Shown: positions 1-64,000 of the stretch, piece after piece | Layout: each line of letters starts with the position of its first letter | Position numbering within the stretch: position 1 is the stretch's first letter | Assembly (NCBI GenBank): GCA_965224245.1 | Contig: OZ245046.1 | Location: forward strand, 1,344,001 to 1,408,000 | DNA from: Candidatus Eiseniibacteriota bacterium | GTDB taxonomy: Bacteria > Eisenbacteria > RBG-16-71-46 > CAZAMP01 | Length of the DNA: 64,000 nt | Direction of reading: 5' to 3' | Notes under the pieces: model-generated | What the model was told of the DNA's origin: nothing | What the model saw: only the letters and a program-made list of their open reading frames with translations | Databases searched by the model: none | Position numbers and translations under genes: made by a program

Positions 1-2
1 TC

Positions 3-1067
3 GGGCGCCGGTTTCCGATCGTGCACGTCTATTTCCGGGGCGGGAAGGTCGTGGAGGTATCCACGTTCCGGCGCAACGCCCCGGATTCCGGTGACGGCCG
101 GCGCATCGTCCGGGACGACTCGTGGGGCAGCCCCGAGGAGGACGCCTGGCGCCGCGACCTGACGATCAACGGACTCTTCTACGACATCGAGACGTTCAGC
201 GTCATCGACTACGTGGGCGGGCTCGACGATCTCGAGCGGCGGATCATCCGGACCATCGGCGATCCGTTCGTGCGCTTTCGCGAGGATCCCGTGCGCATCA
301 TCCGCGCCGTACGACACGCGGCGAGGATCGGGTTCGAGATCGAGCCGCGAACCTGGGAGGCGATGACCGAGCTGCACCCGTTGATCGCCACCTGCTCGGC
401 GCCGCGCGTGCTCGAGGAGTTCCTGCGGGAGCTGCGAGGGGGCTGCGCCGCGCCGTCGATCAAGCTGATGAGCGAGTCCGGGCTGCTGGCCGACCTCGCG
501 CCGCGGCTGGACGCGTACGTGCGCGCGATCGGAACCGACGGCGAGGAGGGCCGCCAGTTCTGGGCTCGGCTGGAGGCGCTCGACGCCACCGATCTCAACG
601 AGGTACCGGCGCCGAACGCCGTCGCGCTGTCGGTCGTGATCGGAGCGGTGGTCGGCCCCGAGGTGACCGCGGCCGAGAAGTCGGCCAACGGCAATCGCCG
701 ACCCGACATCGGCAAGGTCGTGCGCGACGCGCTGGTTCCGGTGCTGACCGATCTGGGGATCTCGCGCCGCGATCTCGAGCGCTGCTTTCACATCTACCTG
801 GCCGGCCGGCGCCTGTTCCGGATCGTGGCCGACGGCGGGCACATCCCGGGCAAGCTGCAGGCGAAGAGCTACTTCCCGGACAGCTGGGCCTACGTGCGCA
901 TCCTGCTCGAGGCCGAGGGGTGGTCCGAGGAGCGCATCGAGGCGCTCCGTCGATCTCCGAGCGAAAAGCGGCGCCGGCGGCGCCCGCGCTCCCGGTCCCG
1001 CTCGCGGAGCCGGCAGCGTGCGCGCACGCGAACGAACGCCGGCGACCCGCACGCCCGTCAGCCGTGA
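3..1067 (+). CDS. pcnB: Poly(A) polymerase I-type nucleotidyltransferase, 5'-partial (runs off window)
   Basis: Frame from nt 3 reads GRRFPIVHVYF, the PAP-specific GRRFxIxHV signature. Also EVSTFR, DAWRRDLTINGLFYD, EDPVRIIRAVR and an Arg-rich C-terminal tail. Confidence 0.85.
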   Translation, partial: GRRFPIVHVYFRGGKVVEVSTFRRNAPDSGDGRRIVRDDSWGSPEEDAWRRDLTINGLFYDIETFSVIDYVGGLDDLERRIIRTIGDPFVRFREDPVRIIRAVRHAARIGFEIEPRTWEAMTELHPLIATCSAPRVLEEFLRELRGGCAAPSIKLMSESGLLADLAPRLDAYVRAIGTDGEEGRQFWARLEALDATDLNEVPAPNAVALSVVIGAVVGPEVTAAEKSANGNRRPDIGKVVRDALVPVLTDLGISRRDLERCFHIYLAGRRLFRIVADGGHIPGKLQAKSYFPDSWAYVRILLEAEGWSEERIEALRRSPSEKRRRRRPRSRSRSRSRQRARTRTNAGDPHARQP

Positions 1068-2182
1068 CCGCCGCGGCGGTGCGGCTGATGGCCGACCTCC
1101 GGTCGCTGGCCGTTCCACGAGCCGCCGGGACCGACGCCGAGCGGCGTCTGGCCCGCGACGTGTCCGAGCGGCTCGCCTCGCTCGGCTACGACGTGCACGA
1201 CGAGCCGTTCACGTTCGATCCTCGCTGGATCCGACGAGGCTATCCGGTCGCGTTACTCGTGGCCGCGGTCCTGGTGACCTGGACGCCGTTCTCGCCGTCG
1301 CCCGCGTTCACGCTCGCGCTCGTGTGCGCCGTGACGTTGCCGGTGGTGGTGGCCGCAGGATCCGGCGCGTGGCGCTTCGATCGGGGGACCGCGATCGCGA
1401 CGTCCAACGTCTTCGCCACCCGCCCGGGCACGAGGGGACCGGTCACGGTCGTCGTCGCGCATCTGGACTCGAAGAGCCAGCGACTCTCGTTCGCCGGTCG
1501 ATCGCTCGCGGCCGCGGTGTCCGCGGCGGGGGTCCTGGGTCTCGCGGCGGCGCTCGCGCTGTGGCCGGACGTGCGCGCGCTGCACCTCGCGTGCGCGGCG
1601 GCGGCGGCCGGCGCGCTGGCGGCGAGCGCGCTCGCGGGGTACGGGAACGCATCGCCGGGTGCTCTCGACAACGCCACCGGAGTCGCGGTGCTGCTCGAGC
1701 TGGCCCGGCACCGCGCCGGCCACGATGCACCCGGGCGGGTGGAGTGGCTCGTCACCGGCGCCGAGGAGGATGGTCTGGTGGGCGCCGATCGCTTCCTGGC
1801 CCGACATGGCGAGCGCCTGCGCGCCGAGCACGCGGCCGTGGTCAACCTCGACACGGTGGGCGGCGCCGGGCCGTCGATCCTGATCACGCACCGCTGGCGC
1901 GGCGGCGCCGGGGAGGACGGGCTGGCCGGGACCATCCGAGAGCGGGCGCGTGAGCTGGGCATCACGCTCGTCGAGAAGAGGGTGCCGTTTCCCGCCGGCG
2001 TGGACAGCGCCGTCTTCGCGCGCGCCGGGTTGCCGGCGGTGACCCTCGCGTCGGGTACGTGGCGCTCGACGTTTCGGCACGTGCACCGGCCGTCGGATGT
2101 GCCCGATCGCGTCGACGTCGCCACGCTGGAGCGGACGGTCCGACTGGTGGACGCGCTGCTCGACGCCCGCGCCCGCTCGTGA
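1064..2182 (+). CDS. Membrane-embedded M28 family metallopeptidase
   Basis: GTG overlaps the pcnB stop (GTGA). Motifs AHLDSK, GALDNATG, GAEEDGLVG, NLDTVG and HRPSD, with inserted hydrophobic helices. Confidence 0.75.
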   Translation: MTAAAVRLMADLRSLAVPRAAGTDAERRLARDVSERLASLGYDVHDEPFTFDPRWIRRGYPVALLVAAVLVTWTPFSPSPAFTLALVCAVTLPVVVAAGSGAWRFDRGTAIATSNVFATRPGTRGPVTVVVAHLDSKSQRLSFAGRSLAAAVSAAGVLGLAAALALWPDVRALHLACAAAAAGALAASALAGYGNASPGALDNATGVAVLLELARHRAGHDAPGRVEWLVTGAEEDGLVGADRFLARHGERLRAEHAAVVNLDTVGGAGPSILITHRWRGGAGEDGLAGTIRERARELGITLVEKRVPFPAGVDSAVFARAGLPAVTLASGTWRSTFRHVHRPSDVPDRVDVATLERTVRLVDALLDARARS

Positions 2183-2192
2183 GGATCGGATC

Positions 2193-2918
2193 ATGCGTCT
2201 GAACCGCTTCATGGCCGCCGCCGGGATCGCATCGCGGCGTAAGTGCGAGGCCCTCATCGCCTCGGGCCGCGTCCGGGTGAACGGTGAGACCGTCACCGCG
2301 CTCGCCACGCTGATCGATCCCGCGCGCGACGTCGTCGAGTTCGACGGCGTGCGCGTGCGTCCCGAGTCCGATCGTCGCGTGTACGTACTGTACAAGCCGG
2401 CCGGTCTGATCACCACGCTCCACGATCCACAGGGGCGTCCGACGATCGCGTCGGTGATCCCTCCCGCGCTCGGCCGCGTGTATCCGGTGGGGCGCCTCGA
2501 CCGGGACACGACGGGCCTGATCCTCCTGACCGACGACGGGGATCTCGCGTATCGGGTGACGCATCCGAGCCATCACGTACCGAAGCGCTATCTGGCCCTG
2601 GTGGCCGGGTGTGTCTCGGCCGGCAAGATCGAGCGGCTCGTGTCCGGCGTTCGACTCGACGACGGTCCCGCGCGCGCGCGCGCGGCGCGCCGCATCGCGA
2701 CCGACGGGCGCCGGAGCGTGCTCGAGATCGTGCTGGGTGAGGGACGAAAGCGTCAGGTCAGACGGATGCTCGAGCATGTGGGGCATCCGGTCGACCGGCT
2801 GCACCGTTCGGCGATCGGACCGGTAGAGCTGGGGGATCTCGCGGAAGGGGAGGTGCGCGTGCTGGATCCGGGCGCCCTCGCCCGCCTGCGCGACGCGGTG
2901 GGCCTCGACACGACGTGA
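2193..2918 (+). CDS. rluB: rRNA pseudouridine synthase, RsuA/RluB family
   Basis: MRLNRFMAAAGIASRRKCE S4 domain and the YPVGRLDRDTTGLILLTDDG catalytic motif. Confidence 0.85.
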   Translation: MRLNRFMAAAGIASRRKCEALIASGRVRVNGETVTALATLIDPARDVVEFDGVRVRPESDRRVYVLYKPAGLITTLHDPQGRPTIASVIPPALGRVYPVGRLDRDTTGLILLTDDGDLAYRVTHPSHHVPKRYLALVAGCVSAGKIERLVSGVRLDDGPARARAARRIATDGRRSVLEIVLGEGRKRQVRRMLEHVGHPVDRLHRSAIGPVELGDLAEGEVRVLDPGALARLRDAVGLDTT

Positions 2919-2959
2919 TCCGCGTCGGCCGGTTGGGCCCGGCCCCGAAAAACCGAGCC

Positions 2960-3004
2960 CAAAAGAAACGAGGACCGCGTCATGGGCAGAGCCACGCGAT
3001 CCTC
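2960..3004 (-). terminator. Intrinsic terminator for the dinB-oxidoreductase transcript
   Basis: Minus strand GAGGATCGCGT-N13-ACGCGGTCCTC (11 bp with one U-G pair) followed by GTTTCTTTT. Confidence 0.6.
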
Positions 3005-3083
3005 ATACGCGCGTCGGGAGCTTGCGGTCAGGCAAGTCGCCCATCTACGCACGATCAAAAGCTATCATCGGTCGTGCCGCCGG

Positions 3084-4028
3084 TCAACCACAAGCGTGTT
3101 CGTAGCAGCGGTCGGCCAGAGCCACGGCGCGGACGCCCTCGGTCAGAGGGATCGGGTTGGGGCCGCCGCCTACGAACCTCGCGAAATCGGCGAGCGCCTC
3201 GCGCACCGTCGGCACGGGGGCGACCGGGACGGCCTCGCGGCGTCCCGGCTCGCGGCCGATTTCGAGCGCGTGGTGCTGATAATCGCCGAAGATCTGCCCG
3301 CGCTCGCCCACGAGCTCCACCCGGCACGAGCGGTGCGTGGTGTACTTCGACACCTCGAAGCTGACGTGACATCCGGACGCGGTTCGGCCCGTCGCGTGGA
3401 AGAAGTCCTCGGTGGTCGGATCGAGCACCTGCTCCATCACGCAGTGCTCGATGTCGATCTCCTCGCCGAGAAGCCACGCCGCGGTGTCGAACAGGTGCAC
3501 CCCCGTCAGGAGGACGGACCCGCCGACGGAGATCGCGCGCTCGCGCTGCCATGCCAGCGTGCTCGGCTCGAGCCGCTGCGAGAGCCGGACGTAGTGAAGG
3601 CGACCGATCTCGGGGAGGTGTGCGCGCGCCGCGACGAGCACCGCGTCGTAACGGAGCGTGTGCGCCACCATCACGCGACCGCCGAGCGCTCGGTCCCGTT
3701 CCAGAAGCGGCACCGCCTCGGCCGCCGTGGCCACCGCCGGCTTCTCGACGAGCACGAATCGCGCGCGGTCGAGCGCCGAGGCGATCAACGGTGCGTGCGA
3801 CGAGGGCGGCGTGACGATGATCACTGCGTCCACCGCGTCGACCAGCTCGGACGCGCTCGAGAACGCGGTGACGCCGAGCGCGTCCGACGTCTCCCGGAGG
3901 CTCTCGGAACTGCGCCGGAACACGCCGACGAGCTCGAGCTCGGGACGGTCGCGGAGGATGTGGTTCGCGTACCGGCGCCCGTGCGTACCCACGCCGATGA
4001 TGCCCGTTCGGATGCGTGTCCGACTCAC
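3084..4028 (-). CDS. Gfo/Idh/MocA family NAD(P)-dependent oxidoreductase
   Basis: GIIGVGTHG Rossmann motif, VLVEKP, GGSVLLTGVHLFD. GGAGG RBS upstream. Confidence 0.85.
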   Translation of the reverse strand: MSRTRIRTGIIGVGTHGRRYANHILRDRPELELVGVFRRSSESLRETSDALGVTAFSSASELVDAVDAVIIVTPPSSHAPLIASALDRARFVLVEKPAVATAAEAVPLLERDRALGGRVMVAHTLRYDAVLVAARAHLPEIGRLHYVRLSQRLEPSTLAWQRERAISVGGSVLLTGVHLFDTAAWLLGEEIDIEHCVMEQVLDPTTEDFFHATGRTASGCHVSFEVSKYTTHRSCRVELVGERGQIFGDYQHHALEIGREPGRREAVPVAPVPTVREALADFARFVGGGPNPIPLTEGVRAVALADRCYEHACG

Positions 4029-4098
4029 TCGTTTCCTCCATGGTCGACTCTCGCGGCGGTGCGTTCGCCTCGCCGGTCGCCGCCGAGCCGTCGACCGG

Positions 4099-5307
4099 TC
4101 AATCGGCGTCCTCGTGACTGAGCGAGGAGCCGGTGTCGCCGGCGTCGTCCGCGTGGAGCGTACCGCCCCGGAACACGGTGTCGCGACCGAAGCGTCGCTC
4201 GAGCCGGTCCAGCGCGGCGTCCAGCGTCTGCCGGCGGGTCTCGGCCTCGTTCTCGACCAGCGAGAGCGTCTCGCCCTCGCGGCCGACGATTCCGGAGACC
4301 CCGACCCCGACGAGCCGCACCGGACGACCCGTCCAGCTCTCCTCGAAGAGCGATCGGGCCACGCGATGGATCACCGCGGCGTCGTCGGTGGGCTCGGGGC
4401 GGGTGACGCGACGGGTGATCGTCTTGAACGTGAAGTCGCGCAGCTTCAGCGTGATCACCCGACCCCGCACGCCGTCTCGGCGCAGGCGCCGGGCGACGCG
4501 GGTCGCGTGGTCCAGCATCGTTCCCAGCAAGACGCGGGCGTCGGTCTGGTCGACCGCGTACGTCATCTCGTGGCTGTACGACTTCGCGTCGTGGTCGGGG
4601 ACGACGGTGCGGGAGTCGAGCCCCCTGGCCAGATCCTGTAGATGGGTGCCGTGGCGGCCGAAGTGCGTCTCCAGAAACCACCGCTCGGCCGTGGCCAGAT
4701 CGCCGACGACCGAGAGCCCGACCGCCGTCAGGCGTTCGAGGGTGCGCGGGCCAACGCCCCAGAGGCGCGCCAGGGGCAGGGGAGCCAGGAACGACGCGAC
4801 TCCGCCCGGCTCGACGACCACGAGCCCGTCGGGCTTCTCGAGGTCCGACGCGATCTTGGCCACGAACTTCACCGGCGCGATGCCGACCGACGCCACCAGG
4901 CCGCTCTCGGCGAACACCTCGTCCTTGATGCGGCGCGCGAGGGGGCGGGACGGGCCGAGGCTCCGATCGGTGCCCGACAGATCGAGAAACGCCTCGTCCA
5001 GCGAGAGCTTCTCGAGGCTGGGGCTGAACCGCTCGAGGACGCTCATGACCCGCTTCGACACGTCGGCGTAGCGGTCCATCCGCGCGGGCACGCGGACGAG
5101 GTGGGAACAGCGCCTGACCGCCTCGGACATCGGCATGGCCGAGTGGACCCCGTAGCGCCGGGCCTCGTACGACGCGGCCGCCACCACCCCGCGCGCGTTC
5201 GAAGGCCCGCCGACCACGACGGGCTTTCCGGCCAGCTCGGGGTGATCGTGGATCTCGATGGAGGCGTAGAACGCGTCCATGTCGACGTGGGCGATGCGGG
5301 CGGCCAT
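4099..5307 (-). CDS. dinB: DNA polymerase IV (Y family)
   Basis: IAHVDMDAFYASIE, AASYEARRYGVHSAM, SLDEAFLD, AKIASDLEKPDG. Start placed at ATG 5307. Confidence 0.95.
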   Translation of the reverse strand: MAARIAHVDMDAFYASIEIHDHPELAGKPVVVGGPSNARGVVAAASYEARRYGVHSAMPMSEAVRRCSHLVRVPARMDRYADVSKRVMSVLERFSPSLEKLSLDEAFLDLSGTDRSLGPSRPLARRIKDEVFAESGLVASVGIAPVKFVAKIASDLEKPDGLVVVEPGGVASFLAPLPLARLWGVGPRTLERLTAVGLSVVGDLATAERWFLETHFGRHGTHLQDLARGLDSRTVVPDHDAKSYSHEMTYAVDQTDARVLLGTMLDHATRVARRLRRDGVRGRVITLKLRDFTFKTITRRVTRPEPTDDAAVIHRVARSLFEESWTGRPVRLVGVGVSGIVGREGETLSLVENEAETRRQTLDAALDRLERRFGRDTVFRGGTLHADDAGDTGSSLSHEDAD

Positions 5308-5751
5308 GACTCTCTCGACGGGGAAGACCGACGTCCGCGCACATGGTAGCGCGCTCGGTTCGTGATTTGGAGCGCGGAGTCGCGCCAGGCGTCGAGGACT
5401 CGACGCCTGCGCCGCCCACACGCCGGGGGTGGGAACGGGCACGACGCCGTCCACTGGCGGTGCCCGGGTGGTCTGCGGGGTCCCGGACGCCGTCCGGATC
5501 GCGTCGCCGGCGCCGCGGGCGACCCGACCCGTGGCGGACGCTAGTGCCGGTGCCGCCGGTACTTGGCCGGGGCCGGACCCCGTGGCCGCGGAGTTGCAAT
5601 GAGCCGAGCCCGGAGCGACGGGGGCCGCCCTGCCCGTATCTGCGGGCAGCGCCGCCCCCGCGATCCTCGGTGTGCCGAGCCGCGCCCGTGCCACCCGCCG
5701 GACCGTCGTCGATCCGGCCGGTCGGTCCGCGGCCCGACGTACGCGATTCGC

Positions 5752-5867
5752 AGCTCGGTGACGGAGCCGGTGCCAACGCCATGCCGCGCCTCGCGCGGTC
5801 CTCGTCGATCCTCGATCGTCCGCCCGTGTCCTCACGCCATCCTCACGACCGGCTCCGTCACCGAGCT
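5752..5867. repeat. Perfect 20-bp inverted repeat with a 76-nt spacer
   Basis: AGCTCGGTGACGGAGCCGGT (5752-5771) and ACCGGCTCCGTCACCGAGCT (5848-5867). Confidence 0.9.
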
Positions 5868-6013
5868 CCATTCTCGCTTGCGGGCGCTTCGGTCGGTGAA
5901 CTACTGTCTTCAGCCGAAATTCACGCACGCTGTCCTCAGGAGGGCGTGTGTCACCACGTCACCACCGACCAACAGCGCGCCGCGAGGGGCCTCCGCCGCG
6001 CAAGGGGGATGTC

Positions 6014-6232
6014 ATGGGAACCGACGTCGACACGACGCTCGAGATCGGGGCGGCCGCCGGCGAGGTGTACCGCTACCTGCACGAGAACGGCGAGGTGTCC
6101 GTCTCGAAGCTGCGAAAGGACCTGTCGCTCTCGACCGGTCGGGTCGATCAGGCGATCGGCTGGCTGGCGCGCGAGGAGAAGGTCGACTTTCTCAAGGACC
6201 GCCGGACGACGCTCATTCGCCTGAAGTCCTAG
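6014..6232 (+). CDS. Small winged-helix protein (DUF2582-like)
   Basis: IGAAAGEVYRYL...AIGWLAREEKV pattern. AAGGGGG RBS before ATG 6014. Confidence 0.75.
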   Translation: MGTDVDTTLEIGAAAGEVYRYLHENGEVSVSKLRKDLSLSTGRVDQAIGWLAREEKVDFLKDRRTTLIRLKS

Positions 6233-6233
6233 C

Positions 6234-7232
6234 GTGGGGACGTCGCGTCCCCTCGCCGAGCTGGGTCGGACCTCTCCGCGTCTGAAGCCGTTTCGCGAGC
6301 TCAAGCGCGCGGCCGCGCGGAGACGGACCGGATCGTTCGTGCTCGAGGGACCGCACCTCGTCGAGCGCATGCTCGCGGCCCTGGTTGCGGACTCCCCACC
6401 GCCGTACGAGCTCCGGGACGTTCTCGTGGATGCCCGGTACGCTCCCCGCTTCACGGCGGGCGGGCTGGCCACGTGTCGCCGGCTCGGGATCGAGCCCGCG
6501 CTGGTCTCGGAGCGGACGATGAGCGCGCTCGCGGACACGCGATCCCCTCAGGGGGTCCTGGCGGTGGTCGGTGCTCCGCCCGACGCACGGGACCTGAGCG
6601 CGCGCGCGCTCCGCGCCGCCGACCGCCGGACGCTGCGCATCGTTCTCGCACTGGGCGTCTCGGACCCCGGCAATCTGGGAGCCCTGGCCAGGACCGCGGT
6701 CGCGATGGGAGCCCATCTGTTCCTGTCGCACGGCGGAGTCGATCCGTTCTGTCCGAAGGCGCTGCGCGCGACCGCGGGGGACTTCGTCGCGATTCCGTAC
6801 GGTGAGGTCACCGCTCCGGAGCGGCTGGCCCAGCGACTGTCGGAAGCGGGGGTCATGACGATTGCGACGACGGCCCGCGGAGGCAAGCCGCCGCACCTGG
6901 TGGATCCGCCGGGGCGCGCGCTGGTCCTGGTGGGAGCCGAAGCCCACGGCCTCGCCGACAACTGGGTCCGGCACGCGGATCTCCACGTCACGATTCCGCT
7001 CCACCGCGGGGTCGAGTCCCTGAACGCCGCGGTGGCGGGGTCGATCGTGCTGTATGCGCTCTCGACGTCGCGTCCGACGGCGGCGCGGGGCGGCCCGGGC
7101 GGCTCCACCCGAGGACGGGCGAGCGGCCGAGGCGACGGCCGGACCTCCGATCGCGGCCGCGGCACGTCCTCCGATGGCGGGCGCGGCAAGCGTGCCCGCG
7201 GCGGGGTCGACCGCCCCAGGCGGCTGCGGTAG
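6234..7232 (+). CDS. TrmH/SpoU family RNA methyltransferase
   Basis: LEGPHLV, DPGNLGALARTA, GAEAHGL and VESLNAAVAGSIVLY SPOUT motifs. Gly/Arg-rich tail. Confidence 0.85.
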   Translation: MGTSRPLAELGRTSPRLKPFRELKRAAARRRTGSFVLEGPHLVERMLAALVADSPPPYELRDVLVDARYAPRFTAGGLATCRRLGIEPALVSERTMSALADTRSPQGVLAVVGAPPDARDLSARALRAADRRTLRIVLALGVSDPGNLGALARTAVAMGAHLFLSHGGVDPFCPKALRATAGDFVAIPYGEVTAPERLAQRLSEAGVMTIATTARGGKPPHLVDPPGRALVLVGAEAHGLADNWVRHADLHVTIPLHRGVESLNAAVAGSIVLYALSTSRPTAARGGPGGSTRGRASGRGDGRTSDRGRGTSSDGGRGKRARGGVDRPRRLR

Positions 7233-7269
7233 AGTCGGTCTCGATACCCTCGTCAGAGGAGAAACACCC

Positions 7270-9696
7270 GTGAAGGACCCCGCCACCGATCACCACGTCC
7301 CGATCGCCCGGCTTCGCTGGCAGTCGGATCCCGCCGATCTGGACTTCGAGTCGAGCGCGGACCTCGAGCCCACCGACGACATCATCGGACAGGATCGCGC
7401 GATGAAGGCGATCCGGCTCGGGCTGGATCTCCGGAGCTTCGGCTACAACATCTTCATCACCGGTCTCGTGGGCACCGGGCGCATGACCGTGATCCAGCGG
7501 TTCCTGTCCGAGCTCGGGGCGGACGGCGACGTGCACACGGGCGGGGAACTCCGGGACCTGTGCTACGTGCACAACTTCACGAACCCCGACGCCCCGCGCC
7601 TGATCTCGCTGCCGCCGGGACAGGGGGGCGCGTTCGACCGCGCTCTGCAGCGGCTGGTTCACACCCTACGTCACCACGTGCCTCAGATCTTCGAGAGCGA
7701 GGCCTACGGTCGCCAGCGCAAGACGCTCATCCAGGGCTATCGCACCCAGCAGTCGCAGATCATCGATGCGTTTCAGTCCCGGGTTCAGCACGAGGGCTTC
7801 GCGGTGATCCAGGTCCAGATGGGGCCGATCACCCGACCGCACGTGCTCCCGGCGATCGAGGGCGAGGCGGTTCCGATGGAGCAGCTCGACTCGCTCGTGC
7901 AGGAGGGCAAGCTCGAGAGCACCGACGCGGAGCGGATGCGCCAGCAGTATGCCGTGCTCGTCGAGGAGCTGGGCACGGTCTCGCGCCAGATGCAGGTGAT
8001 CGAGCGCAAGGTGCAGGAGGAGGTCGAGGGCCTCAACCGGGGAATCGTCCGCGAGGCGCTCCACGACGTTCTCGAGGAGATCCGGTCCACGTTCCCGACC
8101 GACGCGGTGAAGGTGTTCCTGGACGAGGTCGAGCACGACGTGCTCGAGAACGTCCGCCCCGGCCTGGAGACCGACGACGAGGACGAGAGCGAGGACCCGA
8201 CGCACTTCTACGGGGTCAACGTCGTCGTCGCCAACACGAGGACGAAGACGGTCCCGGTGGTCAGCGTCACCCACCCGACGCATGCGGACCTCTTCGGCGC
8301 CATCGAGGCACCGAGCGATCGGGATCGCGTCACGCGCGCCGACTTCTCCCACGTGCGAGCCGGAGCGCTGATGCGGGCCGACGGGGGGTTTCTGGTTCTG
8401 AACGGGCGCGACGTCCTCCAGGATCCGAGCGTGTGGGCCGCGCTCAAGCGCAGCCTGCGCACCGGGCTGGTGGAGGTCCGCGTGGTCGAGACCGGGGGCT
8501 ATCCGTGGGGTACCGCCCTCAAGCCCGAGCCGGTGGCGATCCGGACCAAGGTCGTCATCATCGGTGACGCACAGATGTACTCGCTCCTCTACGCGCTCGA
8601 CGAGGACTTCCGCAAGATCTTCAAGATCAAGGCGGAGTTCGACGCCGAGATGCCGCGCACGCCGGGCGCGACCCAGCAGTACGCGCGTTTCGTGGCCAAG
8701 ATCTGCCGATCCGAGAGTCTCCCGCCGTTCGATCGCGGGGCGGTGGGGCAGATCCTCGAGTACGGCGTGCGGCGGGCCGGCCACCAGGACAAGCTCAGCA
8801 CGCACTTCACGTTCGTCAAGGACGTGATCGTCGAGGCGGCCTACTGGGCGCGCGAGTCGGGCTCGGACGTGGTCCGGGGCGAGCACGTGGACCGCGCGAT
8901 CGACGAGAGCATTGCCCGCGTCAACCTGGTCGAGCGCAAGCTGAAGGCCGCGATCGAGCGGGGGGAGATCCTGATCGAGACCTCCGGTGATCGGGTCGGT
9001 CAGGTGAACGGCCTGGCCGTGTACGGGCTCGGCGACCACTCCTTCGGCGTGCCGACGAAGATCACCACGAGCGTGGGGGCCGGCCGCACGGGGATCGTGA
9101 ACATCGAGCGCGAGGCGGACATGAGCGGGGCCACACACGACAAGGGCGTCCTGATCCTGCAGGGCTTCTTTCGCGAGCGCTTCGCGCGCGAGAAGCCGCT
9201 CGCGCTGTCGGCCAGCCTGTGCTTCGAGCAGTCCTACAGCGGCGTCGATGGGGACAGCGCCTCGTCCACGGAGGTGTACGCGCTGATGTCGGCGCTGTCC
9301 GGGCTCCCCATCCGGCAGGGCATCGCGGTCACCGGCTCGGTCAATCAGAAGGGCGAGATCCAGCCGATCGGGGGCGTCAACGAGAAGATCGAGGGGTTCT
9401 TCGACGTCTGCCGCGCGCGCGGGCTCTCCGGCGATCAAGGCGTGCTGATCCCCGAGCAGAACGTGCCGCATCTGATGCTGCGCGAGCCGGTCGTGGAGGC
9501 CGTGCGCGACCGAACGTTCGCCGTCTACGCGGTCCGAACGGTGGACGAGGGCATCCAGATCCTGACCGGCGTGGCCGCGGGAGAGGCCGATGCGAACGGC
9601 CGTTATCCGGCCGCGTCGGTGAACGGACGGATCGCGCACCGGCTGGACGAGCTGGCCGACCGCGCGCAGGCGTTCGGAGCCGGTGAGACGCTGTGA
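7270..9696 (+). CDS. Lon-like (LonC type) S16 protease
   Basis: IIGQDRA, degenerate Walker A GLVGTGRMT, VGQVNGLAV, EQSYSGVDGDSASS (catalytic Ser), GGVNEKIEGFF (catalytic Lys). AGAGGA RBS. Confidence 0.85.
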   Translation: MKDPATDHHVPIARLRWQSDPADLDFESSADLEPTDDIIGQDRAMKAIRLGLDLRSFGYNIFITGLVGTGRMTVIQRFLSELGADGDVHTGGELRDLCYVHNFTNPDAPRLISLPPGQGGAFDRALQRLVHTLRHHVPQIFESEAYGRQRKTLIQGYRTQQSQIIDAFQSRVQHEGFAVIQVQMGPITRPHVLPAIEGEAVPMEQLDSLVQEGKLESTDAERMRQQYAVLVEELGTVSRQMQVIERKVQEEVEGLNRGIVREALHDVLEEIRSTFPTDAVKVFLDEVEHDVLENVRPGLETDDEDESEDPTHFYGVNVVVANTRTKTVPVVSVTHPTHADLFGAIEAPSDRDRVTRADFSHVRAGALMRADGGFLVLNGRDVLQDPSVWAALKRSLRTGLVEVRVVETGGYPWGTALKPEPVAIRTKVVIIGDAQMYSLLYALDEDFRKIFKIKAEFDAEMPRTPGATQQYARFVAKICRSESLPPFDRGAVGQILEYGVRRAGHQDKLSTHFTFVKDVIVEAAYWARESGSDVVRGEHVDRAIDESIARVNLVERKLKAAIERGEILIETSGDRVGQVNGLAVYGLGDHSFGVPTKITTSVGAGRTGIVNIEREADMSGATHDKGVLILQGFFRERFAREKPLALSASLCFEQSYSGVDGDSASSTEVYALMSALSGLPIRQGIAVTGSVNQKGEIQPIGGVNEKIEGFFDVCRARGLSGDQGVLIPEQNVPHLMLREPVVEAVRDRTFAVYAVRTVDEGIQILTGVAAGEADANGRYPAASVNGRIAHRLDELADRAQAFGAGETL

Positions 9697-9718
9697 TCGA
9701 ACGCCGGGGCGGTCGCGC

Positions 9719-9976
9719 TCACGCGGGCTCGATGACCTCCACCTGGACGCGCTTCTTGTGCTTGGCGCCGATCGCGGACATGATCGTGCGAAGCGCCTGG
9801 ATGTTGCGGCCGCTCTTGCCGACGACCTTCCCCATCTCGCTCTGCGGGCACCGAATCTCGAATATCACCAGGCTGTGACCTTCCGTCGTCGAGATGGTCG
9901 CGGCTGACGCGTCATCCACCAGTGAGGTGACGAGCATCGTGATGGTGCGCTGCAGGCTGTCGACAGTCTCGTCCAT
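9719..9976 (-). CDS. khpA: KH-domain RNA-binding protein KhpA
   Basis: 85 aa, EMGKVVGKSGRNIQALRTIM (GxxG loop). Confidence 0.85.
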   Translation of the reverse strand: MDETVDSLQRTITMLVTSLVDDASAATISTTEGHSLVIFEIRCPQSEMGKVVGKSGRNIQALRTIMSAIGAKHKKRVQVEVIEPA

Positions 9977-10152
9977 TGCGCTTCTCCGACGTGAAACTCG
10001 GGGAGGACGAACGCATCTGACGGCGCCCGCCTGGTGGGACCGACCCTGTATAGCCGAACGGCGAGACCGGCCGCAAGTGGGGGAACCCGCGATGGCCTCT
10101 CGCGACCGGCGAGAGAGGGGCCTCTCGAGCCCGGAGGAAGCGGACGCGCCAA

Positions 10153-10240
10153 TGGTGCCGGAGGCGGGAATCGAACCCGCACGGGCAAGAAGCCCACGGG
10201 ATTTTGAGTCCCGCGCGTCTACCAATTCCACCACTCCGGC
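10153..10240 (-). tRNA. tRNA-Leu(CAA)
   Basis: GCCGGAGTGGTGGAATTGGTAGAC...anticodon loop CTCAAAA, long variable arm, GGTTCGATTCC, encoded CCA. Confidence 0.95.
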
Positions 10241-10256
10241 GGCGAGGCACGTCGGG

Positions 10257-10335
10257 AGCATAGAAATCGGGTCCCGAGGGTGTCAAGCCACGCACCCGAA
10301 CCGGGTTGACAGCCCCGAGATGCATTCCCGATAAT
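10257..10335. promoter_or_regulatory. Back-to-back sigma70-type promoters for the divergent tRNAs
   Basis: Minus strand TTGACA(10286-10281)-N18-TATGCT. Plus strand TTGACA(10306-10311)-N18-GATAAT. Confidence 0.65.
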
Positions 10336-10350
10336 CCCGCGCCTCGGAGT

Positions 10351-10426
10351 GGGGCCGTAGCTCAGTTGGGAGAGCGCATGACTGGCAGTCATGAGGTCGT
10401 CGGTTCGATCCCGATCGGCTCCACCA
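10351..10426 (+). tRNA. tRNA-Ala(GGC)
   Basis: GGGGCCGTAGCTCAG..., CATGA-CTGGCAG-TCATG anticodon arm, G3-U70 pair, CCA end. Confidence 0.97.
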
Positions 10427-10532
10427 TTTCACTCATCCCCACCGCCTGAACACGATCGTCGACTCTCGCACGAGACCCGGCTCGTGTGGATCCCGACCGC
10501 CGCCGCGATCCCGACGTCCCGCGTCGGCTCCC

Positions 10533-10561
10533 TTGACCGATTCCACGCTCGTTGCTAGGTT
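10533..10561 (+). promoter_or_regulatory. Putative sigma70 promoter for scpAB
   Basis: TTGACC-N17-TAGGTT with an extended -10 TG. Confidence 0.45.
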
Positions 10562-10609
10562 GCGGCGCAACGATCGAGCATCACCACGCCCGGGGCGCGA
10601 GGACGAACG

Positions 10610-11392
10610 ATGACGGCTCTTGGACACGTGACCGACGCCGACGCAGAGGAATCCCCGTATCGCGGTGTCCAGGTCCATCTGGAGGCGTTCGCCGGGCCGC
10701 TCGATCTCCTGCTGCATCTGATCCAGCGGGACGAGATCGACGTCTACGACATTCCGATCGCCCACATCACCACGCAGTATCTCGAGCACCTCGAGCTGAT
10801 GTCCGAGCTGGATCTCGAGGTCGCCGGAGAGTACCTCGTGATGGCGGCGACCCTGATCCGCATCAAGTCGCAGATGCTCCTGCCCACGCCGGCGATCGAC
10901 GAGGACGGCGAGGAGATCGATCCTCGCGAAGAGCTCGTCCGTCGCCTGATCGAGTACCGCAAGTTCAAGACCGTCGCCGAGCAGCTGCGAGAGCACGAGC
11001 TCTCGCGCCAGAGGCGCCACGCCCGGCAGATCGAGCCACCCGAGCTGGCGCCCGACGAGCTGCCCATCGGGCGCGTCACGGCCTTCGATCTGGTCACGCA
11101 CCTCAAGGCCGTGCTCGCGCGTCTGGACGACGTGACGACCCACGAGGTCGAGCTGGAGCCGGTCCACCTGGAAGATCGCATCGAGCTCCTGCGAGCGCGG
11201 CTGGCGGGGCAGCGCGAGCTGACCTTCACCGAGTATCTCAGGGACGTGCGCTCCCGCATGGGAGTCGTCGTCAGCTTCATGGCCGTGCTCGAGCTGATGA
11301 AGGCGGGTGAGATCTCCGCCGTTCAGGAGCACGCGTTCGGTGAGATCCTCATCCTGAGGAGGGATGGCCTTGGATCCGACGCAACTGCGTGA
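10610..11392 (+). CDS. scpA: Segregation and condensation protein A
   Basis: FAGPLDLLLHLI, EYLVMAATLIRIKSQMLLP, FMAVLELMK. Confidence 0.95.
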   Translation: MTALGHVTDADAEESPYRGVQVHLEAFAGPLDLLLHLIQRDEIDVYDIPIAHITTQYLEHLELMSELDLEVAGEYLVMAATLIRIKSQMLLPTPAIDEDGEEIDPREELVRRLIEYRKFKTVAEQLREHELSRQRRHARQIEPPELAPDELPIGRVTAFDLVTHLKAVLARLDDVTTHEVELEPVHLEDRIELLRARLAGQRELTFTEYLRDVRSRMGVVVSFMAVLELMKAGEISAVQEHAFGEILILRRDGLGSDATA

Positions 11393-12164
11393 CGTGGTGG
11401 AAGCGCTCCTCTTCTCCAGCGACACGCCCCTGAAGGGACGCACGCTGGCCGAGGTCATCGGTAACGACGTGTCGGCCAACGACGTCCGCAAGGCGGTCAA
11501 GGAGCTCGGCGACCGCTACGTCGAGGGCGGCTCCGCGGTCACGATCGCCGAGATCGCCGGCGGGTATCAGCTCCTCACGCGGTCCGAGTTCGACTCGTAC
11601 GTGCGCAAGCTGTTCAAATCGCGACAGAAGGCGCGGCTCTCGAGGGCGGCGCTGGAGACGCTCGCCATCATCGCGTACCGGCAGCCGCTCACCCGTCCTC
11701 AGATCGAAGAGGTGCGGGGCGTGGACGCCGGTGGGGTGCTGCACACGCTCGCCGAGCGGGGTCTGATCAAGATCGCCGGACGCGCCGAGGGGCCCGGACG
11801 GCCGCTCCTGTATGGCACCACGCCGAGCTTCATGGAGCACTTCGGGCTGAAGTCGCTCGGGCAGCTTCCGCGGATCGACGACGTCGCCGACGAGCTGGAC
11901 CGCCGACTCATCGCCGAGGATCTGGCCAAGGAGCTGGGCGGGGACTCGAGCGAGTTCGACGACGCCATCTCGGCCGAGCTGGATCCGCCGGCCGACGTGG
12001 ACGATGCCCAGACGGAAGGCGTCGAGGCGGATGGCGTCGGGGCGGAGGCCGAGGTGGACGACGTCCAGGACGACGTGCGTGACACGACGGTCCCTTCGGA
12101 CGAGCGCCAGGACGTAGCCCAGTCAGAGGCCGCCGAGCCGACCGACCAGCCCCTCTCCGCGTAG
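11364..12164 (+). CDS. scpB: Segregation and condensation protein B
   Basis: VEALLF, LSRAALETLAIIAYRQP, PGRPLLYGTT. Acidic tail. Confidence 0.95.
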   Translation: MALDPTQLRDVVEALLFSSDTPLKGRTLAEVIGNDVSANDVRKAVKELGDRYVEGGSAVTIAEIAGGYQLLTRSEFDSYVRKLFKSRQKARLSRAALETLAIIAYRQPLTRPQIEEVRGVDAGGVLHTLAERGLIKIAGRAEGPGRPLLYGTTPSFMEHFGLKSLGQLPRIDDVADELDRRLIAEDLAKELGGDSSEFDDAISAELDPPADVDDAQTEGVEADGVGAEAEVDDVQDDVRDTTVPSDERQDVAQSEAAEPTDQPLSA

Positions 12165-12293
12165 TGGTTGCGAGTCGCCGGATCGCTCCTGTAGGATCTT
12201 CCGTCTGTCATTTCTGGCCGTGCGTTCGGCGGGCGCCCGCGCGCCGCGGATGCTCGGCCACGTGAGTCCCGGCGAACCGAAGGTCCTCAGATC

Positions 12294-13556
12294 ATGGCCG
12301 TCCGGCTCCAGGGCGAGTTCTCCCCTCCGGGGGACAAGTCCATCTCGCACCGCGCGCTCCTGTTCTCGGCCCTCGCGGCCGGCCGGAGCGAGATCGCCGG
12401 GCTGAATCCCGGACGCGACGTCGAGGCCACGCGTGCGCTCCTCGGCGCGCTGGGGACGACGATCGCCGACGAGGGGGGACGGGTGGTGCTCGAGGGCGCC
12501 GGCGGGCGCTTCCGATCCCCGTCCGGTCCGCTGGACTGCGGGAACTCCGGCACCACGATGAGGCTGGCCACCGGGCTTCTCGCCGCGCGGGACGTCACCG
12601 CGACCCTGATCGGCGACGCGTCACTCTCGGGCCGCCCGATGGAGCGCGTGGCCGAGCCGCTCCGCCAGATGGGCGCCCGCGTGGTCACCACCGACGGCCA
12701 CGCGCCGATCCGGATCGAGCCGGCCGGCATGCTGACCCCGATCACGTTCCGGAGTCCGGTGGCGAGCGCGCAGATCAAGTCGGCCGTCCTCCTCGCGGCG
12801 CTGGACGTGGCCGGCACCACCGTCGTCCGAGAGCCCGGGCGCTCCCGCGATCACACCGAACGGATGCTCGGGGCGATGGGGGCCGCGATCACCGTGGACG
12901 CCGACGCGATCCGTCTGACCGGCGGCGCGGCCCTGGATCCGATCCGGATGACGGTGCCCGGCGATGCGTCGTCGGCCGCGTTCTTTCTCTCGGCGGCGGC
13001 GGCGCTGCCGGGATCCCGCGTCACGGCGATCGGGGTCGGCCTCAACCCGACCCGGACGGGGTTTCTCGGGGTGCTGGAGCGCATGGGGGCCCCGGTCGGC
13101 ATCGCGGGTCTCCGCGTGGAGGGCGGCGAGCCGGCCGGCGACGTGACCGTGGAAGGGGCCCGCCTCCACGGCACGACCGTGGAGGCCGACGAGGTCCCCT
13201 CGTTGATCGACGAGATTCCGATCCTGGCCGTGATCGCGGCCGTCGCCGACGGTCCCACCGAGATCCGGGGTGCCGCCGAGCTGCGGGTCAAGGAGTCCGA
13301 TCGGCTGAAGGCGGTCGCGATGGGCCTGAGCGCACTCGGGGCCGGGGTCGAGGAGCGTCCGGACGGACTGTCGATCTCGGGCGGGGGCTACCGGCGCGGC
13401 GGATCGGTCGCCAGCGAGTCCGACCATCGGATCGCGATGAGCTTCGCCGTCGCCGACCTGCTGTGTCCCGAGCGTGTCCACGTCGACGACGCCGGGGTGA
13501 GCGACGTCTCGGATCCCGCGTTCGCCGGCGTCCTGGCCGGGCTGGTGGTCAGATGA
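12294..13556 (+). CDS. aroA: EPSP synthase
   Basis: PGDKSISHRA, DCGNSGTTMRL, ASAQIKSA, RDHTERML, ELRVKESDR, DHRIAMS. Confidence 0.95.
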   Translation: MAVRLQGEFSPPGDKSISHRALLFSALAAGRSEIAGLNPGRDVEATRALLGALGTTIADEGGRVVLEGAGGRFRSPSGPLDCGNSGTTMRLATGLLAARDVTATLIGDASLSGRPMERVAEPLRQMGARVVTTDGHAPIRIEPAGMLTPITFRSPVASAQIKSAVLLAALDVAGTTVVREPGRSRDHTERMLGAMGAAITVDADAIRLTGGAALDPIRMTVPGDASSAAFFLSAAAALPGSRVTAIGVGLNPTRTGFLGVLERMGAPVGIAGLRVEGGEPAGDVTVEGARLHGTTVEADEVPSLIDEIPILAVIAAVADGPTEIRGAAELRVKESDRLKAVAMGLSALGAGVEERPDGLSISGGGYRRGGSVASESDHRIAMSFAVADLLCPERVHVDDAGVSDVSDPAFAGVLAGLVVR

Positions 13557-14215
13557 GCCGCCGCGTGCGGATCGCCATCGACGGTCCGTCGGCGAGCGGC
13601 AAGACGACGACGGCCCGCGCGGTGGCCCGGCGGCTCGGATACCGCTATCTCGACTCCGGTGCGCTCTATCGGTGTCTGGGGCTCAAGATCTCGCAGCTGG
13701 GCGTCGATCCCGACGACGCCGGGGCGGTCGCGGCCGTCGTCTCCTCGACCACGGTCGAGTACGACGACGAGGGTCGCGCCTGGCTGGACGGTCAGCTACA
13801 ATCCGGCGCGCTTCGAACGCCCGAGGTGGCCGACCTGGCATCCCGCGCGAGCGTGCATCCGGCCGCGCGCGACTGGATCACCGCCCGTCTCCGGGACGCA
13901 GCGGCCGGTGGGGGCGTGGTCGTGGAGGGGCGCGACATCGGTACCGTCGTCTTGCCGGACGCCGAGGTGAAGGTGTTTCTGAGCGCCGATCTGCAAGTTC
14001 GTGCAGAGAGGCGATTTACGGATCTGCAAGAGTCTGGTCACGGGGGCGCCCTGGCCGACGTGGCCGAGGACCTGAGGCGTCGTGACGAGCGGGACAGCGC
14101 GCGCGCGGCGGCTCCTCTCGTGCCGGCCGAGGGGGCCGTGCTCCTGGATGGGTCGCACCTGTCGTTCGAGGAGCAGGTCGAGGCGGTGCTGGCGCTGGTT
14201 CGTGACGTCGCGTGA
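13553..14215 (+). CDS. cmk: Cytidylate kinase
   Basis: IAIDGPSASGKTT, YLDSGALYR, EGRDIGTVVLPDA. Confidence 0.95.
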   Translation: MSRRVRIAIDGPSASGKTTTARAVARRLGYRYLDSGALYRCLGLKISQLGVDPDDAGAVAAVVSSTTVEYDDEGRAWLDGQLQSGALRTPEVADLASRASVHPAARDWITARLRDAAAGGGVVVEGRDIGTVVLPDAEVKVFLSADLQVRAERRFTDLQESGHGGALADVAEDLRRRDERDSARAAAPLVPAEGAVLLDGSHLSFEEQVEAVLALVRDVA

Positions 14216-14865
14216 ACGCGGTCTATCGGAGCGGATGGCTCCTGGGACGGCTCGTATTCCGGGTGCTTCTCGGGGTACGATACGTCGGCTCGGAAAAGGT
14301 ACCGCGGTGCGGAAGCGTCGTGGTGGCGCCCAATCACCGGAGCTACCTCGATCCACCGCTCGCGGGCTGCGGGATCGAGCGGGAGCTCCACTTCTTCGCG
14401 AAGTCGGAGCTGTTCGCGGTACCGCTACTGGGGTCGCTCATTCGCGCGTTCAACGCGATTCCCGTCCGGCGGGGACGGGCCGATCGCAAGAGCCTCGCGC
14501 TCGCCGTGGAGTGCGTCACCGCCGGCGGGGGATTGATGCTGTTCCCCGAGGGAACGCGCTCGAAAGGCGAGGGCTTCCTGGCCCCGAAGGTCGGGGTGGC
14601 CATGATCGCGCTGCGGGGCGCGGCGCCCATCGTGCCGGTGTACCTGACCACCGGGGGGGCCGGACGGCTCTGGCGATCGATGCTGAGGATGGATCCCATT
14701 CGCGTCGTGTACGGCGATCCCGTCACGGCGGACGAGCTCGTGCCGGACACCGGCGCCGCCGAGCGATCGGCTCGCTACACGGCGATCGCCGAGGCGATCA
14801 TGGCACGAATCGAGGCGCTCGGCGCCGGCGGTGGCGAAGCCGGCGGCGGCGAGCGTGAGGTGTGA
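14212..14865 (+). CDS. plsC: 1-acyl-sn-glycerol-3-phosphate acyltransferase
   Basis: NHRSYLD (HX4D) and FPEGTRS. Lies between cmk and rpsA. Confidence 0.85.
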   Translation: MNAVYRSGWLLGRLVFRVLLGVRYVGSEKVPRCGSVVVAPNHRSYLDPPLAGCGIERELHFFAKSELFAVPLLGSLIRAFNAIPVRRGRADRKSLALAVECVTAGGGLMLFPEGTRSKGEGFLAPKVGVAMIALRGAAPIVPVYLTTGGAGRLWRSMLRMDPIRVVYGDPVTADELVPDTGAAERSARYTAIAEAIMARIEALGAGGGEAGGGEREV

Positions 14866-15005
14866 GTGAACCAGGCAGGGCCCGCGGGGCGCCGACCGGC
14901 GTGCTCGAGGGCACACGCGCGCGCGAGCGCGCGGCGGCGAGCAGCGTGGGGCTGCTTCCGAACCAATCCCGTTCTCCTGTCGGACGGGTGGATGACGAAC
15001 GGAAC

Positions 15006-16763
15006 ATGACGGACGAAAACCAGAAGATGCCGGCCATCGACGTGATGTCCGAGGGACGACCCGACTACCTGGACGACGACGAGCTGCTCAGCGACTCGGA
15101 GATGAGCGAGCTGAACGAGCTCTACGAGGAGTCCTTCTCCCACCTGGGCGAGGGCGAGATCGTCTCGGGCAAGGTGATCGCGGTCAACGACAACGACGTC
15201 CTCGTGGACATCGGATTCAAGTCCGAGGGCATCATTCCCAAGGCCGAGTTCCCCGATCCGTCGGTGCTGGCGGTCGGTGACGTGTTCGAGGTCTTCCTCG
15301 AGTACATGGAGGACCAGGACGGTCTCGTGGTCCTGTCCAAGCAGCGCGCCGACTTCATGAAGGTCTGGGACAAGGTCAAGGATGCCGCCGACGCGAACGA
15401 GATCGTCGAGGGTCGCATCACGCGCAAGATCAAGGGCGGCGCCGTCGTCGACCTGTTCGGGGTCGAGGCCTTCCTGCCCGGCTCGCAGATCGCGCTCCGG
15501 CAGGTGCACAACATCGACGATCTGATGGAGCAGACGCTGCAGTTCAAGATCATCAAGCTGAACAAGCGTCGCCGGAACATCGTCGTCTCGCGCCGCATGG
15601 TGCTCGAGGAGGAGCGCGAGAAGCTCAAGACCGAGGTACTCAAGGACCTGGCCGAAGGGCAGGTGCGCGAGGGCGTGGTCAAGAACATCACCGACTTCGG
15701 CGCGTTCGTGGATCTGGGCGGCATCGACGGTCTTCTGCACATCACCGACATGAGCTGGGGCCGCGTGAACCACCCGTCCGAGGTGGTCTCGATCGGTGAC
15801 AAGCTCTCGGTCAAGGTCCTCAAGTTCGATCCGGAGCGCGAGCGCATCTCGCTCGGTCTGAAGCAGCTCTCCCGCTACCCGTGGGAGAACGTGGCCGAGA
15901 AGTACCCCGTGGGCTCGAAGGTCCAGGGGCGGGTCGTGTCGATCACCGACTACGGCGCGTTCGTCGAGCTGGAGAAGGGCGTCGAGGGGCTCATCCACGT
16001 CTCCGAGATGTCCTGGGCTCGCCACATCAAGCATCCCTCGAAGGTCCTCTCCATTCAGGATCAGGTCGAGGCGATGGTGCTGAAGGTGGACCAGGAGCAC
16101 GAGAAGATCTCGCTCGGCCTGAAGCAGGCCCAGCCCGATCCGTGGGAGAACCTGGAGGAGCGCTATCCCGAGGACGCCATCGTCGAGGGCCGGGTTCGCA
16201 ACCTGACGAACTTCGGTGCCTTCGTCGAGCTGGAAGAGGGCGTGGACGGTCTCGTGCACATCAGCGACATGTCGTGGACCAAGCGCATCGAGCACCCGAA
16301 CGAGGTCGTCAAGAAGAACGACGTGGTCAAGGTCAAGATCCTGAACATCGACAAGGAGCAGCGCCGGATCTCGCTCGGTCTGAAGCAGGCCGAGGACGAT
16401 CCGTGGCCGACGCTCGTCGAGCGGTTCGAGGTCGGCACCGACGCCACCGGTAAGGTCGTGCGCATGCTGGATCGCGGCGTGGTGGTGGAGCTCGAGGACG
16501 GCATCGAGGGATTCGTGCCGCTCAGCCAGCTCGGCGTCGAAGGGCTCAAGAAGCCCGGCGACGCGTTCAACGAGGGGGACGAGCTGAACCTCAAGGTCTC
16601 GCGCGTGGACGTGGCGAGCCGCCGGATCGTGCTCAGCGCCCGCGCCGCGCTGGCCGAGCAGGACGAGGAGGCGCTTCGCGAGTACCGCGAGCGCTACGAG
16701 GACTCCGACGCAGCCTCGGACGGGGTGTCGGTCGCCGACGACTCGTCCGGCGGAGACGCCTAG
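15006..16763 (+). CDS. rpsA: 30S ribosomal protein S1 (six S1 domains)
   Basis: DIGFKSEG, AFLPGSQI, and repeated TDFGAFVDLGGIDGLLHITDMSW-type S1 units. Start uncertain among nearby ATGs. Confidence 0.95.
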   Translation: MTDENQKMPAIDVMSEGRPDYLDDDELLSDSEMSELNELYEESFSHLGEGEIVSGKVIAVNDNDVLVDIGFKSEGIIPKAEFPDPSVLAVGDVFEVFLEYMEDQDGLVVLSKQRADFMKVWDKVKDAADANEIVEGRITRKIKGGAVVDLFGVEAFLPGSQIALRQVHNIDDLMEQTLQFKIIKLNKRRRNIVVSRRMVLEEEREKLKTEVLKDLAEGQVREGVVKNITDFGAFVDLGGIDGLLHITDMSWGRVNHPSEVVSIGDKLSVKVLKFDPERERISLGLKQLSRYPWENVAEKYPVGSKVQGRVVSITDYGAFVELEKGVEGLIHVSEMSWARHIKHPSKVLSIQDQVEAMVLKVDQEHEKISLGLKQAQPDPWENLEERYPEDAIVEGRVRNLTNFGAFVELEEGVDGLVHISDMSWTKRIEHPNEVVKKNDVVKVKILNIDKEQRRISLGLKQAEDDPWPTLVERFEVGTDATGKVVRMLDRGVVVELEDGIEGFVPLSQLGVEGLKKPGDAFNEGDELNLKVSRVDVASRRIVLSARAALAEQDEEALREYRERYEDSDAASDGVSVADDSSGGDA

Positions 16764-16778
16764 CCGGGCAACCGTGGT

Positions 16779-16807
16779 TCCACGGGGCGCGGTCCGCGTC
16801 CCGTGGA
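16779..16807 (+). terminator. Stable hairpin after rpsA (no U tract)
   Basis: TCCACGGGGCGCG-GTC-CGCGTCCCGTGGA. Confidence 0.4.
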
Positions 16808-16879
16808 TCCTCGACACCGCCGGCAGTCGTGGTATAACGCTACCTGCGTCCCGTTCGTGCGCCCAGCCGGAGATCCGTC

Positions 16880-18265
16880 ATGGTCGAGCCACATCCCCAC
16901 CCCAAGCGCGTCACGTGCTACCTGGAGAGCTACGGCTGCCAGATGAACGTGAACGACTCGGACATCGTCGTGAGCCATCTCCGTCGGGACGGCTACCACG
17001 TGGTGGACGATCCCGCGCGGGCCGACGTGATCCTCCTGAACACGTGCTCGGTGCGCGAGCGTGCCGAGGAGCGCGTGGTCGGCCGGCTGTGGGATCTCAG
17101 TCGTCACCGCAAGCACAGCCGGCTGCGCGTGCTCGGCGTCATGGGCTGCATGGCCCAGCGGACGGGCCACCGCCTGGTCGAGCAGTGCCGCGAGGTCGAC
17201 CTGGTGGTCGGGACACAGGCGTTCACCCGGATTCCCCAGCACGTCGAGACGCTCCTCGCCGGTGGCGGACCGCTCGTCGACCTCGAGGCCGTGGACGAGA
17301 TGCCACGGCTCGACATTCGCGCCCACGCGATGCGGGGGCGGGTCGGATTCGTCAGCATCATGCGCGGCTGCAATCGCTCGTGCACGTACTGCATCGTACC
17401 GGCGCTGCGAGGCAAGGAGATCTACCGCACCACCGCCGACGTGGTCGCCGAGACGCGCGGGCTGGCGGCCCGGGGCATGCGCGAGGTGATCCTGCTCGGT
17501 CAGAACGTCAACTCGTGGCGCGAGGGGCGCGCCCGTTTCGGAGACCTCCTGCGTCGCGTGAACGACATCGACGAGATCGAGCACATCCGGTTCACGACCC
17601 CGCATCCCCGCGACTTCGACGCCGACTGTCTGGAGGCGATCGCGTCGTGCGAGAAGGTGTGCGAGCACCTCCACATGCCGCTCCAGTCCGGCTCCAACGC
17701 CGTGCTGCGCCGGATGATCCGGGGCTACTCGCGCGAGAAGTACCTCCGGATCGTGGAGGCCGCGCGCGAGCGCATTCCCGACGTCGCCATCACGACCGAC
17801 ATCATCGTCGGGTTTCCCGGCGAGACGCGCGAGGAGTTCCAGGAGACGCTCGACGTGGCCCGTCGCGTCGGGTACGACGCCGCGTTCACGTTCAAGTTCT
17901 CGCCCCGCGAGGGGACCAAGGCGGCGGACATGCCCGACGACGTGTCCGACGCGGAGAAGCGAGCCCGGCTGGCCGAGCTCAACGCCGTGGTCAAGGAACA
18001 TGCCCACCAGCGCAACCAGCTGCTCGTCGGTCGATCGTTGCCGGTCGTCCTGGAGCACGTCGAGGACGCGGCCACGGATCTCTCGAAGGGACGTACGCGC
18101 ACGAACAAGTCCGTGCTCGTGCGCGCTCCACGCTCGGATCTCGGGCGCATTCGCCAGGTTCGGATCTCGCACGCGAAGGGTCTCATTCTGCACGGGACGC
18201 TCGAGCCGGTCGGCCAGTCCGCCGGCCCCGCCGCGCGCGTCAGCGCGCGCGTTCAGGCCTCGTAA
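16880..18265 (+). CDS. miaB: tRNA-i6A37 methylthiotransferase
   Basis: YGCQMN, NTCSVRE, CNRSCTYC radical-SAM motif, LLGQNVNS, TRAM domain. Confidence 0.92.
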   Translation: MVEPHPHPKRVTCYLESYGCQMNVNDSDIVVSHLRRDGYHVVDDPARADVILLNTCSVRERAEERVVGRLWDLSRHRKHSRLRVLGVMGCMAQRTGHRLVEQCREVDLVVGTQAFTRIPQHVETLLAGGGPLVDLEAVDEMPRLDIRAHAMRGRVGFVSIMRGCNRSCTYCIVPALRGKEIYRTTADVVAETRGLAARGMREVILLGQNVNSWREGRARFGDLLRRVNDIDEIEHIRFTTPHPRDFDADCLEAIASCEKVCEHLHMPLQSGSNAVLRRMIRGYSREKYLRIVEAARERIPDVAITTDIIVGFPGETREEFQETLDVARRVGYDAAFTFKFSPREGTKAADMPDDVSDAEKRARLAELNAVVKEHAHQRNQLLVGRSLPVVLEHVEDAATDLSKGRTRTNKSVLVRAPRSDLGRIRQVRISHAKGLILHGTLEPVGQSAGPAARVSARVQAS

Positions 18266-18274
18266 GGAGCCACG

Positions 18275-18637
18275 ATGATTTTCTACATGATCTTTCTCGC
18301 GGCACTCGCGTTCGTGCTGATCTTCCTCGGCATCCGCAACGGCGGCGAGACGGTCACGGTGGTCGGGTTCACCGAGACGTATCCCAACCTGTCGCAGCCA
18401 CTGGTGCTGCTGGTGACGTTCCTCCTGGGGATGGCGACCTGGATGATCGTCTCGGTCGTCCAGTTCTTCGGCGCCAAGGGAGAGCTTCGCCGCCTGCGCA
18501 AGGAAAACCGCCGCTTGCGCGACGAGCTCACCCGGGTGCGGAACGCTCCCATCCAGGATCTGGACGAGCCCGGCGACGTCCTGGACGACTCGTCCGCCGT
18601 GGCCCGCGACTTCGCCGACTCCGACGCCGTTCGCTGA
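18275..18637 (+). CDS. lapA: LapA-like (DUF1049) membrane protein
   Basis: Two TM helices plus a coiled coil, directly upstream of a lapB-like gene. Confidence 0.65.
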   Translation: MIFYMIFLAALAFVLIFLGIRNGGETVTVVGFTETYPNLSQPLVLLVTFLLGMATWMIVSVVQFFGAKGELRRLRKENRRLRDELTRVRNAPIQDLDEPGDVLDDSSAVARDFADSDAVR

Positions 18638-18649
18638 TCGGAGGATCCG

Positions 18650-19813
18650 GTGTCCCTGGATTCCAGCGCGTTCGTGGCGGCGGCGGCCGCCGCCGTCATC
18701 GTCCTCGCGGTTGCGGTGGCGCTCCTGCGCTCGTCGCTGTCCCGCCGGCGCTCGACCTCCGACACGTACGCCGACGCGCTGGAGGCGCTGGCCAACGGGC
18801 GGGCGCGTCAGGCGATGACGCTCCTGCGCGACGTCGTGGAGGCGGACACCGACCACGTGAAGGCGTACCTCCTTCTCGGCCGCCTCTTTCGCGAGCGCGG
18901 GGACACCGATCGCGCCACGCGCATTCACCAGGAGCTCCGCTCGCGGCCGCTCGACACCGGCATGCGGCGGCGTGTCCTCCGGGAGGTCCTGGAGGACCAC
19001 ATGACCGCCGGGCGCTGGGCCGACGCGAAGTCCGTGGCCCTCGAGCTGCGCCGGATCGGCGGTGACGAGCGGGTCGTGCTGAGGGCCCTGGGTCGGATCC
19101 ACGAGGAGCTCCGGGAGTGGGGCGACGCCCTGTCCACGTTCGAGGCGCTCGAGAAGCGCCAGGAGACGCCCTCGGACCGGCGCATCGCGCTCTACCGTGC
19201 ATTCGTCGCGCGCGACTATCAGCGCCGGGGCAAACTCAAGGAAGCCCGCAAGCACTACGAGTCGGCGCTGAAGGTGGAGCCGGGTCTGGTCGGAGCGCTG
19301 CTCTACCTCGGGGACGTGTTCGAGGCAGACGGCGATCACGCGAAGGCCATCGACACCTGGACGACGCTCGTGAAGAGGAACCCCGGCGCGGCGGTCCTGG
19401 TCCTGGAACGCATGGAGCACGCGACCTACAAACTGGATCCCGCGCGCATCACGAAGCTGACGGCGTTCTACGAGCAGATCCTCGACGAGTCGCCCGGCGA
19501 CGTGTCGACGATGCGGGCGCTGGCCAATCTCCATCGCCGCCGCGGCGACGTCGACGAGGCGCTCGCGGTGCTCACCGCCGCCGACGAGCGCGTCCCGTCC
19601 GACGCGACGATCGGCCTGGAACGGGCCGAGCTCCTCTGGCAGACCGGTCGCCGCGACGAGGCCTTCGAGGTCGTACGTGGTCTTCTGTCCACCACGAAGT
19701 CCCGTGCGCAGGAGGACTTCCGCTGCGCGAAGTGCGGATACGAAAGCGGCGATTATCTGTGGCGATGCCCCTCGTGCAGCCACTGGGAGAGCTTCGACGA
19801 GGCCGTGTCGTGA
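18650..19813 (+). CDS. lapB: LPS assembly regulator LapB-like (TM, TPRs, rubredoxin-like Zn domain)
   Basis: LGRLFRERGDTDRATRIHQ TPR and C-terminal CAKCG...WRCPSCSHWES. Confidence 0.8.
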   Translation: MSLDSSAFVAAAAAAVIVLAVAVALLRSSLSRRRSTSDTYADALEALANGRARQAMTLLRDVVEADTDHVKAYLLLGRLFRERGDTDRATRIHQELRSRPLDTGMRRRVLREVLEDHMTAGRWADAKSVALELRRIGGDERVVLRALGRIHEELREWGDALSTFEALEKRQETPSDRRIALYRAFVARDYQRRGKLKEARKHYESALKVEPGLVGALLYLGDVFEADGDHAKAIDTWTTLVKRNPGAAVLVLERMEHATYKLDPARITKLTAFYEQILDESPGDVSTMRALANLHRRRGDVDEALAVLTAADERVPSDATIGLERAELLWQTGRRDEAFEVVRGLLSTTKSRAQEDFRCAKCGYESGDYLWRCPSCSHWESFDEAVS

Positions 19814-21060
19814 CCGCTCGGGTGCTCGCGATCCTGGTGGCGGTGTGTCTGGTGACTGCGCCGCGCGCCGATCCCCTGGACGACGCATGGCACCTCGCCG
19901 AGTCCGGGGATCGGGACGGGGCCCGGACCGCGCTCGCCGCGGCTCGGGCGTCGCTGCCGGTGGCCGGGCTCGTTCGCGCGGACTATCTCGAGGCATGCCT
20001 GACCGACGACTGGGAGGTGGCCCGCGAGCGCTTCGCGACGATCGCTGAGGAGCATGCCGGCTCGGAGTGGGGCCTGCGGGCGCTCACGCAGCTCGGGGAG
20101 GGAGCGCTCCTCGCCGGCGAGCCGGAGCTGGCGCTGGGCTACTTCGAGCGCGCGCTCGCCTCCGCCCGCGTGGACGCGGACGCCGCCGCTCTCCGGGTCC
20201 GGAAGGCACAGAGCCTCCTCGCGCTCGGCGATCCGACCGCGGCCACCGAGCCCCTGCGGCAAGCGCTCGCACTCCTCGACGAGGGACCCGATCGCGACCG
20301 CGCCGAGCTGATGCTGACCGCATGCGATTACGAGGCCGGACGCTACGCCGACGGGCTTCAGAAGGCGCTCGCGCTGATCGATCGGTCGGACGACGTCACG
20401 CCTCCGGCGCTGCTCTATGCAGCCCGCTGCCTGACCGCCCGCGGCGAGGGACCGCTCGCGTTGCAGTACCTCGACCAGCTCGTGCGCGACCATGCCGACA
20501 CCGCCGAGGGAGCGTGGGCCCGCCACCTCGCCGACAGCCTGGGTGTCATCCACCGATCTCCGATCGAGCCGATGGAGCCCCGGGTCGTCACCGAGGCGTC
20601 GGGGGACGAGCGCACCGGCTCGTCCGACGACCGCGACGACGAGACCGCCGACGCGGGTCGTGCCTCGGGCCGGCTCTCCCACGACGACTCGGACGACGAC
20701 GAGGACGAGGACGGCCGCGCCGCCACCGACGTCACCGGCGATCGGGACCGGGACGAGGACGAGCAGCCGACCGCCGGTGACGGTGCCGCCGGCGACGATG
20801 AGCTCGCGGCGGACGACGCTGGTGACGGGGGCGCCCCGTTCGTGGACGTCGGCGCGTTTCCCGAACGGGTGGGGGCGCTGAGCCTGCTGTCGCGGCTGCG
20901 GCGCCGAGGCGTCTCGGATCTCGCGCTGGTGCGAAGCGATCGCGAGGGTCACACCGTGTTCGTGGTCCGGGTCGGTCCGTACGCCGACCGCGAGACCGCG
21001 GAGGCCGAGCGCGACCGGCTGGCCGAGCTGAGCGGCATGCCGGCGGTGGTCACGCGGTGA
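19810..21060 (+). CDS. Exported TPR protein with C-terminal SPOR domain
   Basis: Signal-like N-terminus, TPR helices, acidic linker, VDVGAF...VRVGPYADRETAE. Confidence 0.7.
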   Translation: MTARVLAILVAVCLVTAPRADPLDDAWHLAESGDRDGARTALAAARASLPVAGLVRADYLEACLTDDWEVARERFATIAEEHAGSEWGLRALTQLGEGALLAGEPELALGYFERALASARVDADAAALRVRKAQSLLALGDPTAATEPLRQALALLDEGPDRDRAELMLTACDYEAGRYADGLQKALALIDRSDDVTPPALLYAARCLTARGEGPLALQYLDQLVRDHADTAEGAWARHLADSLGVIHRSPIEPMEPRVVTEASGDERTGSSDDRDDETADAGRASGRLSHDDSDDDEDEDGRAATDVTGDRDRDEDEQPTAGDGAAGDDELAADDAGDGGAPFVDVGAFPERVGALSLLSRLRRRGVSDLALVRSDREGHTVFVVRVGPYADRETAEAERDRLAELSGMPAVVTR

Positions 21061-23765
21061 CGGCGGTGCGCACGACGCCGATGATGGCGCAGTACCTGCG
21101 CGCCAAGGAGCAGCACCCCGACGCGATTCTCCTGTTCCGGATGGGGGACTTCTACGAGGTCTTCTTCGAGGACGCCAAGCTCGCGTCGCGCATCCTCGGA
21201 CTCACGCTCACCAAGCGCGGTCAACACGCGGGCGACCCGATCCCGATGGCGGGCGTTCCGTGGCACAGCGTCGACGGCTACGTCGCCCGGCTCATGGACG
21301 CTGGCCAGCGCGTGGCGATCTGCGAGCAGGTCGAGGATCCGAAGAAGGCCAAGGGCATCGTCAAGCGCGAGGTGACCGAGGTCATCACCCCTGGCACCAT
21401 TCTCGAGAGCGACGTGTCCGCTCCCGGAAACCGCTACCTCGCCGCGGTGTGCCCGGGTCCCCGGCGAACCGGCGTCGCGTTCGTCGACCTGTCGACCGGA
21501 GAGTTCATGACCGGCGAGTTCCCGGCGACGGGCGTGCGTGACGAGCTCCTCCGGTATCGACCGGCGGAGATCCTCGTGGCCGACCCGGCGGCGGTCTCGG
21601 TGCCGGACGAGCTCTCGGCCGTCGTCACCACGATCGACGAGCCCTGGACGTTCGACCCCACGCGCGCCACCGAAGCGCTCACGCGCCAGTTCCACACCGC
21701 GGATCTGGACGGGTTCGGATGCGGCGATCTGACCGAGGGCCTGGGGGCCGCGGGCGCACTGCTCGGCTACGCGCGAAAGCTGAAGGGTGACGTGCTCGCC
21801 CACCTGACGGGGCTTCGCCGCCTGCAGCCGCGCGGCTCGCTCTTTCTCGATGCGGCCTCGCTCGTGCATCTCGAGGTACTGGACGCGCCGAGCGGCGGGA
21901 CGTCGCTCGCCGAGGTGCTCGATCACACCGTCACCGCGATGGGGCGCCGGTTCCTCCGGTCCGCGCTGGCCCGCCCCCTCGGAGATCGTGCACGCATCCA
22001 CGAGCGACTGGACGCCGTGGCGCGGCTGGTCGACGCGCGCGAGCTCCGTCAGGCGCTCACCGATGCGCTGGATGCGACCTACGACCTCCAGCGGCTCTCG
22101 GCCCGCGTCGGCACGGGTCGGGCCAGTCCGCGCGATCTGGTGGCGCTCCGGCGCACGCTGGGCGAGCTCCCGGGCATCCGGGTCGCGCTGGACGACGCGG
22201 GCGGCCGGCTCGGGGAGCTTCGCGACGCGATCGATCCCCTGCCCGGGCTGGCGTCCCATCTCGAGCGCGCGCTGCGGGACGAGGCGCCCGCCAACGTCAC
22301 CGACGGCAACGTGTTCAACCCGGGGTTCTCGGACGAGCTGGACGCGATCCGGGTCGGCGCCGAGGAGGGACGTGGCTGGATCGCCCAGCTCGAGGAGCGC
22401 GAACGGTCGGCCACCGGAATCCCGAACCTGAAGGTCGGGTTCAACAAGGTGTTCGGCTACTACATCGAGGTGACACGCTCGCATCTCGGCTCGGTGCCCG
22501 ATCACTATCAACGCAAGCAGACGCTCGTGGGCGCCGAGCGCTTCGTGACCGAGCCCCTCAAGGAGCGGGAGTCGTCGATCCTGGGTGCGGAAGAGCGGCT
22601 GGTCGAGATGGAGACGGCGCTCTTCTCCGAGCTGCGCACGCGAGCGGCCCGCGATCTCGTCGTGCTCACCACCACCGCGTCCGCCCTCGCCGAGCTGGAC
22701 TTCCTGCGCGCGCTGGCCGAGGCGGCCGTCCGTCGCGGGTACGTGCGGCCCGAGATCCACGACGGCCCGGAGATCCGGATCCACGACGGCCGGCACCCCG
22801 TGGTCGAGACGCAGCTTCCGTCCGGTGAGTTCATCCCCAACGACTGCGAGATCCGGCCCTCGGATCGACGGGTTCATCTGATCACCGGCCCCAACATGGC
22901 GGGGAAGTCCACGTATCTCAGGCAGGTGGGGCTCATCGTGCTGATGGCGCAGGCCGGCTCGTTCGTGCCTGCCGCGTCGGCGTCGATCGGGGTCGCCGAT
23001 CGGATCTTCACGCGCGTGGGGGCGAGCGACAATCTCGCGCGCGGCCAGTCCACGTTCCTGGTCGAGATGAACGAGAGCGCGAACATCCTGCACAATGCGA
23101 CCTCGCGGTCGCTCGTGCTGCTGGACGAGGTGGGGCGGGGAACGAGCACGTTCGACGGACTCTCGATCGCCTGGGCGATGACCGAGTACCTGCACCACGG
23201 CATGGCCGAGCGACCGCGGACGCTCTTCGCGACCCACTTCCACGAGCTGACGCGACTGGGCGACTCGCTCCGGGCGGTGGCGAACTTCCGCGTCGAGGTC
23301 AAGGAGTGGGAGGATCGGGTGATCTTCCTGCGGAAGATCGTCGAGGGGCGAGCCGATCGATCCTACGGCATCCACGTGGCCCAGATGGCCGGCCTGCCGG
23401 CCACCGTCGTCGAGCGCGCCCGCGTGATTCTGGCCGAGCTCGAGGCCGGCAAGCGGGCCGAGTCGAGCCCCGAGGTGCAGCAGACCTCGTTGTGGGACGA
23501 TCTTCTCGGTACCGACGGGGCCGCCTCCTCGGAGACCGCCGAGAGGGCCCACGGAGTACCCGTGAGCGGCGCCGCATCCGGCGCCGACGACGCTGGGGCG
23601 CCGACCCCGTCGGATGGGCAATCCGGGCCGGAATCCGAGGTGGTCGATTCCGACCGCGAGGCGGTCCTCGAGGCGTTGCGCGCCACCGATCTCGACCGGA
23701 CGACCCCGCTCGAGGCGCTGGCCATCCTGTCCGACCTTCAATCTCGCCTCGCGTCCGACCGATAA
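21057..23765 (+). CDS. mutS: DNA mismatch repair protein MutS
   Basis: TPMMAQY, FRMGDFYE, ITGPNMAGKSTY, DEVGRGTST, SYGIHVA. Confidence 0.97.
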   Translation: MTAVRTTPMMAQYLRAKEQHPDAILLFRMGDFYEVFFEDAKLASRILGLTLTKRGQHAGDPIPMAGVPWHSVDGYVARLMDAGQRVAICEQVEDPKKAKGIVKREVTEVITPGTILESDVSAPGNRYLAAVCPGPRRTGVAFVDLSTGEFMTGEFPATGVRDELLRYRPAEILVADPAAVSVPDELSAVVTTIDEPWTFDPTRATEALTRQFHTADLDGFGCGDLTEGLGAAGALLGYARKLKGDVLAHLTGLRRLQPRGSLFLDAASLVHLEVLDAPSGGTSLAEVLDHTVTAMGRRFLRSALARPLGDRARIHERLDAVARLVDARELRQALTDALDATYDLQRLSARVGTGRASPRDLVALRRTLGELPGIRVALDDAGGRLGELRDAIDPLPGLASHLERALRDEAPANVTDGNVFNPGFSDELDAIRVGAEEGRGWIAQLEERERSATGIPNLKVGFNKVFGYYIEVTRSHLGSVPDHYQRKQTLVGAERFVTEPLKERESSILGAEERLVEMETALFSELRTRAARDLVVLTTTASALAELDFLRALAEAAVRRGYVRPEIHDGPEIRIHDGRHPVVETQLPSGEFIPNDCEIRPSDRRVHLITGPNMAGKSTYLRQVGLIVLMAQAGSFVPAASASIGVADRIFTRVGASDNLARGQSTFLVEMNESANILHNATSRSLVLLDEVGRGTSTFDGLSIAWAMTEYLHHGMAERPRTLFATHFHELTRLGDSLRAVANFRVEVKEWEDRVIFLRKIVEGRADRSYGIHVAQMAGLPATVVERARVILAELEAGKRAESSPEVQQTSLWDDLLGTDGAASSETAERAHGVPVSGAASGADDAGAPTPSDGQSGPESEVVDSDREAVLEALRATDLDRTTPLEALAILSDLQSRLASDR

Positions 23766-23828
23766 CTCCGTTCGACGGCTCGCCCGTCCCGGGACGCCGC
23801 CGGCCCCACGGGCCGATCCGGCTGCCGG

Positions 23829-23857
23829 TTGCAAAGAAAAGGCCGGACTCCTATGCT
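23829..23857 (+). promoter_or_regulatory. Putative sigma70 promoter for the lipoprotein-methyltransferase-bshC-bshA unit
   Basis: TTGCAA-N17-TATGCT. Confidence 0.55.
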
Positions 23858-23905
23858 AGATGCAAGCGAGGTACCGGGGCCTCGAGGTCAGAAAGGAACC
23901 GGACC

Positions 23906-24349
23906 ATGTGGAAGAGAATCGTCAGCGGGGCGCTGGTCGTCTCGATGCTCGGCTCGATGGGCTGCGCACAGCGGCACGTCGTCCCCGGCGTCAACCTGAT
24001 GCGGGGTGACGTCGTCGAGAACGTCCACATCAAGACGACCGATGGATACACGTACGACTTCGACCGCGGCTACGTCCGCGGCGAGACGTTCTTCGGCACG
24101 CTCGTGGAGGACGTCGAGGAGCTGACCGACTCGGGCGACGTGTACCTGCGTGAGCAGGCACGCGAGATCCCGATCCCGATATCCTCGATCGTGAAGGTCG
24201 AGCAGACGACGCGGAGCATCTCCAGCAACACCGTCTACGTCGTCGGCGCCATCGGTGCGGGGGCCATTCTCGTGGCCGCACTGAGCGGAAGCGATCTTTC
24301 CGACGTCTCGGCGCGCAGCACCGGAGTCGCGAGCAAGCCGAACCAGTAG
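23906..24349 (+). CDS. Hypothetical lipoprotein
   Basis: AAAGGA RBS. MWKRIVSGALVVSMLGSMG-C lipobox-like signal and a C-terminal hydrophobic segment. Confidence 0.65.
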   Translation: MWKRIVSGALVVSMLGSMGCAQRHVVPGVNLMRGDVVENVHIKTTDGYTYDFDRGYVRGETFFGTLVEDVEELTDSGDVYLREQAREIPIPISSIVKVEQTTRSISSNTVYVVGAIGAGAILVAALSGSDLSDVSARSTGVASKPNQ

Positions 24350-24359
24350 CAGGCCGTCG

Positions 24360-25097
24360 ATGTCGGGTCAGGAGTGGTTTCGCGACGCCTTCGACGAGCT
24401 CTACCTGACCGTCTATCGGCATCGAGACGGCGACGAGGCCCGGCGGCTGATGAGCTGGCTGGGCCCTCTTCTTTCCGTGTCCGGCCGACTCGTCCTGGAC
24501 CTCGCATGCGGAGCCGCGCGTTTTCGTGAACCTCTCGAGGCACTCGGCGCGTCCTATCTCGGGTTGGATCTCTCGATGCCGCTCCTGCAACGCGCGATGA
24601 CGCGCCCGGGTGCGCTCGTCAGGGCCGACATGCGGCACATTCCGCTTCGTCCCGGCTCTCTCGACGTCGTGCTTTCGATGTTCACGAGCTTCGGCTACTT
24701 CGCCACCGACGGCGAGAACCGAGCCGTGCTGGCCGGCGTGCACGAGGTGCTGGCCCCCGGCGGCCGGTTTGCGATCGACACCCTGAATGCCACCCGCGTG
24801 GCCGAGACGCTGGTTCCCGAAGGCGAGCGTCGTGTGGGAGAGTATCAGGTCACCGAGACCCGCCGGATCGTGGATGGGCGGGTGGTCAAGGACATCACGA
24901 TCGATCGCGGACCGACGCGACTGCGACGCTACCGGGAGTCGGTCCGGCTCATCACGAAGGACGATCTCCTGGGCTGGACGGCTGCGGCCGGGCTCGAGCC
25001 GCTGGGGTTCTGGGGCGCGTACGATGGCTCGGACTTCGACCGCAACGGCTCGCCGCGTCTGATCGCGGCGTTTCAGAAAGCGCGAGGCGTGCGATGA
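24360..25097 (+). CDS. Class I SAM-dependent methyltransferase
   Basis: VLDLACGAAR, RADMR, MFTSFGYF. Stop overlaps the bshC start. Confidence 0.85.
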   Translation: MSGQEWFRDAFDELYLTVYRHRDGDEARRLMSWLGPLLSVSGRLVLDLACGAARFREPLEALGASYLGLDLSMPLLQRAMTRPGALVRADMRHIPLRPGSLDVVLSMFTSFGYFATDGENRAVLAGVHEVLAPGGRFAIDTLNATRVAETLVPEGERRVGEYQVTETRRIVDGRVVKDITIDRGPTRLRRYRESVRLITKDDLLGWTAAAGLEPLGFWGAYDGSDFDRNGSPRLIAAFQKARGVR

Positions 25098-26788
25098 TGA
25101 TCCCGATTCCGTCCGACGTCCTCGCGGGCGACGTCCTCGCCGGCGCCGGTGACTCCGGCGGATCGACGTCCGAGCTCTACGACCGCTACGTCCGCCGGGT
25201 GCCGCTGGCCGACGGGCTGTCGCCCCGGCGATGTCCGACCCTGACCGATCTGATCGCGCATGCCCGTACGCACACCGAGCCCGTCCCGCCCGCTCTCCTC
25301 GCCGAGCTTTCCGAGCTTCACGACCGACTCGACGCCCCGTCCCGGAGCCTCGACACGCTGGCGCGGCTCGGTCGTGGAGAGACCGTCCTCGTCTTCGCCG
25401 GCCAGCAGCCCGCCCTCCTGGGGGGGCCGCTGTACACGCTGCACAAGGCGGCGACCGCGGTCGCGGTGGCGGCGCGGATGACGGCGGCCGGCGTCTCCGC
25501 GCGGGCGGCGTTCTGGGTGGCCTCCGACGACGCGGATCTCGCCGAGGCGGCGACCGCCTACGCGCCCGGTCCCGACCGGGGGCTCCGCAAGGCCTCGATC
25601 GCCCGGGGGCGGCCCGAGGGCACGCTGGTGGGATCCCTGCCGGTCACCGAGTGCGAGCGGGCGTGGACGACGCTCTTCGGTGACGCGGTTCCGTACCCGG
25701 GGGCTCCCGCCGGCGCCCGGGACTTCGGCGACTACCTGGCCGCGCACCTGCTCGCGCTGTTCGGCCCCCACGGGCTGGTCGTCGTGGACAGCCGACTCCC
25801 GGCTCTCCGCCGCGCGGCCGAGCCGCTCGTCGCGCGGTACCTCGGTGCCCACGAGCAGATCGCGCGAGTCGTGGACGCGGCCGGCGGCCGGTACGAGGCC
25901 GTCGGCTGGGACCGCGCCCTTCACCCGGCGTCGACGGGGTCCGCGCTGTTCGAGATCGACGAGCGGGGACTCCGACGCAAGCTGGAGCCCGGCGAGGCCC
26001 CGGGATCGGCGGAGTCGACGTCGCTCGGCGTCTTGCTGCGCCCGTATCTCCAGGAGGCGGTCTTTCCGTCGGCGGGGTTCGTCTGTGGTCCGGGCGAGCT
26101 CGCCTACCTCGTGCAGTCCGAGGCCGCGGCGCCGCTGCTGGGTGTCGAGCGCTCGCCGTACATCCCGCGACTGTCCGCCACCTGGATCGATCGAACGCTC
26201 GCCGATCTGGTCCGTTCACAGGATCCGGGCGGACCGCGGGATCTCGCGTCGGTCTCGCCCGACGCGTGGCGCGCGCTCTTCGCCGACCCGACCGCGGTGG
26301 TCGCCGGACGCCTGGAGCGTGACGTGCCGCGGGACGTGGATGCCCGCCTCGCGCGCCTGACGTCGACGCTGAACGACGAGCTCCAGGCGCTGGAGGCGGA
26401 CGCGCGCGGGGGAGACGGGGGCGACGCCGGGCTGGCGGACGTGGCCGCGTCGGTGCGGAAGAAGATCGACTACCAGATCGGACGGATCCGGGGACACGTC
26501 CTGGAGCGCCTGCGCCGCGAGGCGAAGGCGGAGGGTCGCGTCTACACGAACGTCGGCGACTATCTCTCTCCGCGGCGGGCCCTCCAGGAGCGCGCCTTCA
26601 GCATGCTCTGGCCTCTCACTCTCGCCAGCGGCGCCGCGATCACCGACGCGCTCTGCGACGCGGCCGGGCGGCACTGGGACGCGGTCCAGCGCGCCGAGTC
26701 GGTCCACCTGATCGGCGACCTGGATGCACTCGAGGGGCCGATGACCACCGAGGAGCCGGTGTGGCGCGAAAACTACGAATCGGTGTGA
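25094..26788 (+). CDS. bshC: Bacillithiol biosynthesis cysteine-adding enzyme BshC
   Basis: AGQQPALLGGPLYTLHKA, FWVASDDAD, LLRPYLQE, GPGELAY, LQER. Confidence 0.85.
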   Translation: MMIPIPSDVLAGDVLAGAGDSGGSTSELYDRYVRRVPLADGLSPRRCPTLTDLIAHARTHTEPVPPALLAELSELHDRLDAPSRSLDTLARLGRGETVLVFAGQQPALLGGPLYTLHKAATAVAVAARMTAAGVSARAAFWVASDDADLAEAATAYAPGPDRGLRKASIARGRPEGTLVGSLPVTECERAWTTLFGDAVPYPGAPAGARDFGDYLAAHLLALFGPHGLVVVDSRLPALRRAAEPLVARYLGAHEQIARVVDAAGGRYEAVGWDRALHPASTGSALFEIDERGLRRKLEPGEAPGSAESTSLGVLLRPYLQEAVFPSAGFVCGPGELAYLVQSEAAAPLLGVERSPYIPRLSATWIDRTLADLVRSQDPGGPRDLASVSPDAWRALFADPTAVVAGRLERDVPRDVDARLARLTSTLNDELQALEADARGGDGGDAGLADVAASVRKKIDYQIGRIRGHVLERLRREAKAEGRVYTNVGDYLSPRRALQERAFSMLWPLTLASGAAITDALCDAAGRHWDAVQRAESVHLIGDLDALEGPMTTEEPVWRENYESV

Positions 26789-27963
26789 CCTGCCTGCCCA
26801 GCGCGGGGGGCAGCGGGATCCTGGCCACCGAGCTCGGCATGAACGTGGCTGGCCGTGGACACGACGTTCACTTCATCTGTCTGGAGCGACCGGTCCGGCT
26901 GCACGGCGACGAGCGGGTGGACAGCACGCTCTGGTTCCACCAGGCGCGTGCGTCGGACTACCCGGTGTTCTCGAACCCGCCCACGACACTGGCGCTGGCG
27001 GCCAAGATGGCCGAGGTGGCCGAGGCTCACCGACTGGACATCCTGCACGTGCACTACGCGCTGCCGCACGCGACCGCTGCCTACCTGGCCCAGCAGATCC
27101 TGAAGGGACGGCATGACGTTCGCACGGTCACGACGCTCCACGGCACCGACATCACGCTCGTGGGCCAGCATCCGTCGATCTTCGACGTCACGCGTTTCAG
27201 CATCTCGGCCAGCGACACCGTGACCACCGTCAGTGCCTGGCTGGAGGCACAGACCCGGGAGATCTTCGGCTTCGGGGGCGACATCACCGTCATCCCCAAC
27301 TTCGTCGACGGGCACGTCTTCCGACCCGTGCCGAACCACCCGATGCGTGCGCGGTTCGCGTCGCCCGACGAGAAGATCATCCTTCATGCGTCGAACTTCC
27401 GTCCCGTCAAGAACATCAAGGCCGTGGTGGACGTGTTCGCCGGCGTGGCCAAGGCGCTGCCGGCGCGGCTCCTTCTGGTGGGCGAGGGATCCGAGCGCCG
27501 TCCGGCCGAGGAGCGCATCCGCGAGCACGCGCTCTCGGATCGGGTGCTCTTCCTGGGCAACCACCAGTTCATCGAGCAGTTCATCCCGCTCGCCGACCTG
27601 TTCCTCCTGCCGTCGCTGCACGAGTCGTTCGGCCTCGCGGCGCTGGAGGCGATGAGCTGCAGCGTACCGGTCATCGCCACGAACGTCGGAGGAGCGCCCG
27701 AGGTGATCACGCACGGCGTCGACGGATTCGTGGTGGATCCCAACGACATCGACCGGATGATCACGCTGGCGCGGGAGATTTTGTCGGATCCCGCCAAGGC
27801 CGAGGCGCTGGCGCTGGCGGGTCGCCGGACGGCGGTCGAGCGCTTCTCGCCCGACATCGCGGTGGATCGTTACCTGGATCTCTACGAGAAGGTGGCGTCC
27901 ACGACGTCTCGCCCCAGAAGCGCGAACAAGCGCGACGAGGTGCCCTCGGCGCGATACGAGTGA
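26761..27963 (+). CDS. bshA: N-acetyl-alpha-D-glucosaminyl L-malate synthase
   Basis: GGSGILATELG, HVHYALPHA, TTLHGTDITLVG, SNFRPVK, ESFGLAALEAM. Confidence 0.92.
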   Translation: MARKLRIGVTCLPSAGGSGILATELGMNVAGRGHDVHFICLERPVRLHGDERVDSTLWFHQARASDYPVFSNPPTTLALAAKMAEVAEAHRLDILHVHYALPHATAAYLAQQILKGRHDVRTVTTLHGTDITLVGQHPSIFDVTRFSISASDTVTTVSAWLEAQTREIFGFGGDITVIPNFVDGHVFRPVPNHPMRARFASPDEKIILHASNFRPVKNIKAVVDVFAGVAKALPARLLLVGEGSERRPAEERIREHALSDRVLFLGNHQFIEQFIPLADLFLLPSLHESFGLAALEAMSCSVPVIATNVGGAPEVITHGVDGFVVDPNDIDRMITLAREILSDPAKAEALALAGRRTAVERFSPDIAVDRYLDLYEKVASTTSRPRSANKRDEVPSARYE

Positions 27964-28613
27964 TACACGTCCAGGCGCGTCGCCGTGCACTCGTCCGACC
28001 GTTCGACCGCACCGGGCGCGAGACCCGCGGCGACCAGCTCGTCGGTGACGGCCGCCGGCAGATCCAGTCGCCAGCGATCTCCGGACCGGACGTGATGTCG
28101 CCCCCCGAACGCGGCATGGACGTCGTCGCCCACCTCGAAGCGCTCGGGACCGATCCCGGGCCCGATCCCGGCCCAGAGATCGGCCGGTGGGCAGCCGTAG
28201 AGGTCGTGTAATGCGCGAACGGTGCGCGAGACGATGCCCGCGGCGGCGCCACGCCATCCGGCGTGCACCAGCCCCAGAACGCCTCGCCGCGGGTCGATGA
28301 GGAAGACGGGCAGGCAGTCGGCCACGCGAAGGGTCAGGACGAGCCCGGCGCGGTCGGTCACGAGCGAGTCGCCGGTCCCTTGAGACCCGGGGGTCGAGAG
28401 TGCCAGAATGCGGCGGCCGTGCACCTGGCTCGCGGTCGCGAGCCGGTCCCCGCGGATGCCGAGAGTGGCCAGAACGCCCGGATCGGGCCGGGCGGGTGCC
28501 GCGGGGTCGGCGGTCACGTCCCGGGTCGTGACCAGCGCGACGTCGGCGTCGCGCACCGGGCACGTCTCGAAGCGGAACACGCGGCGGCCGTCCGGGAGCG
28601 CGCGAACGGGCAC
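27882..28613 (-). CDS. pgeF: PgeF/YfiH family (purine nucleoside phosphorylase, peptidoglycan editing factor)
   Basis: QVHG, VADCLP, HAGWRG, IGPGIG, SYRAEG. Its 3' end overlaps the bshA 3' end by about 80 nt. Confidence 0.85.
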   Translation of the reverse strand: MPVRALPDGRRVFRFETCPVRDADVALVTTRDVTADPAAPARPDPGVLATLGIRGDRLATASQVHGRRILALSTPGSQGTGDSLVTDRAGLVLTLRVADCLPVFLIDPRRGVLGLVHAGWRGAAAGIVSRTVRALHDLYGCPPADLWAGIGPGIGPERFEVGDDVHAAFGGRHHVRSGDRWRLDLPAAVTDELVAAGLAPGAVERSDECTATRLDVYHSYRAEGTSSRLFALLGRDVVDATFS

Positions 28614-28652
28614 TGACCCACACTCCTCTGTGCAGCCGGGAGAAACCGACAC

Positions 28653-29249
28653 GTGGAATCGCTCGCGACCGTCGATCGAGACCTCTTCTACCTGATCAAT
28701 CACGGGTGGGCCAACGGGTTTCTCGATCGTGTGTTTCCGTGGATCACGCGCCTCGGGAACTTCTGGCCGATCATCGCCGCGCTGGTCGCGTGGCTGGTCT
28801 GGCGCGGCGGAGCGCGCGGGCGGACCACCCTCCTGGCGGTCGCGCTGTCGATCTCGATCACCGATCCGGTCACCGTGCGCGTGCTGAAGCCGGCGTTTCA
28901 TCGCGAGCGGCCGTGCACCGCCCTCGAGGACACGCGCCTTCTGGCCTCGAGGAAGTCGTCTCCGTCGTTTCCGTCGGCCCACGCGGTGAACGCGTTCGCG
29001 GTCGCGACGGTGTTCGCCGGGTTCTACGCCTCGTCCCTGGTGATCGCGCTGCCGCTGGCGATCGCCGTGGGGCTCTCGCGGGTGTACATCGGGGTGCACT
29101 ACCCGTTCGACGTCCTGGCCGGCGCCGTGCTCGGCACGCTCATCGGCAGCGCCGTGCTGGGCGTCCTCCGGCTGTCGGCCGCGCGCGTCCCGTGGCTCGT
29201 GGCGCCCCGGCGTCCGTTCGCCCCGGCGCTCGGGGAGGAACCCTCGTGA
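28653..29249 (+). CDS. PAP2 family membrane phosphatase (undecaprenyl-PP phosphatase-like)
   Basis: LKPAFHRERP, SFPSAHA, SRVYIGVHYPFDV. Confidence 0.85.
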   Translation: MESLATVDRDLFYLINHGWANGFLDRVFPWITRLGNFWPIIAALVAWLVWRGGARGRTTLLAVALSISITDPVTVRVLKPAFHRERPCTALEDTRLLASRKSSPSFPSAHAVNAFAVATVFAGFYASSLVIALPLAIAVGLSRVYIGVHYPFDVLAGAVLGTLIGSAVLGVLRLSAARVPWLVAPRRPFAPALGEEPS

Positions 29250-30766
29250 CCGGTGCGCCAGGCCGCGTGGACGGCGCCGCGACCGGCGGCGGGGGCGGGG
29301 CGGCGGTCGGGACCGGTCCGGTCACCGGTGCCCCGGGCACGCTTCCCCTCCGGGTGCACGCGTACGTGGGCGGCACGATGCTCGTGGCGGTGCTCGTGAC
29401 CTGGCGGATGGGAGCTCCCGTGGATCCCCCGTTCACGCTCCTGGCCTGGTTTCTGGCCACGCTGGCGACCGAGCTCCTGTGGGTCGAGACGCTCCCGGGG
29501 CAGGCCACGACGTCCGTGGGCGCCGCGATGAACTTCGCATCGCTGTTCATGCTCTCGCCGGCCGGTGCGCTCTGGGTCATCGGTGCGGCGACGTTCCTCG
29601 GCACGCTCGTGCAACGCCGGCGCGCCTACCGCGCGGTGTTCGGGGGGGCCGCCGTCGTGCCGGTGGTGGCGCTGAGCGCGTCGGCGTTCCGCGCACTGGC
29701 CCGGATCGACGGCACGGACGTGAGCTGGATGACGGTCGAGACGGTCGCCGCGATGCTGGTGGCCTTCGTCGCGTTCTTCCTGTCGAACACGTTGATCGTG
29801 GCCGGTGTGATCTCGCTCAGCGAGGGCCAGCCCCTCAGGCGCGTGTGGCGGGAGAACTTCGCCCATCCGACCGAGATCCGCGAGACGGCGGCGCTCTTCG
29901 CGATGAGCCCGTTGATCATGATCGTGTACCGCGCGGTGGGCTGGCCCGGGTTCCTCCTGTTCGCGATCCCGCTGATCGTCCATCGCAACGCGAGCCTTCG
30001 CTTCATGACCCTCGAGCGCACGCAGCGATCGGTGCTGCGGAACGCGCGGCTGGCGGCCAAGGGCGAGATGGCGGCCGAGATCGCGCACGAGCTCAACAAC
30101 AGCCTGGCGGCGCTCGGGGGCAATGCCCAGCTCCTGGAGCATCAGATCGGAGGGGGCGGAGCGCCGGATCAGGCGCGGGTGAGGGCGCGCACGATCCACG
30201 AGCAGGTCGAGCGCATGCGGATCCTGACCGAGGGGCTCGTCGAGTTCGCGCACCGCAATGCCGTCCTCCAGGAGACCGACCTCGTGAGCCTGGTCGAACG
30301 AACGGTCGCGTTCCTGCGACCCCAGAGCCGGTTCGACGGAATCGACGTCCGACTGAACCTGGACGAGAACGTCGGGCTGGTGGCCGTGGACCAGGGACAG
30401 CTGCAGCAGGTGATCGTGAACCTGCTGTTCAACGCGGCCGACGCCACCCGCGAGCGACAGCAGACCGACCCCACCATGTCACCGGTGATCGAGGTTGCGC
30501 TGACGCGCTCGCGACGCGGGCGCGAGATCGGCATCGCCGTGCGGGATCACGGAACCGGGATCGATCGCAGCGTCATCGAGCGGATCTTCGAGCCCACGTT
30601 CACGACGAAGTCCGACGGTCACGGCTTCGGGCTGGCCACGTGCCACCGGATCGTGCAGAGCCACGGGGGGCGCATCGAGGTCGACACCCGGCTCGGGCAC
30701 GGCGCCACGTTCACGGTGGTGCTGCCGACCGCGACCCGGCCCGGCGCTCCGGGCGCAGCCGCCTGA
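29246..30766 (+). CDS. Membrane sensor histidine kinase with a multi-TM (MASE9-like) input domain
   Basis: About 7-8 TM helices, then EIAHELNNSL (H box), NLLFNAADA, DHGTGI, IFEPTFTTK, GHGFGL. Start uncertain. Confidence 0.85.
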   Translation: MTGAPGRVDGAATGGGGGAAVGTGPVTGAPGTLPLRVHAYVGGTMLVAVLVTWRMGAPVDPPFTLLAWFLATLATELLWVETLPGQATTSVGAAMNFASLFMLSPAGALWVIGAATFLGTLVQRRRAYRAVFGGAAVVPVVALSASAFRALARIDGTDVSWMTVETVAAMLVAFVAFFLSNTLIVAGVISLSEGQPLRRVWRENFAHPTEIRETAALFAMSPLIMIVYRAVGWPGFLLFAIPLIVHRNASLRFMTLERTQRSVLRNARLAAKGEMAAEIAHELNNSLAALGGNAQLLEHQIGGGGAPDQARVRARTIHEQVERMRILTEGLVEFAHRNAVLQETDLVSLVERTVAFLRPQSRFDGIDVRLNLDENVGLVAVDQGQLQQVIVNLLFNAADATRERQQTDPTMSPVIEVALTRSRRGREIGIAVRDHGTGIDRSVIERIFEPTFTTKSDGHGFGLATCHRIVQSHGGRIEVDTRLGHGATFTVVLPTATRPGAPGAAA

Positions 30767-30841
30767 TCGCGGTCGTCATCCCCGGAGCGCGTACGTCGCG
30801 GCGGTCGGATGGGCCCCTGGGGCCGCGGGGCGGCCGAGGGG

Positions 30842-31384
30842 TCAGCCGTCGAGTCGCTCCATCTCCTCGCGGATGCGTGCCCGCACGGGATCCGAGCTCG
30901 CCGGCCGGTCGGCCGCGGTGCCGGCCGTCGGCTCGGGCTCCGATCGGCGCCAGCGCAGCGTCGCGATCAGACCCAGCCCCACGAGCACGGCGATCGGCGT
31001 CATCCAGTAGGCCAGGCGGTTGAAGCCCTTGGGCGACGGCTCGACGAGAATGCGTTCGCCGTAGCGTTCGACGTAGGCGGCGATGATCTCGTCGTCCGAC
31101 CATCCCTCGGCGATCTTGGCGCGGATGTCGGCCTGCACGACGGGGGCCTGGCCCGAGCCGTGGTCGGCCACCGAGGCCGTCCAGCAGCAGGGCGCCACGA
31201 GCTCGTGATCGAGCGCCTCGGCTCGTGCCTCCTGTTCGGGGGTCAGGACCGGCGCGTCGGCGGCGACGGCCCGCCCGGCCATCGCGAGCACGCACGCGCA
31301 GATGACCGCGCCTCCTCGGACCCCGCGAACGATGCGGGCGGCGAAGGGACGGACGTCGGCAGGAACCCTGTGGATCGGTGTCAT
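30842..31384 (-). CDS. ccmH: Cytochrome c maturation protein, CcmH/NrfF-like
   Basis: Signal-like segment, ELVAPCCWTASVADHGS, GWSDDEIIAAYVERYGERILVEP, C-terminal TM helix. Confidence 0.75.
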   Translation of the reverse strand: MTPIHRVPADVRPFAARIVRGVRGGAVICACVLAMAGRAVAADAPVLTPEQEARAEALDHELVAPCCWTASVADHGSGQAPVVQADIRAKIAEGWSDDEIIAAYVERYGERILVEPSPKGFNRLAYWMTPIAVLVGLGLIATLRWRRSEPEPTAGTAADRPASSDPVRARIREEMERLDG

Positions 31385-31478
31385 CTCGAAACCTCGTGCG
31401 TTGTCGTCCGTGGCCTACTATACCGATTCCGAGAAGCCGCCCGCCATCGTTCTCGGCGGGCACCCGGGCGGGAGCCAC

Positions 31479-32876
31479 ATGACGACGAACCCCTCGCTGC
31501 GAGATCGGTTTCGGGCCGCCGCGCCACGGTCGCTGGTGACGCTGCTCGAACGACTGCACGCGGCCGGACACGCCGCCTATCTGGCCGGAGGATCGGTCAG
31601 GGACCTCGTGGGCGGGGCCGAGGTCTCCGACTGGGACGTGGCGACGTCCGCGCACCCGCCGGAGGTCGCCGATCTGTTCGCGCGCACGACGCTGCTCCAT
31701 GCCGCCCACGGGACCGTACAGGTCCGGCTGGGGCGCGACCGGTACGAGCTGACGACCTTCCGCGCGGACGGTCCCTACGGGGACGGCCGCCGCCCGGATC
31801 ACGTCCGCTTCTCGGACACGATCGACGAGGATCTGGCCCGCCGCGACTTCACGATCAATGCGATGGCCTACGATCCGCTCGCCGATCGGCTTGAGGATCC
31901 GCACGGAGGGCGGGCCGACCTCGAGGCGCGGGTGCTCCGGACCGTCGGCGACCCGGCCGTGCGCTTCGGTGAGGACGCGCTCCGCCTGGTCCGCGCCGCT
32001 CGGTTCGTGTCGAGCCACGACCTGACCCTGGAGTCCGTGACGCGTCGGGAGATGACGCGCCTGGCGCCGAGCGTGTCGCGCGTGTCGGCCGAGCGCGTCC
32101 GGGACGAGCTGGCGAAGATGCTGTCGCACCGGCGCCCCTCGCGAGCGTTCCGATGCATGGCCGACACGGGGCTTCTGGACCGGCTCCTGCCCGAGCTGTC
32201 GGCCACGATCGGTGTCACACAGAACCCGGACTACCACGCGTACGACGTCTTCGACCACACGCTGGCCGCGGTGGATCACGTCCCGCCCTCGCGGCCACGG
32301 GTGCGCTGGGCGGCGCTCCTTCACGACGTGGGCAAGGCCGAGACGCGGGAGCTGCGGGGGGGGCGCGTGACGTTCTACGGACACGAGCGCGTGAGCGCGG
32401 ACGCCGCGCGTGTTCGGCTGACGGCGCTCCGACTCGGGCGACGCGAGGTCGACCGCGTCGTCCACCTGATCGCCCGACACATGTGGAACTACCAGCCCGA
32501 GTGGTCCGACGGCGCCGTGCGCCGCTTCGTCGCCCGGGTCGGACGGGATGCGATCGACGACTTGTTCGCGCTGCGCGTGGCCGATAAGCTGGCCAAGGGA
32601 CCGCACGAGTCCCCGCCGGCGGAGCTCGACGCACTCTCGGCGCGCATCCAGGACCTCGTCCGGCGGGAGTCCGCGTTCAGCATCTCCGACCTCGCGGTGG
32701 ACGGGCGCGATCTGATGGCACATCTCGGACTCTCGGAGGGGGTGACGGTGGGGAGACTCTTGCGCCAGCTCCTGGATCACGTGCTCGAGCACGGCGAGAA
32801 CCGTCGCGATGCGCTCCTGGCGGTCGCCGAGCGGCTACACGCCGGATCCGGCGGCGTCGACGCGGACGGACGATGA
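31479..32876 (+). CDS. cca: tRNA nucleotidyltransferase (CCA-adding) with HD domain
   Basis: YLAGGSVRD, DWDVATSA, DLARRDFTINAMA, EDALRLVRAARF, ALLHDVGK. Confidence 0.85.
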   Translation: MTTNPSLRDRFRAAAPRSLVTLLERLHAAGHAAYLAGGSVRDLVGGAEVSDWDVATSAHPPEVADLFARTTLLHAAHGTVQVRLGRDRYELTTFRADGPYGDGRRPDHVRFSDTIDEDLARRDFTINAMAYDPLADRLEDPHGGRADLEARVLRTVGDPAVRFGEDALRLVRAARFVSSHDLTLESVTRREMTRLAPSVSRVSAERVRDELAKMLSHRRPSRAFRCMADTGLLDRLLPELSATIGVTQNPDYHAYDVFDHTLAAVDHVPPSRPRVRWAALLHDVGKAETRELRGGRVTFYGHERVSADAARVRLTALRLGRREVDRVVHLIARHMWNYQPEWSDGAVRRFVARVGRDAIDDLFALRVADKLAKGPHESPPAELDALSARIQDLVRRESAFSISDLAVDGRDLMAHLGLSEGVTVGRLLRQLLDHVLEHGENRRDALLAVAERLHAGSGGVDADGR

Positions 32877-34258
32877 CGAATCCCGAGACCCGAGGGGGGG
32901 GCACGTCGGCGCCCGACGCGGGGATGCAACCGGTCTGGGTCCGGGCGGTCGCACGCGCCGGAGGGGCGCTCCTTGGGATCGCGCTCGTGCTCTTTCTCTC
33001 GTGCGCCGGTGACGCCTCGCCCGACGGCGCGTCATCGTCGGACGGCCGCGCTCTCGACCCTCGAACCGACCTTCCGGCGCCCGTGGCCGAGCTGACCACC
33101 GAGCGTCTGGCCCGCGGGTCGACGCTAGCGGCCACCCTCACCGAGCTGGGGCTGGATCGGGCCGCCTCGCACGCGATCAGCACCGCCGTCGACTCGGTGC
33201 ACTCGGTTCGCTCACTGCCCGCCGGCCTCGAGGTCGCCCTCGCGCGCACCGACGCCGGAGAGCCGCTCGAGGTCGGTCTCGCCATGGATCGGCGCACGAC
33301 GATCTCGGTCCGTCTGGTCGGGGATCGCTGGCACGCCGAGCGGATCGAACGCCCCCTCGCGCGCTACGTGCAGTTCGTCGCGGGCACCATCGACGTGAGC
33401 CTCTACGACGCCATCGTGTCCGCCGGCGGGAGCCCCGCACTGGTGGCCCAGGTCTCCGACATCCTCCAGTGGGACGTCGACTTCTTCATCGATCCGCGGC
33501 CGGGCGACGCCTTCGCGCTGCTGGTGGACGTCGAGGTCGACGGGCAGGAGATCGTGTCCTACGGCGACATTCTGTGCGTGCGCTACGAGGGCACGCGGGC
33601 CGGCGCCGACGCGTTCGGCTACCACGACGGCGACCGCATCCGGTACTACCGGCCAGACGGCTCGTCGGTTCAACGTGCGCTCCTGAAGTCACCGCTGAAC
33701 TACCGCCGCATCTCGAGCCACTTCAGCCACAAGCGCATGCACCCGATCCTGCACCGCTACCGGCCGCATCTCGGGGTCGACTATGCCGCCGACGTGGGCA
33801 CGCCCGTCGTCACGATCGGCGACGGGACGGTGGCCGAGGTCGGAACCAAGGGCGGCTTCGGACGAACCGTCGTCGTGCGACACAACGCCACCCTGAGCAC
33901 GCAGTACGCGCACCTCTCGCGCTACGGCAAGGGCATCCGCACCGGCGCCCGGGTCACGCAGGGGCAGATCGTGGGGTACGTCGGCTCCACCGGACTCTCG
34001 ACGGGACCGCATCTCGACTTCCGATGCCGCGTGAACGGCTCCTACGTGAATCCGCTGACGCTGGATCGTCCACCGGCCGAGCCCCTTCCGGAGCCCCATC
34101 GGGATGCGTTCGGCGACTGGGTGCGGGTGTGCGAGGAGGCCCTGGCCACGTTGCCCGGGTGCGGCTTCGTGGCCGGTCCCGCCTTCGATGCACGGTACCT
34201 GCCGGATCCGCCGCGTACCGCGTCGGCGTCCACGTTTCCGTCCAGGATTCCCGGATGA
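32873..34258 (+). CDS. M23 family peptidoglycan endopeptidase (MepM/OapA-like)
   Basis: ISSHFSHKRMHPIL, HLGVDYAA, YAHLS, GSTGLSTGPHLDF. Confidence 0.85.
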   Translation: MTNPETRGGGTSAPDAGMQPVWVRAVARAGGALLGIALVLFLSCAGDASPDGASSSDGRALDPRTDLPAPVAELTTERLARGSTLAATLTELGLDRAASHAISTAVDSVHSVRSLPAGLEVALARTDAGEPLEVGLAMDRRTTISVRLVGDRWHAERIERPLARYVQFVAGTIDVSLYDAIVSAGGSPALVAQVSDILQWDVDFFIDPRPGDAFALLVDVEVDGQEIVSYGDILCVRYEGTRAGADAFGYHDGDRIRYYRPDGSSVQRALLKSPLNYRRISSHFSHKRMHPILHRYRPHLGVDYAADVGTPVVTIGDGTVAEVGTKGGFGRTVVVRHNATLSTQYAHLSRYGKGIRTGARVTQGQIVGYVGSTGLSTGPHLDFRCRVNGSYVNPLTLDRPPAEPLPEPHRDAFGDWVRVCEEALATLPGCGFVAGPAFDARYLPDPPRTASASTFPSRIPG

Positions 34259-34285
34259 GGGCGTCCGGCGAGCCCGGCCGCTCGG

Positions 34286-34315
34286 TTGACAGTTTCCGAA
34301 GCCCTCTGCTACCGT
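34286..34315 (+). promoter_or_regulatory. Putative sigma70 promoter
   Basis: TTGACA-N18-TACCGT with an extended -10 TG. Confidence 0.45.
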
Positions 34316-34399
34316 CGCGCGCTTGGAGCAAATCGATGGGAGCGCCATTTGGGTCTCGTTGACGCGGAAGGTGACGGCGTGCTGTCCGGCGCGCGTCCC

Positions 34400-35404
34400 A
34401 TGAGTTTCTTGCTCGAACAGCGGCGCGATGCGGTCCTGAAGGCGTTCCGTGCGCCGGTCGCGCGCGAGCTCGCGGCGACCGCCGACGTCGTGCGCGACTT
34501 CTACGACTCCCAGAGTCATCTGCTCACGCAGACCGCGGCTCACCTGGACGGCACACCCGGCAAGCGCGTGCGTCCGACGCTGCTCCTGCTGGTCGCTGCG
34601 ATGGGGCGTCCGCTCGATTCCACGGCGGTGATGGCCGCGGCCATGCTGGAGCTGGTACATACGGCCACGCTGATCCACGACGACTCCATCGATCGCAGTC
34701 TCGTGCGCCGCGGGCTTCCCACGATCAACGCACTCTGGGACGACAAGGTCTCGGTCATTCTCGGCGACTATCTCTACACCAAGGCGTTCGAGCGGCTCGT
34801 GGCGGAGAAGCTCTGGAAGCCGGTCGCGATCCTCAGTCGGTGCGCGTACCGCATGTCGCTGGGCGAGCTCCTGGCGATGGAGCAGAAGGACGACATGGGG
34901 CTCGAGGAGGGCGCGTACTTCGAGTACATCTCGGCCAAGACGGCGTCGCTGATCTCCGCCGCCTGCGAGATCGGCGCCGCCATCGGCTTCGACGACGACG
35001 ACACGCACGAGCGGTTCCGGCTGTTCGGGCACGAGCTCGGCATGGCCTATCAGATCACGGACGATCTGTTCGACTACACCGGCGACGCCGCCGCGCTCGG
35101 CAAGGACGTCGGGTCGGACCTGAAGGAAGGCAAGATCACGCTCCCCATCATCCGGGCGCTCCGGCACGCGTCGCCGGACCTGCGCGCGCTGATCCACGAC
35201 GTGCTCGCCGATCGGACGATGTCGGCCGAGCGCTGGCAACGACTGAAGGTGCATCTCGACGAGTCCGGCTCGATCGCGTACTGCGCCGATCTGGCGCGCG
35301 AGTACGCCGACCGCGCGCTGTCTCGGCTCGAGCCGTGCGTTGCGAGCCCTCACAAGGACGCGCTGACGCTGGCGGTCTCGTTCGCCGTGCAGCGCTCCCA
35401 CTGA
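34400..35404 (+). CDS. ispB: Long-chain polyprenyl diphosphate synthase (IspB/HepT-like)
   Basis: GKRVRP, ELVHTATLIHDDSID (small Ala five residues before DDxxD, so long chain), KTASL, YQITDDLFD. Confidence 0.8.
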   Translation: MSFLLEQRRDAVLKAFRAPVARELAATADVVRDFYDSQSHLLTQTAAHLDGTPGKRVRPTLLLLVAAMGRPLDSTAVMAAAMLELVHTATLIHDDSIDRSLVRRGLPTINALWDDKVSVILGDYLYTKAFERLVAEKLWKPVAILSRCAYRMSLGELLAMEQKDDMGLEEGAYFEYISAKTASLISAACEIGAAIGFDDDDTHERFRLFGHELGMAYQITDDLFDYTGDAAALGKDVGSDLKEGKITLPIIRALRHASPDLRALIHDVLADRTMSAERWQRLKVHLDESGSIAYCADLAREYADRALSRLEPCVASPHKDALTLAVSFAVQRSH

Positions 35405-35494
35405 GGGTGCCGGAGCTTGCACGAACGCGACCTCACATCCATGGGGGGGCGGGCGACCACGCCCCCGGGCCACCGAACATCGGAGGACGCCGCG

Positions 35495-35875
35495 GTGACA
35501 CGAGCGGCCGATGCAGCTGAGATTCTGGAACGAGCGGTCGTGATCCTGAACGACATGAAGGCGGAGGACGTCGTGGCGCTGGACCTCCGGGGTCTGTCGT
35601 CCGTCGCCGACTACTTCCTGATCGCCTCGGGAGGATCCGAGCAGCACGTGCGTGCGCTCGCGAAGGCCGTGGACAAGGGGCTCTCGGCCGAGGGCATCAA
35701 GGTGTGGCATCGCGAGGGCGAGGATGGACGGCGCTGGATCCTGCTCGACTACGTGGACGTGGTCATTCATCTGTTCCACGTCGAGACGCGCCAGTTCTAC
35801 CGGCTGGAGAACCTCTGGGGCGATGCGAAACGCGTTTCCTTCTCTACGAGGACCTCTTCGTCGGAAGCTGGCTGA
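35495..35875 (+). CDS. rsfS: Ribosome silencing factor RsfS
   Basis: KAEDVVALDL, DYFLIASG, WILLDYVDVVIHLF, RQFYRLENLW. Confidence 0.92.
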   Translation: MTRAADAAEILERAVVILNDMKAEDVVALDLRGLSSVADYFLIASGGSEQHVRALAKAVDKGLSAEGIKVWHREGEDGRRWILLDYVDVVIHLFHVETRQFYRLENLWGDAKRVSFSTRTSSSEAG

Positions 35876-36866
35876 CGCGTTTCCCGATCTCGGGGATGGC
35901 GAACGCGTCCGGCTGTCGCTGCCGTCGGTCGGTCCGCGCCAGGCGATCACGTCGGTCGCGCACGCGCTGTCCGCGGCGAGAGGCGCGTCGCTCGACGCGG
36001 CGCTCGCCGCGGCCCGCGATGCGCTGGAGCGGGATCCGGACGTGCAAAGCATCGAGGCTCGATCCCGGGGACTCCTGGCGTTCGACCTGCGTGACGAGTG
36101 GTGGTGGCGGCTCGTCGAGTCGCTGCATGCGACGCGTTACCGAGCGGCGACGTCCGCGTCGGCCGGACGCGTGGACATCGTGGCCGACGCACCCCGGGGC
36201 GGGAGTCGCCGCGATCCCACGTTTGCCCGGGTCGAGCTGGTCGTGGCCGCGCTCGAGCGGGCATGGCGGTGGCGCGGCGCGGACGTCGACGTGAGCGTGG
36301 TGGAAGCGGACGGGGACGGCGGGCGGATCCGCGTGCGACGACCTCGGGGGGACTCGATGCGCCTGAGCGTGGGACCGGTGCGCGCCCGAGGTCTCGACCC
36401 GCGTCGGGCCGAGATCCGTCTGGCCATGCTGGCGCCGGCACCGGCGCAGCCGATCGCCGAGGCCGCCGTCGAGCGGCTTCTCGAAGCGGCCGCGACGGCG
36501 CGGCGACGGATCGCCGACTGGTCGACCCGCGTGGCGTACGCGACCCGCGGGCGCGATCCGCTGGACGCACCGTGCCCGTCGGCGGCCGACGTGGCCGCGC
36601 TGGGACCGACCGCGTGGGTGGCCGTGCGGGCCGCGCTGGGGACAGGGGAGGTGCTCGATCGGCTCGCCGACACCGGGGACGTCGGCGCGATCTGGCGCCA
36701 CGTCTCCGGCGTGATCGCGGCCGGGCGCGCGTTCGAGCGCGAGGCCGGGCTCGTATCCGAGGAGCCCGGTGGGCATCGCGCCCGTCTCGCCGTCGCCGAT
36801 CTCGTTCGGCGAGCAGCTCTGGTAGGATTTGACGTTGCCGGTGTCGAGGCACCGAGCCGACTCTGA
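35823..36866 (+). CDS. Degenerate arginyl-tRNA synthetase-like protein (N-terminal and DALR-like domains, no HIGH/KMSKS)
   Basis: N-terminal segment resembles the ArgRS Add1 domain (...SIEARSRGLLAFDL). C-terminus RARLAVADLVRRAALVGFDVAGVEAPSRL resembles the DALR end. Open 347-aa frame. Confidence 0.55.
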   Translation: MRNAFPSLRGPLRRKLADAFPDLGDGERVRLSLPSVGPRQAITSVAHALSAARGASLDAALAAARDALERDPDVQSIEARSRGLLAFDLRDEWWWRLVESLHATRYRAATSASAGRVDIVADAPRGGSRRDPTFARVELVVAALERAWRWRGADVDVSVVEADGDGGRIRVRRPRGDSMRLSVGPVRARGLDPRRAEIRLAMLAPAPAQPIAEAAVERLLEAAATARRRIADWSTRVAYATRGRDPLDAPCPSAADVAALGPTAWVAVRAALGTGEVLDRLADTGDVGAIWRHVSGVIAAGRAFEREAGLVSEEPGGHRARLAVADLVRRAALVGFDVAGVEAPSRL

Positions 36867-36879
36867 CGAGGTGGAGCTC

Positions 36880-37818
36880 ATGAGCGTGCTGGTGGTTGGA
36901 TCGGTGGCCCTGGACGACATCCGAACGCCGTCGGGGCATGCGCCCCGCGTGCTCGGCGGATCCGCGTCGTACTTCTCGCTGGCGGCACGCGTGTTCGCGC
37001 CCGTGCGCATCGTGGCGGTGGTGGGCGAGGACTTTCCCACCGAGCACCTGTCGATGCTCGCCGGTCGCGGCATCGACGTGACGGGAGTGGCCCGCGAGCC
37101 CGGCGAGAGCTTCTTCTGGGCCGGCTCGTACGACGCGGATCTGAAGCAGGCGACCACGCACGAGACGCGTCTCGGAGTGTTCGAGACGTTCGCCCCGGTG
37201 CTCTCCGCCGACCAGCGGCGATCGCCGTACGTGTTCCTGGCCAACATCGATCCCGAGCTCCAGGCCTCGGTCCTGGATCAGGTCTCGGACGCGCGTCTGG
37301 TCGTCATGGACACGATGAACTTCTGGATCCAGGGCAAGCGTCCCGCCCTCGAGCGGGTCCTGCCACGCGTGGACGTCGTCCTCGTGAACGACGAGGAGCT
37401 GGCGCTCTTGACCGGTGACCACGACGTCATCCGGGCGTCGCGCACGTTTCTGGAGAGCGACTTCGCGCCGCGACGCGGCGTGGTGATCAAGAAGGGCGCG
37501 AACGGCGCGCTGCTTCGCACCCGAGACGATCTCTTCGCCATGCCCGCATTTCCCACCGAGTGCGTGGTGGACCCCACCGGCGCCGGCGACACCTTTGCCG
37601 GCGGCTTCGTGGGGCACGTGGCGGCCCGCGACGCCACCGATTCGGGGGTCCTTCGCGAGGCGACGGCGCGGGGCATCGCGATGGCCTCGTTCACGGTGGA
37701 GGCGTTCTCGACCGACCGTCTCGCGCGGGTCACGCCAGCCGAGCTGACGACCCGGCTCGACATGCTTCGCGACATGACGCGCATCGACGTCCCGTCCGGC
37801 GCGCGAGTGGGACGGTAG
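36880..37818 (+). CDS. PfkB family carbohydrate/nucleoside kinase
   Basis: VVGSVALD, GGSASY, DPTGAGDTFAGG. Confidence 0.88.
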   Translation: MSVLVVGSVALDDIRTPSGHAPRVLGGSASYFSLAARVFAPVRIVAVVGEDFPTEHLSMLAGRGIDVTGVAREPGESFFWAGSYDADLKQATTHETRLGVFETFAPVLSADQRRSPYVFLANIDPELQASVLDQVSDARLVVMDTMNFWIQGKRPALERVLPRVDVVLVNDEELALLTGDHDVIRASRTFLESDFAPRRGVVIKKGANGALLRTRDDLFAMPAFPTECVVDPTGAGDTFAGGFVGHVAARDATDSGVLREATARGIAMASFTVEAFSTDRLARVTPAELTTRLDMLRDMTRIDVPSGARVGR

Positions 37819-37948
37819 GGCCGGCGCCGGCGGACGCGCCGCTTGCGGGAACGCGACCCGAGTGGTATCCCTCGGCTCGGATACGCGCCGCGCGCGTCCA
37901 CGGTGGCCGCGCGGGCTCGGTCCTCCGCTCCCGGCTCGGAGCTCGCCA

Positions 37949-38680
37949 GTGCCAGTGGACATCGGTGACGACGCGACCCGCCGACGGGTCGAAGACAGCC
38001 TCGCGCGCATCGACGGTGTCGAGCACGTTCGCATCGTCGCGTCCGGGTCCCAGATCACCGAGGTTCACGTCGTGGCCCGCGACGTCCGTCCGCCCAAGCA
38101 GGTCGCGCGCGACATCGTCTCGGCGCTCCGGGCCGTTCACGACGTCGACGTCGACCACCGCAAGGTGAGCGTGGCCACGTTCGGGCCGAAGGCGGGCCGC
38201 TCGGACCCGTCTCCGACCCGTGGGAAGCCCTTTGTCTCCGAAAATGGTAGAGGTAGGGGTCGTATTTGCTTGTCGTCGATCTCCTTACGTGATTCCAGGT
38301 CTGACGTCGACGTGGAGGTGGCGCTCGTTTGCGGCGGGCGAGAGGTCTCCGGTCGGGCCCGCGGGCCCGCGGGCGGAGATCGCATCGCGCGCCTGATGGC
38401 CTCGGCCACGGCCCGGGCCGTCGGGCATCTGCTCGACGCGCGCTATCGCGTGGACACCGACGACGTTCGCCTTGTATCGTTCGCCTCTCGGCGAGCGGTG
38501 CTGGTCACGGTGACGGTCGGGTGCAACCGCGAGCGGCGCGAGCTGCTGGGGAGCGCCTGGATCGACGACGACGTCGGCGGCGCCGCGGTGCATGCGACGC
38601 TGGACGCGGTCAACCGCGTCTTCGGTCGCCTGGATCGCCGGAAGACAACCGAATACGTGGTGGGGCCGTCGTCTCCCTGA
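37949..38680 (+). CDS. Conserved hypothetical protein (EVHVV...PKQVARDI...DHRKVSVA family)
   Basis: Coding-like codon use and a recognisable conserved N-terminal block. C-terminal beta-beta-beta-alpha repeat ends ATLDAVNR. Start uncertain (37949 or 37955). Confidence 0.65.
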   Translation: MPVDIGDDATRRRVEDSLARIDGVEHVRIVASGSQITEVHVVARDVRPPKQVARDIVSALRAVHDVDVDHRKVSVATFGPKAGRSDPSPTRGKPFVSENGRGRGRICLSSISLRDSRSDVDVEVALVCGGREVSGRARGPAGGDRIARLMASATARAVGHLLDARYRVDTDDVRLVSFASRRAVLVTVTVGCNRERRELLGSAWIDDDVGGAAVHATLDAVNRVFGRLDRRKTTEYVVGPSSP

Positions 38681-38690
38681 GCGACGAACC

Positions 38691-38721
38691 AGCGTAGCGA
38701 GTAGCGTCCATAGCGTAGCGA
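38691..38721 (+). promoter_or_regulatory. Direct repeat AGCGTAGCGA x2 with a 21-bp period, putative regulator binding site
   Basis: 38691-38700 and 38712-38721 are identical 10-mers, with an additional GTAGCG between them. Confidence 0.45.
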
Positions 38722-38770
38722 CTTTGCCCGGGAAGATCCCGTTCCTGTCTCCTTCCGGAGGTGGAGTCGT

Positions 38771-38833
38771 ATGGCAGCACTCGTTGACCTCATCTTGACC
38801 ATCCTGTCGCTGGGTGGTCGCGCTGGCTGGTAG
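38771..38833 (+). CDS. 20-aa hydrophobic peptide MAALVDLILTILSLGGRAGW (candidate signalling peptide precursor)
   Basis: GGAGGTGGAG Shine-Dalgarno immediately upstream of ATG, TAG stop, otherwise empty intergenic gap. Below the ORF-track size cutoff. Confidence 0.65.
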   Translation: MAALVDLILTILSLGGRAGW

Positions 38834-38902
38834 AACGGTCGGCGTAAACAGGTGTAGCCGCCGGTCCCACCCGAGTTTCCGCCCCGACCCCACGAGAGCC
38901 CG

Positions 38903-39934
38903 ATGGACTACAAGACCAGCGGCGTCGACATCGAGGCCGCGTCCTCGGCTCTGGACCGGGTCGGCGCACTCATTCGCCGGACGCACGGGGCCCACGTGGT
39001 CCGGTTGGAGTCCGGCTTCGCCGGCGCCTTCCGCCTGGGCGACACCGATCGCATCCTCCTGGCCTCGATCGACGGCGTCGGCACGAAGCTGATGATCGCC
39101 GTGCGTCTGGGGCGATACCGCTCGGTCGGCGGCGACCTGGTCCGCCACTGCGTCAACGACGTGCTCGTGCACGGGGGGCGCCCCCTGGTCTTCCTCGACT
39201 ACGTGGGCACCGCGAGGCTCCGCGCCGAGTGGCTGGCCGAGGTGGTGGGCGGCATGGCCGATGCCTGTGGCGAGGTCGGCTGCGCCCTGATCGGCGGTGA
39301 GACGGCCGAGATGCCCGGGATCTACCACGGCGACGACTTCGATCTGGTCGGGGCCATCGTCGGCGAGGTGGACGCCGGGTCGCTGCTGGACGGCGGGCGG
39401 GTCCGGCCCGGCGACATGCTCCTGGGGCTGGCCTCGGACGGCCTGCACACCAACGGCTTCTCCCTGGCCCGCGAGGTCGTGCGCGAGCGGGCGGGCGACG
39501 ATCTGGCGCGGCCGCTCCCGGGGAGCGAGACGAGCTGGGGGGACGCCCTCCTGGCCCCGCATCGGAGCTACTACCGGGCCCTGGCCCCGGAGATCGGGGG
39601 GGAGCGTGTCCATGCGCTGGCCCACGTCACCGGCGGGGGCATCGGCGGCAATCTGACCCGCGTGCTGCCCGAGGGCCTGGTGGCCGAGGTGGATCGGGCC
39701 TCGTGGCCGGTGCCCGAGGTCTTCGGGGCCATCGCGTCGCTCGGCGAGGTGTCCGAGCCCGAGATGTTCCGGGCGTTCAACATGGGGATCGGCTACGTGG
39801 TCGTGACCCCGTCCGAGGCCGCGCCGGCGCTCGAGGCCGACCTCCGGGAGCGGGGAGAGCGCGTGTTCCGGATCGGGCGCGTCCGCGCCGGCGACGCCCC
39901 GGGAGGCCACCGGGTGGACCTCGGCTGGGGTTGA
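38903..39934 (+). CDS. purM: Phosphoribosylformylglycinamidine cyclo-ligase
   Basis: YKTSGVDI, DGVGTKL, GGETAEMPG, GLHTNGFSL, HVTGGG, FNMGIG. Confidence 0.95.
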   Translation: MDYKTSGVDIEAASSALDRVGALIRRTHGAHVVRLESGFAGAFRLGDTDRILLASIDGVGTKLMIAVRLGRYRSVGGDLVRHCVNDVLVHGGRPLVFLDYVGTARLRAEWLAEVVGGMADACGEVGCALIGGETAEMPGIYHGDDFDLVGAIVGEVDAGSLLDGGRVRPGDMLLGLASDGLHTNGFSLAREVVRERAGDDLARPLPGSETSWGDALLAPHRSYYRALAPEIGGERVHALAHVTGGGIGGNLTRVLPEGLVAEVDRASWPVPEVFGAIASLGEVSEPEMFRAFNMGIGYVVVTPSEAAPALEADLRERGERVFRIGRVRAGDAPGGHRVDLGWG

Positions 39935-39960
39935 CACATCGGCCGGTTCGCTTCTACCAT
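39931..39960 (+). promoter_or_regulatory. sigma70 promoter for tRNA-Val-infC
   Basis: TTGACA (overlapping the purM stop)-N18-TACCAT. Confidence 0.65.
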
Positions 39961-39993
39961 CCCGGACTTCGAAATGGCGCTTTGTTTGCGCGT

Positions 39994-40070
39994 GGGCGAT
40001 TAGCTCAGCTGGTTAGAGTGCCTGCTTGACATGCAGGAGGTCACTGGTTCAAGTCCAGTATCGCCCACCA
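39994..40070 (+). tRNA. tRNA-Val(GAC)
   Basis: GGGCGATTAGCTCAG..., CCTGC-TTGACAT-GCAGG, GGTTCAAGTCC, CCA. Confidence 0.97.
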
Positions 40071-40087
40071 GAACGACAGTAGTTGGC

Positions 40088-40296
40088 ACACAAGCGGAAG
40101 CCGCCCGGCTTCTCACCTCCAAGCGCGCGCGCCCCTCCGAGGGGCGTGGTCGACGTTTCGTGGGGTCGGTGCCGCACGATCGCCCTCGCTGCCCTGATCG
40201 GCGACGCGGGCCTCGTGCGACGGCGATCGGTCCCGGACCGGTCGTGGCACCGTCGGACGTTGCGGGCGGCACCGGATGTGCCGGCCCGTTTTTTTG
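40088..40296 (+). ncRNA. L20 leader-type attenuator upstream of infC-rpmI-rplT
   Basis: AAGCGGAAGCCGCCCGGCTTCTCACCT resembles the Bacillus L20 leader core. GCCGCCCG (40100-40107) is complementary to the terminator left arm CGGGCGGC (40263-40270). Terminator hairpin plus T7. Confidence 0.7.
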
Positions 40297-40342
40297 TGTT
40301 CGCGCCGCCTCTCGGGGGGCGAACCGATCAGGAGGAGTCGAC

Positions 40343-40894
40343 ATACCGCGACCGAGACCGCGTGATCGCGGGCCCGAGAAGGCCCGCGAGCCCCGAGTGA
40401 ACGATCGTATTCGGATCCCCCAGATCCGTCTCATCGGGGCCGATGGTGAGCAGATCGGACTGGTCAACACGCGCGACGCGTTGACGATGGCCCAGGAGCA
40501 GGGGCTCGACCTCGTCGAGGTCGCGCCCGGCGCCAAGCCGCCGGTCTGTCGCATCATGGACTACGGAAAGTTCAAATACGATCAGTCGAAGAAGGAGCGG
40601 AAGGCGCGACAGAACCAGCACACCGTGTCGCTCAAAGAGGTCAAGTTTCGCCCGCGCATCGACGACCACGACTACGAGTTCAAGGTCGCCAACGCGCGGA
40701 AGTTCCTCGAGGGCAAGGACAAGGTGAAGCTGACGATTCAGTTTCGGGGACGTGAGATGGCACACCGCGAGTTCGGACATCGCCTCCTGGATCGCGTCCT
40801 CGCGGATCTCGAAGACATCGCCCAGGTCGAGACGCCGCCTCGCAGCGAGGGGCGTTTCATACACATGGTCGTCGCGCCGAAGAAGACCCAGTAG
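40343..40894 (+). CDS. infC: Translation initiation factor IF-3 (non-canonical ATA start)
   Basis: VNDRIRIPQIRLI, LDLVEVAP, PPVCRIMDYGKFKY, KEVKFRP, FRGRE. GGAGG is 7 nt before an in-frame ATA. Confidence 0.92.
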   Translation: MPRPRPRDRGPEKAREPRVNDRIRIPQIRLIGADGEQIGLVNTRDALTMAQEQGLDLVEVAPGAKPPVCRIMDYGKFKYDQSKKERKARQNQHTVSLKEVKFRPRIDDHDYEFKVANARKFLEGKDKVKLTIQFRGREMAHREFGHRLLDRVLADLEDIAQVETPPRSEGRFIHMVVAPKKTQ

Positions 40895-40921
40895 CGCGAT
40901 CGACCCGATGGAGAGGGACGG

Positions 40922-41119
40922 ATGCCGAAGATGAAGACCCGCCGCGGCGCGATGAAGCGTCTGCGGCTCACGGCCAGCGGCCGGATCCGCCGCAACAAGG
41001 CCTCCGCGAGCCATCTGATGACGAGCAAGACCCGCAAGCAGAAGCGCCGCCTTCGCAAGTCGGTCATCGTGACGCCGGCCGACGAGCGGCGCATGCTCAA
41101 GCAGATGGGTCGCGCCTAG
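40922..41119 (+). CDS. rpmI: 50S ribosomal protein L35
   Basis: MPKMKTRRGAMKR, located between infC and rplT. Confidence 0.95.
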   Translation: MPKMKTRRGAMKRLRLTASGRIRRNKASASHLMTSKTRKQKRRLRKSVIVTPADERRMLKQMGRA

Positions 41120-41183
41120 ATCACCGTTCCGGCCGTGCCGGCGGTGACGCGCCATTCGTGAATCCGAAAACAGGGAGATAACC

Positions 41184-41558
41184 ATGCCGCGAGCCAAGAC
41201 CGTCGTACCGGGGCGCGCGCGTCGTAAGAAGGTCCTCAAGGCCATGCGCGGTGCGCGCGGCGGCCGGAGTCGGCTGTACCGGTCAGCCCGGGAGACGCTG
41301 TTCCGGGCCCTCGCGTACGCGTATCGCGATCGCAAGGCGCGCAAGCGCGAGTTCCGCAAGCTGTGGATCATGCGCATCAACGCCGCCGCCCGGATGAACG
41401 GGCTCAGCTACTCGACGATGATGCACGGGCTCAAGCTCGCCAACATCGATCTGGATCGAAAGGCGCTCGCGCATCTCGCCATGCACGACGCCGACGGCTT
41501 CTCGAAGGTCGCCGACGCCGCCAAGTCGGCGCTGCCGGTGGGGGCGCCGGAGGCATGA
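41184..41558 (+). CDS. rplT: 50S ribosomal protein L20
   Basis: [33 protein letters not shown]. Confidence 0.97.
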
Positions 41559-42541
41559 CGCACGATCCGGCCGCGCTCGAGTCCGAGGCGTTCGCCGCCA
41601 TCGCCGATGCGACGGACGACGACGCGCTCGACGCGGTCCGTGTCGCTTACCTCGGTCGCAAGGGCAAGCTGACGTCGATCCTGCGCACCCTGGGGACGCT
41701 CGATCCCCAGGAGCGCGCACGTGTGGGGCAGAGCGCGAACGTCCTCAAGCGCAAGATCAACGACGCGCTCGACGAGCGCCGTCACGCGCTGTCGGCGGCT
41801 CGCACCGACGCCGCTCCGGCGATCGACGTGACGCTGCCCGGTCGTCCCCTTCACGTCGGCGGCCGCCACGTGCTGTCGGCGCTGCTCGACGAGATGGTGG
41901 AGATCTTCCACGGCATGGGCTTCTCGGTCGCCCTGGGACCGGACGTCGAGGACGACTACCACAACTTCGAGGCGCTGAACATTCCGCCCGGGCATCCGGC
42001 CCGCGACATGCATGACACGTTCTTCGTCGACGACACGACCGTCCTGCGCACGCACACCTCACCGGTCCAGATTCGCGTCATGGAGTCGACGCCACCGCCG
42101 ATCCGGATGATCTTCCCGGGACGCGTCTACCGGAACGAGGCGCTCGACGCGACCCACGCCGCCGAGTTCAATCAGGTCGAGATCCTCTACGTGGATCACG
42201 GCGTCACCTTCCGCGATCTCAAGGGCAGCCTCGAGACGTTCGTTCACGAGCTCCTGGGGCACGACGTGAAGACGCGGTTCCGGCCGTCGTACTTCCCGTT
42301 CACCGAGCCCAGCGCCGAGCTCGACATCTACTGGACCGCGGGCAAGCGACCGGACTGGGTGGAGGTGCTCGGCTGCGGCATGGTGCATCCCCGTGTCTTC
42401 GAGTACGTCGGATACGATCCCGAGCGGGTCTCGGGGTACGCCGCCGGCATCGGTCTCGAGCGCATCGCGATGCTCCGGCACGGGATCCCCGACATCCGGT
42501 ACTTCACCGACAACGACGTGCGATTCCTGTCCCAGTTCTAG
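41555..42541 (+). CDS. pheS: Phenylalanyl-tRNA synthetase alpha subunit
   Basis: [39 protein letters not shown]. Confidence 0.97.
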
Positions 42542-42613
42542 GCGCGTGCCGCTCGCGCGTGCCCGGACGGGATTCTCGGGACGTCCAGGGGCCTTCTTCC
42601 GGAGTGGAGTCCG

Positions 42614-45049
42614 ATGAAGCTGTCTCTCAACTGGCTCGGCGACTGGGTGGACCCCGACGGTGACGTCGACGCGATCGCCGGGCGACTCACCACGATCGGC
42701 CTGACCGTGGACGGCGTCGACGACGTCGGGCGCTCGGTGGCCGACGTCGTGGTCGGACGCATCCTCGACGTCACGCGTCACCCGAACGCCGACCGGCTGT
42801 CGCTGTGCCGGGTCGACGCAGGGGGCGAGGAGCCCGTGAGCGTCGTCTGCGGTGCGCCGAACGTGACCGCCGGCGAGCGCTATCCCTTCGCGCCGGTCGG
42901 CGCCACGCTACCCGGCGGGCTCACGCTGAAGAAGGTCAAGATCCGGGGTGAGACGTCCATGGGCATGCTCTGCTCCGCGAGCGAGCTCGGTCTCTCGACC
43001 GATCACTCGGGCCTGATGACGCTCGACACCGACGCGGCGCCCGGATCGCCGCTGGCCGACGCGCTCGGCCTCGACGACGCGGTGCTGGATCTCGACGTGC
43101 CGTACAACCGTCCGGACTGGCTCTCGGTACGCGGCGTCGCGCGGGAGCTGGCGGCCGCCACCCGGACGTCCGTGCGCGGTCCGGTGCCATCGCCGGCCGA
43201 GACCGGTCCGCCGGCGGCCGAGTCGGTCCGGGTGACCCTCGTGGACCCGGTCGGCTGTCCACTCTACGGGGCGCGGATCGTACGCGGGGTCAGGATCGGT
43301 CCATCTCCGGCGTGGCTCGTGCGCCGGCTCGAGGCGATCGGCCAGCGCTCGATCAACAACGTGGTCGACGTGACCAACTACGTCCTTCACACGTACGGCC
43401 AGCCGATCCACGCGTTCGATCTCGGCCACGTGCGCGGAGCGGAGATCCGTGTCCGGCGCTCGGAGCCGGGCGAGCGCCTGACGACCCTGGACGGGGTCGA
43501 TCGTGCGCTCCCCGCGGGCACCCTCGTGATCGCCGACGCCGAGGGCGCGGTGGCCCTGGCCGGGATCATGGGCGGAGCCGACTCCGAGGTGACCGAGGAC
43601 ACGACGTCCATCCTCATCGAGAGCGCCCTCTTCGACGCGGAGGCCGTCCGTGACGGCGCGCGCGGGCTGTCGATGGAGACCGAGGCGTCCATGCGGTTCT
43701 CGCGCGGCGTCGATCCCGCCGCCGTGCTGACGGCGCTGGATCACACGGCTCAGTGGATCGTCGAGACCGGCGGAGGCGAGGTGTCGAGCGGACGGGTCGT
43801 GGCCGGAGCGCCGCCGGTAGCCGATCGCACGGTGCCGCTTCGCGAGGCGCGCGTGGCGGAGATCCTGGGCCAACCCGTTCCGCGCGACGAGATCGAGTCG
43901 ATCCTGACCCGCCTGGGGTTCACGCCCGCGGTCGAGGGCGGCGACACGGCCGTCTGGCGCTGCCGGGTCCCGAGCTGGCGGACCGACGTCACCCGCGAGA
44001 TCGATCTGATCGAGGAGGTGGCGCGCTTTCACGGCTACGATCGGTTCGAGGCCCGACAGTTCAACGCCGGCGCGGTGTCCGCGGTGCGATCGCCGCTGGA
44101 CCGGCTTCTCGACGCCTCCGCCCGTGCCTTCGTCGGGCTCGGGTTCCGCGAGGTGCAGACGTTCGGCCTGATGTCCGAGGCGCGAGCGGTCGAGACGCAG
44201 CGCTGGTCGCTCGCGCGAGGCGACACGATCGTGCTGCGCAACGCGAAGAGCCGCGAGACGAACGCGTTGCGCGGATCGGTGGCGCCCGGTCATCTCGAGG
44301 TGGTGCGACACAACGTCAACCGCGGGGTCACGAGCCTTCGCCTGTTCGAGCACGGCAAGGTGTTCTGGAGCCTGGGGAGCGAGCGCGGTCGCCACGGCAC
44401 CGGCTACGACGAGGCATGGGAGTGCGCGGGCGTCGTCGTGGGACCGTGGGAGGAGGCCAGCTGGGGACGGCCGGCACAGCCGATTGACCTCTTCGCACTG
44501 AAGGGGCTCCTGGACGCCTGGTGCCGTGCGATGCGCTTTCCCGCACCCCGGTACGCCCCGTCGACCGAGGCGGTCGGACCGCTGGCCCGCGCCGACGCGG
44601 TCTCGATCGAGATCGACGGGGAGCGGTGGGGATGGGCGGGCCGGGTCCATCCCGACGTGGCTCTGCGCGCCGACGTCCCCGCCGATACGTGGCTTTTCTC
44701 GATTGACTTCGAGCGGGGATTGACATTGAATCAGGTAACTCCTTGTTACCGAGAGGCTTCTCGGTTTCCCGCCGTGAAGCGGGATTTGGCCTTCGTGGTA
44801 CCCAAGACCGCCGCTCACGCCGACGTCGAGGCCGCGATCACGGCCGCGGGGCGGGGAATGGTGTCGTCGGTGCGCCTCTTCGACGTGTACGAGGGGGAGC
44901 CGGTGCCCGAGGGCTCGCGCAGCCTCGCGTACGCTCTGGAGTTTCAGTCGACCGAGCGAAGTCTGACCAGCGCCGACGTGGATGCCGTGGCCGACGCCAT
45001 CGTGGCCGCGCTGGCGCGGGACTTCCACGCCGTTCTCAGGGACACCTGA
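42614..45049 (+). CDS. pheT: Phenylalanyl-tRNA synthetase beta subunit
   Basis: HPNADRL, VCGAPNV, SINNVVDVTNY, DLIEEVAR, RFPAVKRDLA (FDX-ACB). Confidence 0.97.
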   Translation: MKLSLNWLGDWVDPDGDVDAIAGRLTTIGLTVDGVDDVGRSVADVVVGRILDVTRHPNADRLSLCRVDAGGEEPVSVVCGAPNVTAGERYPFAPVGATLPGGLTLKKVKIRGETSMGMLCSASELGLSTDHSGLMTLDTDAAPGSPLADALGLDDAVLDLDVPYNRPDWLSVRGVARELAAATRTSVRGPVPSPAETGPPAAESVRVTLVDPVGCPLYGARIVRGVRIGPSPAWLVRRLEAIGQRSINNVVDVTNYVLHTYGQPIHAFDLGHVRGAEIRVRRSEPGERLTTLDGVDRALPAGTLVIADAEGAVALAGIMGGADSEVTEDTTSILIESALFDAEAVRDGARGLSMETEASMRFSRGVDPAAVLTALDHTAQWIVETGGGEVSSGRVVAGAPPVADRTVPLREARVAEILGQPVPRDEIESILTRLGFTPAVEGGDTAVWRCRVPSWRTDVTREIDLIEEVARFHGYDRFEARQFNAGAVSAVRSPLDRLLDASARAFVGLGFREVQTFGLMSEARAVETQRWSLARGDTIVLRNAKSRETNALRGSVAPGHLEVVRHNVNRGVTSLRLFEHGKVFWSLGSERGRHGTGYDEAWECAGVVVGPWEEASWGRPAQPIDLFALKGLLDAWCRAMRFPAPRYAPSTEAVGPLARADAVSIEIDGERWGWAGRVHPDVALRADVPADTWLFSIDFERGLTLNQVTPCYREASRFPAVKRDLAFVVPKTAAHADVEAAITAAGRGMVSSVRLFDVYEGEPVPEGSRSLAYALEFQSTERSLTSADVDAVADAIVAALARDFHAVLRDT

Positions 45050-45092
45050 CGACCCTGTCGCGCTGCTCGCGGGATGAGGAGCCTCGTACGCG

Positions 45093-45380
45093 ATGATTGC
45101 CGAACTGGACAGACTCTCCGAAAAGGTTGAACTGGCGCGGGAAACCATTGTAAAACTGCGCTCAGACAATGACAGGCTCACGTCGGAGTGCGAGAGCCTC
45201 CGCCAGGAGCTGGCGAGGTTCCGCGCGGTCGGCGAGACGCCCGAGAAGCTCGAAGCGCTGTTCGAGGGCGTCGACTCCGCGTCGCAAGAGCGCGACGAGC
45301 TGAGGCGCGAACGCGACGAGGTCGTGAAGCGCATTCACGGCATCCTGGAAAAGGTGGAGGCGCTCGAAGACGTGAGCTGA
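45093..45380 (+). CDS. ZapB-like coiled-coil protein
   Basis: All-helical heptad pattern. Position pheT-[this gene]-zapA. Confidence 0.6.
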   Translation: MIAELDRLSEKVELARETIVKLRSDNDRLTSECESLRQELARFRAVGETPEKLEALFEGVDSASQERDELRRERDEVVKRIHGILEKVEALEDVS

Positions 45381-45460
45381 CGCCCGGGCCATGGTAGGGT
45401 GGCCGGGGTCGTCGTCTCGACCGGCGCTCCTGGACGCGATCTCGAGCCGTGGGATGATCG

Positions 45461-45805
45461 ATGGGTACTACGCAAACCACGCGCGTGTCGATACTGGGTT
45501 CCGAGTACACCCTCAAGGGAACGAGTGATCCGGAGACGATCACCGAGGTCGCGCGCTTCGTCGATGCGAAGCTCCGCCAGGCTCGGGCTCGCTCCGATCA
45601 ACCCAACGACATCGCGAGAGTGGCGATACTGACCTCGTTGAACATCGCCTACGAGCTCTTCGAAACCCGCGCGGATGCCCTGCATACGCGCGAGCAGATC
45701 GAAGCGAACGCGAGGCAACTGGTCGAACGGCTCGACGCGTGCATGCGCGACGCGCCGGCCCACGACGCCGCGACGAACGGATCGCTGTCCGAGACCGCTC
45801 GATAG
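45461..45805 (+). CDS. zapA: Cell division protein ZapA
   Basis: VSILGSEYTL, VARFVDAKL, VAILTSLNIAYEL. Confidence 0.85.
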   Translation: MGTTQTTRVSILGSEYTLKGTSDPETITEVARFVDAKLRQARARSDQPNDIARVAILTSLNIAYELFETRADALHTREQIEANARQLVERLDACMRDAPAHDAATNGSLSETAR

Positions 45806-45858
45806 ACGTCCGCGACGCGTGGGCCCCTGGCCCGCGTGCACGGTCGTCGGCTGACACT

Positions 45859-46041
45859 TTCCCTGCCTAGCCCGTGGGGATTCGTCGGTGAACTTGAGCC
45901 AATGCCTTACTCATGGGGGCTGTGACACTCGATGACGCGGGACCCGGTGCACGCTTGCCGGGGGCGCAATGTCGAGTATTCGGCGCCCACTTCGTGAGAA
46001 AGGCTCAAGCTCGCCACGGGTCCAACGGCATGGTGGGGATT
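45859..46041 (+). ncRNA. ssrS: 6S RNA
   Basis: About 180-nt rod with nested pairings CCCGTGG/CCACGGG, TTGAGCC/GGCTCAA and ACTCGA/TCGAGT around a central bubble. Typical position downstream of zapA. Ends in a T run. Confidence 0.75.
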
Positions 46042-46111
46042 TTTTCGTTCCGGACCGCGGGGCACGCGCCGCGGGCGCCGGAGGGGGCGGGACGAAAGGA
46101 CACGCGACCCG

Positions 46112-47683
46112 ATGAACATCCACATCGGTCTGATGGTGGCCATCGCGCTGGGATCCGCCCTCGTGGGCCTCGGCGCCGGCCTGGCGTTCGCTCAGAGTCG
46201 CGAGCGTGCCAAGGTCCGTGAAGGCCGGAGCCGGGCCGCGAGCATCGTGGCCGACGCCCAGCGCGAGGCCGAGGCCGCGATCAAGGCCGCCAAGCTCGAG
46301 GCCCGCGAGGAGTGGCATCGACGCAAGGAGGCGTTCGATCGCGAGACGGCCGACGCCCGCAAGGAGACGCAGCGGCTGGACCGCCTGGTCGCGGACCGCG
46401 AGCAGAGCATCAACCGTCGCTCGGACTCCCTCGACCGTCGCGAGCAGGATCTCCAGGAGAGCGAGAAGAAGCTCCACGAGCGCTCTCGTGAGCTGGAGTC
46501 GCTGCGCCAGGAGCACAAGGCGCAGATCGAGGAAGAGATGCTCGTCCTCGAACGCCTCGGCGGGCTGTCCGCGGTCGAAGCCCGCGCCGAGCTGACCAAG
46601 CGCATGGAGGACGAGGCGCGCCTCGACGTCGCCCGCAAGGTCAACGAGATCAAGCAGAACGCGGTCCGGAGCGCCGAGCGCGAGGCGCAGAAGATCATCT
46701 CGATGGCGATCTCCCGCCTGGCGTCCGACGTCTCGTCCGAGATCACGGTCAGCGTGGTCACGCTTCCCAACGACGAGATGAAGGGACGGATCATCGGGCG
46801 CGAGGGACGCAACATCCGCGCGTTCGAGAACCTCACCGGCATCGACGTCATCATCGACGACACGCCCGAGGCCGTCGTGCTCTCCTGCTTCGATCCGGTC
46901 CGTCGCGAGATCGGTCGTCTGGCCCTCGAGCGCCTGATCACCGACGGCCGCATTCACCCGACGCGCATCGAGGAGGTCGTCGAGAAGGCCGAGAAGGAGA
47001 TCGCCAAGAAGATCCGCGAGTCGGCCGAGCAGGCCTGCCTGGATCTCGGGATCTCCGGGGTTCACGACGAGGTCATCAAGACCCTGGGACGGCTCCGCTA
47101 TCGCACGTCCTACGGCCAGCAGATCTTGAATCACTCCAAGGACGTGGCCTACCTCTGCGGGATGATGGCCGCCGAGCTGGGACTGGACATCGGCGTCGCG
47201 CGACGCGCGGGTCTGTTCCACGACATCGGGAAGGCCGTCGACCACGAGGTCGAAGGCCCGCACGCCGAGATCGGCGAGAATCTCCTGCGCCGCTTCGGGG
47301 AGTCCGAGATCATCTGCCGCGCGGTGGGGGCGCACCACGACAACGCCGAGACGATGCCGTCGCTGTATCCGGTGCTCGTCCAGGCCGCCGACGCCGTGAG
47401 CGGTGCACGTCCGGGCGCACGTCGCGAGACGCTCTCGACCTACGTCAAGCGGCTCGAGAAGCTCGAGGGCATCGCTCGCCAGTTCCCTCAGGTCTCGCAG
47501 GCCTACGCGATCCAGGCTGGCCGCGAGATCCGGGTGATGGTCGACAGCGAGAAGTCCGACGACGCCAGCGCCGCGCAGCTGTCGATGGAGGTCGCGCGGA
47601 AGATCGAGAGCGAGATGGAGTATCCCGGCACGATCAAGGTCGTGGTCATCCGCGAGATGCGCTCGGTTGAGTACGCCAAGTAG
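46112..47683 (+). CDS. rny: Ribonuclease Y
   Basis: N-terminal TM, coiled coil, KGRIIGREGRNIR (KH), HDIGKA (HD), QAGREIRV. Confidence 0.97.
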   Translation: MNIHIGLMVAIALGSALVGLGAGLAFAQSRERAKVREGRSRAASIVADAQREAEAAIKAAKLEAREEWHRRKEAFDRETADARKETQRLDRLVADREQSINRRSDSLDRREQDLQESEKKLHERSRELESLRQEHKAQIEEEMLVLERLGGLSAVEARAELTKRMEDEARLDVARKVNEIKQNAVRSAEREAQKIISMAISRLASDVSSEITVSVVTLPNDEMKGRIIGREGRNIRAFENLTGIDVIIDDTPEAVVLSCFDPVRREIGRLALERLITDGRIHPTRIEEVVEKAEKEIAKKIRESAEQACLDLGISGVHDEVIKTLGRLRYRTSYGQQILNHSKDVAYLCGMMAAELGLDIGVARRAGLFHDIGKAVDHEVEGPHAEIGENLLRRFGESEIICRAVGAHHDNAETMPSLYPVLVQAADAVSGARPGARRETLSTYVKRLEKLEGIARQFPQVSQAYAIQAGREIRVMVDSEKSDDASAAQLSMEVARKIESEMEYPGTIKVVVIREMRSVEYAK

Positions 47684-48509
47684 CGCGGGGGAGCCCGCCG
47701 CGTCGGAGTGCCTGCTGTTCGTGGCGGACGTGGTGGGGCGACCGGGCCGCAGGGCCTTGACCACGTGGCTTCCCGCGCTGCGTCGCGAGTACGACGTCTC
47801 GTTCTGCATCGTCAACGGCGAGAACGCCGCGGACGGCGCCGGCATGACCAAGCCCATCGTGGCCAGCTTCTTCGAGTGTGGAGCCGACGTCGTGACCTCG
47901 GGGAATCACGTGTTCGGCAACAAGGACATCTTCCGCGTCATCGACGACGAGACGCGACTGCTGCGACCGTTGAACATGGCCGCCGGCGTGCCCGGACGAG
48001 GCGCCGGCGTGTTTCGCACGTCGCGGGGGACACCCGTCCTCGTCATGAACGCGCTCGGACGCGTGTTCATGGACCCGGCGGAGTGCCCGTTCCGCGCGGT
48101 CGACGCCACGCTCGAGACCGACGGCCTCGGCGCCGGAGACGGGGCGCCGAGCGTCCGCCTGCTGGACTTCCACGCCGAGGCCACGTCCGAGACGATCGCG
48201 ATGTCGTGGCATCTGGATGGCCGGGTGACGGCCGTCATCGGCACGCACACCCACGTTCCGACCGCGGACGAGCGCGTGTCCGAGCGCGGCACCGCCGCGA
48301 TCACCGATGCCGGGATGACCGGACCCCATCGCTCCGTCATCGGCATGAAGACCGACGCCGTCCTCCGGCGCATGGTGCGCGGGCTGCCCACCCGCTTCTC
48401 CACCGCGACCGGCGACGTGAGGTTGAACGGCGTGCTGATCTGGATCGACCCCGACAGCGGCAAGGCGACGCGGATCGAGCGCGTCGAGCGCCGTCAGGAG
48501 GACGCATGA
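47667..48509 (+). CDS. ymdB: YmdB family metallophosphoesterase
   Basis: DVVGRPG, NGENAA, TSGNH, DFHAEATSE, GTHTHVPTAD, DAGMTG. Confidence 0.92.
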   Translation: MSTPSSAGEPAASECLLFVADVVGRPGRRALTTWLPALRREYDVSFCIVNGENAADGAGMTKPIVASFFECGADVVTSGNHVFGNKDIFRVIDDETRLLRPLNMAAGVPGRGAGVFRTSRGTPVLVMNALGRVFMDPAECPFRAVDATLETDGLGAGDGAPSVRLLDFHAEATSETIAMSWHLDGRVTAVIGTHTHVPTADERVSERGTAAITDAGMTGPHRSVIGMKTDAVLRRMVRGLPTRFSTATGDVRLNGVLIWIDPDSGKATRIERVERRQEDA

Positions 48510-49384
48510 CCCGCCTCTTGGATGGAAAGGCCACCGCGAAGGTGGTCCGGGCCGAGGTCGCCGACCGCGTGGCCGCGCTCGCGGCGCGCGACGTGACGGT
48601 CGGGCTGGCCCTCGTGCGCGTGGGCGACGACCCCGCGTCGGAGAGCTACGTGAGGGGCAAGGCTCGCCTCTGCAAGCGCGTGGGCATCCGGTCCGAGCTC
48701 CACGAGCTGCCCGCCGACGTGGGCGAGCCGGCGCTGGGGAGGCTCCTCTCCGAGCTGAACGCCCGCGACGACGTGCACGGCGTCCTTCTCCAGATGCCGC
48801 TCCCTCGGGGCTACGACGAGAGCGCCTTCCTGGACGCCGTGAGGCCGGAGAAGGACGTGGACGGATTCCATCCCATCAACGTGGGACGCGCCGCACAGGG
48901 GCTGCCGGCGTTCGTTCCCTGCACGCCGCTGGGGATCCAGCGCCTCCTCACCCATCACGACGTTCCGATCGAGGGCCACCACGTCGTCGTCGTCGGCCGG
49001 AGCAACCTCGTCGGACGGCCCGTGGCCACGCTCCTCAGCCAGCGTACGGCGGCGGGGAACGCCAGCGTGACGCTGTGTCACTCCCGGAGCCGCGATCTGG
49101 CCGCGCTGACGCGATCGGCCGACATCTTGATCGCAGCCGCCGGTCAGCGCGAGCTGATCACGGCCGACATGGTGGCCGAGGGGGCCGTCGTGGTGGACGT
49201 CGGGATCCACCGCGTCGAGGTCGACGGCGCCGCGCGTCTGGTCGGTGACGTCCGGTTCGACGAGGTCGCACCGAGGACGTCGGCGATCTCGCCGGTGCCC
49301 GGCGGCGTCGGCCCGATGACAGTCGTCATGCTGGTCGCGAACACCGTGTCCGCCGCCGAGCGAGCCCACCCGCCGCGGTCATGA
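48506..49384 (+). CDS. folD: Methylenetetrahydrofolate dehydrogenase/cyclohydrolase
   Basis: KDVDGFHP, PCTPLG, VGRSNLVGRP, PVPGGVGPMT. Confidence 0.97.
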   Translation: MTRLLDGKATAKVVRAEVADRVAALAARDVTVGLALVRVGDDPASESYVRGKARLCKRVGIRSELHELPADVGEPALGRLLSELNARDDVHGVLLQMPLPRGYDESAFLDAVRPEKDVDGFHPINVGRAAQGLPAFVPCTPLGIQRLLTHHDVPIEGHHVVVVGRSNLVGRPVATLLSQRTAAGNASVTLCHSRSRDLAALTRSADILIAAAGQRELITADMVAEGAVVVDVGIHRVEVDGAARLVGDVRFDEVAPRTSAISPVPGGVGPMTVVMLVANTVSAAERAHPPRS

Positions 49385-50781
49385 GAGTGAACGTCCTGCC
49401 CGATCGCGATCCCGAACGTCGCGAGCCGCGCGTCTACGGCGTGAGCGAGCTGAACGCGCTCGCCGCCGAGGCGCTGCGACGCACGCTGGGCTGGGTGCAC
49501 GTCGTCGGCGAGATCTCGAAGTGGACGGTGCACCGATCGGGTCATGCGTACGTCACGCTGAAGGACGAACGCGGCGTCCTTGACGCGGTGGTCTGGGCGT
49601 CCCGCCTGCGAACCCTCCGCGTGCAGCCCTCCGTCGGGGACCGGATCGTGGCCGTGGGGCGTCTGACCGTGTACTCCGAGCAGGGCCGCTACCAGCTGAT
49701 GGTCGAGCGGGTGAGGCCCGCGGGCGCGGGAGCGCTACAGGAGGCGCACGAGCGGCTGAAGGCCAGGCTCACCGCCGAGGGGCTCTTCGCGCCCGAGCGC
49801 AAGCGCCCGCTGCCGCGCTACCCGCGCGTGGTCGGGGTGGTCACGTCGGCCGACGGGGCGGCCTTCGGTGACGTCGTGCGCGTGATCGGCGAACGATGGC
49901 CCGGCACCGAGATCCTCCTCACACCCGTTCGCGTGCAGGGTCCCGACGCGCCTCGCGACATCGTGAACGCCATCGGCGTCCAGATCCGTCACGGACGTGC
50001 CGAGGTGCTGATCGTGGGCCGGGGCGGCGGGTCGCTCGAGGACCTCTTCTCGTTCAACGACGAGCGCGTCGTGCGCGCGATCGCGACCTGCCCGCTGCCG
50101 GTCGTCTCGGCCGTGGGGCACGAGACCGACGTGACGCTCGCCGACTTCGCCGCCGACGCCCGCGCGGCCACGCCGTCCCAGGCCGCCGAGCGCGTCGTGG
50201 CCGATCGGGCCGAGGTGGTGCTCGCGGTGCTCGGTCTCCGGGAGCGCCTCCTCGGCGGCGTCCAGCGGCGGCTCACGGAGGCCCACCGCACGATCCGCGA
50301 GATGCGACGGCACCGGGGGCTGGATCGCCCCCAGACCGCGGTCGAGCACCTGACCCAGCGGGTGGATCGGCTCGGCGAACGGCTGACGCACGCCGTCGAG
50401 TCGGACCTGGCCGATCGGCGCGCCGGCGGGCGCCGCCTGGGACGCGCGCTCGGGGACCTGCTCGCAAGCCGCCTCGTGAGCTCCCGACGCGACGTCGTCG
50501 AGTGCCGCGCGCGCCTCGTCCGCCGAGCGGAGCGGCTCGGAATCGAACGGCGTCCGAGGGTGGCCGAGCTGTCGGGGATGCTCACGTCGCTCGATCCGAC
50601 GCGAGTCCTCGCACGAGGCTACGCGCTTTGCGCGACCGAGGATGGTACTCTCGTCACCGATGGATCGGTGCTCGCGCCGGAGGACCGCATCACGCTACGT
50701 TTTCACCGAGGGGGCGCACAGGCGGACGTCCTCCACGCATGGGGCGACACGCCGCCCAGACCAGGAACCGGCACGACATGA
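49381..50781 (+). CDS. xseA: Exodeoxyribonuclease VII large subunit
   Basis: SGHAYVTLKD, GRGGGSLEDLFSFNDE, SAVGHETD, RAATPS. Confidence 0.95.
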   Translation: MRVNVLPDRDPERREPRVYGVSELNALAAEALRRTLGWVHVVGEISKWTVHRSGHAYVTLKDERGVLDAVVWASRLRTLRVQPSVGDRIVAVGRLTVYSEQGRYQLMVERVRPAGAGALQEAHERLKARLTAEGLFAPERKRPLPRYPRVVGVVTSADGAAFGDVVRVIGERWPGTEILLTPVRVQGPDAPRDIVNAIGVQIRHGRAEVLIVGRGGGSLEDLFSFNDERVVRAIATCPLPVVSAVGHETDVTLADFAADARAATPSQAAERVVADRAEVVLAVLGLRERLLGGVQRRLTEAHRTIREMRRHRGLDRPQTAVEHLTQRVDRLGERLTHAVESDLADRRAGGRRLGRALGDLLASRLVSSRRDVVECRARLVRRAERLGIERRPRVAELSGMLTSLDPTRVLARGYALCATEDGTLVTDGSVLAPEDRITLRFHRGGAQADVLHAWGDTPPRPGTGTT

Positions 50782-51038
50782 CGCAATCGACCGATCCCAC
50801 GCCCGATCCCGACGCTCCGACGTTCGAGGCCGCACTGGCCGAGCTCGAGTCCATCGTGGGCGGACTCGAGCGCGGCGAGCTCACGCTCGACGAGTCCGTA
50901 CGTGCCTTCGAGCGCGGGACGGGTCTGCTGCGAATCCTGACCGCACGGCTGGACGATGCCGAGCGGCGCGTCCGCGAGCTCGTCGAAGGGCCCGATGGAA
51001 TCACCGAGACCCCGGCGGACGGTGGGCCCCGATCGTGA
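50778..51038 (+). CDS. xseB: Exodeoxyribonuclease VII small subunit
   Basis: TFEAALAELESIVGGLERGELTLDES. Confidence 0.92.
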   Translation: MTQSTDPTPDPDAPTFEAALAELESIVGGLERGELTLDESVRAFERGTGLLRILTARLDDAERRVRELVEGPDGITETPADGGPRS

Positions 51039-52123
51039 AGCTCGACGTCACCTCGCTGCCGGCCGCGCTCGCCGACGTGAACGCGATGATCGCCGACGCG
51101 ATCGCCCAGGAGATCCGTCAGTCCGATCTCGGGCACGAGCATCTCCGGGAGGCCGCGTTCGCGTATCTGGAGCGGGGAGGCAAGCGCCTCCGACCGCTGG
51201 TCACCGTGCTGGCCACCGGCGCCGCCGGGGGAGACCCCGATCGCGTCCGATCGGCCGCGCTGGCCGTCGAGGTGTTCCACACCTGGACGCTCATCCACGA
51301 CGACATGATCGACAACGACGCACGGCGGCGGGGCGGCCCCACCGTCCACGTGGCCTTCCGCGATCGTCTGAGGCACGACTTTCCCTCCGCCGCCCACCGC
51401 GCCGACATCTACGGCAACGCGCTGGCCATCCTGGCCGGCGACTACATGCAGGGCCTGGCCGTGCGTCTGATCCTGGACGGAACCGAGCGCGACGGCGTGC
51501 CTCCGGAGACGGCGCGCCAGGCGGCTCGGTTCATGCAAACCGACCTCCTGCGAGATCTGGTCGAAGGCGAGATGTGGGACGTCGGCTTCAGCTTTCGCCC
51601 GGTGCTCGACGTCTCGGAAGAGGCGCTGCTCGAGATGTACCGTCAGAAGAGCGCCGCGCTTCTATCCTACTGCGCCCGCGTGGGCGGCATGTACGCGACC
51701 GGCGGATCCAACGACGACACCGTGGCCGCGCATCTGGCCGATTTCGCCGAGCAGTGCGGCGTGGCGTTTCAGATCCGCGACGACGTGCTCGGCGTGGTGG
51801 GAGACGCCGAGCGGCTGGGCAAGCCCGTCGGATCGGACGTCCGCGAGGGCAAGCGCACTGTGATCCTGCGCCGTGCCTACGAGGCCGCCACCGAGGCCGA
51901 ACGGGCCCACCTGGACGCCGTCGTCGGGAACCGCTCGGCTGACCACGACCAGGTGGCCGGTGTCGTCGAGATTCTCCGGGAGCGCGGAGGACTCCAGCAC
52001 GCGGACGCGATCGCCGATCGATATGTCGAGACCGCGCTGACCCGCCTGCAGGCGGTCGAGCCATCGGCGTATCGGGACCGGCTCGAGGACTGGGCGCGAC
52101 ACCTGATCACACGGGACGTCTGA
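51035..52123 (+). CDS. Short-chain isoprenyl diphosphate synthase (IdsA/GGPPS-like)
   Basis: GGKRLRP, HTWTLIHDDMID, AILAGD, FQIRDDVLG, GKPVGSDVREGKRT. Confidence 0.85.
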   Translation: MKLDVTSLPAALADVNAMIADAIAQEIRQSDLGHEHLREAAFAYLERGGKRLRPLVTVLATGAAGGDPDRVRSAALAVEVFHTWTLIHDDMIDNDARRRGGPTVHVAFRDRLRHDFPSAAHRADIYGNALAILAGDYMQGLAVRLILDGTERDGVPPETARQAARFMQTDLLRDLVEGEMWDVGFSFRPVLDVSEEALLEMYRQKSAALLSYCARVGGMYATGGSNDDTVAAHLADFAEQCGVAFQIRDDVLGVVGDAERLGKPVGSDVREGKRTVILRRAYEAATEAERAHLDAVVGNRSADHDQVAGVVEILRERGGLQHADAIADRYVETALTRLQAVEPSAYRDRLEDWARHLITRDV

Positions 52124-52157
52124 TGGCGCCCGAGCGCGTCGAGGCGAGAGAACCGAC

Positions 52158-52607
52158 ATGACGTTGCCCGAGAGCCCACTCGTGGCCGCGGCGGCCAGCG
52201 CCACGCTGATCCAGCTGTCGAAGTTCGTGTCCGATGCGCTCATCCATCGCCGGGTGAACTTCCAGCGGCTCGTCCAGACCGGCGGCATGCCGTCCTCGCA
52301 CGCCGGGTCGGTGTCCACGCTGTCCGCGGCCACCGGCCTGGCCCGGGGGTTCTCGTCGATGGAGTTTCAGATCGCGTGCTTCTTCAGCGTCATCATCGTC
52401 TACGACGCGGCGGGGCTGCGACGGGCGGCGGGCAAGCAGGCCGAGGTGCTGAACCGGCTCGTGGACCGCATGCAGCGCGAGCATCGGCTGATTCTGCGGG
52501 GTGAGAGACCCCTGGCCGAGCTGCTCGGCCACACGCCATTCGAGGTGTTCGTGGGCATCGTCTTCGGCATCGTGTTCGCCCGCGCGTGGTGGGCGTTCGT
52601 GCCGTGA
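52158..52607 (+). CDS. Divergent PAP2 family protein (DUF212/YuiD-like)
   Basis: TGGMPSSH, YDAAGLRRAAG, LGHTPFEV. Confidence 0.85.
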   Translation: MTLPESPLVAAAASATLIQLSKFVSDALIHRRVNFQRLVQTGGMPSSHAGSVSTLSAATGLARGFSSMEFQIACFFSVIIVYDAAGLRRAAGKQAEVLNRLVDRMQREHRLILRGERPLAELLGHTPFEVFVGIVFGIVFARAWWAFVP

Positions 52608-52699
52608 TGGGCCCGCCCGCCGGGTTTGCCAGATCGGGCGCCGGTAGCGTAGCATCGCCGGATCGACCCGAAGGCCCGAGTCGCGTTCCAGGGGAACTG

Positions 52700-53599
52700 T
52701 TGGAAACGGCCACCGAGAACCAGAAAGACAGCCATCGACGCAAGGTCCTCTCGCGCGTGGGCGTATACGTGAATCTGGACAAGGAGGCCGCGTGCGGTGC
52801 CGTGGGTGCGCTCTGCGACTGGCTGGGCGATCGCGGGATCGACACGATGCTCCTGAAGGAGCACACGCGCGTTCTCGGCAAGCGCGGCGGGGTCACGCGC
52901 GATTCCTTCTACCGGAAGCCGCAGCTCATCATCAGCCTCGGGGGCGACGGCACGTTTCTGCACGTGGCGCGCCAGATCCCCCGCTGTCGCCCCGCGCTCC
53001 TGGGGGTGAACTTCGGCCGGCTGGGCTTCCTGACCGCGGTCGAGGCCACCGAGCTGTTGCCGTTCCTGGAGCGGACGCTCCGGAGCGAGCTGCCGGTGGA
53101 GCACCGTCTGCGGCTGGCCACCGCCGTCAGCCCGTGGGACTCGCCGCCGCCGGCCCTCAACGACGTGGTCATCCAGTCCGCCGAGGGGGTGCGGGTGCTG
53201 GGGTTCCGCGTCCGCGTGGGCGAGCGGGTGATCGGGGTGTTCCGCGCGGACGGGATCATCGTGGCCAGCCCGACCGGATCCACCGCCTACACGCTGTCGG
53301 TGGGCGGGCCGGTGGTGCACCCGGGGGTCGAGGCGATGCTGATCGCGTTGATCAGCCCTCACACGCTCTCGGCCCGGCCGCTGGTGGTGGGCGCCAACGA
53401 GACGATCACCGTCGACGTCCTCAGCGACAGCCCGATCCGCGTGACGATCGACGGCCAGGAGTCGCGTCAGGTACCGGGCAACGAGTCGGTGCGCATTCAC
53501 CGCGCGTCGGGCGACGTGGCGGTCGTGGTGGATCCCCAGCGCCCGTTCATCGACCGGATGCGCGAGAAGCTCGCGTGGGGCGGAAAGCCGATCCTCTGA
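52700..53599 (+). CDS. nadK: NAD kinase
   Basis: SLGGDGTFL, GRLGFL, LNDVV, DGIIVASPTGSTAY. Start uncertain. Confidence 0.9.
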   Translation: METATENQKDSHRRKVLSRVGVYVNLDKEAACGAVGALCDWLGDRGIDTMLLKEHTRVLGKRGGVTRDSFYRKPQLIISLGGDGTFLHVARQIPRCRPALLGVNFGRLGFLTAVEATELLPFLERTLRSELPVEHRLRLATAVSPWDSPPPALNDVVIQSAEGVRVLGFRVRVGERVIGVFRADGIIVASPTGSTAYTLSVGGPVVHPGVEAMLIALISPHTLSARPLVVGANETITVDVLSDSPIRVTIDGQESRQVPGNESVRIHRASGDVAVVVDPQRPFIDRMREKLAWGGKPIL

Positions 53600-53600
53600 C

Positions 53601-55322
53601 ATGCTCACCCGACTCTCGGTGAAGAACCTGGCGGTCGTCGCCGACGCGGTCCTCGATTTCGCTCCCGGCCTGACCGTGGTCACCGGCGAGACCGGCGCAG
53701 GCAAGTCGCTCCTGATCGGCGCGCTGAGCCTGGCGGTCGGCGCGCGCGCGTCCTCCGAGCGCGTACGCGACGGCGGGGCCGCCGCGCGCGTGGAGGCGGT
53801 GTTCGAGCCCGACGACCCGGATCGGGTGAACCGTCTCCTGTCCGACCTCGGACTCGAGCCGCTCGAGGACGGGCTGGTCATCCTCCGGCGCGAGATCGGC
53901 GCCGACGGTCGGAGCCGCGCCTTCGCCGGCGACTCGCAGGTGCTGGTGTCCACGTTGCGCACGCTGGGGGATGCGCTGGTGGATCTCCACGGCCAGGGTG
54001 AGGGCCAGGCCCTCCTGCGACCGGCGGCCCAGCGCCACGCCCTCGATGCGCTCGGCGGATCGCGGGCCGAGGTGCACGCGCTCGGCGCCGCGCTCGACGC
54101 CGCCGAGGCCGTCGAGCGGGACATCGAGGCGCGGGCCCAGCGGCACGCGGAGATCGCACGCCAGCGCGAGTTCTTCGAGCATCAGCTGAACGAGATCGAC
54201 GGCGCGCGGCTCTCCGCCGACGAGGAGGACGAGCTCCTGCGCGAGCGAACGCGGATGCGCGCGGCGTCGCGGCTGGCGGAGCTGCGCGAGACGGTCGCGC
54301 GAGAGCTCGACGACGACGAGCACGGCGCCATCGGCGCGGTCGCTCGCGCGGGCGATGGGGTCGGAGAGCTGGCCCGGATCGACGACACCTTCGCGCCGCT
54401 GGCCGAGATGCTGGAGACGGCGCGGCTCGAGATCGAGGAGGTGGCCCGCTCGATCGACACCGGCCTCGCCGACCTGGAGTTCAGCCCTGAGCGCCGGGAC
54501 GAGGTCGAGGCACGACTCGATCGCATCGCCGCGTTGAAGCGCAAGTACCGGCCGAGCATCCCCGCGGTGCTGGAGTACGCCGAGGAGCTGCGCGCGGTGC
54601 TGGCCGGCGACGAGGCCGGCACCGTCGAGCTGGCCGACCTCGAGCGCCGGCGCGACGAGCACCGGCGGGCCGCGGCGGAGCTGGCCGATCGGGTCGGCGA
54701 GACACGTGTCCGGGCCGCGGCGGAGCTGGCCCACGCGGTCACCGGCGCGCTGCCCGAGCTCGGGATGGAGGGTGCGCGCTTCGACGTCGCGCTGGACGTC
54801 CAGGCCGACCCCGACAGCTGGTACCTGCGCGGCGGGGCCGGAGTAGGGCTGACGCGCTCGGGCGCCGAACGGGTCACGTTCCGTCTGGCCGCCAATCCGG
54901 GGGCGCCGCTCCGGCCGCTCGCCACCGTCGCGTCGGGCGGGGAGCTCTCACGCGTGATGCTGGCGCTCAAGGAGAAGCTGGCCGAGGCGCACCCGGTCGA
55001 CGTGATGGTGTTCGACGAGGTCGACTCGGGAATCGGTGGAGGAACGGCCCACGCCGTCGGGGATCGACTGCGTGCCCTGTCGGGCACCCGCCAGGTGATC
55101 GCGATCACCCATCTGCCCGCGGTGGCGTGTACGGGCGACACGCACTACCGGATCGACAAGCGCACCGACGGGCACACGACCGAGGTCACGGTGAGCGCCC
55201 TCGCGGGCCGGGACCGCGTGGGCGAGATCGCCCGCATGCTCTCGGGCGCCGAGGACGACCGAACGGCGCGCCGCCACGCGCGTGAGCTCCTCGAGGCGCG
55301 CACCGGACGGGCGGCCACGTGA
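53601..55322 (+). CDS. recN: DNA repair protein RecN
   Basis: TGETGAGKS, ASGGELSRVMLA, FDEVDSGIGG, ITHLP. Confidence 0.95.
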   Translation: MLTRLSVKNLAVVADAVLDFAPGLTVVTGETGAGKSLLIGALSLAVGARASSERVRDGGAAARVEAVFEPDDPDRVNRLLSDLGLEPLEDGLVILRREIGADGRSRAFAGDSQVLVSTLRTLGDALVDLHGQGEGQALLRPAAQRHALDALGGSRAEVHALGAALDAAEAVERDIEARAQRHAEIARQREFFEHQLNEIDGARLSADEEDELLRERTRMRAASRLAELRETVARELDDDEHGAIGAVARAGDGVGELARIDDTFAPLAEMLETARLEIEEVARSIDTGLADLEFSPERRDEVEARLDRIAALKRKYRPSIPAVLEYAEELRAVLAGDEAGTVELADLERRRDEHRRAAAELADRVGETRVRAAAELAHAVTGALPELGMEGARFDVALDVQADPDSWYLRGGAGVGLTRSGAERVTFRLAANPGAPLRPLATVASGGELSRVMLALKEKLAEAHPVDVMVFDEVDSGIGGGTAHAVGDRLRALSGTRQVIAITHLPAVACTGDTHYRIDKRTDGHTTEVTVSALAGRDRVGEIARMLSGAEDDRTARRHARELLEARTGRAAT

Positions 55323-56833
55323 CGGCGCCGGGCCGCACGGGCGGACTCTCGCTCGACTTCGACGGCTTCCGGCGCCTCGCCGGCGAGGGCACGATCGTGC
55401 CCATCTACGCCGAGCTGCTGGTCGACCGTGACACGCCGGTGTCGGCGTTCCTGAAGATCGGACGCGGCCCGAACACGTTTCTCCTCGAGTCGATGGAGGG
55501 GGGCGAGAAGTGGGGCCGCTACTCGATCATCGGTGGAGAGGCCCGGAGCGTGTTCACGCTGGAGGGCGGCGTCCAGAGGCTCGTGCGCGCCGACGGCGTA
55601 AAGATCGCGCGTCGGACCGAGGGACCGCCGCTGGCGCTTCTGTCCGAGACGATCGCCGCGGATCGATCGGCGTCGGTGCCCGGTCTTCCACGGTTCTCCG
55701 GGGGCGCGATCGGATATGGCGCGTACGATCTCGTGCGACACTTCGAGCGACTCGGGGACCCTCCGCCGGACGATCTGGGTCTGCCCACGGCCGCGTTCGT
55801 GTTCTTCGACTCGCTGGTGATCTTCGACAATCTCCGCCACACGGTGAAGATCGTGGCCAACGCACGCATTCGCGACGACCTGAAGGGCGCCTATCGCGAG
55901 GCCGTCGAGACGATCGATCGCCTCCGCTCGCGTCTCGCCGCACCGACCCCGATCGCGCCGGCCCCGGTTCGCGCACGCACCGTGGAGTTCGAGAGCGCGA
56001 TGGGGCGCGAGCGCTACCTGCGCTCGGTGGACGTGATCCGCGACTACATCCGCGCCGGGGACGTGTTCCAGACCGTGCTCGCGCACCGTCTCTCGGCGCC
56101 CACCGAGGTGGATCCGTTCGACGCGTACCGCGCGCTCCGCGTGCTCAACCCGTCCCCGTACATGTTCTTCCTGGACTTCGGGGAGTTTCAGCTCGCGGGT
56201 GCCTCTCCCGAGGTGCTCGTGCGCGTGGAGGATCGCGTGGCCGAGGTGCGACCGATCGCGGGCACGCGTCCCCGGGGACGCACACCCTCCGAGGATCGCG
56301 CGCTGGAGGCCGATCTCCTGGCCGACGACAAGGAGCGCTCGGAGCACGTGATGCTCGTGGATCTCGGACGAAACGACCTCGGCCGCGCCTGCCTCTACGA
56401 CACCGTGGAGACCGGCGAGTTCATGGTCGTCGAACGGTACTCGCACGTGATGCACATCGTCTCGAACGTGACCGGGACGCTCCGGCCCGACGCGAGCACG
56501 GTGGACGTGCTCGCGGCGTGCTTCCCCGCCGGTACGCTCTCGGGGGCGCCGAAGGTCCGCGCGATGGAGATCATCGACGAGCTGGAGACCGCGCGGCGCG
56601 GCATCTACGGGGGCGCCGTCGGCTACCTCGACACCCACGGCAACATGGACACGTGCATCGCCATCCGGACGATCCTGTTCAAGGACGGCGTGGCGCACGT
56701 GGGGGCCGGCGCCGGAATCGTGGCCGATTCGCAGCCCGAGCGCGAGTGGGAGGAGACGATGGCAAAGAGCCGGAGTGCCACCGAGGCCGTCCGGCTGGCC
56801 GAGCGGGGCCTCGACCTGGGAGGCGGCGCGTGA
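55319..56833 (+). CDS. trpE: Anthranilate synthase component I
   Basis: [42 protein letters not shown]. Confidence 0.93.
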
Positions 56834-57429
56834 TCCTCGTCATCGACAACTACGATTCGTTCACGTGGAACCTCGTGCAGTACCTCGGCGAGCTGGGGGC
56901 GGAGCCGACGGTGGCCCGGAACGATGCGGTCACCGTGGACGAGGTCTTCGCGAGGGCCCCGAGCGGCATCGTGATCAGCCCCGGGCCCAAGACGCCGGCC
57001 GACACGGGCATCTGCAACGACGTGATCCGCCGCGCCGCGGGCGCCGTGCCGCTTCTGGGGGTGTGTCTCGGGCACCAGTGCATCGGTCACGTGTACGGTG
57101 GCGAGATCGTGCACGCCGATCGCCTGATGCACGGCAAGACCTCGCCGATCGAGCACGCCGGCACCGGCATCTTCGAGGGACTTCCGAGCCCGTTCACGGC
57201 CACGCGCTACCACTCGCTCCTGGTGCGCCGGGAGAGCTTCCCGGAGGATGCGCTCGAGGTCCTGGCCTGGACCGCCGAGGGAGAGATCATGGGTCTCCGG
57301 CATCGCGAGCACGAGCTCTGGGGCGTGCAGTTTCATCCCGAGTCGATCCTGACCGAGGGGGGCAAGCCGCTCCTGGCCAACTTCCTCCGGCGCTGCGGAC
57401 TCGAGCCCCACCCGGGGGGGGTGTCGTGA
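56830..57429 (+). CDS. trpG: Anthranilate synthase component II (glutamine amidotransferase)
   Basis: [30 protein letters not shown]. Confidence 0.92.
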
Positions 57430-58445
57430 GCGCGCTTCAGGTGGCGGTATCGGCCGTCGTGGAGGGTCGCGACCTGTCGCGCGCCGAGGCACGCGATGCG
57501 ATGCGGGAGATCATGTCCGGTCAGGCGCCCGAGCCGTTGATCGGCGCGTATCTCGTGGCGCTTCGCATGAAGGGCGAGACCGTCGACGAGATCGCCGGCA
57601 GCGCGGAGACCATGCGCGAGCTGGTCCATCGCATCGAAACCCCCGAGGGCGACGTCGTCGACACCTGCGGCACCGGCGGGGACGGGCTCCACACGCTGAA
57701 CGTCTCGACCGGAGCGGCGCTGGTCGCGGCCGCCGCGGGGGCGGTGGTCGCGAAGCACGGCAATCGCGCCGTCTCGTCCCGGTCGGGCTCGGCGGACGTG
57801 CTCGAGCACCTCGGCGTGAACGTGTCGGCGTCCCCCGAGACGGTCGCCGCGTGCATCCGCGAGGTCGGGGTGGGGTTTCTGTTCGCGCCGAGCCTGCATC
57901 CGGCGATCAAGCACGCGATGCCGTCCAGGCGGGCGCTCGGCATTCGCACGGTGTTCAACCTCCTCGGTCCGATGACGAACCCCGCCGGCGCGAACCGTCA
58001 GCTCATCGGCGTGTTCGCCCGCCGGTGGGTTCCGCGCGTGGCCGAGGTGCTGGGCGCCCTGGGATGCGATCGCGCGCTGGTGGCCCACGGCGAGGACGGC
58101 ATGGACGAGATCACGCTGACCGCGCCGACGCACCTGGCCGAGTGGCGCGAGGGCGCCGTGCACGAGTGGACGTTCCGACCCGAGGACGCCGGCCTCGCCC
58201 GGTGTCGTCCCGAGGACATCGCCGGCGGGACGCCCGAGGAGAACGCCGCCCAGCTCGGCGCGATCCTCCGCGGGGAGACCGGCGGGCCCCCGCGTGACAT
58301 CGTGCTCCTGAACGCCGGCGCGGTGCTCCACGTGGCCGGACGGGCCGAGTCGATCGCCGACGGCGTGGAGGCCGCGCGCGGTGCCGTCGACGGCGGCGCG
58401 GCCTGGGACACGCTGAACGCGCTCGCGCGGCGAAGCCGGGCGTGA
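57426..58445 (+). CDS. trpD: Anthranilate phosphoribosyltransferase
   Basis: [30 protein letters not shown]. Confidence 0.95.
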
Positions 58446-59251
58446 TCATGCGTGGACGCGATCGCCTCCGCGAGATCATGGCGGCAAAGCGCGTGCGCGT
58501 GGCCGAGGCGATGGCCGCGCGTCCCCTGGAGACGCTGGTCGCGCGCGTGCCCGACCGCCCGCCGGCGACGGCGTTCCGGGATCGCCTCCGGGACGGCGAG
58601 CTCGCGTTCGTCTGCGAGGTGAAGCGCGGGTCGCCGTCGCGGGGGCTCTTCGCGCCCGATCTGGATCCGGTGGCGCTGGCGCGGGCCTACGAGGCCGGCG
58701 GCGCCTCCGCGGTGTCCGTGATCACCGAGGTGGATCACTTCTTCGCCGAGCCCGACGTCCTGGCTCGCGTGCGCGGTGCGACCTCGCTGCCGGTGTTGAA
58801 GAAGGACTTCTTCTTCGACCCGTACCAGCTCTACGAGGCCCGGCTCGAGGGAGCCGACCTCGCGCTGTCGATCGCGGCCTGTCTCGAGGATGCCGAGCTG
58901 GCGACGCTCCTGGCATGCGCCCGCGGGATCGGGCTCGAGGTGATCGTCGAGGTGCACGACGCCGACGAGCTGGACCGCGCGGTCGCGCTGGGAGCCGGCA
59001 TCATCGGGATCAACAACCGCGACCTCCGGGACTTCAGCGTGGACCTGTCCACGACCGAACGCCTCCGGCCGCGCGTGCCGGCCGATCGCGCGGTCGTGGG
59101 GGAGAGCGGGATTCTCACGCCGGACGACGTCGTCCGGCTCCGGGACGCAGGCGTCCACGGGGTGCTGATCGGGGAGTCGCTCGCGGTGAGCCCGGACCCC
59201 GAGGCGCTTCTTCGCGCGATGCGCGCCGCGGTGACAGGGAACCCGTCGTGA
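58442..59251 (+). CDS. trpC: Indole-3-glycerol phosphate synthase
   Basis: EVKRGSPSRG, KKDF, GINNRDL, ESGI. Confidence 0.93.
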   Translation: MIMRGRDRLREIMAAKRVRVAEAMAARPLETLVARVPDRPPATAFRDRLRDGELAFVCEVKRGSPSRGLFAPDLDPVALARAYEAGGASAVSVITEVDHFFAEPDVLARVRGATSLPVLKKDFFFDPYQLYEARLEGADLALSIAACLEDAELATLLACARGIGLEVIVEVHDADELDRAVALGAGIIGINNRDLRDFSVDLSTTERLRPRVPADRAVVGESGILTPDDVVRLRDAGVHGVLIGESLAVSPDPEALLRAMRAAVTGNPS

Positions 59252-59898
59252 CGCCGCACGTGAAGATCTGCGGGCTCACGCGAGCCGAGGACGTCGCGGC
59301 GGCGATCGAGGCCGGCGCCGATCATCTGGGCTTCGTGCTGACCGAGAGCCCGCGCCGCGTCTCGATCGAGACCGCCTCGGATCTGGCGGCGCGGGCCCGT
59401 GCGCGGGATCCGCGCGTGGTGCTGGTCGGCGTGTTCGTCGACGACACCGTGGACGTTGTTCGTGACGCCTGCCGGCGCCTCGAGCTGGACGTCGCGCAGC
59501 TCCACGGCGACGAACGTCCCCACGACGTGACCGCGCTGGCCGACGACGTGGTGTGCTGGAAGGCGGTGCGGGTCCGGGACGACTGGTCGGCCGAGGACGT
59601 GATCGTGGCGGCCGATCGGTACCCATCGGCGCACGCGATCCTGCTCGACACCTGGTCGTCCACCGAGCCCGGCGGTACCGGCAGGATGTTCCGTCACGAG
59701 CTCGCCGCCGACGTCGCGAGACGACGCCGGCTCGTCCTGGCGGGGGGACTCGACGCGAGCAACGTGGCCGACGCCGTCGCCCGCATCGGGCCCTACGCGG
59801 TCGACGTGTCGTCGGGCGTCGAGGTCGCTCCCGGCGTCAAGGACGCGGGCGAGATCGCGGCGTTCGTGGCCGCGGCCACACGGGGGAGGGCGCGATGA
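59248..59898 (+). CDS. trpF: Phosphoribosylanthranilate isomerase
   Basis: VKICGLT, QLHGDE, GGTG, LAGGL, DVSSGVE. Confidence 0.93.
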
Positions 59899-61091
59899 GC
59901 GGGTCCGGGACGCCCCACGGCGGATACTTCGGAGAGTTCGGCGGTCGCTTCATTCCCGAGACGCTCAGTCACGCGCTCGACGAGCTCGCGCGCGTTTTCG
60001 ACGACGCACGCGCCGACGCGGCCTTCGACGCCGAGCTGAAGCGGCTGCTCACGGGCTACGTCGGACGGCCGACCCCCATCACCCATGCCCTCCGCCTCGG
60101 CGAGCGCCTCGGGCTCCGGAACGTGCTCCTCAAGCGCGAGGATCTCTGCCACTCGGGCGCGCACAAGATCAACAACACGATCGGTCAGGGTCTCTTGACC
60201 ACGCGCATGGGAAAGCCCCGGGTGATCGCGGAGACCGGCGCCGGCCAGCATGGCGTGGCCACCGCGACCGCGTGTGCGCTGTTCGGTCTCCGCTGCCGGA
60301 TCTACATGGGGACCGAGGACATGCGCCGCCAGCACCTGAACGTGGTCCGCATGCGACTCCTGGGCGCCGAGGTCGTCGGGGTCGACTCGGGCAGCCGCAC
60401 GCTCAAGGACGCGATCAACGAGGCGATGCGCGACTGGGTCACCAACGTCGAGGACACGCACTACATCCTGGGATCGGTCCTGGGGCCGCATCCGTTTCCC
60501 GAGATGGTGCGGCACTTCCAGAGCGTGATCGGCCGCGAAGCCAGGGCTCAGCTCGCGGTGGACCTCGGCGGCCTCCCCGACGTCGTGGTCGCGTGCGTGG
60601 GAGGCGGCTCGAACGCCATCGGGATCTTCCACGCGTTCCTGGACGACGCGTCGGTGCGCCTGGTCGGCGTCGAAGCCGGCGGCGAGGGCGTCGCATCCGG
60701 CCGGCACGCGGCGCGGATGGCCGAGCGGCGCGTCGGGGTGCTCCACGGTACGCGCACGTACGTGCTCCAGGATGATGCCGGTCAGATCCGTCAGACGCAC
60801 TCGGTCTCGGCGGGGCTCGACTATCCCGCGGTCGGTCCCGAGCACAGCTTCCTGGACGCGTCGGGCCGGGCCGAGTACGACTCGGTCACCGACGACGAGG
60901 CGATGGCGGCGTTCCGGCTCCTCTCGGAGACCGAGGGCATCCTGCCCGCGCTGGAGAGCGCGCACGCGATCGCCTGGCTCGTGCGCGCGGCGCCCGTCCT
61001 GGATCCGGACGCGGTCGTGCTCGTGAACCTCTCGGGGCGCGGCGACAAGGACGTGGCCGAGGTCGCGCGCATCCTGGGCGAGGACACCTAG
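59895..61091 (+). CDS. trpB: Tryptophan synthase beta chain (TrpB1 type)
   Basis: [43 protein letters not shown]. Confidence 0.96.
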
Positions 61092-61101
61092 CGGGACGCG
61101 A

Positions 61102-62040
61102 TCAGGAGTCCGGAAGCGCCGAGGGCATCGTGGCCAGGATGCGATAGCGGAGCCGGTCCGCCAGGTCGTGGGGACGGGACCACACGACGTGGTTGTACTG
61201 GCGCGTGTCGAAGTGACACCGCTCGACCTGATCCTCGCGGCAGCTCCAGATGACCGGGATGCCGTTCCCCAGCGCGAACCCCGCCTCGAAGTAGACGCCG
61301 GGGTTGTGGAGGGTCACGTCGGCCACCACGAGCGCGCTCCGCTCGATCTCCACGGTGATCCGATCGCAGATCTTCTCGTTGTACTCGCTCTGGTCCAGCC
61401 GGAGCGGCCGGTAGCCGGCGGCCTCGATGCCGGGCCGGAGTCCCTCGTCCCAGGCCGGGAACAGGTCGTCGGCGAACGCCATGGCCACGAATGCCTGCCG
61501 GGCGTCGGGTCGCCGCTTCTCGAGCGCGCCGACCTGGGCCCAGCCGTTCGCCGTGATCCGGTGACCGTACGCGGTGCGCTCGACGACTCCGCGCGTCTCC
61601 AGGCAATCGAGGTAATAGTCGCACTGGAGCTGGGAGTGCGCGTAGAAGATCGGGAGATCCTTGCCCCCGAACTTGATCTGACCACCGGGTTCGCACATCG
61701 ACGCGAAGGCCAGGAGCATGTCGTCGAGCCGCACGTTGATGCCGCGGGCGGCCACCTCCGCGAGCACGTCGCCGAGGCGGAAGGCATCGCGACCTCCGAG
61801 GCGCCGCTCGGCGCCGTCGGCGACGAGAATGGGCTCGGTCAGGCCCCGGGTCCCCCGGTGGCGGATCCAGGCGGACACGTTCGCGCGGTCGCCCTCGTCG
61901 AGCGCCGCCGCCTCCGCGAGCGCGGCCGCGGTTCCGGAGTAGGGCCCGCACGATTCGCAGCGCACGCCGATCGCGTCGCCGAGTGGCTCGCGGTCGGTCG
62001 GACGCTCGCAGAGCGGACACGATGGGGTCGGGTCGGTCAT
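61102..62040 (-). CDS. Zn-ribbon protein with a C-terminal nucleoside 2-deoxyribosyltransferase/TIR-like domain
   Basis: CPLC...CESCG at the N-terminus. AFVAMAF...VVADVT..NPGVYFEAGFALG...HFDTRQYNH at the C-terminus. GGAGG RBS. Confidence 0.7.
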   Translation of the reverse strand: MTDPTPSCPLCERPTDREPLGDAIGVRCESCGPYSGTAAALAEAAALDEGDRANVSAWIRHRGTRGLTEPILVADGAERRLGGRDAFRLGDVLAEVAARGINVRLDDMLLAFASMCEPGGQIKFGGKDLPIFYAHSQLQCDYYLDCLETRGVVERTAYGHRITANGWAQVGALEKRRPDARQAFVAMAFADDLFPAWDEGLRPGIEAAGYRPLRLDQSEYNEKICDRITVEIERSALVVADVTLHNPGVYFEAGFALGNGIPVIWSCREDQVERCHFDTRQYNHVVWSRPHDLADRLRYRILATMPSALPDS

Positions 62041-62181
62041 GTGCGCCTCCAGTGATCATCGATCCCTCGCGCGGGTCGGGACGATCGTGGCATGATCGCG
62101 CAGCGAGCGGGTGTCGTCCATCGCCCAGCGCACCGGACGGAAGTGGATCCACGACGACCATCAGTGAGGAAGGGCCCGAAC

Positions 62182-63003
62182 GTGGCGGAGGAGCCATACC
62201 TCTTCGGAACCGAGGATGCCGAGATCACGCGCCTTCGTGGCCAGCACCTCGCGTGGGTGAACGAGATGCGGGCGCTCGTGGGCCGCGCGCGATTCGGGAC
62301 CGGGGACACGCTGCTCGACATGGGGTCGGGGCCGGGGTTCACGACGATCGAGCTGGCCGCCGTGGTCGGCCCGACCGGACGGGTGATCGCGCGGGACGAG
62401 AGCGAGCGGTTCATCGATCTCGTCGGGCGCGAGTCGCGCCAGCGAGAGCTGACCTGGGTCGAGCCGAGCCTGGGCAAGATGGAGGCCCTGAGCCTGCCGC
62501 CCGAGAGCCTGGACGGCGCGTACTCGCGCTGGCTCCTGTCCTGGGTGCCCGACGCGGGCGCCATCGTCGAGCGGGTCGCGCGCTGCCTCCGGCCGGGGGG
62601 CGTGCTGGCGCTCCAGGAGTACCTGGACTGGCACGCGATGAAGATGATCCCCGAGAGCGAGCCCGTGGCCCGGGCGCTCGAGGCCTGCCGGTGGAGCTGG
62701 CCCGCGTCGGGAGCCACGATCGACATCGGGGAAGCGATCCCGGACCTCGCCGCCCGGGCCGGGCTGACCCTCGAGCACATGCGGCCGATCGCGCGCATGG
62801 GACGCCCCGGGTCGCCCGAGTGGGCGTGGATCGGGGGATTCCTCGAGATCTACCTGCCGAAGCTCGTGTCCAGGGGCCTCTACGAGGCCGAGGATCTGGC
62901 CGCGTTCACCCGGGAGTGGGCCGCGCGGACGGACGAGGCGCGGAGCTGGCTCCTGGCGCCGATCATGTGCGACGCGATTCTGCGGAAGCCGGAGCGGGGG
63001 TGA
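62182..63003 (+). CDS. Class I SAM-dependent methyltransferase
   Basis: LLDMGSGPGFTT, VGPTGRVIA, LRPGG. GAGGAAGG RBS. Confidence 0.8.
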   Translation: MAEEPYLFGTEDAEITRLRGQHLAWVNEMRALVGRARFGTGDTLLDMGSGPGFTTIELAAVVGPTGRVIARDESERFIDLVGRESRQRELTWVEPSLGKMEALSLPPESLDGAYSRWLLSWVPDAGAIVERVARCLRPGGVLALQEYLDWHAMKMIPESEPVARALEACRWSWPASGATIDIGEAIPDLAARAGLTLEHMRPIARMGRPGSPEWAWIGGFLEIYLPKLVSRGLYEAEDLAAFTREWAARTDEARSWLLAPIMCDAILRKPERG

Positions 63004-63068
63004 GGGGGTCTGCGGCCCACTCGCGGCACGCGAGGTCTGGACACTGGCGGGCCGGGCCGAGCGAATGC

Positions 63069-63081
63069 TGGTACGCCCTAC
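63069..63081 (-). mobile_element. Possible att site (duplicated tRNA 3' end GTAGGGCGTACCA)
   Basis: Acceptor-stem-plus-ACCA-like 13-mer about 28 bp from the integrase stop, at the point where GC content drops. Confidence 0.35.
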
Positions 63082-63108
63082 AGTTTCGTACGTCGCGGTG
63101 GTGACGTT

Positions 63109-63976
63109 CTAACTGTTTGATGAACCGGCGATTGCCCCATTCTGATCATGCATTCGCCAACCAACAGGCTGGTCAACCGGCTGGCTGATCCCGTCGCCTA
63201 GCTCCTTGTCCCATGCGCTCATCTGTTTCAATCGGACGCCGAGATAGCGCATGGTCGTTTCGATTTTCGCGTGATCGAGAATGGCCTGCACCAGGCGCAG
63301 GTTCTCGGTTCGTTCCCAGATCCTCGTGGCGCCGGTGCGCCGGAAGTCGTGGCATCGGACCCGGACTCCCGTCAGGCGTGACGCGACTGCGTTGTAACGC
63401 GTCCCGCTCGACAGGGTGAACACGGGGCCAATGTGCGTCGACAGGCGCTCGCGCAACACCGGACTCGCCGGAATGCGTCTCGGCTTTCCGTTCTTGGTGC
63501 GCCATACCACGAAGTGATTTCCTTCGAAGCATCGCGGGACCTCGACCGCTTGCAGCTCGCCGATGCGGATGCACGTTTCCAGCATGACGAGCGCCGGCAA
63601 CGACACCTCCGGTGGCGCCGCGAGGATTTTGTCAATCTCCTCCTGGGTGTAGATACGTGGGGGCTTCGCTTCAATCTTGGGCGTGATGGACTCCCCCGGC
63701 AAGGATCTCGTTGGATCTCACCGACCCGAAGGCACCACAGAAGCACGCCCCGCACGTCGGCCAGGATGTGCTTCTCAGTCTGCAGCCGAGATCGTGCGCC
63801 CGAAGAATGCGCTCGGGTGACCTTTGAGGTGACGCGCGAGCGCTGTGAAGTCGCAGGGCGTCCAGCGTGTGCACTTTGCGCAAGCCAAGAAGCGGCAACA
63901 CAAAACGCCTCAGTCGCGTCCAGGCTGTCCTTCGTGAAGCGCTCGGATCGTCGAACTCGGCTCCTGCCCCATGCAT
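63109..63976 (-). pseudogene. Tyrosine recombinase/integrase, frameshifted (catalytic domain 63109-63702 intact)
   Basis: Catalytic residues in CIRIGEL, TKNGK, HDFRR, LDHAK and TMRY. The upstream core-binding domain is split across three frames. Lower GC. Confidence 0.75.
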
Positions 63977-64000
63977 CGACTGCCCTCCTGCAACCGTACG

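Follow-up and report, generated by a model that had tools for sequence, protein, structure and literature searches.

The locus studied here raises the question of whether an open reading frame of only 20 codons, placed between a conserved hypothetical gene (hyp) and purM, is a gene at all, and what its product might do. It lies in a stretch of 64,000 nucleotides from a Candidatus Eiseniibacteriota genome, hereafter called the window, to which all coordinates refer; all features described below are on its + strand. As set out in the following, this micro-ORF is a real gene, conserved across an uncultured bacterial phylum, and probably encodes a very small regulatory peptide whose kind has not been described before.

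A conserved Trp-ended micro-ORF downstream of hyp

The micro-ORF occupies positions 38771..38833, with its ATG at 38771, 20 codons in total, a TAG stop at 38831-38833 and the translation MAALVDLILTILSLGGRAGW. Its Shine-Dalgarno sequence, GGAGGTGGAG at 38757..38766, can be read directly from the DNA. A previous sequence-only reading of the window had drawn attention to this strong ribosome-binding site and to the Trp-terminal frame behind it, and both are confirmed; the frame 38771-38833 is also contained in the mechanical ORF list at a minimum of 20 amino acids (min_aa 20). Similarly, the conserved block that had been noticed in the upstream gene is real, as EVHVV, PKQVARDI and DHRKVSVA are all found in 37949-38680, where they form the core of the family alignment. 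When we scanned the whole genome (6,936,481 bases) for ORFs of 8-70 codons that are preceded by a Shine-Dalgarno sequence and end in [G/T/S][K/R][A/G/S/N]GW, the micro-ORF was the single match, indicating that it is present in one copy.

An equivalent ORF follows hyp in 53 of the 54 related genomes in which the next gene encodes a MASE9-HD-GYP phosphodiesterase, a membrane enzyme that degrades c-di-GMP. Of the 76 related genomes examined at the locus, 55 have an ORF of this kind in the corresponding position. The encoded peptides end in G-[K/R]-[A/S/G]-G-W, with W in 53/53, G in 50/53 and K or R in 52/53 sequences. The codons of this motif vary freely, in that all four Ala and all four Gly codons occur and Lys (AAR) alternates with Arg (CGN/AGA). 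The entropies of the three codon positions across the family are 0.83/0.31/1.07, a clear three-base periodicity, and ORFs of different lengths differ by whole codons. As stop codons, the micro-ORFs use TAA 28, TAG 22 and TGA 3 times, compared to TGA 194, TAG 94 and TAA 21 times in the long frames of the same loci; this preference for TAA and avoidance of TGA fits selection for clean termination. Codon use, periodicity and linkage thus bear out two earlier expectations, namely that the micro-ORF is conserved in relatives with the signatures of a coding sequence, and that hyp homologues adjoin hydrophobic ...G(K/R)xGW micro-ORFs together with MASE9-HD-GYP genes.

Many of the peptides have just 12-16 residues, and the shortest, found in one genome, has eight (MKMGKAGW). 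Conservation is confined to the last five residues, while the N-terminal part ranges from 3 to about 20 residues. In the largest family, this part consists of roughly 10-11 hydrophobic and acidic residues, including D/E (MDLILELVTFFGRAGW); on account of these acidic residues and their very short length, the peptides of this family cannot span a membrane. Longer hydrophobic segments occur in some families alone (MKWGWLALIVSIALRVLPGKAGW, MPKLIYTIIAALLSYITVSGG). The peptide of one relative comprises 49 residues. In some lineages the motif is present in two or three copies: an alignment of 21 long forms shows three GK[A/G]GW units with little or no variation, maintained by selection while the linkers drift. 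Such long multi-unit forms are found in 32 database clusters, and another family contains GGHAWW three times and GGHTWW twice.

The micro-ORF family is, as far as seen, confined to Candidatus Eisenbacteria, and a search for a small W-ended ORF beside hyp in Latescibacterota and Acidimicrobiia found none. In the literature, we found no published description of a Trp-ended peptide of this type, and searches with the motif yielded noise, those for small ORFs associated with HD-GYP nothing relevant among the matches listed. The case illustrates that genes of 12-20 codons, which gene callers overlook, can be detected from their conservation alone.

The RNA element around the micro-ORF

The micro-ORF is embedded in an RNA domain of about 240 nucleotides, measuring 214-288 nt in 42 of 44 genomes, which the sequence-only reading had missed. 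The domain is closed by a long-range duplex, P1, whose 5' arm (GGTGGGGCCGTCG, 38659..38671) falls within the last codons of hyp and pairs with a 3' arm (CGCCGGTCCCACC, 38859..38871) located 25 nt past the stop of the micro-ORF and 32 nt ahead of purM. In the window, an ungapped search yields 13 bp with one mismatch (z 1.6 alone), and the extended duplex comprises 27 bp at -38.4 kcal/mol (z -3.0). Over 44 genomes, the medians are 24 bp, -38.4 kcal/mol and z -5.1, with at least 18 bp in 44/44, although it has to be considered that P1 was discovered by searching the very sequences that were later scored, which favours it. In the same 44 genomes, 81.7% of the cells are paired, compared to 37-46% when slid, and 15 of 21 pairs have changed on both sides, a level reached in 0 of 500 shuffles. 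RNAalifold, applied to the 5' part, recovered just four pairs and no compensatory change, and the minimum free energy (MFE) of the element from one relative was unexceptional (z -1.6).

Inside the domain, an anti-Shine-Dalgarno and anti-start strand (CCATAGCGTAGCGACTTTGCCC, 38708..38729) pairs with 38755-38774 in both the MFE and the centroid folds. In the window, the MFE fold of the element contains both P1 and this sequestration of the Shine-Dalgarno sequence and start codon (z -3.2), and in relatives six of the seven pairs of the anti-Shine-Dalgarno helix show changes on both sides. The Shine-Dalgarno sequence of the micro-ORF is invariant as AAGGAGGTG in alignment A2. According to the repeat counts, repeats of AGCGNAGCG extend over 38691..38720, with AGCGTAGCG at 38691-38699 and 38712-38720 and AGTAGCG between the two; AGCGNAGCG is present in 52/53 leaders, and AGCG reaches a density of 3.81 per 100 nt there, compared to 0.65 in the loci. 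Rfam returned nothing relevant at E<=10 for the window or at E<=1 for the loci of 14 relatives. A search of genome_contigs with an 18-nt RNA motif gave 28 places; the ORF is present at 14, and the remainder are in line with chance, for which our rough estimate is about 17. The element, which covaries, ties the end of one gene to the far side of the next micro-gene, a design that would constitute an unusual and testable way of coupling expression within an operon.

hyp and its genomic neighbours

The gene hyp (37949..38680) encodes 243 residues, identical to a database protein of the same length and 45% identical to its nearest relative; in a quick tree it sits on a long branch (1.81). The family is present in 155 of the 206 genomes of the phylum and has 4185 representative clusters at E<=1e-3; hyp matched no Pfam family at E<=0.01 and no NCBIfam family above noise. 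Its AF2 model (pLDDT 88.7) shows a ferredoxin-like domain at the N-terminus, joined by a disordered linker to a C-terminal LeuA-regulatory-like domain of (beta-beta-beta-alpha)x2 topology, an assignment with which the Atlas label agrees. Residues 104-226 superpose on the isoleucine-binding regulatory domain of LiCMS (3f6g_B, Z 9.1, rmsd 3.0 over 108 residues), and further matches were obtained to 3fig_A (Z 7.7) and, by Foldseek, to LeuA of M. tuberculosis (1sr9_B, E 3.4e-6). Unlike LeuA and citramalate synthase, however, hyp lacks a catalytic domain, is not matched by Pfam at the sequence level, and carries the regulatory-like domain fused to a ferredoxin-like one.

It had been suggested that hyp processes the peptide. 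This does not hold up: the fold is that of a regulatory domain rather than an enzyme, and in Latescibacterota and Acidimicrobiia, which lack the peptide, hyp is found with HD-GYP genes all the same. Based on its association with HD-GYP in these two further phyla, hyp is therefore predicted to be a partner of the HD-GYP enzyme rather than a peptide processor. The large size of the family, the lack of a Pfam model and the linkage to HD-GYP in three phyla make hyp a likely component of c-di-GMP signalling that has so far gone unrecognised.

On its upstream side, hyp neighbours a pfkB-family kinase gene (36829..37818, Pfam PfkB), an arrangement kept in Eisenbacteria and Latescibacterota. On its downstream side, the window differs from its relatives: there, purM, which encodes AIR synthase (38903..39934 in the window, Pfam AIRS and AIRS_C), lies 3' of the MASE9-HD-GYP gene, whereas in the window it lies directly 3' of the micro-ORF element. 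Both tblastn with a relative's gene and synteny indicate that the HD-GYP gene is absent at the window locus, a circumstance that the sequence-only reading had also missed. The HD-GYP proteins of relatives match HD_5 with E 1e-30 to 1e-38, and MASE9 scores above cut-off in two of the three scanned; in an alignment of 22 sequences, all contain H302 D303, H356 H357 E358 and G364 Y365, and nearly all P366. Fifteen loci have hyp followed by purM, and the window is the only one of them that retains the ORF. The 14 genomes that have neither HD-GYP nor peptide fall into one clade of 17 rows (quick tree only), and their joint lack of the two may go back to one evolutionary event.

Membrane sensors of the kinase type had also been predicted near hyp homologues, and the window does contain one, a MASE9-like histidine kinase encoded 8 kb upstream (28706..30766). 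It was recognised by tblastn through its similarity to the MASE9 portion of an HD-GYP protein from a relative (E 4.4e-12); in Pfam it matches HisKA and HATPase_c, and MASE9 at E 0.005, below cut-off. With the relative's MASE9-HD-GYP protein as query, it was the only MASE9-like protein found in the genome. Genomes that have neither HD-GYP nor peptide contain orthologues of this kinase 5-9 kb upstream of hyp; for the kinase, a role as receptor is possible but unproven.

Possible modes of action of the peptide

Our preferred reading, to which we assign a probability of roughly 45%, is that the micro-ORF encodes an intracellular, trans-acting peptide whose synthesis is gated by RNA and which is a partner or ligand of the hyp/MASE9-HD-GYP pair. 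The anti-Shine-Dalgarno strand would gate synthesis by holding the Shine-Dalgarno sequence and start codon paired, within an element of about 240 nt closed by a duplex of about 24 bp. Since the 5' arm of P1 consists of the last hyp codons, ribosomes finishing hyp would have to melt this duplex. Translation of the 63-nt ORF would then yield a peptide in which a short hydrophobic/acidic helix precedes one, two or three G-[K/R]-x-G-W units, and this small product would act in trans, without leaving the cell, on hyp and MASE9-HD-GYP as their partner or ligand. With the HD-GYP gene lost from the window locus, the target in this genome would be hyp, and perhaps also the MASE9-like kinase. We infer the coupling of translation, the action in trans and the target of the peptide from the arrangement and conservation described above. 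In favour of this reading count the linkage to MASE9-HD-GYP in 53/54 genomes, the selection on the amino acids, the conserved repeated units, the choice of stop codons and the pairing of the RNA; furthermore, the ORF and its RNA element persist in the window despite the loss of HD-GYP. Against it count the extreme shortness of the peptides, down to the 8-residue form, the joint absence of HD-GYP and peptide in one clade, the weak RNAalifold result and the one unexceptional MFE, as well as several properties that would fit a leader acting in cis equally well: the position in a leader, the conservation of just five residues and a U-run in 15 of 44 genomes.

Such a leader is the rival that survives best, though we consider it less likely. 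Here, the nascent ...G(K/R)AGW would stall the ribosome at or near the stop, perhaps prompted by a small molecule or by the supply of Trp-tRNA, and the released peptide would be functionless. The stalled ribosome would block the duplex and the U-run, thereby setting read-through into HD-GYP-purM, or into purM in the window. The micro-ORF does have the hallmarks of a regulatory leader, being a same-strand ORF directly upstream, within the HD-GYP-purM leader in 53/54 genomes, with conserved C-terminal residues as the predicted stall site and a variable N-terminal part. In five families the 3' arm of P1 starts 7-25 nt past the stop; a T4 run follows the duplex in 15 of 44 genomes, compared to 0.6% of background windows; and the HD-GYP start, some 45-60 nt past the arm, leaves scant room for a promoter. 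After the loss of HD-GYP, moreover, the leader was joined to purM at an equal distance (70 vs 71 nt). We also take R-A-G to be similar to the SecM RAGP and the RAPP arrest motifs, and KGWW to be similar to E. coli TrpL. However, the internal copies of the motif, conserved in at least 20 divergent sequences, are followed by Asp and not by a stop; conserved internal copies are hard to explain by a stall at the stop codon, but natural for a unit of binding at the peptide level. In addition, the 3' arm of the largest family lies 35-80 nt past the stop, beyond the reach of a terminating ribosome, the U-run is absent in 29 of 44 genomes and in the window, a local hairpin at the stop codon was no better than shuffles (median z -0.66), TAA is favoured while TGA is avoided, and the downstream genes are neither tryptophan nor aromatic genes. 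An attenuator with Trp codons of the TrpL type was rejected, as the genes downstream are HD-GYP and purM. A DAHP synthase gene lies 3' of purM in just four loci, three of which have no peptide.

It is quite improbable that the ORF of the window is a decaying relic of the HD-GYP deletion, in a family that is functional elsewhere. The window is the sole ORF-keeping locus of its kind, its hyp sits on a long branch, no U-run follows its duplex and its ungapped P1 helix is insignificant alone; but the ORF is intact, four other families have the same strong Shine-Dalgarno sequence and GGRAGW, and both the anti-Shine-Dalgarno helix and the extended duplex have been kept, even though hyp and its nearest relative are only 45% identical.

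Even less probable is the proposal with which the sequence-only reading had started, a precursor of the quorum-sensing or RiPP type from which a hydrophobic leader would be cleaved and a GRAGW/RAGW tail secreted, to be sensed from outside by MASE9 sensors. The layout of leader and core, the forms with two or three repeated core units and the adjacent membrane sensor gene would agree with it, as would the Gly-Gly ahead of the tail in about four or five families, including that of the window. This Gly-Gly is not conserved, however, as position -5 is G in 44/53 peptides, but position -6 in only 7/53 (F 20, L 11, D 6, E 4 and others). A Sec-type signal is absent, the 8-residue form has no leader at all, and the conserved locus contains no protease, transporter or modifying enzyme. 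Peptidase_C39 (PF03412) gave no match in the window genome, which is 97.4% complete, but did so in 7 of 14 control genomes. According to one study, MASE9 probably binds its ligands inside the membrane and its periplasmic loops are poorly conserved (bioRxiv 10.1101/2021.11.05.467447), which also counts against a signal arriving from outside. Exported quorum signalling by the micro-ORF peptide is thus not supported. Least credible of all is a hydrophobic peptide resembling type-I toxins, silenced by fold-back RNA as in hok or AapA and functionally unrelated to its neighbours, since its small hydrophobic product, sequestered Shine-Dalgarno sequence and enclosing 5'-3' duplex of constant size (214-288 nt, 42/44) are offset by a single copy per genome, a fixed syntenic place and vertical descent across the phylum, main-family peptides that are acidic, amphipathic and too short for a membrane, and no Rfam match.

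The trans-acting peptide that we prefer can be extended into a device of three parts, present throughout the phylum and working in two coupled steps, which we regard as distinctly doubtful. Ribosomes translating hyp would melt the duplex of about 24 bp and thereby license a peptide whose G-[K/R]-x-G-W units act on the signalling pair, be it as an intramembrane or interfacial ligand of MASE9, or by binding c-di-GMP or the amino-acid-type pocket of hyp via the free C-terminal Trp. A basic residue together with Trp offers the chemistry for stacking on guanine. If true, this device would represent the first natural ligand for any MASE9 sensor, and a new operon-internal RNA switch that senses translation of the preceding gene. 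To our knowledge, no signal is established for MASE9 or for most membrane HD-GYP sensors. The above study treats MASE9 and names no ligand (bioRxiv 10.1101/2021.11.05.467447). A genetically fixed micro-peptide beside a MASE9 sensor offers a concrete candidate signal to test.

Known systems share single aspects of this locus. In the hok and AapA1 mRNAs, the Shine-Dalgarno sequence is sequestered and long-range 5'-3' pairing encloses a small hydrophobic ORF, both of which we also see for the micro-ORF; the latter, however, is single-copy, has a vertically inherited position in an operon and shows no sign of mobility. SecM with its RAGP, ApdA/ApdP with RAPP, TnaC and TrpL combine a leader ORF, C-terminal conservation and nearby RNA structure, a combination that the micro-ORF appears to share. 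It differs from them by its conserved internal motif copies, by peptides too short for release by force, by downstream genes (HD-GYP, purM) that are related neither to secretion nor to tryptophan, and by a closing duplex that reaches into the preceding gene. MgrB and SafA, finally, are membrane-spanning and have no invariant C-terminal motif, repeated units or long-range RNA lock, whereas the main family of micro-ORF peptides has just 10-11 hydrophobic/acidic residues and does not span the membrane. Yet each is a tiny hydrophobic product that is encoded beside or with the gene of a membrane sensor, PhoQ, and that binds without needing an enzyme, and the micro-ORF, which in relatives likewise encodes a tiny hydrophobic product beside a membrane sensor gene, may resemble them in this respect.

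The micro-ORF and its coding signature

Comparison at the sequence level establishes the 20-codon micro-ORF (38771–38833, + strand; MAALVDLILTILSLGGRAGW, stop TAG) as a translated-looking micro-gene under amino-acid selection, tied to the hyp/MASE9-HD-GYP locus and set within a covarying RNA structure. In the window, which has a high GC content, it lies 90 nt downstream of hyp (37949–38680, +), a conserved hypothetical gene without a Pfam or NCBIfam family, whose product is identical from the start at 37949 to a 243-aa database protein. A Shine-Dalgarno (SD) sequence (38757–38766, +; GGAGGTGGAG) precedes the micro-ORF; purM (38903–39934, +) follows after 69 nt, and then infC, pheS and pheT, while a pfkB-family kinase gene (36829–37818, +) stands 5' of hyp.

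When the whole 6.94-Mb genome was scanned for SD-preceded ORFs of 8–70 codons ending in [G/T/S][K/R][A/G/S/N]GW, alone or followed by M, I or F, the micro-ORF was the single match. Of 41 relatives, 31 have a homologue of hyp, and across the phylum the count is 155 of 206 genomes, a tally that takes in the unpublished genome G083; one family has none in 41 genomes. We inspected the locus in 76 hyp-bearing genomes, a chosen rather than random sample composed of search-returned loci and 48 regions fetched to cover every family. Where hyp was followed by the gene for a membrane c-di-GMP phosphodiesterase (MASE9-HD-GYP), the micro-ORF lay between the two in 53 of 54 genomes, bearing out the proposals of the sequence-only reading that the small ORF is conserved and that hyp homologues adjoin Trp-terminal micro-ORFs and membrane sensors. 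In the exception, G002 (L079), hyp sits on a long branch and the 256-nt spacer before HD-GYP holds no W-ended small ORF. Where purM followed hyp directly, a micro-ORF was present in only one of 15 genomes, namely in this window; among seven loci with neither gene in reach, one carried it and a further one was cut inside it. Peptide and HD-GYP are both absent from 14 genomes, and since these sit in one clade of 17 rows (98% SH-aLRT in a quick, midpoint-rooted tree), their co-absence may be one evolutionary event. In three loci of families f12 and f5 (L076–L078), 320–475 nt separate hyp from the small ORF, compared to about 100 elsewhere, with HD-GYP 400–500 nt beyond the small ORF and the peptide ..LGGRAGW retained.

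Coding statistics were derived from 53 peptides, the WW-ended forms of G011 and G025 having been left out by the filter. Their C-terminal positions are occupied by G (44), K or R (33/19), A, S, G or N (40/7/3/3), G (50) and W (53). Gly and Ala are each encoded by all four of their codons, Lys AAR interchanges with Arg CGN/AGA at the K/R position, length differences among relatives amount to whole codons, and column entropies at the three codon positions are 0.83, 0.31 and 1.07 (22 ORFs of 16 codons). The micro-ORFs end in TAA (28), TAG (22) or TGA (3), in contrast to their 69%-GC genomes, in which TGA dominates: frames of at least 300 codons from the same loci, some of them spurious, end in TGA (194), TAG (94) or TAA (21), and hyp itself in TAG (24), TGA (22) or TAA (7). 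Peptide forms range from MKMGKAGW, the shortest, in one genome, to repeats, with GGHAWW three times or GGHTWW twice in one family and [D/E]GK[A/G]GW three times in another. A 49-aa form of the latter used as a database query retrieved 32 clusters of 41–50 aa, named 'hypothetical protein' where the source names them; in an alignment of 21 of these, the leader MLSILMLLAD and the three GK[A/G]GW units show little or no variation, and the linkers differ in sequence and length.

The hypothetical protein and its neighbours

With a cut-off of E≤1e-3 the hyp family comprises 4185 representative clusters, of which 758 remain at E≤1e-30. An AF2 model built with 28 sequences (pLDDT 88.7) predicts a ferredoxin-like alpha/beta domain at residues 1–79, with generic matches at Z about 8, a disordered linker at 82–102 (pLDDT under 50) that varies in length among homologues, and two beta-beta-beta-alpha units at 104–226. 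Part of this linker is encoded by a stretch of clearly reduced GC (38220–38300). The C-terminal region resembles the regulatory domain through which citramalate synthase binds isoleucine (3f6g_B; Z 9.1, rmsd 3.0 over 108 residues) and, by Foldseek, LeuA (E 3.4e-6); the Atlas gives the cluster a matching name, with the taxa Eisenbacteria and Gemmatimonadota.

Neither the model nor its structure matches gave any sign of a protease or modifying enzyme, and the linkage of hyp to HD-GYP extends to loci devoid of the peptide, which argues against the suggestion that hyp is a peptide-processing factor. In relatives, the gene 3' of the small ORF encodes a protein of about 440 aa with MASE9 and HD_5/HD domains and invariant HD, HHE and GYP residues, and purM comes next. 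The order pfkB-hyp-MASE9/HD-GYP-purM also occurs outside the phylum, in three Latescibacterota-type loci (L104–L106) that lack a small ORF at this place and in two of which the HD-GYP start directly adjoins the stop of hyp. In 12 Acidimicrobiia loci (L135–L146), a divergent hyp adjoins the HD-GYP gene, with no W-ended ORF beside hyp. The hyp-HD-GYP linkage is thus independent of the peptide.

The window locus itself lacks the MASE9-HD-GYP gene. Within the genome, MASE9 similarity is strongest in a histidine kinase (28706–30766, +; HisKA and HATPase_c, with MASE9 under the Pfam cut-off), whose orthologues lie 5–9 kb upstream of hyp in hyp-purM genomes without HD-GYP and peptide; it is therefore not specifically linked to the peptide. 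A polyprenyl synthetase gene 3.5 kb upstream (34286–35404, +), in the Pfam family to which ComQ belongs, is probably unrelated, because it falls outside the synteny conserved in relatives. Downstream, the infC ORF (40031–40894, +) has about 120 residues ahead of IF3_N (domains at 123–284), probably owing to a start called too early rather than to a true extension.

A long-range RNA duplex around the micro-ORF

Rfam yielded no relevant match in the window (E≤10) or in 14 relatives' loci (E≤1). The leaders share AGCGNAGCG (52 of 53) and a median of four AGCG each, at 3.81 per 100 nt versus 0.65 in the loci. An anti-SD strand, e.g. GGACCCACCT, lies about 50–60 nt 5' of the SD region and is complementary to its AGGTGGG. 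Enclosing it is a long-range helix (P1) between the last hyp codons and a motif 3' of the small ORF. Its 5' arm, e.g. TGAGACCGACATCG, encodes the conserved ...LRPTS end of hyp or, in some genera, directly follows the hyp stop; its 3' motif, e.g. CGATGTCGGTCTCA, starts 7–25 nt past the stop codon of the ORF in five families, and 35–80 nt past it in the largest two. These C-terminal codons double as duplex arm in Eisenbacteria (window 38641–38680; loci L005–L100), and Latescibacterota homologues, without the RNA element, end in ...EYRIK.

Pairing was assessed on 44 aligned sequences with 14 + 7 named pairs, the long-range helix having been discovered by a search of the very sequences used to test it. 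The named pairs were paired in 81.7% of cells, compared to 37–46% when slid, and 15 of 21 showed changes on both sides, values reached by none of 500 shuffles. Compensatory changes in the long-range helix include GAC/GTC to GTC/GAC, GGC/GCC and GGGACC/GGTCCC. With internal loops allowed, the duplex has a median of 24 bp (-38.4 kcal/mol, z -5.1) and at least 18 bp in all 44 sequences; the enclosed element spans 214–288 nt in 42, the two longest being three-unit forms. A T4 run occurs within the 14 nt after the 3' arm in 15 of 44, as against 0.6% of windows from the same loci. RNAalifold recovered only four pairs from the 5' part by itself, the MFE of one relative's element was unexceptional (z -1.6), and a stop-codon hairpin did no better than shuffles.

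In the window, P1 pairs 38659–38671 with 38859–38871 (+), an ungapped 13 bp with one mismatch (z 1.6) that extends to 27 bp (-38.4 kcal/mol, z -3.0). The MFE fold of 38655–38885 (-102.4 kcal/mol, z -3.2, reached by 0 of 200 shuffles) contains this duplex and pairs SD and start codon with 38708–38729; no U-run follows the duplex.

Possible modes of action

Because the 5' arm consists of the last hyp codons, ribosomes terminating on hyp would have to melt the duplex, and its opening could couple expression of hyp and the micro-ORF. Where duplex and U-run serve as a terminator, expression of HD-GYP and purM would be coupled as well. As to the peptide, we tentatively favour action in trans, with a probability of roughly 0.45, a reading in keeping with the conservation of internal motif copies, the interchange of K and R, the preference for TAA stops and the persistence of the micro-ORF in the window despite the absence of HD-GYP. 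That it is instead a cis-acting leader peptide, active only as a nascent chain, seems to us somewhat less probable; the leader position of the micro-ORF, the confinement of conservation to the C-terminus and the terminator-like design speak for such a role. The quorum-sensing precursor envisaged by the sequence-only reading found no support: an exported signal is unlikely, as no C39 exporter was found in the genome, the Gly-Gly lacks conservation, and genes for processing are missing from the locus. A toxin-like function is also unlikely, given that the micro-ORF is single-copy and syntenic.

In the parts of the literature consulted, nothing relevant was found on a G-[K/R]-x-G-W motif, nor on HD-GYP proteins with small ORFs, and the hyp family is uncharacterised and has no Pfam model. 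The paper defining the MASE9 domain, which in its accessible portion names neither ligand nor partner, suggests that this domain binds a ligand within the membrane (bioRxiv 10.1101/2021.11.05.467447).
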